Assembly (NCBI RefSeq): GCF_054482525.1
Contig: NZ_CM137006.1
Length of the DNA stretch: 64,000 nucleotides
Reading direction: 5' to 3' (one strand)
Shown here: piece after piece, positions 1 through 64,000 of the stretch
Position numbering within the stretch: the first letter of the stretch is position 1
Layout of the letters: each line of letters starts with the position of its first letter
Program-made: the position numbers and the translations under genes
Notes under the pieces: model-generated
Told to the model about the DNA's origin: nothing
Databases searched by the model: none
The model's input: the letters and a program-made list of their open reading frames with translations, nothing else

Positions 1-464
1 GGGTAGACCTGATCACCGCGCCAGCCCGCAAAGTGGTGGAGATCCGCAAAACCACCATCGGCTGGGTGAGCCAGTTTCTGCGCGTCATCCCGCGTATTTC
101 GGCACTGGAAGTGGTGATGCAGCCTCTGCTCGATACCGGCGTACCGCGTGAAGCCTGCGCCGCTAAAGCCGCGCGTCTGCTCACCCGCCTGAACGTGCCT
201 GAACGCCTGTGGCACCTGGCACCATCGACCTTCTCCGGCGGCGAACAGCAGCGCGTCAACATCGCCCGTGGCTTTATCGTCGACTATCCGATTCTGCTGC
301 TCGACGAACCTACCGCCTCGCTGGACGCTAAAAACAGCGCCGCCGTAGTGGAACTGATCCGCGAAGCCAAAGCCCGCGGCGCGGCCATCGTCGGTATCTT
401 CCATGACGAAGCCGTACGCAATGACGTCGCCGACCGCCTGCACCCGATGGGAGCCTCTTCATGA
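1..464 (+). CDS. phnL: Phosphonate C-P lyase system ATP-binding protein PhnL, 3' part (5' end lies outside window)
   Basis: Open frame from window edge; ABC signature LSGGEQQR and Walker B LLLDEP; stop overlaps phnM start (ATGA); synteny with phnMNOP. Confidence 0.85.
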
Positions 465-1597
465 TTATCAATAACGTCAAACTGGTGCTGGAAAATGAAG
501 TGGTGCACGGTTCACTGGAAGTACAGGATGGCGAAATTCGGGCCTTTGCCGAAAGCCAGAGCCGCCAGCCGGAAGCGATGGACGGCGAAGGTGGCTGGCT
601 ACTGCCCGGACTGATTGAGCTGCATACCGACAACCTCGATAAATTCTTCACCCCGCGCCCGAAAGTCGACTGGCCCGCCCATTCGGCGATGAGCAGCCAC
701 GACGCGCTGATGGTGGCAAGCGGCATCACCACCGTACTGGACGCCGTGGCGATTGGTGATGTGCGCGACGGCGGCGATCGGCTGGAGAATCTGGAGAAGA
801 TGATCAACGCCATCGAAGAGACGCAGAAACGCGGCGTCAACCGCGCCGAGCACCGCCTGCACCTGCGCTGCGAACTGCCGCACCACACCACGTTGCCGCT
901 GTTTGAAAAACTGGTGCAGCGCGAACCGGTGACGCTGGTATCGCTGATGGACCACTCGCCAGGCCAGCGCCAGTTCGCCAATCGCGAGAAGTATCGCGAA
1001 TATTATCAGGGCAAATATTCCCTCACCGATGCGCAGATGCAGCAGTACGAAGAAGAGCAATTGGCGCTCGCCGCACGCTGGTCGCAGCCAAATCGCGAAA
1101 CCATCGCCGCAATGTGCCGCGCGCGACACATTGCCCTCGCCAGCCACGATGACGCCACGCACGCCCACGTTGCCGAATCTCACCAGCTTGGCAGCGTGAT
1201 CGCCGAATTTCCCACCACGTTCGAAGCGGCAGAAGCCTCGCGCAAGCATGGCATGAACGTGCTGATGGGCGCGCCGAATATCGTGCGCGGCGGTTCGCAC
1301 TCCGGCAACGTGGCGGCCAGTGAACTGGCGCAGCTTGGCCTGCTGGATATCCTCTCTTCCGACTACTACCCCGCCAGCCTGCTCGATGCGGCATTTCGCG
1401 TCGCCGATGACGAGAGCAACCGCTTTACGCTGCCGCAGGCGGTGAAGCTGGTGACTAAAAATCCGGCGCAGGCGCTTAATCTTCAGGATCGCGGAGTGAT
1501 TGGCGAGGGCAAACGCGCCGACCTGGTGCTGGCGCATCGCAAGGGCAACCACATTCATATCGACCACGTCTGGCGTCAGGGTAAAAGGGTGTTCTGA
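461..1597 (+). CDS. phnM: PhnM, amidohydrolase-family C-P lyase pathway enzyme
   Basis: 378-aa ORF, length and operon position match PhnM; translationally coupled to phnL and phnN. Confidence 0.9.
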
Positions 1598-2154
1598 TGA
1601 CGGGAAAACTGATTTGGTTAATGGGGGCCTCTGGCTCCGGAAAAGACAGTCTGTTGACGGAACTTCGCCAGCGGGAACAAACTCAGCTACTGGTAGCGCA
1701 TCGCTACATCACGCGCGCCGCCAGCGCCGGAAGTGAAAACCATATCGCCCTGAGCGAGCAGGAGTTTTTTACCCGCGCGGGGCAGAACCTTCTGGCCTTA
1801 AGCTGGCACGCTAACGGTCTGTATTATGGCGTCGGCGTCGAGATTGACCTCTGGCTGCACGCCGGATTCGACGTGCTGGTCAACGGCTCACGCGCGCATT
1901 TGCCGCAGGCGCGGGCGCGCTATCAATCGGCGCTGCTGCCCATTTGCTTACAGGTTTCGCCGGAGATCCTGCGCCAGCGCCTGGAAAACCGTGGTCGTGA
2001 AAACGCCAGTGAAATTAACGCCCGGCTGGCGCGCGCCGCCCGCTATACTCCTCAGGATTGCCATACGCTCAATAATGACGGCAGCCTGCGCCAGTCGGTC
2101 GACACGCTGCTGACGCTGATTCATCAGAAGGAGAAACACCATGCCTGCTTGTGA
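1597..2154 (+). CDS. phnN: PhnN, ribose 1,5-bisphosphate phosphokinase
   Basis: 185-aa ORF with P-loop GASGSGKDS; operon position. Confidence 0.9.
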
Positions 2155-2575
2155 GCTTCGCCCGGCCACGCAGTACGATACCGACGCAGTGTACGCGCTG
2201 ATTTGTGAGCTAAAACAGGCGGAGTTTGACCACCACGCGTTTCGCGTGGGCTTTAACGCCAACCTGCGCGACCCGAACATGCGCTACCATCTGGCGCTGC
2301 TGGATGGCGAAGTTGTCGGCATGATCGGCCTGCATTTGCAGTTTCATCTGCATCATGTCAACTGGATCGGCGAAATTCAGGAACTGGTGGTGATGCCGCA
2401 GGCGCGCGGTCTGAATGTCGGCAGTAAATTACTGGCATGGGCAGAAGAAGAAGCCCGCCAGGCCGGGGCCGAAATGACCGAGCTTTCCACCAACGTGAAG
2501 CGCCACGACGCGCACCGTTTCTATCTGCGCGAAGGCTACGAGCAGAGCCACTTCCGCTTCACCAAGGCGCTGTAA
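2141..2575 (+). CDS. phnO: PhnO, GNAT-family aminoalkylphosphonate N-acetyltransferase
   Basis: 144-aa ORF, overlaps phnN end; operon position. Confidence 0.88.
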
Positions 2576-2576
2576 C

Positions 2577-3335
2577 ATGAGCCTGACCCTCACACTTACT
2601 GGCACTGGCGGCGCACAGGGCGTTCCGGCATGGGGCTGCGAGTGCGTGGCCTGCGCCAGAGCGCGGCGCTCACCGCAGTATCGCCGCCAGCCATGCAGCG
2701 GCGTCGTGAAGTTTAACGACGCGATCACCCTGATCGACGCCGGGCTGCACGATCTCGCCGATCGCTGGTCGCCCGGATCGTTCCAGCAGTTTTTGCTGAC
2801 GCACTACCATATGGATCACGTGCAGGGGCTGTTTCCGCTGCGCTGGGGTGTGGGCGATTCGATCCCGATCTACGGCCCGCCGGATGAACAGGGCTGCGAC
2901 GATCTGTTTAAACATCCGGGCCTGCTTGATTTCAGCCACACGATGGAACCGTTTGTGGTGTTTGATTTACAGGGGTTACAGGTCACGCCCCTGCCGCTCA
3001 ACCACTCAAAACTGACCTTCGGTTATCTGCTGGAAACGGCACACAGCCGGGTGGCGTGGCTGTCTGACACCGCTGGCTTGCCGGAAAAAACGCTGAAATT
3101 TTTACGCAATAATCAGCCGCAGGTAATGGTGATTGATTGCAGCCACCCGCCGCGCGAGGATGCACCGCGTAATCACTGTGATTTAAATACCGTGCTTGCG
3201 CTGAATCAGGTTATCCGCTCGCCACGGGTGATTCTGACCCATATCAGCCACCAGTTTGATGCGTGGCTGATGGAAAACGCACTGCCGTCGGGGTTTGAGG
3301 CGGGGTTTGATGGGATGGAGATTGGGGTGGCGTGA
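2577..3335 (+). CDS. phnP: PhnP, metallo-beta-lactamase-fold phosphodiesterase
   Basis: 252-aa ORF with HxHxDH-type motif (THYHMDH); last gene of phn operon. Confidence 0.9.
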
Positions 3336-3350
3336 TGGGAGGGAATGTGC

Positions 3351-3477
3351 GCGCTGGCCCCCTCACCCTAACCCTCTCCCCAGAGGGGCGAGGGGACCGA
3401 TTGTGCTCGATATTGAATATTGCGCTGGTTTTCTCCCTCGCCCCATTGGGGAGAGGGCCGGGGTGAGGGGCGATGCC
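3351..3477. repeat. Pair of GC-rich boxC-like imperfect palindromic repeats in inverted orientation
   Basis: CCCCTCACCCTAACCCTCTCCCCAGAGGGGCGAGGGGA and its near reverse complement TCCCTCGCCCCATTGGGGAGAGGGCCGGGGTGAGGGG, separated by about 35 bp, in the phnP-yjdP intergenic region. Confidence 0.5.
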
Positions 3478-3493
3478 TGCTCCATACCCAACA

Positions 3494-3823
3494 TCAACGC
3501 CCATACTCATCTTCCATTCTCCGCTCTTCATCTTCTAGCTGCCGACGCTCCTGATCCAGCTGGCGCTGGCGATCGTCCAGCTGCCTGCGGCGATCTTCAA
3601 ACTGGCGGCGGCGATCGTCATATTGTCTGCGCCGATCGTCGTTCACTTCACGCTGCCAGCCGTCGTCGCGCGAATCTTCATAGTCTCGCCCACGGTCAGG
3701 GTTATAAGCGTCGTTAATCGCCTGCTGAATATTGCCAATGGTGTCGTCGATAATATCGGCCTGGGCCGGAACGGTGGACAGCGTGAGCAGGGTGAATAAA
3801 AGAAATAGCGGAAAGCGTTTCAT
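3494..3823 (-). CDS. yjdP: YjdP, small secreted protein with charged RRRQ/DD repeats
   Basis: 109-aa ORF with N-terminal signal peptide (MKRFPLFLLFTLLTLSTVPAQA) and repeated DRRRQ-type motifs. Confidence 0.8.
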   Translation of the reverse strand: MKRFPLFLLFTLLTLSTVPAQADIIDDTIGNIQQAINDAYNPDRGRDYEDSRDDGWQREVNDDRRRQYDDRRRQFEDRRRQLDDRQRQLDQERRQLEDEERRMEDEYGR

Positions 3824-3891
3824 TAGCCAACCTCAAAAAGAAACTCTATCCACATTAGTCATTACTCATCCATGCAAGTAGTGGATGAATC

Positions 3892-4092
3892 TCAATTTCT
3901 CCGCTGCTCTATTGCCGTAATCGCCTCCACGCGTTGTTGATGACGACCGCCTTCGTACTGCGCGCCCAGCCACGCATCCACAATCATTTTTGCCAGTTCG
4001 AGGCCAACCACTCGTGAACCAAAAGCCAGTGCAACTTCACTGGCGTAATGCGGATAATCAGTACGCTCTGACGACCTGGTTTCTTTATCAAT
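3892..4092 (-). pseudogene. rpiB: rpiB remnant (ribose-5-phosphate isomerase B), 3' portion only, with internal deletion
   Basis: Translation contains SSERTDYPHYAS...FGSRVVGLELAKMIVDAWLGAQYEGGRHQQRVEAITAIEQRRN, matching the RpiB C-terminus as recalled; the catalytic-Cys GTG-loop segment and the N-terminus are absent; upstream part of the ORF is not RpiB-like. Confidence 0.6.
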
Positions 4093-4241
4093 CCCCTCAC
4101 TCATTGACCATGAATAAAAGGCTGGCACAGCAACGCAGAATCCTGCGGTGCCAGCGACATGACCGCCCATTGCTCCGGTACGTTTTTTAATAAAAAACAC
4201 CGGTTGCATTGATTAATTGTGCTCAGGGTAATGACTCCAAC

Positions 4242-4745
4242 TTATTGATAGTGTTTTATGTTCAGATAATGCCCGATGACTTTGTCATGCAGCTCCACCG
4301 ATTTTGAGAACGACAGCGACTTCCGTCCCAGCCGTGCCAGGTGCTGCCTCAGATTCAGGTTATGCCGCTCAATTCGCTGCGTATATCGCTTGCTGATTAC
4401 GTGCAGCTTTCCCTTCAGGCGGGATTCATACAGCGGCCAGCCATCCGTCATCCATATCACCACGTCAAAGGGTGACAGCAGGCTCATAAGACGCCCCAGC
4501 GTCGCCATAGTGCGTTCACCGAATACGTGCGCAACAACCGTCTTCCGGAGACTGTCATACGCGTAAAACAGCCAGCGCTGGCGCGATTTAGCCCCGACAT
4601 AGCCCCACTGTTCGTCCATTTCCGCGCAGACGATGACGTCACTGCCCGGCTGTATGCGCGAGGTTACCGACTGCGGCCTGAGTTTTTTAAGTGACGTAAA
4701 ATCGTGTTGAGGCCAACGCCCATAATGCGGGCAGTTGCCCGGCAT
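4242..4745 (-). CDS. insB: IS1 InsB (transposase catalytic part, normally expressed as InsAB' by -1 frameshift)
   Basis: 167-aa ORF overlapping insA 3' end in the -1 frame; canonical IS1 organisation. Confidence 0.9.
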
Positions 4746-4939
4746 CCAACGCCATTCATGGCCATATCAATGATTTTCTGGTGCGTACCGGGTTGAGAAG
4801 CGGTGTAAGTGAACTGCAGTTGCCATGTTTTACGGCAGTGAGAGCAGAGATAGCGCTGATGTCCGGCGGTGCTTTTGCCGTTACGCACCACCCCGTCAGT
4901 AGCTGAACAGGAGGGACAGCTGATAGAAACAGAAGCCAC
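4664..4939 (-). CDS. insA: IS1 InsA
   Basis: 91-aa [46 protein letters not shown], zinc-finger plus HTH, canonical IS1 InsA. Confidence 0.92.
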
Positions 4940-5226
4940 TGGAGCACCTCAAAAACACCATCATACACTAAATCAGTAAGTTGGCAGCATCACCTGTGCT
5001 CAGTATTTGCCGAAGTACAATATATATAATAAATATATAAAACACCTCATATTATTTACAGAGATAATAAATTCGCGTACTTTTCCCTCTTCAGCACAAA
5101 TGCCTAATAAAGTGGCGCGTTCAGCTCACACTTCTACTTATTAAAGTCGCAATTTCCCAATTATGATAACGCCAGCTTTAAATGACGTATTTTGCATGGA
5201 TTACATATTTACGACATAAATGATAA

Positions 5227-7224
5227 ATGGAGATTTATATGAATAACTCTCGGTTATTCCGTTTGAGCAGGATTGTTATTGCGTTAACTGCCGCCAGCGG
5301 CATGATGGTAAATACCGCTTACGCAACAGATGAAGCGAAAGCCGCCACTCAATATACCCAACAGATTAATCAGAATTACGCCAAATCATTACCTTTTAGC
5401 GATCGTCAAGATTTTGACGATGCCCAGCGTGGATTTATCGCTCCGCTGCTGGATGAAGGTATTCTGCGTGATGCTAACGGCAAAGTTTACTACCGCGCAG
5501 ACGATTACAAATTTGATATTAATGCCGCTGCGCCGGAAACCGTAAACCCCAGCCTGTGGCGTCAGTCGCAAATCAACGGTATTTCTGGCCTGTTCAAAGT
5601 CACCGATAAAATGTATCAGGTGCGCGGCCAGGATATCTCTAACATTACGTTCGTTGAGGGCGAGAAAGGCATTATTGTTATCGACCCGCTGGTGACGCCG
5701 CCTGCCGCAAAAGCCGCACTTGATCTTTACTTCCAGCATCGTCCGCAAAAACCGATTGTTGCTGTGATTTACACCCACAGCCACGCCGACCATTATGGCG
5801 GTGTGAAAGGCATTATCTCTGAAGCGGATGTTAAATCCGGCAAAGTGCAGGTGATCGCTCCGGCAGGCTTTATGGACGAAGCCATCAGCGAAAACGTGCT
5901 GGCGGGTAACATCATGAGCCGCCGTGCGCTCTACTCTTACGGTCTGTTACTGCCGCACAACGCGCAAGGCAACGTGGGCAACGGCCTGGGCGTGACGCTG
6001 GCAACCGGCGACCCGAGCATTATTGCACCGACTAAAACTATCGTCAGAACTGGCGAGAAGATGATTATCGACGGCCTGGAGTTTGACTTCCTGATGACTC
6101 CGGGTAGCGAAGCGCCAGCCGAAATGCACTTCTATATTCCGGCCCTGAAAGCCCTGTGTACCGCCGAGAACGCCACGCATACCCTGCACAACTTCTACAC
6201 TCTGCGCGGCGCGAAAACCCGCGATACCAGCAAGTGGACCGAGTACCTGAACGAAACGCTGGATATGTGGGGTAACGACGCGGAAGTACTGTTTATGCCG
6301 CACACCTGGCCGGTCTGGGGCAATAAGCATATCAATGATTATATTGGTAAATATCGCGATACTATCAAGTACATTCACGACCAGACCCTGCACCTGGCGA
6401 ACCAGGGCTACACCATGAATGAAATCGGCGACATGATTAAGCTGCCGCCTGCGCTTGCCAATAACTGGGCCAGCCGCGGCTATTACGGTTCTGTCAGCCA
6501 CAACGCCCGCGCGGTGTATAACTTCTATCTTGGCTATTACGACGGTAACCCGGCTAACCTGCATCCATATGGTCAGGTGGAGATGGGTAAACGTTACGTG
6601 CAAGCTCTGGGCGGTTCTGCCCGCGTCATCAACCTGGCGAAAGAAGCGAACAAGCAAGGTGATTATCGCTGGTCGGCAGAACTGCTGAAACAGGTGATTG
6701 CCGCCAACCCTGGTGACCAGGTCGCGAAGAATCTGCAAGCGAATAACTTTGAACAGCTGGGCTATCAGGCCGAGTCCGCCACCTGGCGCGGTTTCTACCT
6801 GACCGGCGCGAAAGAGCTGCGCGAAGGGGTGCATAAATTCAGCCACGGCACCACCGGTTCCCCGGACACCATTCGCGGAATGTCGGTCGAAATGCTGTTC
6901 GACTTTATGTCCGTTCGCCTCGATAGTGCGAAAGCCGCGGGTAAAAATATCAGCCTGAACTTCAATATGAGCAACGGCGATAACCTCAACCTGACGCTGA
7001 ACGATAGCGTGCTTAACTACCGTAAAACGCTGCAACCTGAAGCCAACGCCTCTTTCTACATCAGCCGTGAAGATCTTCACGCCGTGCTGACCGGACAAGC
7101 CAAAATGGCGGATCTGGTAAAAGCGAAGAAAGCCAAAATTATTGGCAATGGCGCGAAACTGGAAGAAATTATTGCCTGTCTGGATAATTTCGATTTGTGG
7201 GTGAATATCGTAACCCCAAATTAA
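5227..7224 (+). CDS. yjcS: YjcS, MBL-fold alkyl/aryl-sulfatase family protein (BDS1/SdsA1-like), secreted
   Basis: 665-aa ORF with signal peptide and metallo-beta-lactamase motif [10 protein letters not shown]; start may be a few codons downstream. Confidence 0.85.
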
Positions 7225-7239
7225 TGCCACTCACTTTTG

Positions 7240-7270
7240 GGGGCCCTTAAGCCCCCAAAAGCATTTATTT
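7240..7270 (+). terminator. Rho-independent terminator downstream of yjcS
   Basis: Hairpin TTTTGGGGGC-CCTTAA-GCCCCCAAAA followed by T-rich tract. Confidence 0.6.
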
Positions 7271-7432
7271 AAAAAATATATACAGCAAATTAATACATAA
7301 AATATATAAGTTATGAATGCGGTGGCTGAATAAAGCTATTTTTATTCATCGAGAAAATAGCCATACTGACGCCTTCAATGGATATTGATATTCACTACAG
7401 ATATTGTTCGCAGCAGACAGGATGTATTTAAT

Positions 7433-7708
7433 ATGCCAACAGTTCTCTCTCGCATGGCGATGCAACTCAAAAAAACAGCCTGGATAATTCCCGTCTTCAT
7501 GGTTTCGGGATGCTCATTATCTCCGGCAATCCCGGTGATCGGCGCTTATTATCCCAGCTGGTTTTTCTGCGCCATTGCCAGCCTTATTTTGACGCTCATC
7601 ACGAGGCGAATTATTCAGCGGGCAAATATCAATCTGGCATTTGTCGGAATTATTTATACCGCCCTTTTTGCTCTCTACGCCATGCTGCTCTGGCTGGCAT
7701 TTTTCTAA
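7433..7708 (+). CDS. ytcA: YtcA, small lipoprotein/membrane protein preceding mdtNOP
   Basis: 91-aa protein MPTVLSRMAMQLKK... with lipobox-like VSGC and two hydrophobic segments; position upstream of mdtN. Confidence 0.75.
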   Translation: MPTVLSRMAMQLKKTAWIIPVFMVSGCSLSPAIPVIGAYYPSWFFCAIASLILTLITRRIIQRANINLAFVGIIYTALFALYAMLLWLAFF

Positions 7709-7726
7709 TCTATTTGAGACGCGCTC

Positions 7727-8758
7727 ATGGAAAGTACGCCGAAAAAAGCTCCTCGCAGTAAATTCCCTGCTCTGTTAGTGGTTGCGTTGGCGCTGGTTGC
7801 CCTTGTTTTCGTTATCTGGCGCGTAGACAGTGCGCCATCAACTAATGACGCCTACGCGTCAGCAGATACCATTGATGTGGTGCCGGAAGTCAGCGGTCGC
7901 ATTGTAGAACTGGCGGTCACCGACAACCAGGCGGTGAAACAGGGTGATTTGCTATTCCGCATCGACCCACGCCCATACGAAGCCAATCTGGCGAAAGCCG
8001 AAGCCTCCCTCGCGGCGCTGGATAAGCAAATTATGCTCACCCAACGTAGCGTTGACGCGCAACAGTTTGGTGCCGACTCGGTTAATGCCACGGTAGAAAA
8101 AGCCCGTGCCGCCGCGAAACAGGCCACAGATACATTACGCCGCACCGAGCCATTACTGAAAGAAGGTTTTGTCTCAGCGGAAGACGTTGACCGTGCAAGA
8201 ACTGCGCAGCGCGCCGCAGAAGCCGATCTTAATGCCGTATTGTTGCAGGCGCAGTCAGCCGCCAGTGCCGTCAGCGGCGTCGATGCGCTGGTCGCCCAAC
8301 GTGCGGCGGTCGAAGCGGATATTGCCCTGACCAAACTGCATCTGGAAATGGCGACCGTTCGCGCGCCGTTTGATGGCCGGGTCATTTCCCTCAAAACCTC
8401 CGTCGGGCAATTTGCTTCTGCCATGCGCCCTATTTTTACCCTAATCGACACTCGTCACTGGTACGTGATCGCCAACTTCCGCGAAACCGATCTGAAAAAT
8501 ATTCGCTCAGGTACACCCGCAACGATTCGCCTGATGAGCGACAGCGGCAAAACCTTCGAGGGTAAAGTGGATTCGATTGGCTACGGCGTGCTACCGGATG
8601 ACGGCGGTCTGGTGCTGGGCGGCCTGCCGAAAGTGTCTCGTTCTATTAACTGGGTCCGCGTTGCCCAGCGTTTTCCGGTCAAAATCATGGTTGATAAACC
8701 TGACCCGGAAATGTTCCGCATCGGCGCTTCGGCAGTCGCTAATCTTGAGCCGCAATAA
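7727..8758 (+). CDS. mdtN: MdtN, membrane-fusion (HlyD-family) efflux component
   Basis: 343-aa ORF, N-terminal TM anchor, coiled-coil rich; synteny. Confidence 0.85.
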   Translation: MESTPKKAPRSKFPALLVVALALVALVFVIWRVDSAPSTNDAYASADTIDVVPEVSGRIVELAVTDNQAVKQGDLLFRIDPRPYEANLAKAEASLAALDKQIMLTQRSVDAQQFGADSVNATVEKARAAAKQATDTLRRTEPLLKEGFVSAEDVDRARTAQRAAEADLNAVLLQAQSAASAVSGVDALVAQRAAVEADIALTKLHLEMATVRAPFDGRVISLKTSVGQFASAMRPIFTLIDTRHWYVIANFRETDLKNIRSGTPATIRLMSDSGKTFEGKVDSIGYGVLPDDGGLVLGGLPKVSRSINWVRVAQRFPVKIMVDKPDPEMFRIGASAVANLEPQ

Positions 8759-10809
8759 TGAGCGCGCTCAACTCCCTGCCATTACCGGTGGTCAGGCTGC
8801 TGGCGTTCTTTCATGAAGAGTTAAGCGAGCGGCGACCAGGCCGCGTGCCGCAGACTATGCAACTCTGGGTAGGCTGCCTGCTGGTGATTCTGATCTCGAT
8901 GACTTTTGAGATCCCTTTTGTGGCGTTATCGCTGGCAGTGCTGTTTTACGGTATTCAGTCGAACGCGTTTTACACCAAATTTGTCGCGATCTTGTTTGTG
9001 GTCGCCACGATGCTGGAGATCGGCAGCCTGTTTTTGATCTACAAATGGTCATATGGCGAACCGTTGATCCGATTGATCATCGCCGGACCGATCCTGATGG
9101 GCTGCATGTTTTTGATGCGCACCCATCGGCTGGGGCTGGTCTTTTTCGCCGTCGCCATTGTCGCTATTTACGGGCAAACCTTCCCCGCCATGCTCGACTA
9201 TCCGGAAGTGGTCGTGCGCTTAACCCTGTGGTGTATCGTTGTCGGCCTCTACCCGACGTTATTGATGACGTTAATCGGCGTGCTGTGGTTTCCCAGCCGC
9301 GCTATCACGCAGATGCATCAGGCGCTTAATGATCGGCTTGATGATGCCATTAGTCACCTGACGGACAGCCTCGCACCGCTACCCGAAACGCGGATTGAAA
9401 GAGAGGCGCTGGCGCTGCAAAAACTCAATGTCTTTTGCCTCGCGGACGATGCCAACTGGCGAACTCAGAGCGCATGGTGGCAAAGCTGCGTGGCAACGGT
9501 AACCTACATTTACTCGACGCTGAATCGCTACGATCCCACCTCTTTTGCTGATTCTCAGGCAATTATTGAATTTCGGCAAAAATTAGCCTCAGAAATCAAC
9601 AAACTGCAGCATGCCATTGCCGAAGGTCAGTGCTGGCAAAGCGACTGGCGGATCACTGAAAGTGAAGCGATGGCGGCACGGGAATGTAACCTGGAGAATA
9701 TCTGCCAGACATTGTTGCAACTGGGTCAGATGGACCCGAATACGCCGCCAACGCCCGCCGCCAAACCGCCATCAATGGTCGCCGATGCTTTTACCAATCC
9801 AGACTATATGCGCTACGCGGTAAAAACGCTGCTCGCCTGTTTGATCTGTTACACCTTCTACAGCGGCGTGGACTGGGAAGGCATTCACACCTGTATGCTG
9901 ACCTGCGTGATCGTCGCTAACCCGAATGTTGGTTCGTCGTATCAGAAAATGGCGCTGCGTTTTGGCGGTGCCTTCTGCGGTGCAATTCTGGCGCTGTTAT
10001 TCACGTTACTGGTCATGCCCTGGCTGGACAATATTGTCGAATTGCTATTTGTGCTGGCACCGATTTTTCTGTTGGGCGCATGGATTGCCACCAGCTCTGA
10101 ACGCTCTTCTTATATCGGCACACAGATGGTGGTCACCTTCGCGCTCGCCACGCTCGAAAACGTTTTTGGCCCGGTGTACGACCTGGTGGAAATTCGCGAT
10201 CGCGCCCTGGGTATCATCATTGGTACCGTGGTGTCCGCGGTGATTTACACCTTTGTCTGGCCTGAAAGTGAAGCGCGCACACTGCCGCAAAAACTGGCTG
10301 GCGCGCTGGGTATGTTGAGTAAAGTAATGCGGATCCCACGCCAGCAGGAAGTCACGGCTCTGCGCACTTATCTGCAAATTCGTATAGGTCTGCATGCGGC
10401 GTTTAATGCCTGTGAAGAGATGTGCCAACGCGTGGCGCTGGAGCGTCAACTGGACAGCGAAGAACGCGCTTTACTGATTGAACGTTCGCAAACGGTTATT
10501 CGTCAGGGCCGCGATATTCTTCACGCCTGGGATGCAACCTGGAACTCGGCGCAGGCGCTGGATAACGCACTACAGCCGGACAGAGCAGGTCAGTTTGCCG
10601 ACGCACTGGAGAAATACGCTGCCGGTCTGGCAACCGCACTCAGCCGTTCTCCTCAAATAACGCTTGAAGAAACACCCGCCTCGCAGGCCATCCTGCCGAC
10701 CTTATTAAAACAGGAACAACACGTCTGCCAGCTTTTCGCCCGCTTGCCAGACTGGACAGCCCCGGCATTAACGCCCGCCAAGGAACAGGTACAAGGAGCC
10801 ACGCAATGA
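8758..10809 (+). CDS. mdtO: MdtO, inner-membrane efflux transporter (aromatic acid exporter family)
   Basis: 683-aa polytopic membrane ORF, start overlaps mdtN stop. Confidence 0.85.
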   Translation: MSALNSLPLPVVRLLAFFHEELSERRPGRVPQTMQLWVGCLLVILISMTFEIPFVALSLAVLFYGIQSNAFYTKFVAILFVVATMLEIGSLFLIYKWSYGEPLIRLIIAGPILMGCMFLMRTHRLGLVFFAVAIVAIYGQTFPAMLDYPEVVVRLTLWCIVVGLYPTLLMTLIGVLWFPSRAITQMHQALNDRLDDAISHLTDSLAPLPETRIEREALALQKLNVFCLADDANWRTQSAWWQSCVATVTYIYSTLNRYDPTSFADSQAIIEFRQKLASEINKLQHAIAEGQCWQSDWRITESEAMAARECNLENICQTLLQLGQMDPNTPPTPAAKPPSMVADAFTNPDYMRYAVKTLLACLICYTFYSGVDWEGIHTCMLTCVIVANPNVGSSYQKMALRFGGAFCGAILALLFTLLVMPWLDNIVELLFVLAPIFLLGAWIATSSERSSYIGTQMVVTFALATLENVFGPVYDLVEIRDRALGIIIGTVVSAVIYTFVWPESEARTLPQKLAGALGMLSKVMRIPRQQEVTALRTYLQIRIGLHAAFNACEEMCQRVALERQLDSEERALLIERSQTVIRQGRDILHAWDATWNSAQALDNALQPDRAGQFADALEKYAAGLATALSRSPQITLEETPASQAILPTLLKQEQHVCQLFARLPDWTAPALTPAKEQVQGATQ

Positions 10810-12305
10810 TCAATCGTCAACTTTCACGTCTGCTGTTGTGCAGCATTCTCGGCAGCACGACGCTGATTTCCGGCTGTGCCCTGGTACGTAAGGATTCTGC
10901 ACCTCATCAACAGCTCAAACCGGAACAAATCAAACTGGCCGATGATATTCATCTTGCCAGCTCCGGCTGGCCGCAGGCGCAGTGGTGGAAACAACTCAAT
11001 GACCCGCAGCTGGATGCGCTGATCCAACGGACGCTAAGTGGTTCACACACCCTCGCCGAAGCGAAACTGCGGGAAGAAAAAGCGCAGTCGCAGGCCGATT
11101 TGTTAGATGCCGGTTCACAGTTGCAGGTGGCCGCGTTAGGGATGCTCAACCGACAACGTGTCTCGGCGAACGGCTTTTTAAGCCCTTATGCGATGGATGC
11201 GCCAGCACTGGGTATGGACGGGCCGTACTATACGGAAGCCACAGTCGGTTTGTTTGCCGGACTGGATCTTGATTTGTGGGGTGTGCATCGCTCAGCGGTT
11301 GCCGCCGCCATTGGCGCGCATAATGCCGCGCTGGCAGAAACCGCAGCAGTAGAGCTATCGCTGACCACGGGCGTAGCGCAGCTTTATTACAGTATGCAGG
11401 CCAGCTATCAGATGCTCGATCTGTTAGAACAAACACGCGATGTGATTGATTACGCGGTGAAAGCGCACCAGAGTAAAGTGGCGCACGGTCTGGAAGCGCA
11501 CCAGAGTAAAGTGGCGCACGGTCTGGAAGCGCAAGTGCCTTTCCACGGCGCGCGGGCACAGATTCTGGCGGTCGATAAACAAATTGCTGCCGTTAAAGGG
11601 CAAATCACCGAAACGCGAGAATCTCTGCGTGCATTGATTGGCGCGGGAGCCAGCGATATGCCGGAGATCAAACCGGTGGCATTACCGCAAGTCCAGACCG
11701 GCATTCCGGCGACACTCTCTTATGAGTTGCTCGCCAGACGCCCGGATCTGCAAGCCATGCGCTGGTATGTTCAGGCGTCATTAGATCAGGTGGATTCCGC
11801 GCGGGCGCTGTTCTATCCGAGCTTTGATATCAAAGCGTTTTTCGGCCTGGATTCTATCCACCTGGATACCTTATTCAAAAAAACCAGTCGCCAGTTCAAC
11901 TTTATCCCAGGTCTGAAATTGCCGCTGTTTGACGGTGGACGGTTGAATGCCAATCTCGAAGGCACTCGCGCCGCCAGCAACATGATGATTGAACGTTACA
12001 ACCAGTCAGTGCTGAATGCGGTGCGCGACGTTGCCGTCAACGGCACGCGTCTGCAAACGCTCAACGACGAGCGAGAGATGCAGGCTGAACGCGTGGAAGC
12101 AACGCGCTTCACCCAGCGCGCTGCCGAGGCCGCCTATCAACGCGGCTTAACCAGCCGCTTACAGGCCACCGAAGCCCGGTTGCCAGTGCTTGCCGAGGAG
12201 ATGTCATTACTGATGCTGGACAGCCGCCGGGTGATCCAAAGCATTCAGTTGATGAAATCGCTGGGCGGCGGGTATCAGGCAAGTCCCGTCGTCGAGAAAA
12301 AATAA
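10806..12305 (+). CDS. mdtP: MdtP, outer-membrane efflux factor (TolC/OprM family lipoprotein); 499 aa here, with an 11-aa in-frame tandem duplication
   Basis: Lipoprotein signal with LISGC lipobox; 499-aa ORF versus 488 aa recalled for K-12; contains duplicated HQSKVAHGLEA. Confidence 0.85.
   Translation: MINRQLSRLLLCSILGSTTLISGCALVRKDSAPHQQLKPEQIKLADDIHLASSGWPQAQWWKQLNDPQLDALIQRTLSGSHTLAEAKLREEKAQSQADLLDAGSQLQVAALGMLNRQRVSANGFLSPYAMDAPALGMDGPYYTEATVGLFAGLDLDLWGVHRSAVAAAIGAHNAALAETAAVELSLTTGVAQLYYSMQASYQMLDLLEQTRDVIDYAVKAHQSKVAHGLEAHQSKVAHGLEAQVPFHGARAQILAVDKQIAAVKGQITETRESLRALIGAGASDMPEIKPVALPQVQTGIPATLSYELLARRPDLQAMRWYVQASLDQVDSARALFYPSFDIKAFFGLDSIHLDTLFKKTSRQFNFIPGLKLPLFDGGRLNANLEGTRAASNMMIERYNQSVLNAVRDVAVNGTRLQTLNDEREMQAERVEATRFTQRAAEAAYQRGLTSRLQATEARLPVLAEEMSLLMLDSRRVIQSIQLMKSLGGGYQASPVVEKK
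11463..11528 (+). repeat. Perfect 33-bp direct tandem duplication inside mdtP
   Basis: GCGCACCAGAGTAAAGTGGCGCACGGTCTGGAA occurs twice back to back (11463-11495 and 11496-11528). Confidence 0.9.
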
Positions 12306-12307
12306 AA

Positions 12308-12336
12308 TGTCTGCCGCGTGATGGCTGTCACGCGGT
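12308..12336 (+). terminator. Rho-independent terminator after mdtP
   Basis: Hairpin GCCGCGTGA-TGGCTG-TCACGCGGT followed by ATTTCGTTT. Confidence 0.6.
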
Positions 12337-12435
12337 ATTTCGTTTCGTCACGTCAAAACTGACGACAGCCTGTTTTTCGTCAGAGTTTTGAATAAATAGT
12401 GCCCGTAATATCAGGGAATGACCCCAAATAAAATG

Positions 12436-12452
12436 TGGCATAAAAGATGCAT
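12436..12452 (+). promoter_or_regulatory. Sigma-54 (-24/-12) promoter of fdhF, preceded by FhlA-type upstream activating repeats (about 12340-12400)
   Basis: TGGCATAAAAGATGCA matches the TGGCAC-N5-TTGCA consensus; upstream TCGTCA/TGACGA repeats. Confidence 0.75.
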
Positions 12453-12502
12453 ACTGTAGTCGAGAGCGCGTATGCGTGATTTGATTAACTGGAGCGAGAC
12501 CG

Positions 12503-14650
12503 ATGAAAAAAGTCGTCACGGTTTGCCCCTATTGCGCATCAGGTTGCAAAATCAACCTGGTCGTCGATAACGGCAAAATCGTCCGGGCGGAGGCAGCGCA
12601 GGGGAAAACCAACCAGGGTACCCTGTGTCTGAAGGGTTATTATGGCTGGGATTTCATTAACGATACCCAGATCCTGACCCCGCGCCTGAAAACCCCCATG
12701 ATCCGTCGCCAGCGTGGCGGCAAACTCGAACCTGTTTCCTGGGATGAGGCACTGAATTACGTTGCCGAGCGCCTGAGCGCCATCAAAGAGAAGTACGGTC
12801 CGGATGCCATCCAGACGACCGGCTCCTCGCGTGGTACGGGTAACGAAACCAACTATGTAATGCAAAAATTTGCGCGCGCCGTTATTGGTACCAATAACGT
12901 TGACTGCTGCGCTCGTGTCTGACACGGCCCATCGGTTGCAGGTCTGCACCAATCGGTCGGTAATGGCGCAATGAGCAATGCTATTAACGAAATTGATAAT
13001 ACCGATTTAGTGTTCGTTTTCGGGTACAACCCGGCGGATTCCCACCCAATCGTGGCGAACCACGTAATTAACGCTAAACGTAACGGGGCGAAAATTATCG
13101 TCTGCGATCCGCGCAAAATTGAAACCGCGCGCATTGCTGACATGCACATTGCACTGAAAAACGGCTCGAACATCGCGCTGTTGAATGCGATGGGCCATGT
13201 CATTATTGAAGAAAATCTGTACGACAAAGCATTCGTCGCTTCCCGTACAGAAGGCTTTGAAGAGTATCGTAAAATCGTTGAAGGCTACACGCCGGAGTCG
13301 GTTGAAGATATCACCGGCGTCAGCGCCAATGAGATTCGTCAGGCGGCACGGATGTATGCCCAGGCGAAAAGCGCCGCCATCCTGTGGGGCATGGGTGTAA
13401 CCCAGTTCTACCAGGGCGTGGAAACCGTGCGTTCTCTGACCAGCCTCGCGATGCTGACCGGTAACCTCGGTAAGCCACATGCGGGTGTTAACCCGGTTCG
13501 TGGTCAGAACAACGTACAGGGTGCCTGCGATATGGGCGCGCTGCCGGATACGTATCCGGGATACCAGTACGTGAAAGATCCGGCTAACCGCGAGAAATTC
13601 GCCAAAGCCTGGGGCGTGGAAAGCCTGCCTGCTCATACCGGTTATCGCATCAGCGAGCTGCCGCACCGCGCAGCGCATGGTGAAGTGCGTGCCGCGTACA
13701 TTATGGGCGAAGATCCGCTGCAAACTGACGCGGAGCTGTCGGCAGTACGTAAAGCCTTTGAAGATCTGGAACTGGTTATCGTTCAGGACATCTTTATGAC
13801 CAAAACCGCGTCGGCGGCGGATGTTATTTTACCGTCAACGTCGTGGGGCGAGCATGAAGGCGTGTTTACTGCGGCTGACCGTGGCTTCCAGCGTTTCTTC
13901 AAAGCGGTTGAACCGAAGTGGGATCTGAAAACGGACTGGCAGATTATCAGTGAAATCGCCACTCGTATGGGTTATCCGATGCACTACAACAACACCCAGG
14001 AGATCTGGGATGAGTTGCGTCATCTGTGCCCGGATTTCTACGGTGCGACTTACGAGAAAATGGGCGAACTGGGCTTCATTCAGTGGCCTTGCCGCGATAC
14101 TTCAGATGCCGATCAGGGGACTTCTTATCTGTTTAAAGAGAAGTTTGATACCCCGAACGGTCTGGCGCAGTTCTTCACCTGCGACTGGGTAGCGCCAATC
14201 GACAAACTCACCGACGAGTACCCGATGGTACTGTCAACGGTGCGTGAAGTTGGTCACTACTCTTGCCGTTCGATGACCGGTAACTGTGCGGCACTGGCGG
14301 CGCTGGCTGATGAACCTGGCTACGCACAAATCAATACCGAAGACGCCAAACGTCTGGGTATTGAAGATGAGGCATTGGTTTGGGTGCACTCGCGTAAAGG
14401 CAAAATTATCACCCGTGCGCAGGTCAGCGATCGTCCGAACAAAGGGGCGATTTATATGACCTACCAGTGGTGGATTGGTGCCTGTAACGAGCTGGTTACC
14501 GAAAACTTAAGCCCGATTACGAAAACGCCGGAATACAAATACTGCGCCGTGCGCGTCGAGCCGATCGCCGATCAGCGCGCCGCCGAGCAGTACGTGATTG
14601 ACGAGTACAACAAGTTGAAAACTCGCCTGCGCGAAGCGGCACTGGCGTAA
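12503..14650 (+). CDS. fdhF: Formate dehydrogenase H, selenocysteine-containing (in-frame UGA at 12920-12922 is recoded)
   Basis: Two adjacent same-frame ORFs (12503-12922 and 12971-14650) joined by TGA; N-terminal MKKVVTVCPYCASGCKINL; Mo-bisPGD dehydrogenase; SECIS hairpin immediately 3' of the TGA. Confidence 0.92.
12920..12965 (+). promoter_or_regulatory. SECIS element (selenocysteine insertion sequence) of fdhF
   Basis: UGA followed directly by hairpin CACGGCCCATCGGTTGCAGGTCTGCACCAATCGGTCGG. Confidence 0.85.
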
Positions 14651-14663
14651 TACAGTCCTTTCT

Positions 14664-14691
14664 ACAGCCTCCTTTCGGAGGCTGTTTTTTT
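14664..14691 (+). terminator. Rho-independent terminator after fdhF
   Basis: ACAGCCTCC-TTTC-GGAGGCTGT followed by TTTTTTT. Confidence 0.85.
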
Positions 14692-14743
14692 ATCCATTCG
14701 AACTCTTTATACTGGTTACTCCCTACCCAATCGTATTATCAAA

Positions 14744-15433
14744 ATGAAAAAAATTATCGCATTGATGTTGTTTTTGACATTCTTTGCCCACGCGAACGAC
14801 TCCGAGCCTGGCAGCCAGTATTTAAAGGCAGCAGAGGCCGGGGACCGACGCGCACAATATTTTCTTGCCGACAGCTGGTTTAGCTCCGGCGATTTGAGCA
14901 AAGCCGAATATTGGGCACAGAAAGCCGCCGACAGCGGTGATGCTGATGCCTGCGCGCTGTTGGCGCAGATCAAAATCACCAATCCGGTCAGTCTGGACTA
15001 TCCACAAGCAAAAGTTCTTGCAGAGAAAGCAGCGCAAGCGGGGAGTAAAGAAGGTGAAGTAACGCTGGCGCATATTCTGGTAAATACGCAAGCGGGTAAA
15101 CCGGATTATCCAAAGGCGATTTCGCTGTTAGAAAACGCTTCGGAAGATCTGGAGAACGACTCTGCCGTCGATGCCCAAATGCTGCTTGGTTTGATTTACG
15201 CCAACGGCGTGGGCATTAAGGCCGACGATGACAAGGCAACCTGGTATTTCAAACGCAGCTCTGCGATTTCACGAACCGGTTATTCCGAGTACTGGGCGGG
15301 AATGATGTTCTTAAACGGTGAAGAAGGTTTTATCGAGAAGAACAAACAAAAGGCGCTGCACTGGCTGAACCTGAGCTGTATGGAAGGGTTTGATACCGGG
15401 TGTGAGGAGTTTGAAAAATTAACTAACGGTTAA
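14744..15433 (+). CDS. yjcO: YjcO, Sel1-repeat (TPR-like) periplasmic protein
   Basis: 229-aa ORF with signal peptide and repeated Sel1-like A-x-Y/W-x-A-x-G motifs. Confidence 0.8.
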   Translation: MKKIIALMLFLTFFAHANDSEPGSQYLKAAEAGDRRAQYFLADSWFSSGDLSKAEYWAQKAADSGDADACALLAQIKITNPVSLDYPQAKVLAEKAAQAGSKEGEVTLAHILVNTQAGKPDYPKAISLLENASEDLENDSAVDAQMLLGLIYANGVGIKADDDKATWYFKRSSAISRTGYSEYWAGMMFLNGEEGFIEKNKQKALHWLNLSCMEGFDTGCEEFEKLTNG

Positions 15434-15435
15434 GG

Positions 15436-15472
15436 TAGGCCTGATAAGACGCGGTAAGCGTCGCATCAGGCA
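15436..15472. repeat. REP (repetitive extragenic palindrome) element
   Basis: GTAGGCCTGATAAGACGCGGTAAGCGTCGCATCAGGC between convergent yjcO and gltP. Confidence 0.7.
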
Positions 15473-15511
15473 TCCACATATTGCCGGGTGGATATCCCCG
15501 GCAATCTTCAA

Positions 15512-16825
15512 TTATTGATCCGCAGTTTTATCAAATTTGCCCAGCACTTCACGCTCATAAGCCAGCGCTTTCTTACGGTCAAATTTGTGTTCCCACTTGG
15601 CAATCACCAGCACCGCCAGCGCATTACCCACCACGTTCAGCGCAGTACGCGCCATATCGAGGATACGGTCAACACCGGCAATAAATGCCAGACCTTCCAG
15701 CGGAATACCTACGCTACCCAGCGTTGCCAGCAGCACCACAAACGACACGCCCGGCACGCCAGCAATCCCTTTCGAGGTCACCATCAGCGTCAGCACCAGA
15801 ATGATTTCCTGCCAGATGGACAGGTCAATGCCATACAACTGCGCGATGAAGATAGCGGCAATACTTTGATACAGCGTCGAACCATCAAGGTTAAAAGAGT
15901 AACCGGTCGGCACCACGAAACTGGTGATCGACGCCGGTGCACCGTAGGCTTCCATCTTCTCAATAATTCGCGGCAACACGCTTTCAGAGCTGGCAGTGGA
16001 GTACGCCAGAATCAGCTCATCTTTCAGAATACGAATCAGGATCCAGACGCTTAACCCGCACAGGCGCGCCACAATTCCCAGCACTACCAGCGCGAAGAAC
16101 AGAATGGCGAAATGCACCAGCAGCACCAGTTTCGCCAGTGGCCACAGAGAAGAGAAACCAAAGTTAGCCACCGTCACCGCAATCAGCGCAAACACACCCA
16201 CCGGTGCATAACGCATCACCATGTGAGTCACTTTAAACATGGTTTCAGAGATGGAGCGGAACACGGTCACCAGCGGTTCACGATGCGTCGCGGGCAGGGA
16301 GGAAAGCCCCAGACCAAACAGCACCGAGAAGAAGATGATCGGCAGCATTTCGCCTTTCGCCATCGACGCCACAATGTTCGTCGGCACCAGCGACAAAATC
16401 GTGCCCATAATGCCGTGGGAACTGCTTTGTACCGCTTCCGTAGTGCTCTGATATTTCGAGATATCGACGGTCGCCAGCTGCGACATATCCACCCCGGCAC
16501 CGGGCTGGAAGACGTTCGCCAGAGTGATCCCCAAAATGATGGCGACGGTGGTGATCACCTCGAAGTAAATAATGGTTTTCGCGCCAATACGCCCGAGCTG
16601 TTTGGCATCACCAACACCCGCGATACCCACCACCAGCGTGGAGATCACAATCGGCACAACAATCATTTTGATCAGATGGATGAAGATATCACCCGCCGGA
16701 GAGAGCAAATTGACGACCAGCCAGTCGCGGCTGTCGCTATGGTAGTGCAGGTAGCTTCCCAGGAGAATGCCCAGCACCATAGCAAACAGAATCTGCCAAG
16801 CCAGGCTGAATTTTATATTTTTCAT
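15512..16825 (-). CDS. gltP: GltP, proton/glutamate-aspartate symporter
   Basis: 437-aa polytopic ORF of the dicarboxylate/amino-acid:cation symporter family; synteny. Confidence 0.9.
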   Translation of the reverse strand: MKNIKFSLAWQILFAMVLGILLGSYLHYHSDSRDWLVVNLLSPAGDIFIHLIKMIVVPIVISTLVVGIAGVGDAKQLGRIGAKTIIYFEVITTVAIILGITLANVFQPGAGVDMSQLATVDISKYQSTTEAVQSSSHGIMGTILSLVPTNIVASMAKGEMLPIIFFSVLFGLGLSSLPATHREPLVTVFRSISETMFKVTHMVMRYAPVGVFALIAVTVANFGFSSLWPLAKLVLLVHFAILFFALVVLGIVARLCGLSVWILIRILKDELILAYSTASSESVLPRIIEKMEAYGAPASITSFVVPTGYSFNLDGSTLYQSIAAIFIAQLYGIDLSIWQEIILVLTLMVTSKGIAGVPGVSFVVLLATLGSVGIPLEGLAFIAGVDRILDMARTALNVVGNALAVLVIAKWEHKFDRKKALAYEREVLGKFDKTADQ

Positions 16826-17166
16826 CAGAATAACTTCCTCAATGGAGCGCCGTTCCCCGTTCAGAAACGCGAGAACGTGACATACTGCCAGGGCATGAAT
16901 TGTGTTGCGTTGGTTTGTAGATTTTTTTAACGCTTATGATCAGTATCATTTGCGCGGTATGTTGCGCAACCCTTTAACAACAGAGCTTTTCGCTGCATTA
17001 ATGCATAATAACGCGAGTTTATGGCAGGATTAATGAATAACCATTTGTTATGGAAAGATTTTTATTTGTTTAATCTGCAATAATACTGATTGGTTATTAT
17101 TTTTGGCATATGTTCATTCGATTATTTTTTATGCAGCTCAATAACATAATCTTCATCACCAGATGA

Positions 17167-17763
17167 TTAATCTGATCTCCGCTGCAACAGTTTCGCCAAA
17201 TTAATCGACTCGACCAGCTGTGTCCGGTTGATCCGGGGTGAGTTGAGATCCATCACTTTTTGCCATAGTTCGATGGCTTGCGCGTAATTCGCCTGCATAA
17301 ACGCATCGGAAGCCAGCAGCATCAGAGCGGTGATTTCGTTAGAGTCCAGCGCGAGGGCTTTGTCGATCATTGCGCGAGTCTGGGCGGTCATATGCTGGCT
17401 GGCCTGGTAATAAAGCACCGTCGCCAGCGCCGCATACAGTTCAGCGTTCTCACCACGTAGTTGCAACGCCTGACGGTACGCCAGCAGCGAATTGCTGTAA
17501 TCGTTTTGCCACAGATAATACTCGCCCAGTAACGCCCATTGTTCGCTGTTTTGTGGATTAGTGCGGATTTTATCCTGCAATGCCTGAAGCTGCGCTTCCG
17601 GGGTTTGCTGGTTGGCAAACTGATGTAGCGGATCGCGCTGACGCTGATACTCCGCACGTACCGCCTGCCATTTTGGGCTTAACAGATAACTGCCGATACA
17701 GAGAAATACCATCAATATCGTGAGTGTTGTCAGCATTTTCACCGGTATTTGAGGCTGTTTCAT
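17167..17763 (-). CDS. nrfG: NrfG, TPR-repeat heme lyase accessory protein
   Basis: Start [10 protein letters not shown] overlaps nrfF stop; TPR repeats; operon position. Confidence 0.8.
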
Positions 17764-18143
17764 CGCTTCGCCCTTACCCGCCAGAGGATCAGTATCATCA
17801 GCAGTAACAACACCACTGGCAGCGCCCACAACACCAGAGTCTGACCGGTTAACGGTGGGTTATAGCGAACAAAATCTCCGTAGCGTTCGGTCATCCAGCC
17901 AATGATTTCGACTTCACTTTTCCCCTCCGCCACCATGCTGTAAACCTGATGGCGCATACTGACTGCCACCGGCGCATTGGATTCCAGTAAGTTTTGATTC
18001 TGGCACTGCGGACAACGTAACTGGCTGGCAATATTTAACGCCTGTTCCTGTTGTTGCGGATTGGCGAATTGCCAGGTGTCTACAACCTGAGCGCGCGCAA
18101 AACAGGTAAATAACAGCAGTAGCGTGAGAAGCGCTTTATTCAT
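17760..18143 (-). CDS. nrfF: NrfF, CcmH-like heme lyase subunit
   Basis: 127-aa ORF with signal peptide and CPQC thiol-redox motif (LRCPQCQNQ). Confidence 0.85.

Positions 18144-64000: not shown

What the first reader, a model, noticed from the sequence alone, without database searches (positions are those of the whole stretch)
3351..3477. Compound GC-rich palindrome (boxC-like pair) between phnP and yjdP
Two roughly 40-bp units built from GGGGAGAGGG / GGGGCGAGGG / GGGGTGAGGG blocks and their complements lie in inverted orientation about 35 bp apart, able to form a large cruciform or alternative RNA hairpins. The position between convergent phnP and yjdP suggests a terminator or mRNA-stabilising role. 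Its G-runs also explain the spurious overlapping ORFs called here.
Basis: partly seen in the sequence, partly recalled or inferred. Interest (0 to 1): 0.2.

Follow-up and report, generated by a model that had tools for sequence, protein, structure and literature searches.

The report
Known BoxC repeat pair, deletion-prone
The GC-rich palindrome between phnP and yjdP is an intact inverted pair of the long-known E. coli BoxC (PIT/TMECO) repeat. It is an ordinary, already catalogued element that most strains have partly or wholly deleted, and it does not look like a terminator.

Summary
Two 36-nt units lie at 3359-3394 (- strand) and 3435-3470 (+ strand). They are 86% complementary, 40 nt apart, and fold into one long hairpin (RNA -98 kcal/mol, z = -7).

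Both units fit the published TMECO consensus exactly. This element was earlier called BoxC, or PIT element. The left unit is identical to MG1655 TMECO no. 22, and Kaplan 2016 lists the same K-12 copy as quadruplex motif HPGQ 51. So the "boxC-like pair" label is right and the element is already known.

The terminator idea is not supported:
- No U-tract follows either side of the hairpin.
- The literature reports no terminator or promoter activity for single elements.
- Roughly 30% of a small sample of E. coli genomes have no element at this site.

The locus is a deletion series. The intact pair occurs in at most 73 of 5,426 genomes, and about 58% carry a 12-bp deletion. The other alleles I fetched lack 63, 82 or 124 bp. 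Each of these junctions sits in a 3-9 nt direct repeat made of the G-blocks. One fetched strain carries the pair flipped.

Best reading: a dispensable dispersed repeat whose main effect is structure-driven instability. Interest is low.

The parts
3359..3394 (-). BoxC/TMECO unit, type A with one mismatched stem pair (second loop TTA). On the - strand it reads CCCTCGCCCCTCTGGGGAGAGGGTTAGGGTGAGGGG.
   Evidence: Exact fit to the TMECO pattern. Identical to MG1655 TMECO no. 22 in Table 1 of PMC4666352 and to the MG1655 locus L012.
3435..3470 (+). BoxC/TMECO unit, type B with one mismatched stem pair (second loop CCG). It reads CCCTCGCCCCATTGGGGAGAGGGCCGGGGTGAGGGG.
   Evidence: Exact fit to the pattern. 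It is the inverted partner of the left unit (I1). In K-12-like alleles this unit has lost one 12-nt G-block.
3395..3434 (.). 40-nt spacer. It holds the conserved 'head' of the A unit (GACCGATTGTGCTC, 3395-3408), an AT-rich mini-palindrome (ATATTGAATAT, 3410-3420) and the 'head' of the B unit (GGTTTTCT, 3427-3434).
   Evidence: The same head sequences flank A and B units at five other MG1655 pairs. The T-rich head of the B type was also noted by Kaplan 2016.
3343..3358 (.). Tail on the G-rich side of the A unit (GAATGTGCGCGCTGGC). It resembles the CAGCGCGCACRTTC tail seen at other BoxC copies.
   Evidence: By-eye comparison with the MG1655 hrpB-mrcB pair and the YZMc3-1 allele. No alignment statistic was computed.
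3383..3391 (+). Left copy of the 9-nt direct repeat GAGGGGCGA. This is the junction of the 82-bp deletion allele (O157:H7 type).
   Evidence: Repeat family D8. Deletion mapped.
3465..3473 (+). Right copy of the 9-nt direct repeat GAGGGGCGA.
3448..3470 (+). G-quadruplex-type run (four G-tracts), GGGGAGAGGGCCGGGGTGAGGGG. Its first 12 nt (3448-3459) are the block deleted in about 58% of E. coli genomes.
   Evidence: Pattern search and deletion mapping. Frequency.
3358..3381 (-). G-quadruplex-type run on the - strand, GGGGAGAGGGTTAGGGTGAGGGGG. It corresponds to the K-12 motif HPGQ 51 (class HPG1).
   Evidence: Kaplan 2016 table lists it between yjdP and phnP at 4314309.
2577..3335 (+). phnP, last gene of the phn operon. 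It ends 23 nt before the left unit.
3494..3823 (-). yjdP (DDRRRQL repeat protein), convergent with phnP. It ends 23 nt after the right unit.
   Evidence: NCBIfam NF041443, E = 1.2e-43.

Best explanation
This is an intact inverted doublet of the dispersed enterobacterial repeat known as BoxC, also published as the PIT element, TMECO, or quadruplex motifs HPG1/HPG2. It has one type A unit and one type B unit facing away from each other, sitting in the 158-bp gap between the convergent genes phnP and yjdP.

It encodes nothing and shows no sign of a dedicated function at this locus.

Shown here:
- The two arms can pair into a roughly 45-bp hairpin in single-stranded DNA or in RNA.
- Each G-rich half carries tandem, near-identical 12-nt G-blocks.
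- The population carries a nested series of deletions whose ends lie in those blocks.

Inferred: when the DNA is single-stranded during replication, the hairpin (and the triplex or quadruplex folds shown in vitro by others) brings the short direct repeats together. Slippage then removes one block, half of the pair, or the whole pair. The window therefore holds the rare, near-undecayed form of a decaying repeat.

Transcripts of phn and yjdP that read into it would gain a very stable 3' hairpin. I regard any effect of that on RNA ends as a side effect, not the reason the element is there.
For: Identity:
- Both units fit the TMECO consensus exactly.
- The left unit is identical to catalogued MG1655 copy no. 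22.
- The same K-12 copy is listed by Kaplan 2016.
- The A+B inverted pairing rule of MG1655 holds here.

Family size: the 36-nt unit matches 93,015 places in 5,425 of 5,426 E. coli genomes, median 19 per genome. The 12 listed matches have no annotated feature under them.

Structure.

Instability and dispensability:
- At most 73 genomes (1.3%) have the intact right unit in this context. 3,230 of 5,426 match that stretch at all; of the 29 further rows listed in the spread sample, 19 span both sides and all are 12 bp short, and the rest match only part of the query.
- In a 60-row evenly spaced sample the alleles were: 33 with the 12-bp deletion, 1 with 63 bp, 5 with 82 bp, 7 with 124 bp, 1 with a 42-bp gap, 11 with a 27-bp gap, and 1 without the locus.
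- Four alleles each derive from the window allele by one deletion, with microhomology GGGG, GAGGG, GAGGGGCGA or GGG at the junction.
- Strains with the 63- and 124-bp deletions have a YjdP protein identical to that of PCN033, whose locus is 100% identical to the window over the 651-bp query. This points to recent loss.
- Fold stability falls stepwise, from -98 to -63, -56 and -26 kcal/mol, then to only a weak local hairpin (-12) or none in the two shortest alleles folded.

This matches the TMECO-linked variability and the 'palindrome effect' reported in PMC4666352.
Against: - Holder 2015 could not show triplex formation in vivo by DMS footprinting, so the structure that drives slippage is inferred.
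- The direction of change for the 27-bp allele is not settled. It could be an older state without the element.
- The tight conservation of the 36-nt motif, including in very distant bacteria, is hard to explain by neutral decay alone. It hints at an unknown sequence-specific process.
- No expression data were available for this locus.
Confidence: 0.72

Rival explanations
1. The doublet acts as a two-way transcription terminator or 3'-end protector for the convergent phn operon and yjdP. The long RNA hairpin would stop RNA polymerase or block 3'-to-5' exonucleases, as REP elements do.
For: It lies between convergent genes, 23 nt from each stop codon. A very stable hairpin forms on both strands. 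Kaplan 2016 notes that these motifs tend to lie nearer the 3' ends of ORFs and floats a terminator role.
Against: No U-tract follows the stem on either strand, and the scan finds no terminator at the element. Single PIT elements had no terminator activity, as cited in PMC4666352. About 30% of sampled genomes have only a 27- or 34-bp gap with little or no hairpin, and a further 8% keep only a stump. No 3' end is listed for yjdP or phnP in the Adams 2021 supplements. This is weak evidence, because phn is silent without phosphate starvation.
Confidence: 0.15
2. The doublet is a non-autonomous mobile element of the REPIN or MITE type. Its two inverted units would be the ends recognised by an unidentified enzyme, which would explain how the family spread and stays uniform.
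For: The units always pair as A+B inverted repeats with conserved head and tail sequences. The same doublet sits at this site in the opposite orientation in strain YZMc3-1. Copy number per genome ranges from 1 to 33. Near-identical motifs occur in Mitsuaria (over 140 units in about 1 Mb of fetched DNA), a Methylomirabilota MAG and a Contendobacter MAG.
Against: No target-site duplication is visible at the ends. No clean empty site exists: the short alleles keep remnants or differ in the flanks. Holder 2015 found no link to transposons, phages or plasmids. The one wide-spaced pair I checked in Mitsuaria encloses an ORF that looks like an ordinary membrane protein (no family search was run), not a transposase. 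Most copies stay at fixed loci across strains.
Confidence: 0.12
3. The units are regulatory switches that toggle between G-quadruplex, hairpin and duplex forms to control neighbouring genes, as proposed by Kaplan 2016.
For: Both units hold four G-tracts that fit the quadruplex pattern. The K-12 copy is listed as HPGQ 51. In vitro CD data in that paper show ion-dependent switching.
Against: The flanking genes of the family share no function. This copy lies downstream of both neighbours, not in a promoter, and no promoter-like site is found in 3000-4000. The commonest allele has lost one of the four G-tracts of the right unit.
Confidence: 0.05

Closest known systems
BoxC / PIT element / TMECO (Bergler 1992; Hoyne and Maher 2000, 2002; Holder et al. 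2015, PMC4666352)
   Same: Both units fit the consensus CCCTCNCCC-N3-6-GGGNGAGGG-N3-GGGNGAGGG exactly. They are type A (TTA) and type B (CCG), paired in inverted orientation and intergenic. The left unit is letter-for-letter copy no. 22 of the MG1655 catalogue at the same locus.
   Different: MG1655 has only one strict unit here, because its right unit lost a 12-nt block. The window keeps both units. Four of the five MG1655 pairs have their G-rich ends facing inward with 16-29 nt spacers. This pair, like the lldD-trmL pair, faces outward with a longer spacer (40 nt).
[quoted passage not shown] 2016, PMC5100583)
   Same: It is the same sequences seen through a quadruplex search. The K-12 copy at yjdP/phnP is their HPGQ 51, and they also noted pairing on opposite strands and the T-rich head of the second class.
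   Different: Their regulatory-switch reading has no support at this locus, which lies downstream of both genes.
REP/BIME elements and REPIN doublets
   Same: These are also short GC-rich palindromic repeats between genes, often as inverted doublets that fold into long hairpins. They are known to protect mRNA 3' ends and to promote rearrangements.
   Different: The sequence family is different. No associated RAYT-type transposase is known or was found here. The extra G-block gives triplex and quadruplex potential that REPs lack.
Intrinsic (Rho-independent) terminator
   Same: A GC-rich hairpin just after a stop codon.
   Different: The stem is about four times longer than usual and no U-tract follows it.

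Membership tests
BoxC / PIT / TMECO | Sequence fits 5'-CCCTCNCCC N3-6 GGGNGAGGG N3 GGGNGAGGG-3' | tested here: met
   The pattern search hits 3360-3394 (-) and 3435-3469 (+) and nothing else in the window. Consensus taken from PMC4666352.
BoxC / PIT / TMECO | Second loop is TTA (type A) or CCG (type B), and pairs combine one A with one B on opposite strands | tested here: met
   Left unit TTA on the - strand, right unit CCG on the + strand. The rule is stated and seen at the five MG1655 pairs.
BoxC / PIT / TMECO | Intergenic position | tested here: met
   Lies between the phnP stop (3335) and the yjdP stop (3494). RefSeq annotates no feature there.
BoxC / PIT / TMECO | Dispersed, multi-copy within the species | tested here: met
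   93,015 places in 5,425 of 5,426 E. coli genomes, median 19 per genome, range 1-33.
BoxC / PIT / TMECO | Same copy catalogued at the orthologous locus | tested here: met
   TMECO no. 22 at 4,314,285-4,314,320 lies between yjdP and phnP in NC_000913.3. It is also HPGQ 51.
BoxC / PIT / TMECO | Match to the original 51-59 bp BoxC consensus of Bergler 1992 and the first GenBank record | not tested
   The original consensus was not available. PMC4666352 states that TMECO equals BoxC. The lengths fit roughly: the 36-nt core plus the conserved head and tail comes close to 51-59 bp.
BoxC / PIT / TMECO | Folds into an intrastrand triplex in vitro | not testable with these tools
   CD and NMR evidence exists for type A and B oligonucleotides of the same sequence classes.
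Intrinsic terminator | GC-rich stem-loop | tested here: met
Intrinsic terminator | Run of T/U directly after the stem | tested here: not met
   After 3470 the sequence reads GCGATGCCTGCTCC. On the other strand, after 3359, it reads GGCCAGCGCGCACATT. The scan reports no site at the element.
Intrinsic terminator | Mapped RNA 3' end at the site | tested here: inconclusive
   No yjdP or phnP entry in the held supplements of PMC7815308. Two other papers had no supplements held.
MITE | Terminal inverted repeats plus a target-site duplication | tested here: not met
   Inverted ends are present, but the flanks (...GCTGGC / CGATGCC...) share no direct repeat.
REPIN / RAYT system | A cognate transposase gene flanked by the repeats | tested here: inconclusive
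   Only a spot check was made. Between units 400-4000 nt apart in the fetched loci, I read the ORFs of two gaps by eye, without a family search. One looks like a LysE-type transporter and the other like a LysR-type regulator plus an aldehyde dehydrogenase.
G-quadruplex motif (HPG1/HPG2) | Four G-tracts of at least 3 with loops of 1-7 | tested here: met
   3448-3470 (+) and 3358-3381 (-).

The most novel reading that the evidence does not exclude
BoxC doublets may be kept uniform and spread, and flipped in place, by an unknown sequence-specific process such as a dedicated recombinase or a single-strand transposase, as RAYTs do for REPINs. This would explain three things: the letter-perfect 36-nt core in E. 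coli, the near-identical motif in Burkholderiales and a Methylomirabilota MAG, and the same doublet in both orientations at phnP-yjdP.
Probability: 0.1. Interest if true: 0.55.

Novelty: already known. Interest (0 to 1): 0.1.

Why it matters
It matters little as a discovery. The element, its pairing rule, its structures and its link to local instability are all published, and this very copy is listed in two catalogues.

There are two modest gains:
- The phnP-yjdP gap is a clean natural example of stepwise, microhomology-bounded decay of a BoxC pair across 5,426 genomes. The window holds the rare intact form, so it would be a convenient locus for measuring deletion rates.
- Annotators should not call the ORFs that overlap it.

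Tried and rejected
- **Rfam, permissive threshold.** The only hits are microRNA-precursor models, all far below their gathering scores. They reflect a long hairpin and nothing more.
- **Promoter and terminator scan.** Nothing at the element.
- **3'-end mapping data.** The Adams 2021 supplements have no entry for yjdP or phnP. Two other papers had no supplements held.
- **Coding potential.** The five overlapping ORFs have no Pfam family and are not annotated in RefSeq.
- **Transposase hunt.** Widely spaced unit pairs in Mitsuaria enclose ORFs that look like ordinary genes, judged by eye.
- **Target-site duplication or clean empty site at this locus.** Not found. The short alleles are better read as deletions.
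- **Chance palindrome.** Rejected.

Full report
**What is there**

Window 3359-3394 reads CCCCTCACCCTAACCCTCTCCCCAGAGGGGCGAGGG. Window 3435-3470 reads CCCTCGCCCCATTGGGGAGAGGGCCGGGGTGAGGGG. The repeat finder reports them as inverted arms of 36 nt, 86% complementary, with 40 nt between (I1).

The G-block pattern occurs twice in the 64 kb window, only here, against 0.01 expected. As RNA the region folds into one long hairpin on either strand (-98.3 kcal/mol, z = -7.0; -92.7, z = -6.3). As single-stranded DNA it does the same (-44.8, z = -7.0). No shuffled control did as well.

The neighbours are phnP (2577-3335, +) and yjdP (3494-3823, -), which are convergent. This rests on the RefSeq annotation of PCN033, whose locus is identical over the 651-bp query, and on NCBIfam.

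**Identity**

Holder et al. 2015 (PMC4666352) study a motif "earlier described as BoxC", rediscovered by Maher's group as the PIT element, and named TMECO by Holder. Its consensus is 5'-CCCTCNCCC N3-6 GGGNGAGGG N3 GGGNGAGGG-3'.

- Both units fit this pattern exactly, and nothing else in the window does.
- The left unit, read on the - strand, is identical to their MG1655 copy no. 22 at 4,314,285-4,314,320. That position lies between yjdP and phnP in NC_000913.3.
- Kaplan et al. 2016 (PMC5100583) list the same K-12 copy as putative quadruplex HPGQ 51, 101 bp from yjdP and 24 bp from phnP.
- The left unit has the TTA loop (type A) and the right unit the CCG loop (type B). Holder reports that all five MG1655 pairs combine one A with one B on opposite strands. 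I confirmed this on the fetched MG1655 loci.
- The 36-nt unit matches 93,015 places in 5,425 of 5,426 complete E. coli genomes, median 19 per genome, range 1-33. The 12 listed matches have no annotated feature under them.

The "boxC-like pair" label is correct, and the element is already known.

**Finer anatomy**

Comparison with the five MG1655 pairs shows short conserved sequences outside the 36-nt core:
- GACCGAT-G-GC-C next to the hairpin end of A units.
- GGTTTTCT next to the hairpin end of B units. Kaplan also noted this.
- A CAGCGCGCACRTTC-like tail on the G-rich side.

The window's 40-nt spacer is the A head, then an AT-rich mini-palindrome, then the B head. The left flank (3343-3358) is a tail. 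With head and tail the unit comes close to the 51-59 bp given for BoxC in the first E. coli GenBank record.

Four MG1655 pairs have the G-rich ends facing inward with 16-29 nt spacers. This pair and the lldD-trmL pair face outward.

**The locus across E. coli**

The gap between phnP and yjdP comes in at least eight lengths. Frequencies come from a 60-row evenly spaced sample of 5,431 records.

| Gap length | Change from window allele | Rows of 60 |
|---|---|---|
| 158 bp | none (window, PCN033) | 1 (the top hit) |
| 146 bp | 12-bp deletion (K-12-like) | 33 |
| 143 bp | doublet flipped (YZMc3-1) | 0 here; 1 of 40 |
| 95 bp | 63-bp deletion | 1 |
| 76 bp | 82-bp deletion (O157:H7 type) | 5 |
| 42 bp | different parent allele | 1 |
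| 34 bp | 124-bp deletion | 7 |
| 27 bp | element absent | 11 |
| none | locus absent | 1 |

A probe across the right unit and its flank gives firmer numbers. At most 73 records (1.3% of genomes) match at 99% or more. 3,230 genomes match at all. Of the 29 further rows listed, 19 span both sides of the block and all are 12 bp short; the other 10 match only part of the query.

Four alleles derive from the window allele by a single deletion. Each has junction microhomology inside the repeat blocks:
- 12 bp, GGGG (3448-3459).
- 63 bp, GAGGG.
- 82 bp, GAGGGGCGA (the direct repeat at 3383 and 3465).
- 124 bp, GGG.

The strains with the 63- and 124-bp deletions encode the same YjdP protein as PCN033, which points to recent loss. 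The 63-bp deletion fuses the two units into one shorter perfect-looking hairpin. This is the "palindrome effect" Holder described.

Predicted RNA stability falls stepwise: -98, -63, -56 and -26 kcal/mol. The 34-bp allele keeps only a weak local hairpin (-12), and the 27-bp allele has none.

Strain YZMc3-1 carries the same doublet in the opposite orientation: B on the left, A on the right, with a shorter centre. Its element aligns with the window's element better when reverse-complemented. Inversion between the arms would explain it, but a separate history in a divergent lineage is not excluded.

**Function**

A terminator reading fails on the defining feature. There is no T run after the stem on either strand, and the scan finds nothing at the element.
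- Holder cites Hoyne and Maher as finding no promoter or terminator activity and no in vivo effect for single PIT elements.
- About 30% of the small genome sample have a 27- or 34-bp gap with little or no structure, so the element is dispensable.
- I found no 3'-end data for these genes.

The paired form has not been tested by anyone. A REP-like protective effect on the two 3' ends cannot be excluded, and I rate it a possible side effect.

Rfam gives only sub-threshold microRNA-hairpin hits.

**Best explanation and rivals**

I read the element as a dispensable dispersed repeat. Its main consequence is structure-driven replication slippage, and the window holds the rare intact state (confidence about 0.7).

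The sequence, the structures' potential and the deletion junctions are shown here. The slippage mechanism is inferred, and Holder's in vivo footprinting did not detect the triplex.

Rivals:
- A terminator or 3' protector (0.15).
- A REPIN- or MITE-like mobile element (0.12).
- A quadruplex regulatory switch (0.05).

The mobile reading draws some support from the motif's presence in distant bacteria. All inverted pairs there face outward, and the units share a conserved TCTTCGGGC tail. It also found the motif in a Methylomirabilota MAG and a Contendobacter MAG.

Against it, I found no target duplication, no clean empty site and no associated transposase.

**Verdict**

The terminator idea is not supported. 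The element is already known, and interest is low.

Noticed in passing
window 4227-4994 (- strand) and 3892-4209 (- strand): An IS1 copy sits next to a 105-aa remnant of rpiB. The IS1 shows InsA and InsB ORFs, NCBIfam transpos_IS1, and an exact terminal repeat at 4972-4994. Only the last ~45 residues of the rpiB remnant match the rpiB models. The otherwise identical PCN033 locus has the same short rpiB but no IS1 there.
   Followed up: partly
window 3530-3640, inside yjdP: yjdP contains direct repeats with a 21-nt period (families D1 and D3, spacings 21 and 42). They encode its DDRRRQL protein repeats.
   Followed up: no
L002 361-455 (E. coli YZMc3-1, NZ_CP123244.1): The same BoxC doublet lies at the phnP-yjdP site in the opposite orientation, with B on the left and A on the right, and with a spacer shorter by about 20 nt. 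It could be an inversion between the arms or a separate history in a divergent lineage.
   Followed up: partly
L021-L127 (Mitsuaria chitosanitabida), L013-L020 (Methylomirabilota MAG), L028-L030 (Contendobacter MAG): The same 36-nt motif is very abundant in a betaproteobacterium, with over 140 units in the fetched loci. Every inverted pair there faces outward, and the units share the tail TCTTCGGGC. Many appear to have a TGAGC-like stop-codon context 10-15 nt upstream. The motif also occurs in a MAG of another phylum.
   Followed up: partly
L134 (E. coli SH21PTE31, NZ_CP097181.1): In the strain with the 42-bp allele, yjdP is annotated as a pseudogene with an internal stop.
   Followed up: no
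E. coli plasmids (collection-wide): 364 of the 93,015 matches to the 36-nt unit lie on plasmids, although Holder 2015 reported no association with plasmids. The one listed plasmid match is partial (61% of the query), so these may be weak hits.
   Followed up: no

What the first reader, a model, noticed from the sequence alone, without database searches (positions are those of the whole stretch)
3540..3700. Internal nucleotide repeats in yjdP encoding a charged DRRRQ-x-DD repeat array
The secreted 109-aa protein consists largely of degenerate repeats (RRRQYDD, RRRQFED, RRRQLDD, RQRQLDQ, RRQLEDE), mirrored by repeated CTGGCGGCGGCGATCGTC-like DNA units. Such arrays are prone to repeat-number variation. 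The function is unknown and the charge-alternating pattern suggests a coiled or disordered periplasmic protein.
Basis: seen in the sequence. Interest (0 to 1): 0.2.

Follow-up and report, generated by a model that had tools for sequence, protein, structure and literature searches.

The report
Known heptad repeat in YjdP
The repeat is real, but it is the already-named "DDRRRQL" heptad array of the small exported E. coli protein YjdP, it encodes one long charged alpha-helix, and its copy number is almost fixed, so the finding is ordinary.

Summary
Window 3494-3823 (- strand) is yjdP (109 aa), 100% identical to E. coli PCN033. It matches NCBIfam NF041443 "DDRRRQL repeat protein YjdP" (147 bits, cut-off 90). 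All homologues carry Pfam PF28054:YjdP.

The repeat is real. TRF finds a 21-bp period (3560-3640, 3.9 copies). The protein has a lag-7 periodicity, 31 identities against 10.1±2.8 in shuffles.

AlphaFold2 models it as one 56-residue helix (pLDDT 88-96). The charges are ordered for i+3/i+4 salt bridges. A one-residue Leu stripe is conserved in relatives down to about 40% identity.

"Prone to copy-number variation" is only weakly true. 5386 of 5426 complete E. coli genomes hold most of the 171-bp array, and all 59 sampled rows that align across (nearly) all of it are ungapped. About 17-22 genomes (0.3-0.4%) carry in-frame deletions.

Most yjdP length variation (339/348/357/366 nt, about 9% of genomes, including an ST131 genome) comes from a different repeat. 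This is a 9-bp F-T-L repeat in the signal peptide.

Function is untested. yjdP is induced about 10-fold by LolCDE inhibition. My best guess is an envelope-stress periplasmic protein that forms an antiparallel helical dimer. Already known; low interest.

The parts
3494..3823 (-). yjdP coding sequence (109 codons plus stop)
   Evidence: ORF list. 100% identical to the annotated yjdP of E. coli PCN033. NCBIfam NF041443, E = 1.2e-43, 147.4 bits against a cut-off of 90.
3758..3823 (-). Signal peptide, residues 1-22 (MKRFPLFLLFTLLTLSTVPAQA, predicted cleavage AQA|D, no lipobox Cys)
   Evidence: Read from the translation. A22 is nearly invariant and every family member has a basic N-terminus followed by a hydrophobic core. 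No signal-peptide predictor was available.
3773..3796 (-). Degenerate 9-bp proto-repeat (TTCACCCTG CTCACGCTG TCCACC = F-T-L L-T-L S-T) in the signal-peptide core. In other strains it is a perfect TTCACGCTG array of 3-6 copies.
   Evidence: Codon listing. Allelic series of 339/348/357/366 nt. 477 of 5426 genomes carry expanded alleles.
3704..3757 (-). N-terminal amphipathic helix of the mature protein, residues 23-40 (DIIDDTIGNIQQAINDAY, with Ile/Ala at a 3-4 residue spacing)
   Evidence: AF2 puts a helix at 20-40, but with low confidence, pLDDT about 56-66. It is the most conserved block outside the repeat.
3641..3703 (-). Acidic linker of variable sequence, residues 41-61 (NPDRGRDYEDSRDDGWQREVN). 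AF2 leaves residues 41-52 as coil and starts the long helix at residue 53.
   Evidence: AF2 gives coil at 41-52 with low pLDDT. Length and sequence vary across the family.
3497..3640 (-). Heptad array, residues 62-109: DDRRRQY DDRRRQF EDRRRQL DDRQRQL DQERRQL EDEERRM EDEYGR (21-bp units)
   Evidence: Heptad and codon table and permutation tests. TRF core at 3560-3640. AF2 helix 53-108 with pLDDT 88-96. The 'a' positions Y/F/L/L/L/M are conserved.
3824..3891 (-). 68-bp upstream region of yjdP, with a GAGG ribosome-binding site 8 nt before the ATG and a small inverted repeat (TCATCCA-N8-TGGATGA)
   Evidence: Sequence read. The consensus scan of 3300-4300, which includes this upstream region, found no sigma-70 promoter, which fits activator- or stress-dependent transcription (inference).

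Best explanation
The repeated DNA is an ordinary protein-coding tandem repeat. Six and a half 21-bp units encode the heptads (D/E)(D/E)RRRQ(L/F/Y/M) of YjdP, a small Sec-exported periplasmic protein found only in a narrow set of relatives (the named ones are Escherichia, Shigella and Citrobacter).

Shown here:
- The array is predicted to form one continuous helix of about 56 residues.
- The charges are placed so that nearly all i+3/i+4 neighbours are of opposite sign, which gives a salt-bridge network.
- Exactly one hydrophobic residue per heptad forms a narrow stripe.
- The number of heptads (six) and the stripe are conserved in relatives down to about 40% identity.
- The heptad number is constant in about 99.6% of complete E. 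coli genomes. The array is therefore held by selection on the protein and is not a hypervariable locus.
- Rare alleles arise by in-frame 21-, 42- or 72-bp deletions or duplications. For the deletions whose DNA I read (the 309-bp and 258-bp alleles), the ends lie between 6-9 bp exact direct repeats such as GATCGCCGC.

Inferred:
- The helix pairs with a second copy in antiparallel orientation. The 'd' positions run R,R,R,E,E,E and the heptad net charge runs +1,+1,+1,0,0,-2,-2. The basic half of one helix would therefore face the acidic half of the other across the Leu stripe.
- YjdP acts in the periplasm during envelope stress, because it is induced about 10-fold when lipoprotein sorting is blocked.
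- What it binds or protects is unknown.
For: Identity:
- 100% DNA match to annotated yjdP.
- NF041443 at 147 bits against a cut-off of 90. PF28054 on all homologues.

Repeat:
- TRF period 21.
- Lag-7 identities 31 against 10.1 +/- 2.8, 0 of 20,000 shuffles.

Helix:
- AF2 helix 53-108, pLDDT 88-96.
- Salt-bridge order: 36 opposite-charge i+3/i+4 pairs against 21.8 +/- 3.5 shuffled (P about 1.5e-4). Only 4 like-charge pairs against 21.2 +/- 3.5.

Conservation:
- Y68 and L89 are invariant. Six 'a' positions and a basic-to-acidic run at 'd' are kept in 12 family members at 34-86% identity.
- The family is narrow: 51 cluster representatives among 1.84 billion proteins.

Stability in E. coli:
- 5386 genomes hold most of the array, and all 59 sampled rows that align across (nearly) all of it are ungapped.
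- The 309-bp allele is in 16-18 genomes.
- One 258-bp allele was deleted between GGCAGC microhomologies.
- Exact 8-10 bp direct repeats lie at 21- and 42-bp spacing.

Dimer hint:
- A self-linked two-copy AF2 model has pTM 0.45, against 0.35 for the monomer.

Stress induction:
- yjdP is up 9.5- and 10.6-fold with a LolCDE inhibitor, listed among Rcs/Cpx/RpoS-controlled genes (PMC5105897).
Against: - No experiment on YjdP protein exists in the searched literature.
- The dimer model came from a covalently linked construct, which favours a hairpin. I could not inspect coordinates or PAE.
- The 'd' positions are charged, so this is not a canonical coiled coil. The same charge pattern also fits a monomeric single alpha-helix.
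- Asp is a weaker helix former than Glu.
- Which regulator drives yjdP was not determined by the cited study, and I found no convincing promoter or regulator box.
- The genome counts rest on BLAST identity and coverage bands plus evenly spaced samples of 40-60 rows, not on a full per-genome length table.
Confidence: 0.8

Rival explanations
1. The repeat forms a monomeric charged single alpha-helix (CSAH, or ER/K-type). This would be a stiff, soluble rod stabilised only by intrahelical salt bridges, with no self-association.
For: Opposite charges at i+3/i+4 are strongly enriched and like charges nearly absent. AF2 predicts a single long helix for the monomer at high confidence. The 'd' positions are charged, so a classical coiled-coil core is missing.
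Against: One hydrophobic residue per heptad (Y,L,L,L,L,L/M) is conserved in relatives down to 34-40% identity, which a pure CSAH does not need. The conserved basic-to-acidic polarity along the helix suggests pairing. A rod normally connects two domains, but here nothing follows the helix. The linked-copy model packs the helices together, though that test is biased.
Confidence: 0.3
2. The array is a contingency-type hypervariable repeat. Its copy number changes often between strains and tunes or switches the protein.
For: At least five independent in-frame heptad indels are seen among database proteins: 102-aa alleles of four kinds, one of 95 aa and one of 123 aa. The 102-aa protein P0040 is indexed in 2561 blocks of the assembly collection.
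Against: Most of the array is present in 5386 of 5426 complete genomes, and all 59 sampled rows that align across (nearly) all of it are ungapped. The main short allele is in only 16-18 complete genomes. Six heptads are retained across genera. The units are only 77% alike, with exact repeats of at most 10 bp, which is a poor substrate for slippage. All indels are in frame, so there is no on/off switching.
Confidence: 0.04
3. YjdP is an intrinsically disordered polyampholyte, like a hydrophilin or LEA protein, that shields periplasmic components during osmotic or desiccation stress. On this view the heptad periodicity has no structural meaning.
For: 55% of mature residues are charged and the net charge is -8. 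The gene is co-induced with osmotic and desiccation genes such as osmB, otsB and the wca genes. The linker 41-52 is predicted to be disordered.
Against: pLDDT is high (88-96) for a helix across the whole repeat. The charge order is non-random and helix-specific. Leu positions are conserved. Gly content is 4 of 87 (4.6%), below the more than 6% used to define hydrophilins (the definition is from my own knowledge).
Confidence: 0.06

Closest known systems
NCBIfam NF041443 'DDRRRQL repeat protein YjdP' / Pfam PF28054 (YjdP)
   Same: This gene is a full-length member. It scores 147.4 bits against a cut-off of 90 over profile positions 1-101 of 101. It has the same architecture as all homologues and the same position convergent with phnP.
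   Different: Nothing of substance. The window allele is the common six-heptad, 109-aa form, and it is identical to that of strain PCN033.
Charged single alpha-helices (CSAH, or ER/K motif; for example in myosin VI and X and in caldesmon)
   Same: Dense, ordered i+3/i+4 opposite-charge pairs, a heptad-like charge period, and a prediction as one long isolated helix.
   Different: D/R-rich rather than E/K/R-rich. It has a conserved hydrophobic residue in every heptad. It is periplasmic and terminal, so it is not a spacer between domains.
Antiparallel two-helix coiled coils and helical hairpins (for example PspA, prefoldin arms, p85 iSH2, LapD2)
   Different: There is no sequence relationship (6-13% identity; no PDB sequence hit). 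In YjdP the pairing would be between two chains, with one hydrophobic and one charged core position per heptad. The match is generic for any long helix pair.
Small envelope-stress periplasmic helical proteins of the LTXXQ family (CpxP, Spy, ZraP)
   Same: Small, exported, all-helical, rich in charged residues, and induced by envelope stress. cpxP is in the same induced list.
   Different: No Pfam hit to the LTXXQ family even at E <= 1. No repeated heptad array is known in those proteins (my own knowledge). No chaperone activity has been tested for YjdP.

Membership tests
NF041443 / PF28054 YjdP family | Profile-HMM score above the curated cut-off over the full length | tested here: met
   147.4 bits against a cut-off of 90, E = 1.2e-43, protein 1-103 on profile 1-101/101. 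PF28054 is precomputed on all 120 listed homologues, which are up to 99% identical to the query, and is named 'YjdP'. The local Pfam copy lacks this model.
NF041443 / PF28054 YjdP family | Tandem DDRRRQL-type heptads | tested here: met
   Six and a half heptads at residues 62-109. TRF period 21.
NF041443 / PF28054 YjdP family | N-terminal Sec signal peptide with an A-x-A signal peptidase I site | tested here: inconclusive
   MKR, a 15-residue hydrophobic core and AQA|D can be read from the sequence and are conserved. No predictor or experiment was available.
Charged single alpha-helix (CSAH, ER/K) | High density of opposite charges at i+3/i+4 and few like charges | tested here: met
   36 opposite pairs (shuffled 21.8 +/- 3.5) and 4 like pairs (shuffled 21.2 +/- 3.5) in helix 53-108.
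Charged single alpha-helix (CSAH, ER/K) | No hydrophobic seam | tested here: not met
   The 'a' positions Y,F,L,L,L,M are conserved across the family.
Charged single alpha-helix (CSAH, ER/K) | Monomeric and helical in solution | not testable with these tools
   Needs CD plus AUC or SEC-MALS.
Canonical coiled coil | Hydrophobic residues at both the a and d heptad positions | tested here: not met
   a = Y,F,L,L,L,M but d = R,R,R,E,E,E.
Contingency locus or VNTR (heptad array) | Frequent copy-number differences between strains | tested here: not met
   5386 of 5426 genomes hold most of the array and all 59 sampled rows that align across (nearly) all of it are ungapped. 16-18 genomes carry the 309-bp allele. 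About 17-22 variant genomes in all.
Hydrophilin or LEA-like protein | Gly above 6% together with high hydrophilicity (definition from my own knowledge) | tested here: not met
   Gly is 4 of 87, or 4.6%. The repeat is predicted to be a confident helix.
LTXXQ family (CpxP, Spy, ZraP) | Match to the Pfam LTXXQ model | tested here: not met
   Not among the Pfam hits even at E <= 1.

The most novel reading that the evidence does not exclude
Two readings remain open.

(1) YjdP may be an antiparallel 'charge-zipper' dimer. Its six-heptad length would be functionally fixed, and it would act as an envelope-stress (Rcs, Cpx or RpoS) effector in the periplasm.

(2) The separate 9-bp F-T-L repeat lengthens the signal-peptide hydrophobic core from about 15 to 18-27 residues in about 9% of E. 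coli genomes (3-6 copies, including an ST131 genome). This may change the export route (SRP instead of SecB) or block signal-peptidase cleavage. The protein would then switch between a soluble and a membrane-anchored form in a clone-specific, slippage-driven way.
Probability: 0.15. Interest if true: 0.4.

Novelty: already known. Interest (0 to 1): 0.13.

Why it matters
For the finding as given, it matters little. The repeat is already the name-giving feature of a curated family, and every RefSeq E. coli record listed in these searches annotates the gene that way.

Three modest points come out of the check:
1. The heptad number is under strong constraint. This suggests that the helix length is functional.
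2. The conserved Leu stripe and the basic-to-acidic polarity give a testable structural hypothesis for an orphan protein induced by envelope stress.
3. yjdP length differences between strains are mostly caused by a signal-peptide repeat. Length-based screens for 'repeat-protein variation' would therefore misattribute them.

Tried and rejected
- **Foldseek against PDB** with the two-copy model: 0 hits. This is uninformative for all-helical rods.
- **PDB sequence search**: only chance-level hits with E > 2.
- **Pfam** (local copy): only E of about 0.5-0.8 noise hits, namely DUF4140, RNase_Y_N and Arm-DNA-bind_5. Rejected.
- **Weak NCBIfam hits** (FlbB, RNase Y, HmpF, SA0632) are far below their cut-offs and reflect charged-helix composition. 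Rejected.
- **Literature**: searches for 'b4487' and 'DDRRRQL' found nothing relevant. 'yjdP' appears only in gene lists, and two of the seven hits are an unrelated rice line name.
- **Sigma-70 promoter scan** of 3300-4300: none found. The three 'terminator-like' hits are no more than the shuffles give, one lies in the truncated rpiB and two lie inside the repeat itself on the wrong strand.
- **Are the DNA units more alike than the protein repeat requires?** This would be a trace of recent duplication or gene conversion. Identical codons occur at 15 of 25 same-residue lag-7 pairs, against 11.1 +/- 2.0 after permuting synonymous codons, P = 0.053. The result is borderline and not claimed.
- **Overlapping ORFs** on the + strand (for example 3295-3717, 140 aa) were dismissed as shadows of the GC-rich repeat, because the - strand ORF is the conserved, annotated one.
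- **A second homology search** with a divergent member (P0135) returned only 8 unnamed proteins, so the taxonomic range beyond Escherichia, Shigella and Citrobacter remains unnamed.

Full report
**Observation**

The window holds a 330-bp ORF at 3494-3823 on the minus strand.

Tandem Repeats Finder reports a single array in 3400-3900. It lies at 3560-3640 with period 21, 3.9 copies, 77% matches and score 83.

Laid out by codons, the array is longer than that: DDRRRQY DDRRRQF EDRRRQL DDRQRQL DQERRQL EDEERRM EDEYGR, gene nt 184-327, which is window 3497-3640.

The periodicity is far beyond chance.
- There are 31 identities at lag 7 in the mature protein, against 10.1 +/- 2.8 in 20,000 shuffles. 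None of the shuffles reached 31, also after correcting for the best of lags 2-21.
- Lag-21 DNA identity is 0.67, against 0.21-0.46 at other multiples of 3 that are not multiples of 21; lags 42 and 63 give 0.65 and 0.53.

They miss the last two heptads. They include an acidic linker that is not a clear repeat.

**Identity**

- The gene is 100% identical to the annotated yjdP of E. coli PCN033. It is present in 5404 of 5426 complete E. coli genomes, and every listed record annotates it as 'DDRRRQL repeat protein YjdP'.
- It scores 147.4 bits (cut-off 90) against NCBIfam NF041443 over the whole profile.
- All homologues carry the precomputed Pfam family PF28054:YjdP.

So the repeat is the name-giving, curated feature of a known family.

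The family is small. An exhaustive HMMER scan of 1.84 billion cluster representatives gives only 51 hits at E <= 1e-3. Named members are Escherichia, Shigella and Citrobacter. Unnamed relatives at 40-60% identity keep the same architecture. Two of the three I looked up keep the same position, convergent with the last gene of the phn operon. The third lies next to rpiB but not phnP.

**Anatomy**

- Residues 1-22 look like a Sec signal peptide: MKR, a 15-residue hydrophobic core and AQA|D, with no Cys, so it is not a lipoprotein.
- Residues 23-40 form a conserved amphipathic segment, DIIDDTIGNIQQAINDAY.
- Residues 41-61 form an acidic linker that varies across the family. AF2 models 41-52 as coil.
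- Residues 62-109 are the heptads.

AlphaFold2, run on a 14-sequence family alignment, gives one continuous helix at 53-108 with pLDDT 88-96. Confidence elsewhere is low, and pTM is 0.35.

Within that helix the order of charges is non-random.
- There are 36 opposite-charge i+3/i+4 pairs, against 21.8 +/- 3.5 in shuffles (P about 1.5e-4).
- There are only 4 like-charge pairs, against 21.2 +/- 3.5.

In heptad register, 'a' is Y,F,L,L,L,M and 'd' is R,R,R,E,E,E. Net charge per heptad runs +1,+1,+1,0,0,-2,-2. The Leu stripe is conserved in relatives down to 34-40% identity, with Y68 and L89 invariant. The basic-to-acidic run at 'd' is kept in most of them.

Among database proteins there are at least five independent in-frame events.
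- Four kinds of 102-aa allele have each lost a different heptad (P0040, P0025/P0062, P0026, P0018).
- A 95-aa allele has lost two heptads (P0112).
- A 123-aa E. albertii allele has a 14-residue duplication (P0037).

Exact 8-10 bp direct repeats lie at 21- and 42-bp spacing in the gene. The deletion in the 309-bp allele, whose DNA I read, lies between two copies of GATCGCCGC.

These alleles are rare.
- With the 171-bp array as query, 5386 of 5426 complete genomes have a place covering at least 80% of it. All 59 sampled rows that align across (nearly) all of it are ungapped; 52 of them are exactly 171 nt. Seventeen records fall below 80% coverage and 5 fall in the 80-90% identity band.
- With the commonest 309-bp allele as query, only 16 genomes match at >= 99% and 2 more at 95-99%.
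- One genome has a 258-bp allele with a 72-bp deletion between GGCAGC microhomologies.

So the heptad number is six in about 99.6% of complete genomes and in distant relatives. However, 'prone to variation' overstates the case.

**A different repeat explains most length variation**

Sampled genomes with yjdP of 339, 348, 357 and 366 nt have an unchanged heptad array. They carry 3, 4, 5 or 6 copies of TTCAC(G/C)CTG (F-T-L) in the signal-peptide core, on an identical mature-protein background.

- 477 of 5426 genomes (8.8%) cover at least 80% of a 5-copy query.
- About 301 of them match it at >= 99%, including an O25b:H4-ST131 genome.
- The window allele has only the degenerate precursor, TTCACCCTG CTCACGCTG TCCACC, at 3773-3796.

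**How it probably works**

The points under Identity, Anatomy and Copy-number variation above are shown. What follows is inferred.

The main rival is a monomeric charged single alpha-helix. It explains the charge order, but it does not explain the conserved Leu stripe or the conserved polarity.

For biological role, the only data found are transcriptomic.
- yjdP is induced 9.5- and 10.6-fold by a LolCDE inhibitor. It is listed with genes that the authors attribute to Rcs, Cpx and RpoS (PMC5105897).
- It appears among the repressed genes in an acid-resistance regulator study (PMC5217608).

I therefore place YjdP as an envelope-stress periplasmic protein whose partner is unknown.

**Comparison with known systems, and verdict**

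YjdP is a full member of NF041443/PF28054. It resembles CSAH/ER-K helices in charge pattern but fails the 'no hydrophobic seam' criterion. It fails the canonical coiled-coil criterion because 'd' is charged. It does not match the LTXXQ stress proteins or any solved structure by sequence.

The finding is a correct but already-catalogued observation. Novelty is 'already known' and interest is low.

Noticed in passing
window 3773-3796 (- strand); expanded alleles in L014, L013, L002 and L012: A 9-bp repeat, TTCAC(G/C)CTG (F-T-L), lies in the hydrophobic core of the yjdP signal peptide. It is degenerate in the window. In other strains it is present as 3, 4, 5 or 6 perfect copies (gene lengths 339/348/357/366 nt) on an identical mature-protein background. 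477 of 5426 complete E. coli genomes carry expanded alleles, and about 301 carry the 5-copy form, including an O25b:H4-ST131 genome. This lengthens the hydrophobic core from about 15 to as many as 27 residues, which could affect targeting or cleavage (speculation).
   Followed up: partly
window 3359-3394 and 3435-3470: A G/C-rich inverted repeat (36-nt arms, 86% complementary, 40 nt apart; CCCTCTCCCC...GGGGAGAGGG type) fills the gap between the convergent phnP and yjdP genes. One paper lists a putative G-quadruplex-hairpin element at this yjdP/phnP junction in K-12 (PMC5100583). It looks like a dispersed intergenic repeat element, but I did not classify it.
   Followed up: no
window 3892-4209 (- strand) and 4242-4745 (- strand): Directly upstream of yjdP lies a truncated rpiB-like ORF of 105 aa. 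Only the C-terminal profile positions 102-138 of LacAB_rpiB match. Next to it is an IS1 transposase ORF (PF03400, E = 6e-78). PCN033, whose yjdP is identical, has the same truncated ORF, but no IS1 is annotated there. The allose (als) locus seems to be lost or rearranged in this lineage.
   Followed up: partly
window 3494-3823 (- strand), Arg codons: 7 of the 21 Arg codons in yjdP are codons that are rare in E. coli (CGG x3, AGA x2, AGG x1, CGA x1). Several sit at the same heptad position. They break up what would otherwise be longer exact DNA repeats. Whether this reflects selection against slippage or simply low expression was not tested.
   Followed up: no
L008 4001-4327, L010 4001-4342: Two of the three divergent YjdP homologues whose loci I looked up (41-58% identity, unnamed organisms) still sit convergent with the 3' end of the phn (phosphonate) operon, while the gene on the other side differs. 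The third sits beside rpiB without phnP. This is positional conservation with no obvious functional link.
   Followed up: partly
L005 (E. coli FLI21) 1-779: In one complete genome yjdP is interrupted by an IS1X2 insertion and is annotated as a pseudogene that lacks its N-terminus. The gene is therefore dispensable at least in that strain.
   Followed up: no

Follow-up and report, generated by a model that had tools for sequence, protein, structure and literature searches.

An als-negative scar allele carrying an IS1 insertion between yjdP and yjcS in an Escherichia coli strain

The stretch of DNA analysed here, 64,000 nucleotides in full and hereafter called the window, opens with phnM-N-O-P on the + strand, followed by a GC-rich palindromic repeat at about 3336-3493. 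The gene order across the locus is phnMNOP (+), yjdP (-), a remnant of rpiB (-), IS1, and yjcS (+). The interval between yjdP and yjcS thus contains only a dead rpiB remnant, a spacer of about 127 bp, and an intact 768-bp IS1, whose right end lies 244 bp from the yjcS start codon. The coordinates of all features are listed in Table 1.

The K-12 rpiB-alsK DNA and the Als proteins were used to search the window by blastn and tblastn. Neither alsR nor any gene of alsBACEK was found in the 64 kb, and the same search returned only the rpiB remnant (3892-4099) and weak, generic ABC-ATPase matches to AlsA. None of the parts of a D-allose regulon (transporter, epimerase, kinase, and regulator genes) is therefore present in the window. 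These results confirm that the D-allose genes are absent at the yjdP-yjcS locus of this E. coli strain, as an earlier note, made from the sequence alone, had claimed for the als cluster and its regulator. An Rfam scan of 3300-5400 gave no match in the scar, the only matches being chance microRNA-like ones on the palindromic repeat at 3330-3500, and a scan for consensus promoters and terminators near the scar found none above the expectation from shuffled sequences. One hit of the latter scan corresponds to a hairpin created at the CTGGCT junction described below.

Table 1. Features of the yjdP-yjcS interval and its two neighbouring genes; positions are those of the window.
Feature	Position	Strand	Basis
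yjdP (DDRRRQL repeat protein), left neighbour of the scar	3494-3823	-	ORF; yjdP annotation of the identical stretch in PCN033
105-codon ORF, annotated by PGAP as 'RpiB/LacA/LacB family sugar-phosphate isomerase'	3892-4209	-	ORF and annotation
rpiB remnant, 3' piece	3892-4029	-	K-12 rpiB nt 313-450, residues L105-N149 and stop; 99.3% identity
Sole surviving CTGGCT copy (AGCCAG on the + strand), junction of the internal rpiB deletion	4024-4029	-	Alignment with K-12 rpiB
rpiB remnant, internal piece	4030-4099	-	K-12 rpiB nt ~84-153, residues ~I31-A51
Main-deletion junction, bases of ambiguous side	4100-4107		Gap between the end of the rpiB match (4099) and the start of the alsK-end match (4108)
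alsK stop codon and downstream hairpin, remnant	4108-4159	+	79% identity to K-12 (L002 10948-10999), E 1e-7
Scar-specific spacer, left part	4160-4226		AT-rich, has a hairpin, IS1 target
Target-site duplication, 9 bp (TGTGCTCAG), left copy	4218-4226		Direct repeat
IS1, intact, 768 bp	4227-4994	- (transposase reads leftward, to the rpiB remnant)	Ends, ORFs, identity
Target-site duplication, 9 bp (TGTGCTCAG), right copy	4995-5003		Direct repeat
Rest of the spacer (5004-5014), then the yjcS upstream region common to all alleles	5004-5238	+	Alignments
yjcS (alkyl sulfatase), right neighbour	5239-7224	+	ORF and annotation

The rpiB remnant was described in the earlier note as a 3' fragment of about 200 bp. 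Its presence at 3892-4099 was borne out, but the fragment is not contiguous: it consists of two pieces, in which nt 313-450 of K-12 rpiB are joined to nt 84-163. On the yjdP side, 3830-4029 matches the K-12 yjdP-rpiB spacer and rpiB nt 313-450 at 99%. On the other side, 4020-4099 is 90% identical to rpiB nt 84-163 over 80 nt, and the internal piece carries the changes G34E, W36R, and Q49E relative to K-12. A foreign donor or a very deep origin of this internal piece was considered on the strength of a first BLAST value of 85%, and was dropped since a base-by-base comparison gave about 5 differences over 70 nt and since, as a baseline, the phn genes of this strain already differ from those of K-12 by about 4.7%.

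The motif CTGGCT occurs twice in K-12 rpiB, at nt 154-159 and nt 313-318, whereas the scar retains one copy and the intervening 159 nt are gone. This deletion is in-frame and removes RpiB residues 52-104 and with them the catalytic core; residues 1-30 are missing from the remnant as well. In agreement with this, the Pfam domain LacAB_rpiB (PF02502) was recovered on the 105-codon ORF at model positions 102-138 (E 6e-9), with a weak match at 27-49 (E 1.7), so that positions 1-26 and 50-101 of the full-length domain (about 138 model positions) are missing. Asp9, His10, Cys66, Thr68, His99, and Asn100, which we take to be the catalytic and substrate-binding residues of E. coli RpiB, all fall in the lost segments, and the remnant thus cannot be an isomerase.

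The other side of the scar was analysed by removing IS1 and one copy of the duplication from the window, and by comparing the resulting 634-bp 'empty' junction with the annotated K-12 locus. About 6.56 kb of the K-12 arrangement is lost (4391-10947 of the K-12 locus record, L002): rpiB nt 1-83 with the rpiB promoter, alsR, alsBACE, and almost the whole of alsK. At this junction, 8 to 14 nt can be assigned to neither side, so that one deletion event and several are indistinguishable, and inspection of the alignment revealed no convincing microhomology at the main junction. What follows had been read in the earlier note as about 135 bp of non-RpiB sequence. It is indeed not rpiB, and the alignment to K-12 agrees with the note in that 4093-4226 is not native rpiB 5' sequence; the segment is, however, partly derived from the als cluster, as 4108-4159 retains the alsK stop codon and the hairpin downstream of it. 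The predicted stability of this hairpin is -22.1 kcal/mol, compared with -21.1 kcal/mol in K-12, and one of its changes is paired (T>C / A>G). The hairpin contains a TGGCAC motif, and in the window IS1 now lies between the hairpin and yjcS.

Beyond the alsK hairpin lies a scar-specific spacer of about 77 bp (4160-4226 plus 5004-5014). No similarity to it was found in K-12, in other als-positive alleles, in O157, in other Escherichia, in Kluyvera, in Salmonella arizonae, or in the rest of the window. The possibility that it is a repeat or a miniature mobile element was ruled out, as none of 5426 complete E. coli genomes holds a second copy. From 5015 on, the sequence is 92% identical to the K-12 alsK-yjcS spacer, and all alleles converge near AATATATATAATAA. 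The window thus carries the whole scar allele: a colinear junction with both rpiB pieces, the 159-bp deletion, the alsK stop codon and hairpin, and the spacer.

The 105-codon ORF (WP_001183282.1, the same in PCN033) is annotated by PGAP as a coding sequence in each record inspected. Codons 1-39 are read from the spacer and the alsK hairpin, and a T-run follows the hairpin on that strand. In five diverse alleles the reading frame is open throughout (5/5). The differences among these alleles comprise 6 nonsynonymous and 5 synonymous ones, too small a sample for a verdict on selection; this ratio is indistinguishable from the neutral expectation and does not in itself prove neutrality. The ORF is best treated, judging by its sequence, as a catalytically dead pseudogene relic.

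The persistence of an open frame in all five alleles, together with its annotation as a gene, could also be taken to mean that the ORF, the hairpin, or the spacer is functional, as a truncated RpiB-like peptide or in the regulation of yjdP or yjcS, in which case IS1 would have a regulatory effect. The hairpin has been kept at equal predicted stability with a compensatory pair, the K-12 alsK-yjcS spacer was reported to bind the RpoN holoenzyme and NtrC (PMC8743547), and a Pluralibacter genome independently keeps the rpiB 3' end beside yjdP. Against such a function, the fold encoded by the ORF is missing its N-terminal and central portions and carries W36R and other radical changes, the first 39 codons cross a strong hairpin and a T-run on the same strand, and the substitution counts cannot be told apart from those of neutral sequence. 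We thus consider a functional ORF, hairpin, or spacer improbable. A small chance is left to the broader proposal that an old scar allele of single origin coexists with the als-positive and lyxose-type island alleles across phylogroups, and that its open ORF, hairpin, and spacer persist through function; if this were true, the IS1 insertion would rewire the expression of neighbouring genes.

The scar is frequent. Of the 5426 complete E. coli genomes, 1568 contain the 634-bp junction in colinear form at a coverage of at least 80%, and in PCN033 the match is 100% identical. Five diverse copies of the junction contain no indels relative to each other and differ by at most about 3%. An 87-nt segment containing the spacer occurs as a single copy and only in scar-bearing genomes (1570), and falls into two sub-types (471 genomes at 99% identity or more, 1097 at 95-99%). 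A single-copy segment found in two sequence types and restricted to scar genomes fits a single, old origin of the allele. The alsR-alsK block of K-12 was detected in 3370 of the 5426 genomes, always at 97.4% identity or more. In the complete genomes, the yjdP-yjcS interval is thus occupied by als in about 62% and by the scar in about 29%, the rest having another sugar island or larger deletions. In O157:H7, for example, genes for an ABC transporter, a D-lyxose/D-mannose isomerase, an aldolase, and a kinase stand next to yjcS, and one E. coli strain shows an IS903B-associated deletion at the locus that reaches yjdN. The 20-mer across the deletion junction, CATTGACCATGAATAAAAGG, was absent from the GTDB species representatives in an exact-match search, a weak negative given that each species is represented by one genome.

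YjcS was then used as a query to fetch the locus from other species. In Kluyvera and in Salmonella enterica subsp. arizonae, phnP, (yjdP), and yjcS follow each other with no als genes in between, and the locus is multi-allelic, a different sugar island occupying it in O157 and in Escherichia sp. E1V33. It might thus be argued that the als-negative state is ancestral, that als was inserted in other strains, and that the scar is not the product of a deletion at all. However, the scar keeps two pieces of rpiB and the stop codon of alsK with its hairpin, in the correct order and orientation. Such an ordered set of remnants from either end of the als region marks the scar as the product of a deletion and not as an ancestral empty site, as only loss from an als-positive state explains it. 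Moreover, the same site is als-positive in E. whittamii and in a divergent Escherichia (L015). In the Pluralibacter genome, an rpiB 3' remnant (residues 64-148) lies beside yjdP, and after it come an autotransporter gene and a portion of the lyxose-type island; this remnant also counts against ancestral absence and, as far as sequence comparison goes, points to an old presence of the genes followed by repeated loss. An ancestral als-negative state is thus very unlikely. In one Escherichia species, proP adjoins yjcS and the whole phn-als region is absent. From these comparisons, the yjdP-yjcS interval looks like a slot in which sugar islands may have been gained and lost repeatedly.

We also examined the IS1 copy itself, the only one in the window. 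Its imperfect terminal inverted repeats begin with GGTAATGACTCCAACTTATTGAT... and GGTGATGCTGCCAACTTACTGAT..., and both insA (4664-4939, 91 aa) and insB' (4242-4745, 167 aa) are open on the - strand. The two frames overlap, and an A6C motif (AAAAAAC), the predicted site of a -1 frameshift, lies at 4682-4688 on the same strand. Over its 768 bp, the element is 100% identical to plasmid copies, among those listed, that are annotated as IS1 family transposase, and 4970 of the best 5000 plasmid records are at least 99% identical to it. In length, inverted repeats, insA/insB', sequence identity, and the 9-bp duplication with its empty site in relatives, the element is a standard IS1. The reading in the earlier note of an intact IS1 that arrived by simple insertion thus holds: the element has its full 768 bp, its two ORFs are open, and TGTGCTCAG is found on both sides.

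The insertion site could be compared directly in close relatives. Against PCN033, the window shows 100% identity over the whole left flank (1-4226, 4226 bp) and 1 mismatch over 4995-9240 (4246 bp); further to the right, 40000-60000 is essentially identical to SCU-102, 19KM1776, and PCN033. In both PCN033 and SCU-102 the site is empty, a single copy of TGTGCTCAG standing there without IS1 between flanks that match the window at 100%. A 240-bp probe over the left IS1 junction detected no complete E. coli genome with IS1 at exactly this position. In three other scar-bearing genomes (EF5-18-41, 2021CK-01361, and MS 115-1), an independent IS1 insertion was found in the same spacer and orientation, displaced to the right by 44-46 bp; EF5-18-41 and 2021CK-01361 were inspected at the locus, whereas MS 115-1 comes from the junction match of the probe. 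The IS1 of EF5-18-41 has its own 9-bp duplication, and in 2021CK-01361 the element abuts mdtN and yjcS-ytcA is deleted. Judging by these positions, the AT-rich spacer is hit repeatedly by IS1.

An IS1 sitting inside the scar naturally raises the possibility that the element caused the loss of als, by an IS1-adjacent deletion or by recombination between two IS1 copies, and an IS1-adjacent deletion is known at this very spot, in 2021CK-01361, where IS1 lies 46 bp to the right and yjcS-ytcA is gone. Yet the same scar is found without IS1 in 1568 genomes, the nearest relatives included, the 9-bp duplication is intact, and the junction of the als deletion (4100-4107) is 120 bp away from the IS1 end. 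A perfect 9-bp duplication is the outcome of simple transposition and not of an IS1-adjacent deletion. A former IS1 lost by precise excision does not help either, as it would not leave a single-copy target in all IS1-free scars, with 3% divergence among them. It is thus hardly conceivable that IS1 caused the loss of als. The comparison supports instead a private, recent, and simple transposition of the window IS1, unrelated to the als loss, its age relative to the scar being judged from the sequences. In the same way, the IS1-free junction in 1568 of 5426 genomes, PCN033 and SCU-102 among them, agrees with the view in the earlier note that the deletion predates IS1 or arose by an unrelated event.

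Multicopy repeats such as IS1 are a frequent cause of breaks and misjoins in short-read assemblies, and a collapse of the als region or a misplaced IS1 in the assembly was therefore also envisaged. Such an artefact would not be expected to produce a perfect duplication whose empty counterpart is matched exactly in three closed genomes of the same clone, nor an als-negative junction of continuous, unique sequence, and PCN033 was reported to lack alsBACEK genome-wide (PMC4578781). We therefore regard an assembly artefact as very improbable.

Taken together, these data make it very probable that the locus records two unrelated events of very different age, an old als-negative scar of single origin and a very recent, simple insertion of IS1. 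The old event would have been the deletion of about 6.56 kb of als DNA, which gave rise once to the scar allele. Separately, the in-frame deletion of 159 bp within rpiB would have occurred between the CTGGCT direct repeats, probably by slippage or illegitimate recombination. Last, a standard IS1 would have transposed into the scar-specific spacer, 18 bp upstream of the ATG of the relic ORF, generating the 9-bp target duplication.

The als-negative state is already known and common, and the position of one IS1 copy is the only new item here. The als genes are absent from EAEC 042, in which a D-allose defect was confirmed by Biolog plates (PMC2808357), and from E. coli W (PMC3032704), and alsE was reported in 45% of 1324 E. 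coli genomes (PMC11580995). By analogy with the K-12 pathway and with the published als-negative phenotypes, the strain is predicted not to grow on D-allose and to depend on rpiA for ribose-5-phosphate isomerase.

These results have several consequences. In E. coli, the yjdP-yjcS interval is to be seen as a multi-allelic slot. With regard to annotation, the 105-aa 'isomerase' coding sequence found in about 1570 RefSeq genomes would be better marked as a pseudogene relic. The private IS1 is usable as a strain marker within the PCN033/SCU-102 clone and, judging from the sister cases, may be a seed of later adjacent deletions of yjcS.

In comparison with known systems, the locus shares with the K-12 D-allose locus (rpiB / alsR-alsBACEK) the same flanking genes in the same orientation, but K-12 holds the approximately 6.56 kb and the 159 bp of rpiB that the window lacks, and does not have the spacer of about 77 bp found in the window. 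The als-negative yjdP-yjcS allele is common to the window and to PCN033, SCU-102, the O111/O103 lineages, and others; PCN033 and SCU-102 differ from the window in having neither the 768-bp IS1 nor the 9-bp duplication (4227-5003). In EF5-18-41, 2021CK-01361, and MS 115-1, the IS1 is a different variant, with 96.4% identity to that of the window, and stands at another position. Compared with canonical IS1, the window copy is structurally the same, and its insertion site alone is new.

Both the als cluster and the scar, i.e., the als-deletion allele between yjdP and yjcS, were missing from E. coli O157:H7 strain 4276 and from Escherichia sp. E1V33, where yjcS is adjoined by another sugar island, encoding an ABC transporter, a D-lyxose/D-mannose isomerase, a ketose-bisphosphate aldolase, a kinase, and a response regulator. 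Upstream of yjcS, all alleles converge at a distance of ~215 bp, close to AATATATATAATAA. In Escherichia sp. MOD1-EC7003, yjcS is preceded by adiY-like, adiC, eptA, basR, basS, and proP, and thus the entire phn operon is missing between proP and yjcS, along with yjdP, rpiB, and als.

Insertion sequences were also found at losses around yjcS. In the scar-bearing strain 2021CK-01361, an IS1 at a site 46 bp rightward of that in the window abuts mdtN directly, and yjcS and ytcA are missing beside it, suggesting that an IS1-adjacent deletion took out yjcS-ytcA. With the probe across the IS1 junction, the same match was obtained for MS 115-1 (H43), another scar-bearing strain. In strain MSB1_9D, an IS903B copy lies between yjdN and yjcS, immediately upstream of the latter, and phn, yjdP, and als were therefore all deleted; internal stops are annotated in yjcS and mdtN of this strain. 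Finally, the als+ strain APEC O1:K1:H7 E16002 carries annotated frameshifts in alsB and phnP and an internal stop in alsC. Judging from these annotated sequences, point mutation appears to be another route of allose pathway decay in some lineages.

Features of the window and of loci fetched from other genomes (L numbers; coordinates local to each locus)
Feature	Source	Coordinates	Remark
Hairpin downstream of alsK	window	4120-4137	retained; contains TGGCAC
Palindromic repeat cluster	window	3336-3493	GC-rich; between phnP and yjdP
Sugar island beside yjcS	O157:H7 4276, L004	1-5931	
Sugar island beside yjcS	E1V33, L073	2950-6293	
Genes preceding yjcS	MOD1-EC7003, L013	389-7852	
IS1-mdtN junction	2021CK-01361, L076	1667-2489	
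IS903B upstream of yjcS	MSB1_9D, L005	5000-6035	
Disrupted alsB, alsC, and phnP	E16002, L008	8389-14872	als+
rpiB 3' remnant	Pluralibacter MAG, L033	942-1196	
Motif upstream of yjdP	Kluyvera, L019 and L020	about 9740-9790	

An rpiB 3' remnant adjoining yjdP (residues 64-148, 88% amino acid identity) was also present in a Pluralibacter MAG, at a locus without als genes, and is independent of the E. coli scar. In Kluyvera, the conserved 'GGAGGAATCTCAATT' motif upstream of yjdP matches the final codons and the stop of rpiB; the upstream signals of yjdP and the rpiB 3' end may overlap.

An RpoN/NtrC binding site was reported in the alsK-yjcS spacer of K-12 (PMC8743547). In the TGGCAC-containing hairpin of the window, the GC dinucleotide is one base away from the canonical sigma-54 -24/-12 spacing, and IS1 separates this motif from yjcS.

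The phnP-yjdP gap, 158 bp in the window, is 146 bp long in K-12 and shorter in other strains (~27-42 bp), indicating that the presence of the repeat cluster varies between strains. An Rfam scan of these repeats returned chance microRNA-like matches only; the cluster may resemble the 'box C'-type intergenic repeats of E. coli.

What the first reader, a model, noticed from the sequence alone, without database searches (positions are those of the whole stretch)
3892..4092. rpiB remnant lacks the catalytic segment through an apparently in-frame internal deletion
The translated remnant reads ...SSERTDYPHYASEVALA|FGSRVVGLELAKMIVDAWLGAQYEGGRHQQRVEAITAIEQRRN. Relative to RpiB as I recall it (149 aa), about 50 residues containing the Cys-bearing GTG loop are missing between ...VALA and FGSRVV, yet the frame is preserved. 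Upstream of IDKE the sequence is no longer RpiB-like, so the 5' breakpoint lies near 4090. This is the signature of at least two separate lesions in the same gene.
Basis: partly seen in the sequence, partly recalled or inferred. Interest (0 to 1): 0.35.

Follow-up and report, generated by a model that had tools for sequence, protein, structure and literature searches.

The report
Dead rpiB relic after allose-operon loss
This is an ordinary, non-functional leftover of the E. coli sugar-isomerase gene rpiB, left when the whole D-allose gene cluster was deleted, and the same relic is carried by about 29% of fully sequenced E. coli genomes.

Summary
Window 3892-4099 (- strand) holds two pieces of E. 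coli rpiB joined in frame. One piece is rpiB nt 84-153 (codons 29-51); the other is nt 319-450 (codons 107-149 plus stop). The 159 bp (53 codons) between them are missing, at a 6-nt direct repeat (CTGGCT). The lost part includes the catalytic Cys66 loop and His99.

It is one edge of a roughly 6.56-kb deletion that removed alsK, alsE, alsC, alsA, alsB, alsR, the rpiB promoter and the first 83 nt of rpiB. The 105-codon ORF (3892-4209) starts at a chance ATG in former intergenic DNA. RefSeq nevertheless names it an "RpiB/LacA/LacB family sugar-phosphate isomerase".

The same double-lesion allele occurs in 1569 of 5426 complete E. coli genomes, and 3398 have intact rpiB. Its junctions were identical in all six alleles I aligned. 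No genome carries only the large deletion. An intermediate carrying only the 159-bp deletion was not seen either, but could hide among at most about 15 unclassified genomes.

This strain alone also has an IS1 (4227-4994, 9-bp target duplication) 17 bp upstream of the ORF. The IS1 is a later insertion and did not cause the deletion.

Loss of the als operon in such strains is already published. The finding is correct but of low interest.

The parts
3892..4023 (-). rpiB 3' fragment: rpiB nt 319-450, codons 107-149 plus the stop codon (FGSRVV...EQRRN*)
   Evidence: It differs from K-12 at 1 of 132 positions and from strain R2 at 3 of 132. It is contiguous with yjdP as in K-12. It matches Pfam PF02502 profile positions 102-138.
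4024..4029 (-). CTGGCT, the single retained copy of the 6-nt direct repeat at the 159-bp deletion junction
   Evidence: K-12 has GCACTGGCTGTTG at nt 151-163 and GTGCTGGCTTTTG at nt 310-322. The remnant has GCACTGGCTTTTG.
4030..4099 (-). rpiB internal 5' fragment: rpiB nt 84-153, codons 29-51, carrying missense changes V30G, G34E and W36R, and E49 where K-12 has Q49
   Evidence: It differs from K-12 at 7 of 70 positions and from R2 at 6 of 70. It is matched as a separate stretch to PDB 1NN4 residues 42-69.
4100..4107 (-). 8 nt (TCAATGAG) at the large-deletion junction that cannot be assigned to either side
   Evidence: This stretch is unaligned between the two BLAST segments. It is identical in all six remnant alleles aligned.
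4108..4159 (-). Antisense of the alsK stop codon, its last sense codon and the DNA downstream of alsK; this is the left edge of the roughly 6.56-kb als deletion
   Evidence: It is 79% identical to K-12 L004 3414-3465. The alsK stop codon is at L004 3460-3462.
4160..4226 (-). Right part of a 77-bp segment specific to the remnant haplotype. It holds a hairpin (CCGGTGTTTTTT..AAAAAACGTACCGG) and the ORF's chance ATG at 4209. Positions 4218-4226 are one copy of the IS1 target duplication.
   Evidence: It is absent from the als+ strains K-12 and R2. It is found only in the 1573 remnant-carrying genomes. The fold is not distinguishable from shuffled sequence: z = -1.2.
3892..4209 (-). 105-codon ORF: 36 codons of former non-coding or antisense DNA, then 23 and 43 RpiB codons, with Leu-Ala at the junction belonging to either. 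It is identical to RefSeq WP_001183282.1, 'RpiB/LacA/LacB family sugar-phosphate isomerase'.
   Evidence: The exact protein is listed in 15,362 blocks of the public collection.
4227..4994 (-). IS1, 768 bp, with insA (4664-4939) and insB' (4242-4745) reading towards the remnant
   Evidence: Pfam matches DDE_Tnp_IS1, HTH_Tnp_IS1 and Zn_ribbon_InsA. The boundaries come from comparison with PCN033. None of the 5426 E. coli genomes has an IS1 at this site.
4995..5003 (-). Second copy of the 9-bp IS1 target-site duplication, CTGAGCACA
   Evidence: PCN033 has a single copy (the two matching segments overlap at L001 4001-4009).
5004..5013 (-). Left 10 nt of the 77-bp haplotype-specific segment, separated from the rest by the IS1

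Best explanation
Window 3892-4209 (- strand) is a non-functional relic of rpiB (also called alsI). It was left when an ancestor lost the D-allose utilisation cluster.

Compared with K-12, the following is shown directly by the sequence:
- A roughly 6.56-kb deletion runs from just after the last codon of alsK to rpiB nt 83. It removed alsK, alsE, alsC, alsA, alsB, alsR (rpiR), the alsR-rpiB promoter region and the first 28 codons of rpiB.
- A 159-bp in-frame deletion between two CTGGCT repeats removed codons 54-106. These include the catalytic base Cys66, Thr68 and His99.
- The isolated 70-nt island between the two junctions carries missense changes at conserved residues (G34E and W36R in all alleles, V30G in this one).
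- A chance ATG in the old yjcS-alsK spacer opens a 105-codon ORF that annotation pipelines call an isomerase.
- In this strain only, an IS1 later inserted 17 bp upstream of that ATG, with a clean 9-bp target duplication.

The following is inferred:
- The small deletion arose by slipped mispairing between the 6-nt repeats, possibly helped by the hairpin GCCAGTG-N6-CACTGGC, whose 3' arm overlaps the left repeat.
- The two deletions were separate events on the long branch leading to the common ancestor of all remnant alleles.
- The 3' fragment stays nearly identical to functional rpiB because it is contiguous with the shared yjdP-phn flank and is exchanged by homologous recombination. The 70-nt island is too short and is bounded by heterology on both sides, so it keeps old divergence and decays.
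- The product, if made at all, cannot be an isomerase.
For: Anatomy: BLAST and pairwise alignments to K-12, to the B2-like als+ strain R2 (phylogroup inferred, not tested) and to PCN033, with coordinates verified.

Synteny: in remnant genomes the order is yjcS, remnant, yjdP, phnP. In K-12 and R2 it is yjcS, alsKECAB, alsR, rpiB, yjdP, phnP.

Loss of function:
- Pfam covers only profile positions 102-138 of 138.
- The match to PDB 1NN4/2VVR is split into two stretches.
- Cys66 is the catalytic base and an H99N mutant loses 26-fold in kcat (PMC4783025). Both residues lie in the deleted part.

Single origin and frequency:
- 1569 genomes carry the remnant and 3398 carry intact rpiB.
- Both junctions and the 8-nt filler are identical in the six alleles aligned, which differ from each other by up to 2.5%.
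- No genome matches a synthetic 'large deletion only' allele.

Decay and age:
- The island differs from K-12 at 7 of 70 positions, against 1 of 132 in the 3' piece (Fisher p = 0.003).
- Three island differences are shared with outgroup rpiB genes, and three are remnant-specific missense changes.
- Frameshifted variants of the ORF exist in genomes (P0004, P0010, P0017, P0028).

IS1 is later and unrelated: it has an intact target duplication and is absent from genomes that are 100% identical over 19 kb.

Phenotype in the literature: EAEC 042 and PCN033 lack the als operon, and 042 does not use D-allose (PMC2808357, PMC4578781).
Against: - The ORF is intact in the great majority of the 1569 carriers. 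Among five alleles the polymorphisms are 5 non-synonymous to 6 synonymous, which is not the excess of non-synonymous change expected for pure drift. The numbers are tiny, and two of the three synonymous sites in the 3' piece are shared with functional alleles.
- The order of the two deletions, and whether they were independent, is not shown.
- The roughly 75-79% identity of the left flank (window about 5014-5073 and 4108-4159) to als+ strains is more than simple decay within E. coli would be expected to give.
Confidence: 0.9

Rival explanations
1. Both discontinuities arose in one complex rearrangement, for example a deletion with template switching that left a 70-76-nt island, rather than in two separate mutational events.
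For: No genome among 5426 carries junction 1 with an intact downstream rpiB. At most about 15 genomes remain unclassified that could carry the 159-bp deletion in an als+ background. The only apparent intermediate, P0002/L100, looks like a metagenome assembly chimera.
Against: The two junctions look different. Junction 2 is a clean 6-nt direct-repeat deletion that keeps the frame. Junction 1 has 8 nt of filler and no visible repeat. The stem branch of the remnant haplotype is long (about 9-10% divergence of the island, against 2.5% or less among remnant alleles). That leaves ample time for two neutral events without surviving intermediates.
Confidence: 0.2
2. The 105-aa ORF, or the retained 3' 138 nt of rpiB, is kept by selection. 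It could act as a small protein with a new role, or as a leader or promoter region for the downstream yjdP gene.
For: The ORF is open in most carriers and RefSeq annotates it as a CDS. The 3' fragment is 99% conserved. The exact protein is extremely common in public data.
Against: - Its first 36 residues come from non-coding or antisense DNA.
- By eye there is no good Shine-Dalgarno sequence before the ATG at 4209 (sequence).
- No sigma-70-like site was found in 3824-4226 on the - strand.
- The fragment lacks about 55% of the RpiB sequence (81 of 149 residues) and all of its catalytic residues.
- Frameshifted variants occur in sequenced genomes.
- The conservation of the 3' piece is explained by recombination with functional alleles, with which it shares polymorphisms.
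Confidence: 0.05
3. The segment comes from a different LacAB/RpiB-family gene, a paralogue or a foreign gene, rather than from rpiB.
For: The 5' island is only about 90% identical to K-12 rpiB. It carries E49, as do rpiB of Citrobacter and of strain SCPM-O-B-8794.
Against: The 3' piece differs from K-12 rpiB at 1 of 132 positions and continues into yjdP without a break. The island is still far closer to Escherichia rpiB (6-9 differences in 70) than to Citrobacter (13-17 in 70) or Klebsiella (20-24 in 70). The position is exactly that of rpiB.
Confidence: 0.01

Closest known systems
E. coli K-12 rpiB (alsI; UniProt P37351; PDB 1NN4, 2VVR), ribose-5-phosphate / allose-6-phosphate isomerase B
   Same: It occupies the same chromosomal position, next to yjdP-phnP. 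The last 132 nt are 99% identical. Codons 29-51 are recognisably the same gene.
   Different: It lacks codons 1-28 (the GCDH motif with Asp9 and His10), codons 54-106 (Cys66, Thr68, His99), its promoter, its regulator alsR and the rest of the als regulon. It carries G34E, W36R and V30G. It cannot be the enzyme.
The als-operon-negative genotype described for EAEC 042 and porcine ExPEC PCN033 (PMC2808357, PMC4578781)
   Same: It is the same locus and, for PCN033, the same sequence: 100% identity over 827 and 406 bp on either side of the IS1. Those papers report absence of the als genes and, for 042, failure to use D-allose.
   Different: [quoted passage not shown] Neither describes the two-piece rpiB relic or its junctions. 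The window also has an IS1 not seen in PCN033 or in any other of the 5426 genomes.
Short-direct-repeat (slipped-mispairing) deletions, as classically described in E. coli lacI (from memory, not tested here)
   Same: One copy of a 6-nt exact repeat is retained at the junction (10 of 13 positions match in the extended repeat). The repeats lie 159 bp apart in the intact gene, and a small hairpin overlaps the left repeat.
   Different: The mechanism is inferred from the junction sequence only. A 6-nt repeat is short enough to occur by chance.

Membership tests
Functional RpiB/LacAB sugar-phosphate isomerase (Pfam PF02502) | Complete domain of about 138 profile positions | tested here: not met
   The Pfam hit covers only profile positions 102-138 of 138 (45.8 bits). 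Against PDB 1NN4 there are two disjoint stretches, chain residues 42-69 and 112-162.
Functional RpiB/LacAB sugar-phosphate isomerase (Pfam PF02502) | Catalytic loop with the Cys66 base and Thr68 (C-G-T-G), plus His99 | tested here: not met
   Residues 54-106 are deleted. The roles of Cys66 and His99 are taken from PMC4783025.
Functional RpiB/LacAB sugar-phosphate isomerase (Pfam PF02502) | N-terminal strand with the G-C-D-H motif (Asp9, His10) | tested here: not met
   rpiB nt 1-83 are absent. ORF residues 1-36 derive from the intergenic spacer and the antisense of the alsK 3' flank.
Orthologue (remnant) of E. coli rpiB | Near-identical DNA and conserved position next to yjdP-phnP | tested here: met
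   1 difference in 132 in the 3' piece and 7 in 70 in the 5' piece, with the same neighbours.
Pseudogene / gene remnant | Loss of the promoter, the start codon and essential coding parts, with missense decay at conserved residues | tested here: met
   The alsR-rpiB intergenic region and rpiB nt 1-83 lie inside the roughly 6.56-kb deletion. G34E and W36R change residues that are invariant from E. coli to Cedecea in the set aligned; only Klebsiella grimontii has Ala at position 34.
IS1 insertion sequence | 768 bp, insA and insB' frames, terminal inverted repeats, 9-bp target duplication | tested here: met
   The 768-bp length comes from comparison with PCN033. Pfam matches the IS1 transposase and InsA domains. 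The target duplication is CTGAGCACA. The inverted repeats were seen by eye only, in the printed ends.
Direct-repeat (slippage) deletion | The same short repeat at both ends in the intact gene, with one copy left at the junction | tested here: met
   CTGGCT lies at rpiB nt 154-159 and 313-318, and a single copy lies at window 4029-4024. The mechanism itself is not testable with these tools.

The most novel reading that the evidence does not exclude
The locus may be an old presence/absence polymorphism. On this reading, the 70-nt island and the left flank are a fossil of an als/rpiB haplotype about as distant from today's E. coli rpiB as a sister species' gene. The evidence is ancestral E49 and other outgroup-shared states, together with 75-79% identity in the flank. 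The 3' piece is continually overwritten by recombination with functional alleles. A bolder version is that the open 105-codon frame or its 3' part is retained because it does something, for instance for yjdP expression.
Probability: 0.3. Interest if true: 0.25.

Novelty: already known. Interest (0 to 1): 0.1.

Why it matters
The finding has little biological significance, but it has some practical consequences.

1. **Annotation.** RefSeq names this 105-aa product an 'RpiB/LacA/LacB family sugar-phosphate isomerase' rather than a pseudogene. Automated metabolic reconstructions of roughly 29% of E. coli genomes could therefore wrongly credit them with a second ribose-5-phosphate isomerase and an allose-6-phosphate isomerase.

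2. **A testable prediction.** From memory of Sørensen & Hove-Jensen 1996 (the paper is cited, but I did not read the suppressor detail), rpiA mutants of K-12 regain growth by derepressing rpiB. Carriers of this allele should have no such escape route.

3. **A marker.** The two fixed junctions are a convenient single-origin marker of the als-negative haplotype.

Tried and rejected
1. **Single-lesion intermediates.**
   - A synthetic query (remnant upstream, then the island, then the K-12 deleted segment and 3' end) found no genome with 80% coverage or more among 5426.
   - The protein search produced P0002 (158 aa), which has exactly that structure. Its only contig is a 2.8x-coverage SPAdes metagenome node that ends 15 nt upstream of the ATG. 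Its sequence is a mosaic of several remnant and als+ alleles. The switch falls inside a 20-nt stretch (CTGATTATCCGCATTACGCC) that is identical in L100, the window-type remnant and the R2 allele. I rejected it as evidence because it is a probable assembly chimera.

2. **IS1 as the cause of the deletion.** Rejected. The 9-bp duplication is intact, and the identical IS-free allele exists in PCN033 and SCU-102.

3. **A different RpiB/LacAB paralogue.** Rejected on identity and synteny.

4. **The remnant in other Escherichia species.** The single genome-contig scan kept only the 80 best (full-length) hits, so short remnant hits were cut off and the question stays open.

5. **A known RNA in or around the remnant.** Rfam gave nothing above threshold.

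6. **Selection on the ORF.** Eleven polymorphic sites in five alleles are too few to test.

7. **Literature.** I found no paper describing the relic's anatomy.

Full report
**Context.** The window is E. coli chromosome. On the + strand it reads phnM, phnN, phnO, phnP. On the - strand come yjdP (3494-3823), a 105-codon ORF (3892-4209), and the IS1 genes insB' (4242-4745) and insA (4664-4939). Back on the + strand come yjcS (5227-7224), ytcA and mdtN/O. Over 19 kb the window is 100% identical to strains SCU-102, 19KM1776 and PCN033.

I aligned the - strand of 3892-4110 to K-12 rpiB (L004 9940-10389) and to rpiB of the B2-like als+ strain R2 (phylogroup inferred, not tested).
- Window 4099-4030 corresponds to rpiB nt 84-153.
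- Window 4023-3892 corresponds to nt 319-450.
- One CTGGCT (4029-4024) could belong to either piece.
- K-12 has GCACTGGCTGTTG at the left end and GTGCTGGCTTTTG at the right end. The remnant has GCACTGGCTTTTG.
- The missing stretch is 159 bp, exactly 53 codons (residues 54-106), so the frame is kept.
- HMMER against PDB RpiB (1NN4, 2VVR) reports two separate stretches. Pfam PF02502 matches only its last 37 profile positions.
- Cys66 is the catalytic base of E. coli RpiB, and H99N costs 26-fold in kcat (PMC4783025). Both residues lie in the lost part.

**The 5' lesion is the edge of a much larger deletion.** Reading upstream from 4099 along the - strand, the sequence is as follows:
- 8 unassignable nt (TCAATGAG, 4107-4100).
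- 52 nt (4159-4108) that are 79% identical to the antisense of the alsK stop codon, its last sense codon and the DNA downstream of alsK (K-12 L004 3414-3465).
- A 77-bp segment absent from the als+ strains K-12 and R2. It is now split by the IS1.
- The yjcS upstream region.

Relative to K-12, L004 3466-10022 (6557 bp) is therefore gone. That interval holds alsK, alsE, alsC, alsA, alsB, alsR, the alsR-rpiB intergenic promoter region and rpiB nt 1-83. The ORF's ATG (4209) lies in the 77-bp spacer segment, so its first 36 codons are not RpiB at all.

**The IS1 is a later, strain-specific addition.** Comparison with PCN033 shows a 768-bp insertion at 4227-4994, flanked by the 9-bp duplication CTGAGCACA (4218-4226 and 4995-5003). 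None of the 5426 complete genomes matched across the IS1/remnant junction. The otherwise identical SCU-102 has no IS1 there. An intact duplication argues against an IS1-mediated adjacent deletion.

**Population picture.**
- With K-12 rpiB plus flanks as the query, 3398 genomes have the full gene.
- With the window's remnant as the query, 1569 genomes have it over its whole non-IS length.
- The remnant-specific upstream 118 nt occurs in 1573 genomes, once each, and never in als+ genomes.
- About 440 genomes have neither.
- The window's allele and five other remnant alleles, differing by up to 2.5%, share both junctions and the 8-nt filler exactly. The allele therefore arose once and is old.
- RefSeq annotates it as WP_001183282.1 / WP_001183287.1 / WP_001183283.1, 'RpiB/LacA/LacB family sugar-phosphate isomerase'.
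- The exact 105-aa sequence is listed in 15,362 blocks of the public gene collection.

**One event or two?**
- A synthetic query for an allele with only the large deletion found no genome.
- At most about 15 genomes remain unclassified, which is the room left for an als+ allele carrying only the 159-bp deletion.
- A protein search did return P0002 (158 aa), which has exactly the 'large deletion only' structure. Its only contig is a 2.8x metagenome node that ends 15 nt before the ATG. Its sequence mixes states of several remnant and als+ alleles. The switch falls inside a 20-nt stretch (CTGATTATCCGCATTACGCC) that is identical in L100, the window-type remnant and the R2 allele. I treat it as a probable assembly chimera.
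- The two junctions differ in kind: one is a clean repeat-mediated in-frame loss, the other has filler and no repeat.
- The island has diverged about 9-10% from functional rpiB, while remnant alleles differ among themselves by 2.5% or less. There was thus a long stem branch on which two neutral events could accumulate.
- I favour two events (about 0.75), but this is inference.

**Uneven divergence.**
- The 70-nt island differs from K-12 at 7 positions, and the 132-nt 3' piece at 1 (Fisher p = 0.003).
- In the island, G at nt 87 is shared with SCPM-O-B-8794 and C. koseri. G at nt 145 (giving E49) and, in some alleles, C at nt 120 are shared with SCPM-O-B-8794 and both Citrobacter rpiB genes. 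These are therefore probably ancestral states.
- G34E, W36R and V30G are remnant-specific changes at conserved residues, as expected for decay.
- Two of the three synonymous polymorphisms in the 3' piece are shared with functional alleles.
- The simplest reading is that the 3' piece, being contiguous with the common yjdP-phn flank, is exchanged with als+ strains by homologous recombination. The island is sealed off between two heterologies.
- The left flank (about 5014-5073) is also only about 75% identical to K-12 and R2, while DNA further out is about 99% identical. This suggests the two haplotypes are old. I could not test this further because the one genome-contig scan kept only full-length hits.

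**Function.**
- No sigma-70-like site was found on the - strand between 3824 and 4226. The only hit is IS1's own promoter region.
- By eye, no good ribosome-binding site precedes the ATG at 4209 (sequence).
- Rfam finds nothing.
- Frameshifted versions of the ORF occur in sequenced genomes.
- The product lacks about 55% of the RpiB sequence (81 of 149 residues) and every catalytic residue.
- I conclude it is a dead relic. The published phenotype fits: EAEC 042 lacks the als operon and does not use D-allose, and PCN033 lacks alsBACEK. Neither paper describes the relic itself, and I found no paper that does.

**Verdict.** The finding is nonetheless an ordinary, widespread pseudogene allele. Its only practical point is that it is mis-annotated as an isomerase.

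Noticed in passing
window 4227-4994 (target duplication at 4218-4226 and 4995-5003): A complete IS1 with a 9-bp target duplication lies between yjcS and the remnant, with its genes reading towards the remnant. It is not present at this site in any of 5426 complete E. coli genomes, including three that are 100% identical over the neighbouring 19 kb.
   Followed up: yes
window 4160-4217 plus 5004-5013 (a 77-bp segment once the IS1 is removed): This segment is present only in the remnant haplotype and absent from the als+ strains K-12 and R2. It holds an imperfect hairpin, CCGGTGTTTTTT-ATT-AAAAAACGTACCGG. Its origin is unknown, and its fold is no better than shuffled sequence (z = -1.2).
   Followed up: partly
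window about 5014-5073 (upstream of yjcS): About 60 bp of the yjcS upstream region are only about 75% identical to K-12 and R2, although the DNA further out is about 99% identical. The two haplotypes (als+ and remnant) seem much older than their flanks.
   Followed up: partly
window 4025-4044 (- strand): The 159-bp deletion junction forms a terminator-like motif: a GCCAGTG-AAGTTG-CACTGGC stem-loop followed by TTTTGGTT. The Q49-to-E49 base difference lengthens the stem to 7 pairs. The number of such motifs in the region was not above shuffled expectation.
   Followed up: no
window 3336-3493 (between phnP and yjdP): There is a long G+C-rich inverted repeat (arms 3359-3394 and 3435-3470, 86% complementary). 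It gives only sub-threshold Rfam hits to plant microRNA hairpins. From memory it resembles the enterobacterial 'box C' type of intergenic repeat. The phnP-yjdP spacing varies between strains from 27 to 158 bp.
   Followed up: partly
L101 3001-3273 (GCA_002924485.1, contig PPYF01188964.1): This is a K-12-identical rpiB, with the als genes intact upstream, that carries a different in-frame deletion of 177 bp. Its right end falls at the same CTGGCT as in the remnant. It is a single contig, and it is unclear whether the deletion is real or an assembly artefact.
   Followed up: partly
L100 1-560 (ENA ERZ507965, NODE_1799): This metagenome contig encodes a 158-aa 'remnant N-terminus plus intact RpiB 29-149' protein. 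It looks like the missing evolutionary intermediate but is a low-coverage mosaic of several alleles that ends at the branch point. It is a probable chimera.
   Followed up: yes
L003 3436-3801 compared with window 3494-3823: yjdP (the DDRRRQL-repeat protein) is 121 aa in strain R2 against 109 aa here and in K-12. This is probably variation in repeat copy number.
   Followed up: no
summary; hits H130 (BS-04) and H178 (CUVET18-1475): A few genomes carry further-rearranged versions of the remnant, with only the 3' piece or with part of the upstream segment missing. One copy of the remnant-specific upstream segment was reported on a record typed as a plasmid.
   Followed up: no
L020 and L021 (E. 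whittamii; 'E. coli' SCPM-O-B-8794): In both, similarity to K-12 runs from alsA through rpiB to the end of yjdP (94.5% and 90% identity) and then stops. phnP is therefore not the next gene there, or is too diverged to match.
   Followed up: no

What the first reader, a model, noticed from the sequence alone, without database searches (positions are those of the whole stretch)
4227..4994. Intact IS1 with TSD TGTGCTCAG about 230 bp upstream of the yjcS start codon
Both terminal inverted repeats and both ORFs (insA, insB) are intact and flanked by identical 9-bp repeats, consistent with a recent and still mobile copy. It sits in the promoter-proximal region of yjcS (alkyl-sulfatase family) and could alter yjcS expression by promoter disruption or read-out transcription.
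Basis: seen in the sequence. Interest (0 to 1): 0.3.

Follow-up and report, generated by a model that had tools for sequence, protein, structure and literature searches.

The report
Ordinary recent IS1 insertion upstream of yjcS
This is a complete, standard copy of the common E. coli jumping gene IS1 that landed very recently in the gap between a dead rpiB fragment and the yjcS sulfatase gene; it is real but ordinary, and there is no sign that it drives yjcS.

Summary
Window 4227-4994 is a 768-bp IS1 with both 23-nt terminal repeats, insA, the insB frame, the A6C frameshift site and an open 232-aa InsAB' fusion. Identical 9-bp repeats TGTGCTCAG flank it. It differs from K-12 IS1A at one silent base and is 100% identical to copies in many E. 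coli genomes. Three near-identical genomes carry the empty site with a single TGTGCTCAG. One of them, 19KM1776, differs from the window by 9 SNPs and no indels over 63 kb. No insertion at this site was found in 5,426 complete E. coli genomes, so it is recent and strain-specific.

- The element lies on the minus strand, so transposase transcription runs away from yjcS, towards a 105-aa rpiB remnant whose ATG is 17 bp from the IS1 end.
- The IS1 lies 244 bp upstream of the yjcS ATG. That is just outside the ~225 bp of upstream sequence shared with K-12.
- The only possible outward hybrid promoter, TTGGCA-17-TATTTG, is weak.
- Eight independent IS1 insertions sit upstream of yjcS in other genomes, in both orientations and mostly beside one AT-rich tract. 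This fits IS1 target preference rather than selection.

Low interest; already known kind.

The parts
4227..4994 (-). Complete IS1 element (IS1A type), 768 bp
   Evidence: 100% identical over 768 bp to copies annotated 'IS1-like element IS1A family transposase' in many genomes. One difference from MG1655 IS1A, at window 4733.
4972..4994 (-). IRL, left terminal inverted repeat, on the yjcS side. It contains the inward transposase promoter (CTGCCA-16-TATGAT, 4987 to 4960, minus strand) and an outward-facing TTGGCA at 4981-4986 on the plus strand.
   Evidence: Exact match to GGTGATGCTGCCAACTTACTGAT. Promoter-like site found by the consensus scan. The outward -35 is inferred from the sequence and from PMC8764528 citing Prentki 1986.
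4227..4249 (-). IRR, right terminal inverted repeat, on the rpiB-remnant side
   Evidence: Exact match to GGTAATGACTCCAACTTATTGAT. Pairs with IRL as a 23-nt inverted repeat, 78% complementary.
4664..4939 (-). insA (91 aa; repressor and N-terminal part of the transposase)
   Evidence: Translation. Pfam PF03811 at 1.3e-21 and PF12759 at 4.7e-31.
4242..4745 (-). insB reading frame (DDE catalytic part), expressed only as the InsAB' fusion
   Evidence: Translation. Pfam PF03400 at 5.9e-78. Fusion of 232 aa is open.
4682..4688 (-). A6C programmed -1 frameshift motif (AAAAAAC on the minus strand)
   Evidence: Located by script. Role of the motif as described in PMC12428005.
4218..4226 (.). Target-site duplication, left copy, TGTGCTCAG
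   Evidence: Present once at the empty site in PCN033 and 19KM1776.
4995..5003 (.). Target-site duplication, right copy, TGTGCTCAG
   Evidence: Reference bases 5992-6000 of the sibling align to both window copies.
3892..4209 (-). 105-aa rpiB remnant ORF (flanking gene). Its ATG is 17 bp from the IRR end of IS1.
   Evidence: BLASTP against K-12 RpiB shows residues 54-106 missing. Pfam LacAB_rpiB matches the C-terminal part only. Annotated as an RpiB/LacA/LacB family protein in siblings.
5239..7224 (+). yjcS (alkyl sulfatase, 661 aa), intact flanking gene. Its start lies 244 bp from the IRL end.
   Evidence: ORF list. Sibling annotation gives the same length of 1986 nt. Distances computed.

Best explanation
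A transposition-competent IS1A-type element inserted very recently into the 253-bp divergent spacer between a degenerate rpiB remnant and yjcS. The host is an E. coli lineage that lacks the als operon. The insertion was an ordinary IS1 event that duplicated the 9-bp target TGTGCTCAG, at the edge of an AT-rich tract of the kind IS1 prefers. The element faces away from yjcS and leaves the conserved yjcS upstream region untouched. The most likely consequence is therefore little or no change in yjcS expression. The main biological significance is that a mobile, deletion-prone element now sits next to yjcS-ytcA-mdtNOP. Shown: identity, intactness, duplication, empty site, recency, orientation and distances. 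Inferred: mobility, neutrality for yjcS, and target preference as the reason for the location.
For: Anatomy is complete and canonical. There is one silent difference from MG1655 IS1A. PMC12428005 reports that the IS1A/IS1E sequence type accounts for more than 99.9% of IS1 transposition in K-12 and that IS1 makes 8- or 9-bp duplications. The 80-nt reconstructed empty junction is an exact match in 19KM1776 and PCN033. The window and 19KM1776 differ by 9 SNPs and 0 indels over 63,232 aligned bases, apart from IS1 plus one copy of the duplication. Only one of 5,426 genomes spans 80% or more of the query in either orientation, and in each case the IS1 is at a different site. K-12 homology upstream of yjcS ends about 225 bp from the ATG, and the IS1 lies outside it at -244. 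The IRL promoter is on the minus strand. Other genomes carry independent IS1 insertions upstream of yjcS. In the window's orientation they lie at -200, -228, -273 and -69; in the opposite orientation at -199, -230 and -352. Local AT content is 80-95% just right of the site and 85% just left of it.
Against: No expression data exist for this strain. The yjcS promoter is not mapped, and neither scan found a good sigma-70 or sigma-54 match between the IS1 and the ATG. A regulatory site further upstream could therefore have been displaced. IS1 insertions upstream of genes have been shown to raise, lower or not change transcription depending on geometry (PMC8764528). The donor copy and actual mobility in this strain are unknown.
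Confidence: 0.72

Rival explanations
1. The insertion activates yjcS. This could happen through a hybrid promoter made of the outward -35-like TTGGCA in IRL (4981-4986) and the flanking TATTTG (5004-5009, 17-bp spacer). It could also happen by separating yjcS from upstream AT-rich silencing DNA, as IS1 and IS5 do at the bgl operon.
For: IS1 carries an outward -35 in its inverted repeat and can create hybrid promoters when a -10 lies at the right distance (PMC8764528 citing Prentki 1986). The geometry here is exactly 17 bp to a TAT-starting hexamer. The region is very AT-rich. IS1 insertions recur in this spacer.
Against: TATTTG matches only 3 of 6 positions and lacks the conserved final T. The pair scores 8 of 12, the same as about ten background matches in the same 280 bp, and fails the tool's criteria. 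The recurrent insertions occur in both orientations and at varied distances, so no orientation-specific benefit is visible. A crude expectation from genome-wide IS1 density (about 11 copies per 5 Mb) is about 4 occurrences in such a spacer against 8 seen, which is not a strong excess. The AT-rich tract stays on the yjcS side of the insertion, so it is not separated from the gene.
Confidence: 0.12
2. The insertion lowers yjcS expression by moving an upstream activator site or an upstream promoter 777 bp away.
For: The yjcS upstream spacer was reported to bind RpoN holoenzyme and NtrC in K-12 (PMC8743547), and enhancer-type activators act from upstream sites. An IS1 upstream of osmB lowered its transcript about 4-fold.
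Against: The sequence left of the insertion is not shared with K-12. It is the rpiB-remnant junction of the als-less lineage, so no conserved yjcS regulatory site is expected there. The best sigma-54-like motif in K-12 lies in the alsK 3' end at -342, which this lineage lacks with or without IS1.
Confidence: 0.12
3. The functionally relevant target is the rpiB remnant and yjdP, not yjcS. IS1 cuts the remnant off from its upstream DNA 17 bp before its ATG, and read-through from the transposase promoter now enters it in the sense direction.
For: Orientation and distances are shown directly. IRR carries an outward TTGGAG followed after 17 bp by ATTAAT (read).
Against: The remnant lacks RpiB residues 54-106 and is unlikely to be a working isomerase, so altered expression would probably be inconsequential. 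The IS1 promoter is weak and repressed by InsA (PMC12428005). yjdP has its own 68-bp spacer downstream of the remnant.
Confidence: 0.04

Closest known systems
IS1A / IS1E of E. coli K-12 (IS1 family; the 'consensus' active IS1 of PMC12428005)
   Same: Length 768 bp. Identical IRL and IRR. Same insA, insB frame, A6C frameshift site and 232-aa InsAB'. 767 of 768 bases identical to MG1655 IS1A, and 100% identical to IS1A-family copies in many other genomes. 9-bp target duplication.
   Different: One base (window 4733; IS1 position 262, T instead of A). It is synonymous in insA (Thr69) and lies in the untranslated part of the insB frame. The chromosomal location was not found in 5,426 complete genomes.
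Independent IS1 insertions upstream of yjcS in other E. coli (EF5-18-41, AMSCJX03, F5, PSS-12, fM51a, 64EVA, PF9285)
   Same: Same intergenic region. Six of the eight, counting the window, lie between -199 and -245 next to the tract GTACAATATATATAATAAATATATAAAA. Duplications are 8 or 9 bp.
   Different: Different exact positions, different duplications, both orientations and different IS1 variants (2 to 40 mismatches to the window copy).
IS1 hybrid-promoter activation (afaA in ST131, PMC8764528; Prentki et al. 1986)
   Same: The IS1 end facing the downstream gene carries an outward -35-like hexamer, and the spacing to a TAT-starting hexamer is 17 bp.
   Different: The -10 candidate here is poor (TATTTG), and the junction is 244 bp from the start codon. 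No expression evidence.
IS1/IS5 activation of the silent bgl operon
   Same: Insertion into an AT-rich region upstream of a gene.
   Different: No evidence that yjcS is silenced or that the insertions are selected. The AT tract remains adjacent to yjcS after insertion.

Membership tests
IS1 family insertion sequence (IS1A type) | Length about 768 bp, bounded by imperfect 23-bp terminal inverted repeats with the canonical sequences | tested here: met
   768 bp. IRL and IRR match the canonical 23-mers with 0 mismatches, and the arms are 78% complementary.
IS1 family insertion sequence (IS1A type) | insA encoding the zinc-ribbon plus helix-turn-helix protein | tested here: met
   Pfam PF03811 (76.4 bits) and PF12759 (106.6 bits), both far above their cut-offs.
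IS1 family insertion sequence (IS1A type) | insB frame encoding the IS1 DDE catalytic domain | tested here: met
   Pfam PF03400 at 260 bits, covering profile positions 1-131 of 131.
IS1 family insertion sequence (IS1A type) | A6C slippery motif in the insA/insB overlap that gives InsAB' by a -1 frameshift | tested here: met
   AAAAAAC at IS1 positions 307-313 (window 4688-4682). The simulated -1 shift gives an open 232-aa protein, the length stated in PMC12428005.
IS1 family insertion sequence (IS1A type) | 8- or 9-bp direct duplication of the target, single copy at the empty site | tested here: met
   TGTGCTCAG on both sides. Single copy in PCN033 and 19KM1776.
IS1 family insertion sequence (IS1A type) | Near identity to the reference IS1A sequence | tested here: met
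   767 of 768 bases identical to MG1655 IS1A.
IS1 family insertion sequence (IS1A type) | Actual transposition activity | not testable with these tools
   Inferred only from the intact sequence, the strain-specific insertion and the reported activity of the same sequence type.
IS-generated hybrid promoter driving the adjacent gene | Outward -35 in the IS end, 16-18 bp from a good -10 hexamer in the flank | tested here: not met
   TTGGCA-17-TATTTG. The -10 has 3 of 6 matches and no final T, was not reported by the promoter scan, and equals background in a loose scan.
IS-generated hybrid promoter driving the adjacent gene | Raised transcript level of the downstream gene | not testable with these tools
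   Needs RT-qPCR or a reporter.

The most novel reading that the evidence does not exclude
The AT-rich tract 200-245 bp upstream of yjcS is a genuine recurrent IS1 landing pad, with eight independent insertions found in 5,426 genomes. In this reading, insertions there are retained because they change expression of yjcS, and possibly of the downstream ytcA-mdtNOP efflux genes, for example by relieving nucleoid-protein silencing as at bgl. The window copy would then be one instance of an adaptive regulatory switch.
Probability: 0.06. Interest if true: 0.45.

Novelty: already known. Interest (0 to 1): 0.08.

Why it matters
It matters little. It is a textbook IS1 insertion. Its practical uses are as a strain-specific marker that separates this isolate from near-identical relatives (19KM1776, PCN033, SCU-102), and as a flag that the yjcS-ytcA-mdtNOP side is now exposed to IS1-mediated adjacent deletion. 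That outcome is actually seen in MS 115-1 and MLI023K1/K2. If the insertion did alter yjcS, it would add one more example of IS1-driven regulatory change.

Tried and rejected
- **Orientation bias.** The first search listed only same-orientation IS1 insertions near yjcS. That was an artefact, because the tool joins only same-strand pieces. Repeating the search with the IS1 flipped gave a similar number in the other orientation, so the idea was rejected.
- **Sigma-54 promoter between IS1 and yjcS.** No GG-N10-GC core was found on the plus strand there. The best K-12 motif lies in alsK, which this lineage lacks.
- **Sigma-70 promoter for yjcS.** The strict scan found none in either the occupied or the empty site. 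A loose scan gave only 8-of-12 matches of equal weight, so the native promoter could not be located.
- **IHF consensus (WATCARNNNNTTR) near the target.** No match was found.
- **Literature linking yjcS and IS1.** No paper holds both terms.
- **Other IS1 copies in the window.** None were found.
- **Scans of genome, metagenome or viral contigs for the exact junction.** Not run, because the answer would not change the verdict.

Full report
**Observation**

Window 4227-4994 is a 768-bp element. It begins with GGTAATGACTCCAACTTATTGAT and ends with ATCAGTAAGTTGGCAGCATCACC. These are the canonical IRR, and the reverse complement of the canonical IRL, of IS1. Each is matched with 0 mismatches and occurs once in the 64 kb, against 0 expected in shuffles. 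The repeat finder pairs them as 23-nt inverted arms.

TGTGCTCAG occurs exactly twice in the window, at 4218-4226 and 4995-5003, directly abutting the element.

The coding content lies on the minus strand:
- insA (4664-4939) hits the Pfam InsA zinc-ribbon and HTH domains.
- The insB frame (4242-4745) hits the full IS1 DDE domain.
- The A6C slippery motif is at 4688-4682, and a simulated -1 shift yields an open 232-aa InsAB'. That is the length given for the IS1 transposase in PMC12428005.

The one detail not stated is that the element is on the minus strand.

**Which IS1**

The copy is identical to MG1655 IS1A at 767 of 768 positions. The single difference is at window 4733. It is the third base of insA codon Thr69, and it lies in the part of the insB frame upstream of the frameshift, so it changes neither InsA nor InsAB'. 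It is 100% identical over its full length to copies annotated as IS1A family in many complete E. coli genomes. PMC12428005 reports that this sequence type (IS1A/IS1E) accounts for more than 99.9% of IS1 transposition in K-12, and that IS1 makes 8- or 9-bp duplications. There is no other IS1 in the window.

**Empty site and age**

Megablast of 3700-5500 against 5,426 complete E. coli genomes found several with both flanks 100% identical and contiguous, spanning 1,024 bp instead of 1,801. Alignment with PCN033 shows a single TGTGCTCAG followed directly by TATTTGCCG. After removing 4227-5003 from the window, the 80-nt junction is an exact match in 19KM1776 and PCN033.

The whole window aligns to 19KM1776 in two blocks with 9 mismatches and no gaps over 63,232 bases. 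The 9 reference bases 5992-6000 are used by both blocks, which is the duplication.

No insertion at this site turned up in the collection. The single genome spanning 80% or more of the query in each orientation (EF5-18-41 and fM51a) has its IS1 44-46 bp further right, with a different duplication. The insertion is therefore recent and strain-specific.

**Context**

The window reads phnL-phnP (+), yjdP (-), a 105-aa ORF annotated as 'RpiB/LacA/LacB family' (3892-4209, -), IS1, yjcS (+, start 5239), ytcA, mdtNOP, fdhF and onward.

Compared with K-12, the whole alsRBACEK operon is absent. The rpiB ORF is a remnant that lacks RpiB residues 54-106. This configuration is common, found in 1,568 of 5,426 genomes.

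The IS1 therefore sits in a 253-bp divergent spacer. It is 17 bp from the ATG of the remnant and 244 bp from the yjcS ATG, or 232 bp from an upstream in-frame ATG at 5227.

**Does it affect yjcS?** Four points bear on this.

- **Orientation.** IRL faces yjcS. The transposase promoter, found by the scan as CTGCCA-16-TATGAT at 4987 to 4960 on the minus strand, reads away from yjcS. Read-out from it would enter the rpiB remnant.
- **Conservation.** Alignment of the spacer with K-12 shows near identity from the yjcS ATG back to about -225 and unrelated sequence beyond. The IS1 at -244 lies just outside the conserved block, so a conserved promoter or operator is unlikely to have been split.
- **Hybrid promoter.** IS1 ends carry an outward -35 and can form hybrid promoters (PMC8764528 citing Prentki 1986). 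Here TTGGCA (4981-4986) is followed after 17 bp by TATTTG (5004-5009). That hexamer lacks the conserved last T. It is not called by the scan and scores the same 8 of 12 as many background sites.
- **Sigma-54 and NtrC.** In K-12 the yjcS-alsK spacer was reported to bind RpoN holoenzyme and NtrC in vitro (PMC8743547). The best sigma-54-like motif I find there (TGGCGCTCAGGGTGCA) lies in the alsK 3' end at -342. This lineage lacks that sequence whether or not IS1 is present.

My best estimate is that the insertion is close to neutral for yjcS. This is inference. PMC8764528 shows that IS1 upstream of genes can raise (afaA), lower (osmB) or leave unchanged (ugd) transcription.

**Recurrence**

The two searches, with the IS1 in either orientation, list all genomes with an IS1 joined to one of the flanks. 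Independent insertions upstream of yjcS, by distance from the ATG:

| Genome | Position | Orientation relative to window | Duplication |
|---|---|---|---|
| EF5-18-41 | -200 | same | AAAACACCT |
| AMSCJX03 | -228 | same | CAGGTACA |
| F5 | -273 | same | AGTAAAAC |
| PSS-12 | -69 | same | CGCCAGCTT |
| fM51a | -199 | opposite | AAACACCTC |
| 64EVA | -230 | opposite | GACAGGTAC |
| PF9285 | -352 | opposite | CTGACTTTA |

Counting the window, six of eight lie between -199 and -245, beside a tract that is 80-95% A+T. Both orientations occur. A crude expectation from genome-wide IS1 density is about 4 occurrences in a spacer of this size, so the excess is modest. This fits the known preference of IS1 for AT-rich DNA (established knowledge, not tested here) rather than selection.

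Several further genomes have IS1 inside yjcS (LR-50, EC130, BY63/BY68, 184/2aE, ES9). Others have IS1 with the neighbouring DNA missing. MS 115-1 has lost yjcS-ytcA. MLI023K1/K2 have lost the stretch from rpiB to mdtO. This illustrates the deletion risk that such a copy brings.

**Verdict**

The suggestion of an effect on yjcS is possible but not favoured by orientation, position or promoter geometry. Nothing here departs from known IS1 biology.

Noticed in passing
window 3892-4209 (-): The gene next to IS1 is not alsK as in K-12 but a 105-aa rpiB remnant lacking RpiB residues 54-106. The whole alsRBACEK operon is absent. The same configuration is found in 1,568 of 5,426 complete E. coli genomes.
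   Followed up: partly
L004 (K-12) alsK 3' end, 342 bp upstream of the yjcS ATG; no counterpart in the window: The best sigma-54-like motif near K-12 yjcS (TGGCGCTCAGGGTGCA, with a GG-N10-GC core) lies in sequence that als-less lineages lack. If this is the RpoN/NtrC site reported in PMC8743547, about 29% of E. coli would lack that control of yjcS.
   Followed up: no
L018 (MS 115-1) 3574-4341; L019 (MLI023K2) about 3076-3843: IS1 copies in the same neighbourhood are associated with loss of adjacent DNA. yjcS-ytcA are missing in MS 115-1, and the rpiB 5' end through part of mdtO is missing in MLI023K1/K2.
   Followed up: partly
L015 (ES9) 375-1355 and 1898-2665: One genome has an IS5 between alsK and yjcS as well as an IS1 inside yjcS, so this spacer also takes other insertion sequences.
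   Followed up: no
window 12915-12969 (+) and 33266-33406 (+): Rfam finds the fdhF selenocysteine insertion element (SECIS_2, 87 bits) and the sRNA sraL (153 bits). Both are expected at these loci.
   Followed up: no
window 59024-60604 (-): A 526-aa ORF between ubiC and malM is annotated in the sibling genome as 'SopA family protein'. I do not recall a gene at this position in K-12, and this was not checked here.
   Followed up: no
window 4733: This is the only base that distinguishes the copy from MG1655 IS1A (A instead of T on the plus strand). It could serve to trace the donor copy, since many genomes hold copies 100% identical to the window copy.
   Followed up: partly

What the first reader, a model, noticed from the sequence alone, without database searches (positions are those of the whole stretch)
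11463..11528. Perfect 33-bp tandem duplication inside mdtP adding 11 residues (HQSKVAHGLEA x2)
GCGCACCAGAGTAAAGTGGCGCACGGTCTGGAA is present twice head-to-tail with no mismatch, keeping the reading frame and lengthening the outer-membrane efflux factor to 499 aa versus 488 aa recalled for K-12. A perfect duplication is evolutionarily young, or an assembly artefact. In TolC-family proteins such an insert would fall in the helical periplasmic domain and could change channel geometry or interaction with MdtN.
Basis: seen in the sequence. Interest (0 to 1): 0.4.

Follow-up and report, generated by a model that had tools for sequence, protein, structure and literature searches.

The report
In-frame 33-bp duplication in mdtP
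A real, inherited 33-base tandem duplication adds 11 amino acids to the periplasmic tip of the E. coli outer-membrane efflux channel MdtP in one phylogroup D lineage; it is an ordinary replication-slippage allele of a dispensable pump, notable only because it doubles the motif that docks the adaptor protein.

Summary
Window 11463-11495 and 11496-11528 are identical 33-bp copies in frame inside mdtP (10806-12305), giving 499 aa instead of 488.

It is not an assembly artefact. The junction is in two independent closed genomes (SCU-102, human, USA, ST973; 19KM1776, dog, Switzerland). The exact protein is on 262 contigs, and a derived 499-aa variant is on 42 more. It is rare: 2 of 5,426 complete E. 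coli genomes. No 3-copy form is on record.

The ancestral sequence has a 7-bp direct repeat (AAGCGCA) exactly 33 bp apart, which is the classic slippage substrate. Carriers differ by 7-8 SNPs per 49 kb, so the allele has been inherited through lineage diversification.

The unit covers the turn of the first helix-turn-helix (H3/H4) at the periplasmic tip. It duplicates the near-invariant R/K-x-x-x-G-L motif that contacts the adaptor in related pumps. In 123 diverse homologues this segment never varies in length. AlphaFold confidence there drops from 98 to about 66.

The likely effect is weaker MdtN docking, tolerated because MdtNOP is a minor pump. This is inferred, not shown. Interest is low.

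The parts
10806..12305 (+). mdtP coding sequence, 499 aa, outer-membrane factor of the MdtNOP pump (lipoprotein, lipobox Cys24)
   Evidence: ORF; NF007390 equivalog 1020.6 bits; annotated mdtP in identical relatives; fold matches CusC, CmeC, SilC, OprN, VceC, OprM and TolC
11463..11495 (+). copy 1 of the 33-bp unit (codons 220-230, AHQSKVAHGLE; includes K224, G228, L229)
11496..11528 (+). copy 2 of the 33-bp unit (codons 231-241; includes K235, G239, L240, which MAFFT aligns with the family R-x-x-x-G-L motif)
11461..11467 (+). AAGCGCA microhomology, first occurrence (start of copy 1)
   Evidence: TRF array begins at 11461; in the reconstructed ancestor AAGCGCA occurs twice, exactly 33 bp apart
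11494..11500 (+). AAGCGCA at the novel copy1/copy2 junction
   Evidence: the junction 44-mer 11474-11517 is found in only 2 of 5,426 genomes
11527..11533 (+). AAGCGCA microhomology, last occurrence (immediately after copy 2)
7727..8758 (+). mdtN, periplasmic adaptor and presumed docking partner; carries an RLS-type tip motif R139-L143-S150
   Evidence: annotation of a relative identical over 12 kb; motif found
8758..10809 (+). mdtO, inner-membrane FUSC-family permease, intact 683 aa

Best explanation
This is a genuine, heritable, lineage-specific allele of mdtP, created once by replication slippage. The ancestral gene has the heptamer AAGCGCA twice, exactly 33 bp apart. Misalignment of the nascent strand from the second heptamer back onto the first re-copied the intervening 33 bp and gave a perfect in-frame head-to-tail duplication. 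The allele then spread with a phylogroup D clone (ST973 for SCU-102) found in humans and dogs on two continents.

At protein level the 11 extra residues duplicate the turn of the first helix-turn-helix (H3/H4) at the periplasmic tip of the channel. This includes the family's near-invariant R/K-x-x-x-G-L element. In related pumps that element makes the tip-to-tip contact with the adaptor's RLS motif.

Inferred consequence: three of the six tips of the MdtP trimer become longer or irregular, which most likely weakens MdtN docking and makes the allele hypomorphic (about 55%). Alternatively the change is tolerated with little effect (about 35%). It persists because MdtNOP is a minor, dispensable pump.

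Shown here: the allele's reality, distribution, origin signature and position in the fold. Inferred: the functional effect.
For: - Reality: the junction 44-mer is in 2 independent closed genomes. The exact 499-aa protein is on 262 contigs and in 281 collection blocks, including a metagenome scaffold and 6 blocks whose longest carrying contig exceeds 1 Mb. RefSeq accession WP_000610562.1.
- Inheritance: a derived 499-aa variant with one further substitution is on 42 contigs. Carriers differ from the window by 7 SNPs each and from one another by 8, over 49 kb, all private to one genome.
- Ancestor: the exact 1-copy protein (WP_000610566.1) is on at least 1000 contigs. PCN033 has one copy and differs by only 4 SNPs in 37 kb.
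- Slippage signature: AAGCGCA lies at both unit boundaries, 33 bp apart in the ancestor.
- Position: the 488-aa AF2 model has H3 160-226, turn H227-A231, H4 232-267, pLDDT 98. The 499-aa model has a break at G228, an extra helix 229-237 and a loop 238-243, with pLDDT 82/66/86. Alignments to VceC and CusC place the 11-residue gap beside the xGL motif.
- Constraint: 123 of 123 homologues have exactly 73 residues between anchors Y194 and L277. Column composition is R in 112, G in 117 and L/I in 115 of 124.
[quoted passage not shown] MdsC G220A at the repeat-1 tip glycine abolishes pump function (PMC4069162).
- Partner: MdtN has an RLS motif. MdtN is identical in 1-copy and 2-copy strains, so there is no compensating change.
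Against: - No functional data exist for either allele.
- The AF2 model is a monomer, and its alignment has no information for the inserted residues, so the lower pLDDT is partly automatic.
- Eleven residues are almost exactly three helical turns, so the hairpin might simply lengthen with the second copy of the motif at the new tip.
- A tandem duplication can revert precisely by the same slippage. Its persistence on about 300 contigs therefore argues against a strong fitness cost.
- A single origin is inferred from only three carrier genomes plus exact-protein counts. No SNP in 37 kb unites the carriers against PCN033, so PCN033 could be a revertant.
Confidence: 0.8

Rival explanations
1. Assembly or sequencing artefact: the second copy is not present in the organism.
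For: A perfect short tandem repeat is a pattern that mis-assembly can produce, and only 2 of 5,426 complete genomes show it.
Against: The identical junction is in two closed genomes from different laboratories, hosts and countries. The exact protein is on 262 contigs plus 42 for a derived variant, from NCBI, ENA and a metagenome. A 66-bp array is well within a single short read. RefSeq already holds two WP accessions for it.
Confidence: 0.01
2. Structurally tolerated, functionally silent polymorphism: the 11 residues (about three helical turns) extend or loop out of the H3/H4 tip, the second copy of the motif still docks MdtN, and the pump works normally.
For: The allele has persisted through lineage diversification although precise reversion is mechanistically easy. 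AF2 keeps the rest of the fold at pLDDT above 95 and places the second HGLEA copy at the turn. The frame is preserved, and mdtN and mdtO are intact.
Against: None of 123 homologues shows any length change in this segment. A single Gly-to-Ala change at the equivalent tip in MdsC abolishes function. H3 gains 11 residues while H4 gains none in the model, and confidence drops to about 66.
Confidence: 0.35
3. Adaptive remodelling: the longer tip was selected because it changes gating (for example a leakier or tighter periplasmic aperture) or partner choice of MdtP in this clone.
For: It hits exactly the adaptor-contact and aperture region. The allele is on about 300 contigs from several hosts and countries.
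Against: There is no recurrence on other backgrounds in 5,426 genomes. MdtN shows no accompanying change. The frequency is explained by clonal hitch-hiking. MdtNOP contributes only minor resistance, to acriflavine and puromycin (PMC8277102). No phenotype data exist.
Confidence: 0.08
4. Contingency (copy-number-variable) repeat that switches MdtP state by gaining and losing 33-bp units.
For: Tandem repeats can expand and contract. A 1-copy strain (PCN033) sits in the same star-like clade and could be a revertant.
Against: Only two states are seen. The 3-copy protein is absent from about 15 billion sequences. All five carrier loci have exactly two units. The unit is a multiple of three, so it cannot switch expression on and off. 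Two copies are stable across carriers that have diverged by 7-8 SNPs per 49 kb.
Confidence: 0.03

Closest known systems
MdtP (YjcP/SdsP) of E. coli K-12, outer-membrane factor of the MdtNOP (SdsRQP) pump; NodT/OprM-type lipoprotein subfamily
   Same: Same gene at the same locus (ytcA-mdtN-mdtO-mdtP-fdhF). It scores as an equivalog and is otherwise identical to the common 488-aa allele WP_000610566.1. It has the same fold as CusC, OprM and VceC.
   Different: There are 11 extra residues at the H3/H4 tip, so the repeat-1 R/K-x-x-x-G-L motif occurs twice. The segment between conserved anchors is 84 residues instead of the family-invariant 73.
Val-Gly-Leu/Thr (V/TGV) aperture-tip motifs of TolC, OprM, CusC and MdsC, which dock the adaptor RLS motif tip-to-tip
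   Same: MdtP H227-G228-L229 forms the turn between H3 and H4 in the model and aligns with VceC ANGLE. The Gly is near-invariant in the family. MdtN has the complementary RLS motif.
   Different: In the studied proteins the motif was changed by point mutation, and MdsC G220A is null. Here the motif is intact but duplicated, with an 11-residue spacing. No natural or engineered counterpart turned up in the two literature searches that bear on this.
Short-homology (slipped-strand) tandem duplications and deletions in bacteria, such as the events between short direct repeats classically described in lacI (from my own knowledge)
   Same: Perfect head-to-tail copies bounded by a 7-bp direct repeat that pre-exists in the ancestor at a spacing equal to the unit length.
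   Different: Nothing mechanistically unusual. No significant hairpin assists it: the ancestral region folds no better than shuffles, z = -0.25.

Membership tests
MdtP / NodT-type outer-membrane efflux factor | Scores above the curated cut-off of the MdtP equivalog model | tested here: met
   NF007390 scores 1020.6 bits against a cut-off of 597. The match is split into 2 stretches by the insert. TIGR01845 scores 261 against 210.
MdtP / NodT-type outer-membrane efflux factor | N-terminal lipoprotein signal with lipobox cysteine | tested here: met
   The sequence reads ...LISGC24. The C24 column is at least 90% conserved in 124 sequences.
MdtP / NodT-type outer-membrane efflux factor | Two-repeat beta-strand plus long-helix fold of TolC-like channels | tested here: met
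   AF2 mean pLDDT 92, pTM 0.87. Foldseek probability is 1.00 to CusC, CmeC, SilC, OprN, VceC, OprM and TolC. Pfam PF02321 OEP.
MdtP / NodT-type outer-membrane efflux factor | Encoded with its adaptor and inner-membrane partner (mdtN, mdtO) | tested here: met
   ytcA-mdtN-mdtO-mdtP are contiguous and intact.
MdtP / NodT-type outer-membrane efflux factor | Canonical length of the H3-turn-H4 hairpin (one tip motif per repeat) | tested here: not met
   84 residues between anchors Y194 and L277, against 73 in 123 of 123 homologues. This is the variant feature. It does not remove the protein from the family.
Slipped-strand (microhomology-mediated) tandem duplication | Perfect head-to-tail copies with a short direct repeat at both boundaries of the ancestral unit | tested here: met
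   AAGCGCA lies at 11461, 11494 and 11527. It is 33 bp apart in the reconstructed ancestor and in the single-copy relatives.
Slipped-strand (microhomology-mediated) tandem duplication | Single-copy ancestral allele present in closest relatives | tested here: met
   PCN033 has one copy and differs by 4 SNPs in 37 kb. The exact 1-copy protein is on at least 1000 contigs.
Phase-variable / contingency tandem repeat | Multiple copy-number states among close relatives, usually switching the frame | tested here: not met
   Only 1 or 2 copies are seen. The 3-copy protein is not on record. The unit is 33 bp, a multiple of 3. All five carrier loci have exactly 2 units.
Assembly artefact | Confined to one assembly, not reproduced independently | tested here: not met
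   2 closed genomes and 262 + 42 contigs from several sources.
Functional MdtNOP pump component | Docks MdtN and supports efflux | not testable with these tools
   This needs MIC, cross-linking or structural experiments with the 488-aa and 499-aa alleles.

The most novel reading that the evidence does not exclude
The duplicated tip motif is not a passenger but a selected change to the outer-membrane factor/adaptor interface. It would be a natural 'extended cog' on three of the six tips that alters aperture gating or lets MdtP pair differently with adaptors in this clone. That would make it a natural experiment on how much length change the tip-to-tip interface of tripartite pumps can accommodate.
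Probability: 0.08. Interest if true: 0.45.

Novelty: new variant of a known kind. Interest (0 to 1): 0.2.

Why it matters
Mostly it does not. This is a clonal in-frame polymorphism in a minor, poorly expressed efflux system, and the sequence is already in RefSeq (WP_000610562.1), annotated simply as MdtP.

Two modest uses remain:
- The junction is a clean lineage marker, present in 2 of 5,426 complete genomes.
- It is a naturally occurring insertion at the tip motif where outer-membrane factors dock their adaptors. That site shows no length variation in 123 diverse homologues, and in a relative a single Gly-to-Ala change there kills function. Comparing the 488-aa and 499-aa alleles would be a cheap test of how tolerant the tip-to-tip interface is to length changes.

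Tried and rejected
- A 201-base query across the repeat could not separate the alleles. BLAST covered the query with two overlapping pieces in single-copy genomes, so the record span was 168 bases at 100% coverage. I replaced it with a 44-mer junction query that single-copy genomes cannot seed.
- Assembly artefact: rejected.
- Copy-number-variable repeat: the 3-copy protein is not on record.
- Hairpin-assisted slippage: the ancestral 86-nt region folds no better than shuffles, z = -0.25. Only the 7-bp direct repeat is invoked.
- SNPs uniting carriers against PCN033: the two candidate sites (7228, 10777) proved private to PCN033 when polarised with outgroups elppa4 and 1190. Carrier monophyly therefore rests on the duplication itself.
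- Literature search for 'mdtP' plus 'duplication' returned only unrelated, mostly plant, papers. No description of this allele was found.
- AF2 coordinates are not exposed to the scripting sandbox. I could compare only secondary structure and pLDDT, not measure tip protrusion.
- One paper search failed on a term shorter than three characters.

Full report
**1. The observation**

The window reads GCGCACCAGAGTAAAGTGGCGCACGGTCTGGAA at 11463-11495 and the same 33 bases again at 11496-11528. Tandem Repeats Finder gives period 33, 2.2 copies, 100% matches and no indels over 11461-11533. The extra 0.2 copy is the heptamer AAGCGCA, which starts copy 1 and copy 2 and recurs just after copy 2.

The repeat begins at the first base of codon 220 of the ORF 10806-12305 (+), 499 aa, so the frame is kept. 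The protein reads ...VK-AHQSKVAHGLE-AHQSKVAHGLE-AQVPF... A perfect 33-bp tandem repeat is expected about 1e-15 times by chance in 64 kb.

The ORF is MdtP. NCBIfam equivalog NF007390 scores 1020.6 bits against a cut-off of 597, the profile is 488 long, and the match is split in two by the insert. The gene lies in the order ytcA-mdtN-mdtO-mdtP-fdhF.

**2. Real or artefact, and how common**

A 201-base query matched 5,413 of 5,426 complete E. coli genomes. Every sampled hit spanned only 168 bases of the record, which means one copy.

I then used a junction-specific 44-mer (11474-11517), which single-copy genomes cannot seed in megablast. It hit exactly two genomes:
- SCU-102, from a rectal swab of a healthy student in California. 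It is phylogroup D, ST973 (PMC11251922).
- 19KM1776, from a dog rectal sample in Switzerland.

In the 15-billion-protein collection the counts are as follows:

| Protein | Length | Contigs |
|---|---|---|
| Exact 2-copy allele (RefSeq WP_000610562.1) | 499 aa | 262, in 281 blocks |
| 19KM1776 variant, one further substitution | 499 aa | 42 |
| Otherwise identical 1-copy protein (WP_000610566.1) | 488 aa | at least 1000 (counter capped) |
| Hypothetical 3-copy protein | 510 aa | 0 |

The 262 contigs include an ENA metagenome scaffold, and in 6 of the 281 blocks the longest carrying contig exceeds 1 Mb. All five carrier loci fetched have exactly two units.

The duplication is therefore a real, inherited, two-state allele. 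It is not an assembly artefact and not a copy-number-variable repeat.

**3. Age and ancestry**

Over about 49 kb the window differs from SCU-102 by 7 SNPs and from 19KM1776 by 7. The two differ from each other by 8. Every SNP is private to one genome.

The window also has a private IS1 insertion, so it comes from a third carrier strain.

The single-copy porcine strain PCN033 is phylogroup D, ST597 (PMC9828833). It differs from the window by only 4 SNPs in 37 kb. The two sites that appeared to separate it from the carriers are PCN033-private when polarised with outgroups.

The local phylogeny is therefore a star, and the duplication is the only derived character the carriers share. PCN033 either branched off just before the event or is a precise revertant; these cannot be told apart here.

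At typical E. coli clock rates (from my own knowledge, roughly 1e-7 to 1e-6 per site per year), 1.5e-4 pairwise divergence puts the carriers' common ancestor very roughly tens to hundreds of years back. At that divergence only about 0.005-0.01 substitutions are expected in 66 bp. Perfect identity of the copies therefore needs no special explanation.

**4. How it arose**

Removing one copy gives ...GTGAAAGCGCACCAG...GGTCTGGAAGCGCAAGTG..., in which AAGCGCA occurs twice, exactly 33 bp apart. This is the classical substrate for slipped-strand misalignment. The nascent strand, having copied the second heptamer, re-pairs with the first and copies the interval again.

The ancestral region has no significant secondary structure (z = -0.25 against shuffles). 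No hairpin assistance is invoked.

**5. Where it falls in the protein**

Alignments to the solved structures VceC (1yc9) and CusC (3pik) put the 11-residue gap immediately beside MdtP AHGLE, which aligns with VceC ANGLE.

I collected 123 full-length homologues (50%-identity cluster representatives, 25-54% identical to MdtP). In that alignment:
- The unit contains two near-invariant columns: R in 112 of 124 (K224 in MdtP) and G in 117 of 124 (G228). They are followed by L/I in 115 of 124.
- This is the repeat-1 R-x-x-x-G-L motif, mirrored in repeat 2.
- The distance between conserved anchors Y194 and L277 is 73 residues in all 123 homologues and 84 only in this allele.

The AlphaFold2 models compare as follows:

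| Model | H3 | Turn | H4 | pLDDT at the site |
|---|---|---|---|---|
| 488 aa | 160-226 | H227-G228-L229-E230-A231 | 232-267 | 98 |
| 499 aa | 160-227, break at G228, extra helix 229-237 | loop 238-243 | 244-278 | 82, 66, 86 for residue blocks 221-230, 231-240 and 241-250 |

The rest of the 499-aa fold is unchanged (mean pLDDT 92, pTM 0.87). The 499-aa model matches CusC, CmeC, SilC, OprN, VceC, OprM and TolC with Foldseek probability 1.00.

The insert therefore sits exactly at the periplasmic tip of the first helix-turn-helix and duplicates the tip motif.

**6. What that tip does in relatives**

[quoted passage not shown] The authors note that interface pairs matched those predicted to co-evolve in MdtNOP (PMC5404916).

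In Salmonella MdsC, an OprM-like factor, changing the repeat-1 tip glycine (G220A) or the repeat-2 glycine (G433A) abolishes pump function (PMC4069162).

MdtN carries the complementary adaptor RLS motif, R139-TEP-L143-LKEGFV-S150. MdtN is the same protein accession in 1-copy PCN033 and in both 2-copy genomes, so nothing has compensated for the change.

MdtNOP itself is credited only with acriflavine and puromycin resistance (PMC8277102).

**7. Most likely mechanism and consequence**

Shown:
- It is a slippage-derived, clonally inherited, in-frame duplication.
- It doubles the adaptor-contact motif at three of the six tips of the trimer.
- The site never varies in length in the family.

Inferred: the longer or irregular tip most likely weakens MdtN docking, giving a hypomorph (about 55%). 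It may instead be accommodated with little effect (about 35%), since 11 residues are about three helical turns and a complete motif remains at the new turn. Selected change is the least likely (about 8%).

Persistence on about 300 contigs, despite easy precise reversion, argues against a strong cost. That fits a minor, dispensable pump.

Caveats: the AF2 model is a monomer, the insert has no alignment depth, and I could not access coordinates.

**8. Comparison with the known, and novelty**

It is MdtP by every membership test except hairpin length. The mutational mechanism is textbook. The allele is already in RefSeq under an ordinary MdtP name. I found no paper describing it, but my searches were limited to open-access text.

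It is a new structural variant of a known protein, not a new kind of system.

**9. Verdict**

Interest is low (0.2). It is a useful lineage marker and a possible natural test of length tolerance at the tip-to-tip interface, but otherwise an ordinary polymorphism.

Noticed in passing
window 4227-4994 (target-site duplication at 4218-4226 and 4995-5003): A 768-bp IS1 copy (ends GGTAATGACTCCAACTTATTG... and ...CAGTAAGTTGGCAGCATCACC), flanked by a 9-bp target duplication TGTGCTCAG. It lies in the intergenic region between the rpiB/lacA-like gene and yjcS. It is absent from SCU-102, 19KM1776 and PCN033, so it is private to this strain.
   Followed up: partly
window 12503-14650 (stop at 12920-12922): the ORF listing splits fdhF into 139-aa and 559-aa ORFs at an in-frame stop. 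Relatives annotate one 715-aa CDS. This is the known selenocysteine codon (Sec140) of formate dehydrogenase H, not a disruption.
   Followed up: partly
L007 (PCN033) 1590-13023, corresponding to the ssb-yjcB junction near window 36677: PCN033 carries an island of about 12 kb with two integrases, an Avs4 anti-phage nuclease and an AbiGi-family gene between ssb and yjcB. The window and both other duplication carriers lack it.
   Followed up: no
window 5700-10700 versus 10800-14700, compared with L009 and L010: The outgroup strains elppa4 and 1190 differ from the window at about 75 sites across yjcS-mdtN-mdtO, but at only about 5 sites across mdtP-fdhF (identical MdtP apart from the duplication). 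This suggests a recombination mosaic boundary near the mdtO/mdtP junction.
   Followed up: no
window 7727-8758 (mdtN), residues 139-150: MdtN has a canonical adaptor hairpin-tip RLS motif (RTEPLLKEGFVS). This fits tip-to-tip docking with MdtP even though MdtO is a FUSC-family rather than an RND transporter.
   Followed up: partly
E. coli genome hit H40, NZ_LR134080.1 (NCTC9082) 4603126-4603250: One genome matches only the first 158 of the 201 query bases, and its gene is annotated 'TolC family protein' rather than mdtP. This suggests a different disruption or divergence downstream of the tip region in that strain.
   Followed up: no

What the first reader, a model, noticed from the sequence alone, without database searches (positions are those of the whole stretch)
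12503..14650. fdhF selenocysteine recoding: in-frame TGA with SECIS hairpin splits the gene into two ORFs in naive calls
The six-frame track shows two ORFs (12503-12922 and 12971-14650) in the same frame separated only by TGA at 12920-12922. The canonical fdhF SECIS stem-loop follows the TGA directly, and a sigma-54 promoter (TGGCATAAAAGATGCA) with upstream FhlA-type repeats precedes the gene. This is well described but an annotation trap, and it is intact here.
Basis: partly seen in the sequence, partly recalled or inferred. Interest (0 to 1): 0.3.

Follow-up and report, generated by a model that had tools for sequence, protein, structure and literature searches.

The report
E. coli fdhF selenocysteine UGA and SECIS
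This is the ordinary, intact Escherichia coli fdhF gene for formate dehydrogenase H, whose in-frame TGA is read as selenocysteine with the help of an RNA hairpin just after it; it is textbook biology, and matters only because simple gene callers cut the gene in two.

Summary
Window 12503-14650 (+) is one 716-codon frame whose only internal stop is TGA at 12920-12922 (codon 140). Naive ORF calling gives exactly the two ORFs reported.

- **Protein:** it aligns over 715/715 residues with solved E. coli FDH-H (1AA6, 1FDO, 2IV2, 7Z0T), whose non-standard residue 140 sits at the TGA. It differs from K-12 only by S276N.
- **SECIS:** Rfam SECIS_2 matches 12915-12969 at 87.1 bits (gathering score 70). 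In 110 distinct homologues from other Enterobacterales, the six codons over the upper stem-loop use the same codon every time, while synonymous sites elsewhere vary freely.
- **Promoter:** the σ54 motif (12435-12451) is identical to a published K-12 ChIP-seq site. Upstream TTTCGTCA/TGACGA repeats are real and conserved across genera. Their assignment to FhlA rests on literature and was only weakly tested here.
- **Sec machinery:** selAB, selC and selD lie outside the window but occur in at least 5,424 of 5,426 complete E. coli genomes.
- **Annotation trap:** both fragments exist verbatim as separate public database entries.

The hairpin's folding energy (z about -1) and the σ54 motif count are not significant on their own.

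Verdict: already known, low interest.

The parts
12343..12383 (+). Upstream repeat cluster, the putative FhlA upstream activating sequence: TTTCGTCA (12343-12350), TGACGA (12360-12365) and TTTCGTCAG (12375-12383). It lies about 80-120 nt upstream of the predicted transcription start.
   Evidence: Repeats found. Conserved blocks 12344-12355, 12360-12365 and 12370-12383 in a footprint over 89 loci from other Enterobacterales. TTTCGWC also occurs twice in the K-12 hycA-hypA intergenic region. FhlA binding itself was not tested; it comes from literature recalled from memory.
12435..12451 (+). σ54 (-24/-12) promoter GTGGCATAAAAGATGCA, with GG at 12437-12438 and GC at 12449-12450.
   Evidence: Identical to σ54 ChIP-seq motif OS41 upstream of fdhF in Bonocora et al. 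2015, PMC4591121, located in the window. TGGCA-N7-TGC[AT] is present in 78 of 89 homologous loci. The Salmonella fdhF site TGGCATAAAACATGCATA differs by one base (PMC3844500).
12462..12462 (+). Predicted transcription start, 19 nt downstream of the motif centre and 41 nt before the ATG.
   Evidence: Rule and distance (41) taken from the table footnotes of PMC4591121. The arithmetic on window coordinates is mine. This is a prediction, not a mapped 5' end.
12491..12494 (+). Shine-Dalgarno GGAG, 8 nt before the ATG.
   Evidence: Read from the sequence. At least 95% conserved in the 89-locus footprint.
12503..14650 (+). fdhF coding sequence: formate dehydrogenase H, 715 residues including Sec140, stop codon included.
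12920..12922 (+). UGA codon 140, decoded as selenocysteine.
   Evidence: It aligns with the non-standard residue X140 of PDB 1AA6/1FDO/2IV2/7Z0T. The 55-nt stretch that includes it is at least 99% identical in 5,411 of 5,420 E. coli records. TGA is present in 120 loci of other species, where it was fixed by the search pattern.
12915..12969 (+). Full SECIS hairpin (Rfam SECIS_2), including the lower helix that pairs the UGA region.
   Evidence: 87.1 bits against a gathering score of 70, E = 8.5e-19, model positions 1-55 of 55. The MFE structure is identical to the consensus, -19.7 kcal/mol.
12934..12950 (+). Minimal 17-nt upper stem-loop GGUUGCAGGUCUGCACC (G15-C31 counting from the U of UGA). 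The apical loop GGUC is at 12941-12944 and the bulged U at 12936/12937. This is the inferred SelB-binding part.
   Evidence: Invariant in 119-120 of 120 loci, wobble positions included. Numbering. The SelB contacts (G23, U24, bulged U17) are established knowledge recalled from memory and were not tested.
14664..14692 (+). Intrinsic terminator after fdhF: a 9-bp stem with 6 G-C pairs, followed by a T run.
   Evidence: Terminator scan.

Best explanation
Window 12503-14650 is the intact E. coli fdhF gene for formate dehydrogenase H, the molybdenum- and selenium-containing formate-oxidising subunit of the formate hydrogenlyase complex.

Codon 140 is UGA and is decoded as selenocysteine, not as stop. 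The mRNA just 3' of the UGA folds into the SECIS hairpin (12915-12969). Its 17-nt upper stem-loop (12934-12950, loop GGUC, bulged U) is bound by the specialised elongation factor SelB carrying Sec-tRNA(Sec). That tethers the ternary complex to the ribosome as the UGA enters the A site and lets it outcompete release factor 2. The selenocysteine is a ligand of the molybdenum centre.

Transcription starts from a σ54 (-24/-12) promoter at 12435-12451. Such a promoter requires an enhancer-binding activator, which for fdhF is FhlA responding to formate, bound at the conserved repeat cluster about 80-120 nt upstream (12343-12383). Transcription ends at the terminator at 14664-14692.

Shown here: gene identity, an open frame apart from the TGA, the Rfam SECIS match, RNA-level constraint on the SECIS, identity of the promoter motif with a ChIP-seq site, and conservation of the upstream repeats. 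Inferred from established knowledge: SelB binding, competition with RF2, Sec as a Mo ligand, and FhlA binding with formate induction.
For: - **Frame:** a single in-frame TGA and no frameshift.
- **Protein:** 715/715 aligned to FDH-H structures 1AA6, 1FDI, 1FDO, 2IV2 and 7Z0T, with X140 at the TGA. The only difference from K-12 is S276N, and there are no nucleotide differences in 12915-12969. TIGR01591 scores 1088.9 bits against a cutoff of 666.25.
- **Annotation:** RefSeq annotates one fdhF CDS spanning the TGA in PCN033 and K-12. The locus is present in 5,418 of 5,426 complete E. coli genomes.
- **SECIS:** Rfam SECIS_2 at 87.1 bits, gathering score 70. The MFE fold equals the consensus structure. 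There are 18 nt between the UGA and the apical loop, within the 16-37 nt quoted for bacteria (PMC10778597).
- **RNA-level constraint:** in 110 distinct homologues with 70-100% amino-acid identity over 140 codons, codons +4 to +9 (TCG GTT GCA GGT CTG CAC) are identical in 110/110. Mean synonymous-codon entropy is 0.147 bit over codons +5 to +10, 0.42 in the lower stem and 0.97 in the rest. The loop GGUC is 120/120 and upper-stem pairs are 119-120/120.
- **Promoter:** the σ54 motif is identical to K-12 ChIP-seq site OS41, with a predicted start 41 nt before the ATG. It is present in 78 of 89 loci. Salmonella fdhF is listed as σ54- and FhlA-dependent (PMC3844500).
- **Upstream repeats:** conserved across genera.
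- **Sec machinery in E. coli:** selC in 5,424, selAB in 5,425 and selD in 5,425 of 5,426 genomes.
Against: Nothing contradicts the explanation. Several individual lines are weaker than they look.

- The hairpin's folding energy is unremarkable (z = -1.01 and -1.23; 34 and 25 of 200 shuffles fold at least as well).
- The cross-species set shows conservation, not covariation. There are no double-sided compensatory changes. Two lower-stem pairs are often broken (17-39 paired in only 53/120, 8-47 in 102/120).
- The 110 sequences are phylogenetically related, so the counts are not independent events.
- The σ54 pattern alone occurs no more often than chance in the window (1 found, 1.07 expected).
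- The exact hexamer TCGTCA of the fdhF repeats is absent from the hycA-hypA region and occurs once upstream of hydN, so the FhlA assignment was not independently established.
- The sel genes are outside the window, so their presence in this particular genome is inferred from near-universality in the species.
Confidence: 0.97

Rival explanations
1. fdhF is a pseudogene in this strain. The TGA would be a nonsense mutation that truncates the protein at 139 residues, leaving the downstream ORF as a non-functional remnant.
For: Naive ORF calling gives two pieces. Public databases hold the pieces as separate proteins.
Against: The TGA and the 55 nt around it are at least 99% identical in 5,411 of 5,420 E. 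coli records, and TGA occurs at the homologous codon in 120 loci of other species. The downstream 575 codons are open and differ from K-12 by one residue. The solved structures carry a non-standard residue at 140. A curated SECIS model matches above its threshold.
Confidence: 0.005
2. These are two genuinely separate genes: a small Fe-S/molybdopterin N-terminal protein and a larger C-terminal protein restarting at ATG 12971, which assemble after translation.
For: An ATG at 12971 opens a 559-aa ORF in the same frame. Gene callers annotate it this way in L007.
Against: The 16 codons between the TGA and ATG 12971 are open and conserved, and they align with residues 141-156 of the solved single-chain structure. 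No Shine-Dalgarno sequence was examined or required there. RefSeq and PDB both treat the gene as one chain of 715 residues.
Confidence: 0.005
3. The UGA is read through without selenocysteine, for example by near-cognate Trp or Cys insertion, and the conserved downstream sequence reflects protein constraint or another RNA function rather than a SelB-dependent SECIS.
For: The hairpin energy is not exceptional, there is no covariation, and the sel genes are not in the window.
Against: Wobble positions, which protein constraint does not fix, are invariant exactly over the 17-nt SelB-binding stem-loop and variable on either side. The Rfam SECIS_2 match is full length. The sel genes are near-universal in E. 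coli. From established knowledge, Sec140 is seen in the FDH-H crystal structures.
Confidence: 0.01

Closest known systems
E. coli K-12 fdhF (b4079), formate dehydrogenase H; PDB 1AA6, 1FDO, 1FDI, 2IV2, 7Z0T
   Same: Same gene and same neighbours (mdtP upstream, yjcO downstream), same length, and TGA at codon 140. The SECIS is identical, the σ54 motif is identical, and the protein is 714/715 identical.
   Different: There are 20 synonymous or near-synonymous nucleotide differences in the CDS, giving one substitution (S276N). There is one base difference in the 197-nt upstream region (12427) and one just downstream (14654). None lies in a functional element identified here.
Rfam RF01988 SECIS_2 (bacterial selenocysteine insertion sequence, fdhF type)
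   Same: Full-length match, model positions 1-55 of 55, at 87.1 bits against a gathering score of 70. The predicted MFE structure equals the family consensus structure.
   Different: Nothing of note; two consensus positions are matched by compatible bases.
Rfam RF01989 SECIS_3 (a related bacterial SECIS family)
   Same: Partial similarity at 35.8 bits, with the same UGA-proximal position.
   Different: Below the gathering score (63), with several non-canonical pairs in the alignment. The element is not a member.
σ54/FhlA-dependent promoters of the formate regulon (hyc, hyp, hydN-hypF)
   Same: A -24/-12 promoter with GG-N10-GC, and an upstream repeat cluster at enhancer distance. The heptamer TTTCGWC occurs twice in both the fdhF upstream region and the hycA-hypA intergenic region.
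   Different: The exact TCGTCA/TGACGA hexamer of fdhF is absent from hycA-hypA and occurs once upstream of hydN. No common FhlA motif was derived here.

Membership tests
Bacterial SECIS, Rfam RF01988 (SECIS_2) | Covariance-model score at or above the curated gathering score | tested here: met
   87.1 bits against 70, E = 8.5e-19, full model length, at 12915-12969 +.
Bacterial SECIS, Rfam RF01988 (SECIS_2) | Hairpin immediately 3' of an in-frame UGA inside the ORF, with 16-37 nt between the UGA and the apical loop | tested here: met
   UGA at 12920-12922 and loop at 12941-12944, so 18 nt lie between them. The range is quoted in PMC10778597.
Bacterial SECIS, Rfam RF01988 (SECIS_2) | 17-nt upper stem-loop with apical loop GGUC (G23, U24) and a bulged U17/U18, the SelB contact surface | tested here: met
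   The sequence GGUUGCAGGUCUGCACC is at positions 15-31 from the U of UGA. The fold leaves one U of the UU pair unpaired. It is invariant in 119-120 of 120 loci. Which bases SelB contacts is recalled from the literature.
Bacterial SECIS, Rfam RF01988 (SECIS_2) | Selective constraint on the RNA beyond the protein code | tested here: met
   Codons +4 to +9 use the same codon in 110/110 sequences. Mean synonymous-codon entropy is 0.147 bit over codons +5 to +10 against 0.97 in the flanks.
Bacterial SECIS, Rfam RF01988 (SECIS_2) | Covariation supporting the helices | tested here: inconclusive
   No double-sided compensatory changes. Only one-sided changes keep pairing (2-54, 5-51, 11-45, 18-38), and pairs 17-39 and 8-47 are often broken.
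Bacterial SECIS, Rfam RF01988 (SECIS_2) | SelB binding and SelB/tRNA(Sec)-dependent UGA decoding | not testable with these tools
   This needs biochemistry or genetics.
Formate dehydrogenase H (FdhF; NCBIfam TIGR01591, Fdh-alpha) | HMM score above the curated cutoff | tested here: met
   1088.9 bits against 666.25, residues 6-685 on profile positions 1-672 of 672.
Formate dehydrogenase H (FdhF; NCBIfam TIGR01591, Fdh-alpha) | Full-length identity with the structurally characterised E. coli enzyme, with Sec at 140 | tested here: met
   715/715 aligned to 1AA6_A and four further entries, with X140 opposite the TGA. S276N is the only difference from K-12.
Formate dehydrogenase H (FdhF; NCBIfam TIGR01591, Fdh-alpha) | N-terminal 4Fe-4S cysteine motif (C8, C11, C15, C42) | tested here: met
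   Read directly from the translation: VCPYCASGC... and ...GTLCLKG. The role of these residues is established knowledge.
σ54-dependent promoter | GG-N10-GC core resembling TGGCAC-N5-TTGCW at a suitable distance from the gene | tested here: met
   TGGCATAAAAGATGCA at 12436-12451, 60 nt from motif centre to the ATG.
σ54-dependent promoter | σ54 occupancy of this sequence in vivo | not testable with these tools
   Reported for the identical motif in K-12 by ChIP-seq (OS41, PMC4591121) and for the Salmonella orthologue by ChIP-chip (PMC3844500).
σ54-dependent promoter | Motif occurrence above chance | tested here: inconclusive
   1 match in 64 kb against 1.07 expected. Support comes from position and from conservation in 78 of 89 loci.
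FhlA upstream activating sequence | Repeated sequence elements at enhancer distance upstream of the σ54 promoter, conserved among orthologous loci | tested here: met
FhlA upstream activating sequence | Motif shared with other FhlA-controlled promoters (hyc, hyp, hydN) | tested here: inconclusive
   TTTCGWC occurs twice in fdhF and twice in hycA-hypA. TCGTCA is absent from hycA-hypA and occurs once at hydN.
FhlA upstream activating sequence | FhlA binding and formate-dependent activation | not testable with these tools
   Rests on primary literature recalled from memory (Birkmann & Böck 1989; Schlensog et al. 1994). PMC180993 could not be opened.
Selenocysteine-decoding organism | selA, selB, selC (tRNA-Sec) and selD present in the same genome | not testable with these tools
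   None lies in the window (no tRNA), and the rest of the source genome is not available. In E. coli complete genomes, selC is in 5,424, selAB in 5,425 and selD in 5,425 of 5,426.

The most novel reading that the evidence does not exclude
The evidence leaves little room for novelty. The most that is not excluded is this: the absolute codon invariance of TCG GTT GCA GGT CTG CAC (codons +4 to +9) in 110 diverged Enterobacterales sequences, together with frequent breakage of two lower-stem pairs, might reflect a constraint beyond SelB recognition, such as a ribosome or RF2 interaction or a second RNA function. Likewise, the conserved blocks between the repeat cluster and the promoter (for example GTTTTG at 12385-12390 and 12400-12412) might be sites for an additional, undescribed regulator of fdhF.
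Probability: 0.03. Interest if true: 0.25.

Novelty: already known. Interest (0 to 1): 0.05.

Why it matters
There is no new biology here. fdhF is the founding example of bacterial UGA-to-selenocysteine recoding, and this copy is a standard, intact allele.

The practical point concerns annotation quality. Stop-to-stop ORF callers and several pipelines split or truncate the gene. The exact 139-aa and 559-aa fragments of this allele are each recorded on 1,000 contigs, the tool's counting limit. One Raoultella assembly lacks the N-terminal call altogether. Any downstream scan of this window should treat 12503-14650 as one gene and should not flag the split as a pseudogene, a frameshift or a gene pair.

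As a by-product, the cross-species codon analysis shows cleanly how an RNA element embedded in a coding region can be detected from synonymous-site invariance when folding energy and covariation are uninformative.

Tried and rejected
The hairpin forms (-14.9 kcal/mol for 49 nt, -19.7 for 55 nt), but z is only -1.0 to -1.2. I rejected it as a discriminating criterion and replaced it with the covariance model and synonymous-site analysis.
2. **Covariation.** The cross-species set has no double-sided compensatory changes, because the upper stem is invariant. It gives no support either way.
3. **σ54 pattern enrichment in the window.** Not above chance. I relied on published ChIP-seq data and on conservation instead.
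4. **Exact-hexamer test of 'FhlA-type'.** TCGTCA is not shared with hycA-hypA. Only the looser TTTCGWC is shared.
5. **Literature on the FhlA UAS.** Wang & Gunsalus 2003 (PMC180993) is not held, and two searches found no open paper giving the FhlA site sequence.
6. **Assuming the window is strain PCN033.** It is 100% identical over 12300-14700, but this is false for the whole window. There are three structural differences, so PCN033 annotations were transferred only where collinear.
7. **Tool failures.** Look-ups of P0006 and P0008 found no contig. The first Python script failed on file naming.
8. **Weak Rfam hit.** Atu_Ti3 at 14654-14689 (18.8 bits against 50) was rejected as chance; it overlaps the fdhF terminator.
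Full report
**Observation.** They are in the same frame. Translating 12503-14650 gives 716 codons with one internal stop, TGA at 12920-12922 (codon 140), and the terminal TAA. There is no frameshift. One nuance: 16 open codons (12923-12970) lie between the TGA and the next ATG and are lost by naive calling.

**Identity of the gene.** With X at position 140, the 715-residue product aligns end to end with E. coli formate dehydrogenase H in the PDB (1AA6, 1FDI, 1FDO, 2IV2, 7Z0T; 1668 bits). The deposited sequence has its non-standard residue at 140, opposite the TGA. NCBIfam TIGR01591 (formate dehydrogenase subunit alpha, equivalog) scores 1088.9 bits against a cutoff of 666.25.

The 2.4-kb region is present at 95-100% identity in 5,418 of 5,426 complete E. 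coli genomes and is annotated fdhF, flanked by mdtP and yjcO. RefSeq annotates a single 2,148-nt CDS in strain PCN033 that maps exactly to window 12503-14650, and does the same in K-12 (b4079). Against K-12 the CDS has 20 nucleotide differences and one amino-acid change (S276N). There is no difference in 12915-12969, one in the 197 nt upstream (12427) and one just downstream (14654).

**The SECIS.** Rfam 15 gives SECIS_2 (RF01988) at 12915-12969 +, 87.1 bits against a gathering score of 70, covering all 55 model positions. SECIS_3 is below threshold at 35.8 against 63. The minimum-free-energy fold of the 55 nt equals the Rfam consensus structure (-19.7 kcal/mol).

Counting from the U of UGA, the 17-nt upper stem-loop GGUUGCAGGUCUGCACC occupies positions 15-31 (window 12934-12950). 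Its loop GGUC is at 22-25, and one of U17/U18 is unpaired. Eighteen nucleotides separate the UGA from the loop, inside the 16-37 nt range quoted for bacterial SECIS elements (PMC10778597).

The z-scores against dinucleotide shuffles are only -1.01 and -1.23, and 34 and 25 of 200 shuffles fold at least as well.

**Independent test of RNA-level constraint.** I scanned one genome per species with a pattern fixed only by the peptide U-H-G-P-x-V-A-G-L-H, leaving wobble positions free.

In 110 distinct sequences (70-100% amino-acid identity to the window over 140 codons), codons +4 to +9 after the TGA are TCG GTT GCA GGT CTG CAC in 110/110. Mean synonymous-codon entropy is 0.147 bit over codons +5 to +10, 0.42 bit for lower-stem codons and 0.97 bit for the other 117 degenerate codons.

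Pair by pair, the loop GGUC is 120/120 and the six upper-stem pairs are 119-120/120. In the lower stem, one-sided changes preserve pairing at 2-54, 5-51, 11-45 and 18-38. Pairs 17-39 (53/120) and 8-47 (102/120) are often broken. There are no double-sided compensatory changes.

So the evidence is strong conservation of exactly the part known to bind SelB, not covariation, and the sequences are phylogenetically related. Within E. coli, the 55 nt are at least 99% identical in 5,411 of 5,420 records.

**Promoter and upstream repeats.** GTGGCATAAAAGATGCA at 12435-12451 is letter for letter the motif of σ54 ChIP-seq site OS41 upstream of fdhF in K-12 (Bonocora et al. 2015, PMC4591121). That paper predicts the start 19 nt downstream of the motif centre and gives 41 nt to the gene start. 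In the window this is 12462, which is 41 nt before the ATG (with my arithmetic).

The Salmonella orthologue has TGGCATAAAACATGCATA, is bound by σ54, and is listed as FhlA-dependent (PMC3844500). The consensus pattern on its own occurs once in the window against 1.07 expected, so the support comes from position, published occupancy and conservation: TGGCA-N7-TGC[AT] occurs in 78 of 89 homologous loci.

The upstream repeats are real. TTTCGTCA occurs at 12343 and 12375, and the inverted pair CTGACGA/TCGTCAG at 12359 and 12377. They coincide with the most conserved blocks of an 89-locus footprint: 12344-12355, 12360-12365 and 12370-12383. The Shine-Dalgarno GGAG (12491-12494) is also conserved.

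Whether these repeats are 'FhlA-type' could be tested only loosely. The heptamer TTTCGWC occurs twice in the fdhF region and twice in the K-12 hycA-hypA intergenic region. The hexamer TCGTCA is absent from hycA-hypA and occurs once upstream of hydN. The primary FhlA-binding literature was not retrievable, so this step rests on recalled knowledge.

**Terminator.** A terminator-like hairpin with a T run follows the gene at 14664-14692.

**Selenocysteine machinery.** No tRNA gene lies in the window. Across 5,426 complete E. coli genomes, tRNA-Sec is found in 5,424, selA-selB in 5,425 and selD in 5,425. The machinery is effectively universal in the species, but its presence in the source genome of this window is inferred, not shown.

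**The annotation trap.** Both exact fragments of this allele are in the public protein collection as separate entries. The 559-aa piece appears as, for example, AKK51009.1 and EIH12011.1. The 139-aa piece is named 'Formate dehydrogenase H'. Each is recorded on 1,000 contigs, the tool's counting limit. In a C. koseri-type contig the gene is called as 139 + 559 aa, and in a Raoultella assembly the N-terminal piece is not called at all. RefSeq/PGAP handles the gene correctly.

**Rivals.** The readings as a pseudogene, as two genes, or as Sec-independent read-through are each contradicted. The TGA and SECIS are near-universal, the intervening codons are open and conserved, the solved structure is a single chain, and wobble invariance is confined to the SelB-binding stem-loop.

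**Comparison and verdict.** This is the known E. coli fdhF selenocysteine recoding locus, a standard allele, intact. Every membership feature that could be tested was met, except covariation (uninformative) and a shared FhlA motif (inconclusive). Novelty: already known. Interest: low. The only practical consequence is to treat 12503-14650 as one gene.

**Other things seen.** The window is not strain PCN033 throughout.

- It carries an IS1A copy at 4227-4994.
- It has a perfect 33-nt in-frame tandem duplication in mdtP at 11461-11533.
- It lacks PCN033's 11.9-kb integrase/Avs4/AbiGi island.
- sraL is at 33266-33406.

Noticed in passing
window 4227-4994: A 768-nt IS1A insertion sequence, 100% identical to IS1A copies on many plasmids. 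It is absent from the otherwise near-identical strain PCN033, and a 9-bp overlap of the flanking alignments suggests a target-site duplication. It lies between yjcS and a short RpiB/LacA/LacB-like gene.
   Followed up: partly
window 11461-11533 (inside mdtP, ORF 10806-12305): A perfect 33-nt tandem duplication (2.2 copies, 100% match) that adds 11 in-frame residues to the outer-membrane efflux subunit MdtP: 499 aa here against 488 aa in PCN033 and K-12. The effect on function is unknown.
   Followed up: partly
window about 36670-36677: An empty integration site. At this junction next to ssb, strain PCN033 carries an 11.9-kb island with two integrases, an Avs4 anti-phage nuclease and an AbiGi-family gene. 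The window lacks the island, and an 8-nt overlap marks the junction.
   Followed up: no
window 33266-33406 (+): The Hfq-binding small RNA sraL (Rfam RF01408, 153.3 bits against a gathering score of 39). It is the only other Rfam family found in the window.
   Followed up: no
window 12312-12337: A terminator-like hairpin (11 pairs, then a T-rich tail) just after the mdtP stop codon. Its 3' end abuts the conserved fdhF upstream repeat cluster.
   Followed up: no
loci L028/L029, L039/L040, L051/L052, L058/L059, L062/L063, L078/L079, L084/L085: Several Enterobacterales species (Pluralibacter gergoviae, Cedecea neteri, Klebsiella oxytoca, Enterobacter sp. JUb54, Kluyvera genomosp. 3, Tenebrionibacter intestinalis, Leclercia sp.) carry two separate TGA-containing fdhF-type loci in one genome.
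   Followed up: no
locus L101: The single outlier among 120 loci. It has the same peptide motif and TGA but 24 of 55 nucleotide differences in the SECIS region, including the upper stem, so it is presumably a different SECIS variant from a distant lineage.
   Followed up: no
homologous loci (upstream regions): 11 of the 89 loci with a recognisable fdhF start lack a strict TGGCA-N7-TGC[AT] match within 215 nt upstream, and the motif's distance to the ATG varies from -52 to -86. I did not check whether these are paralogues with different regulation.
   Followed up: no
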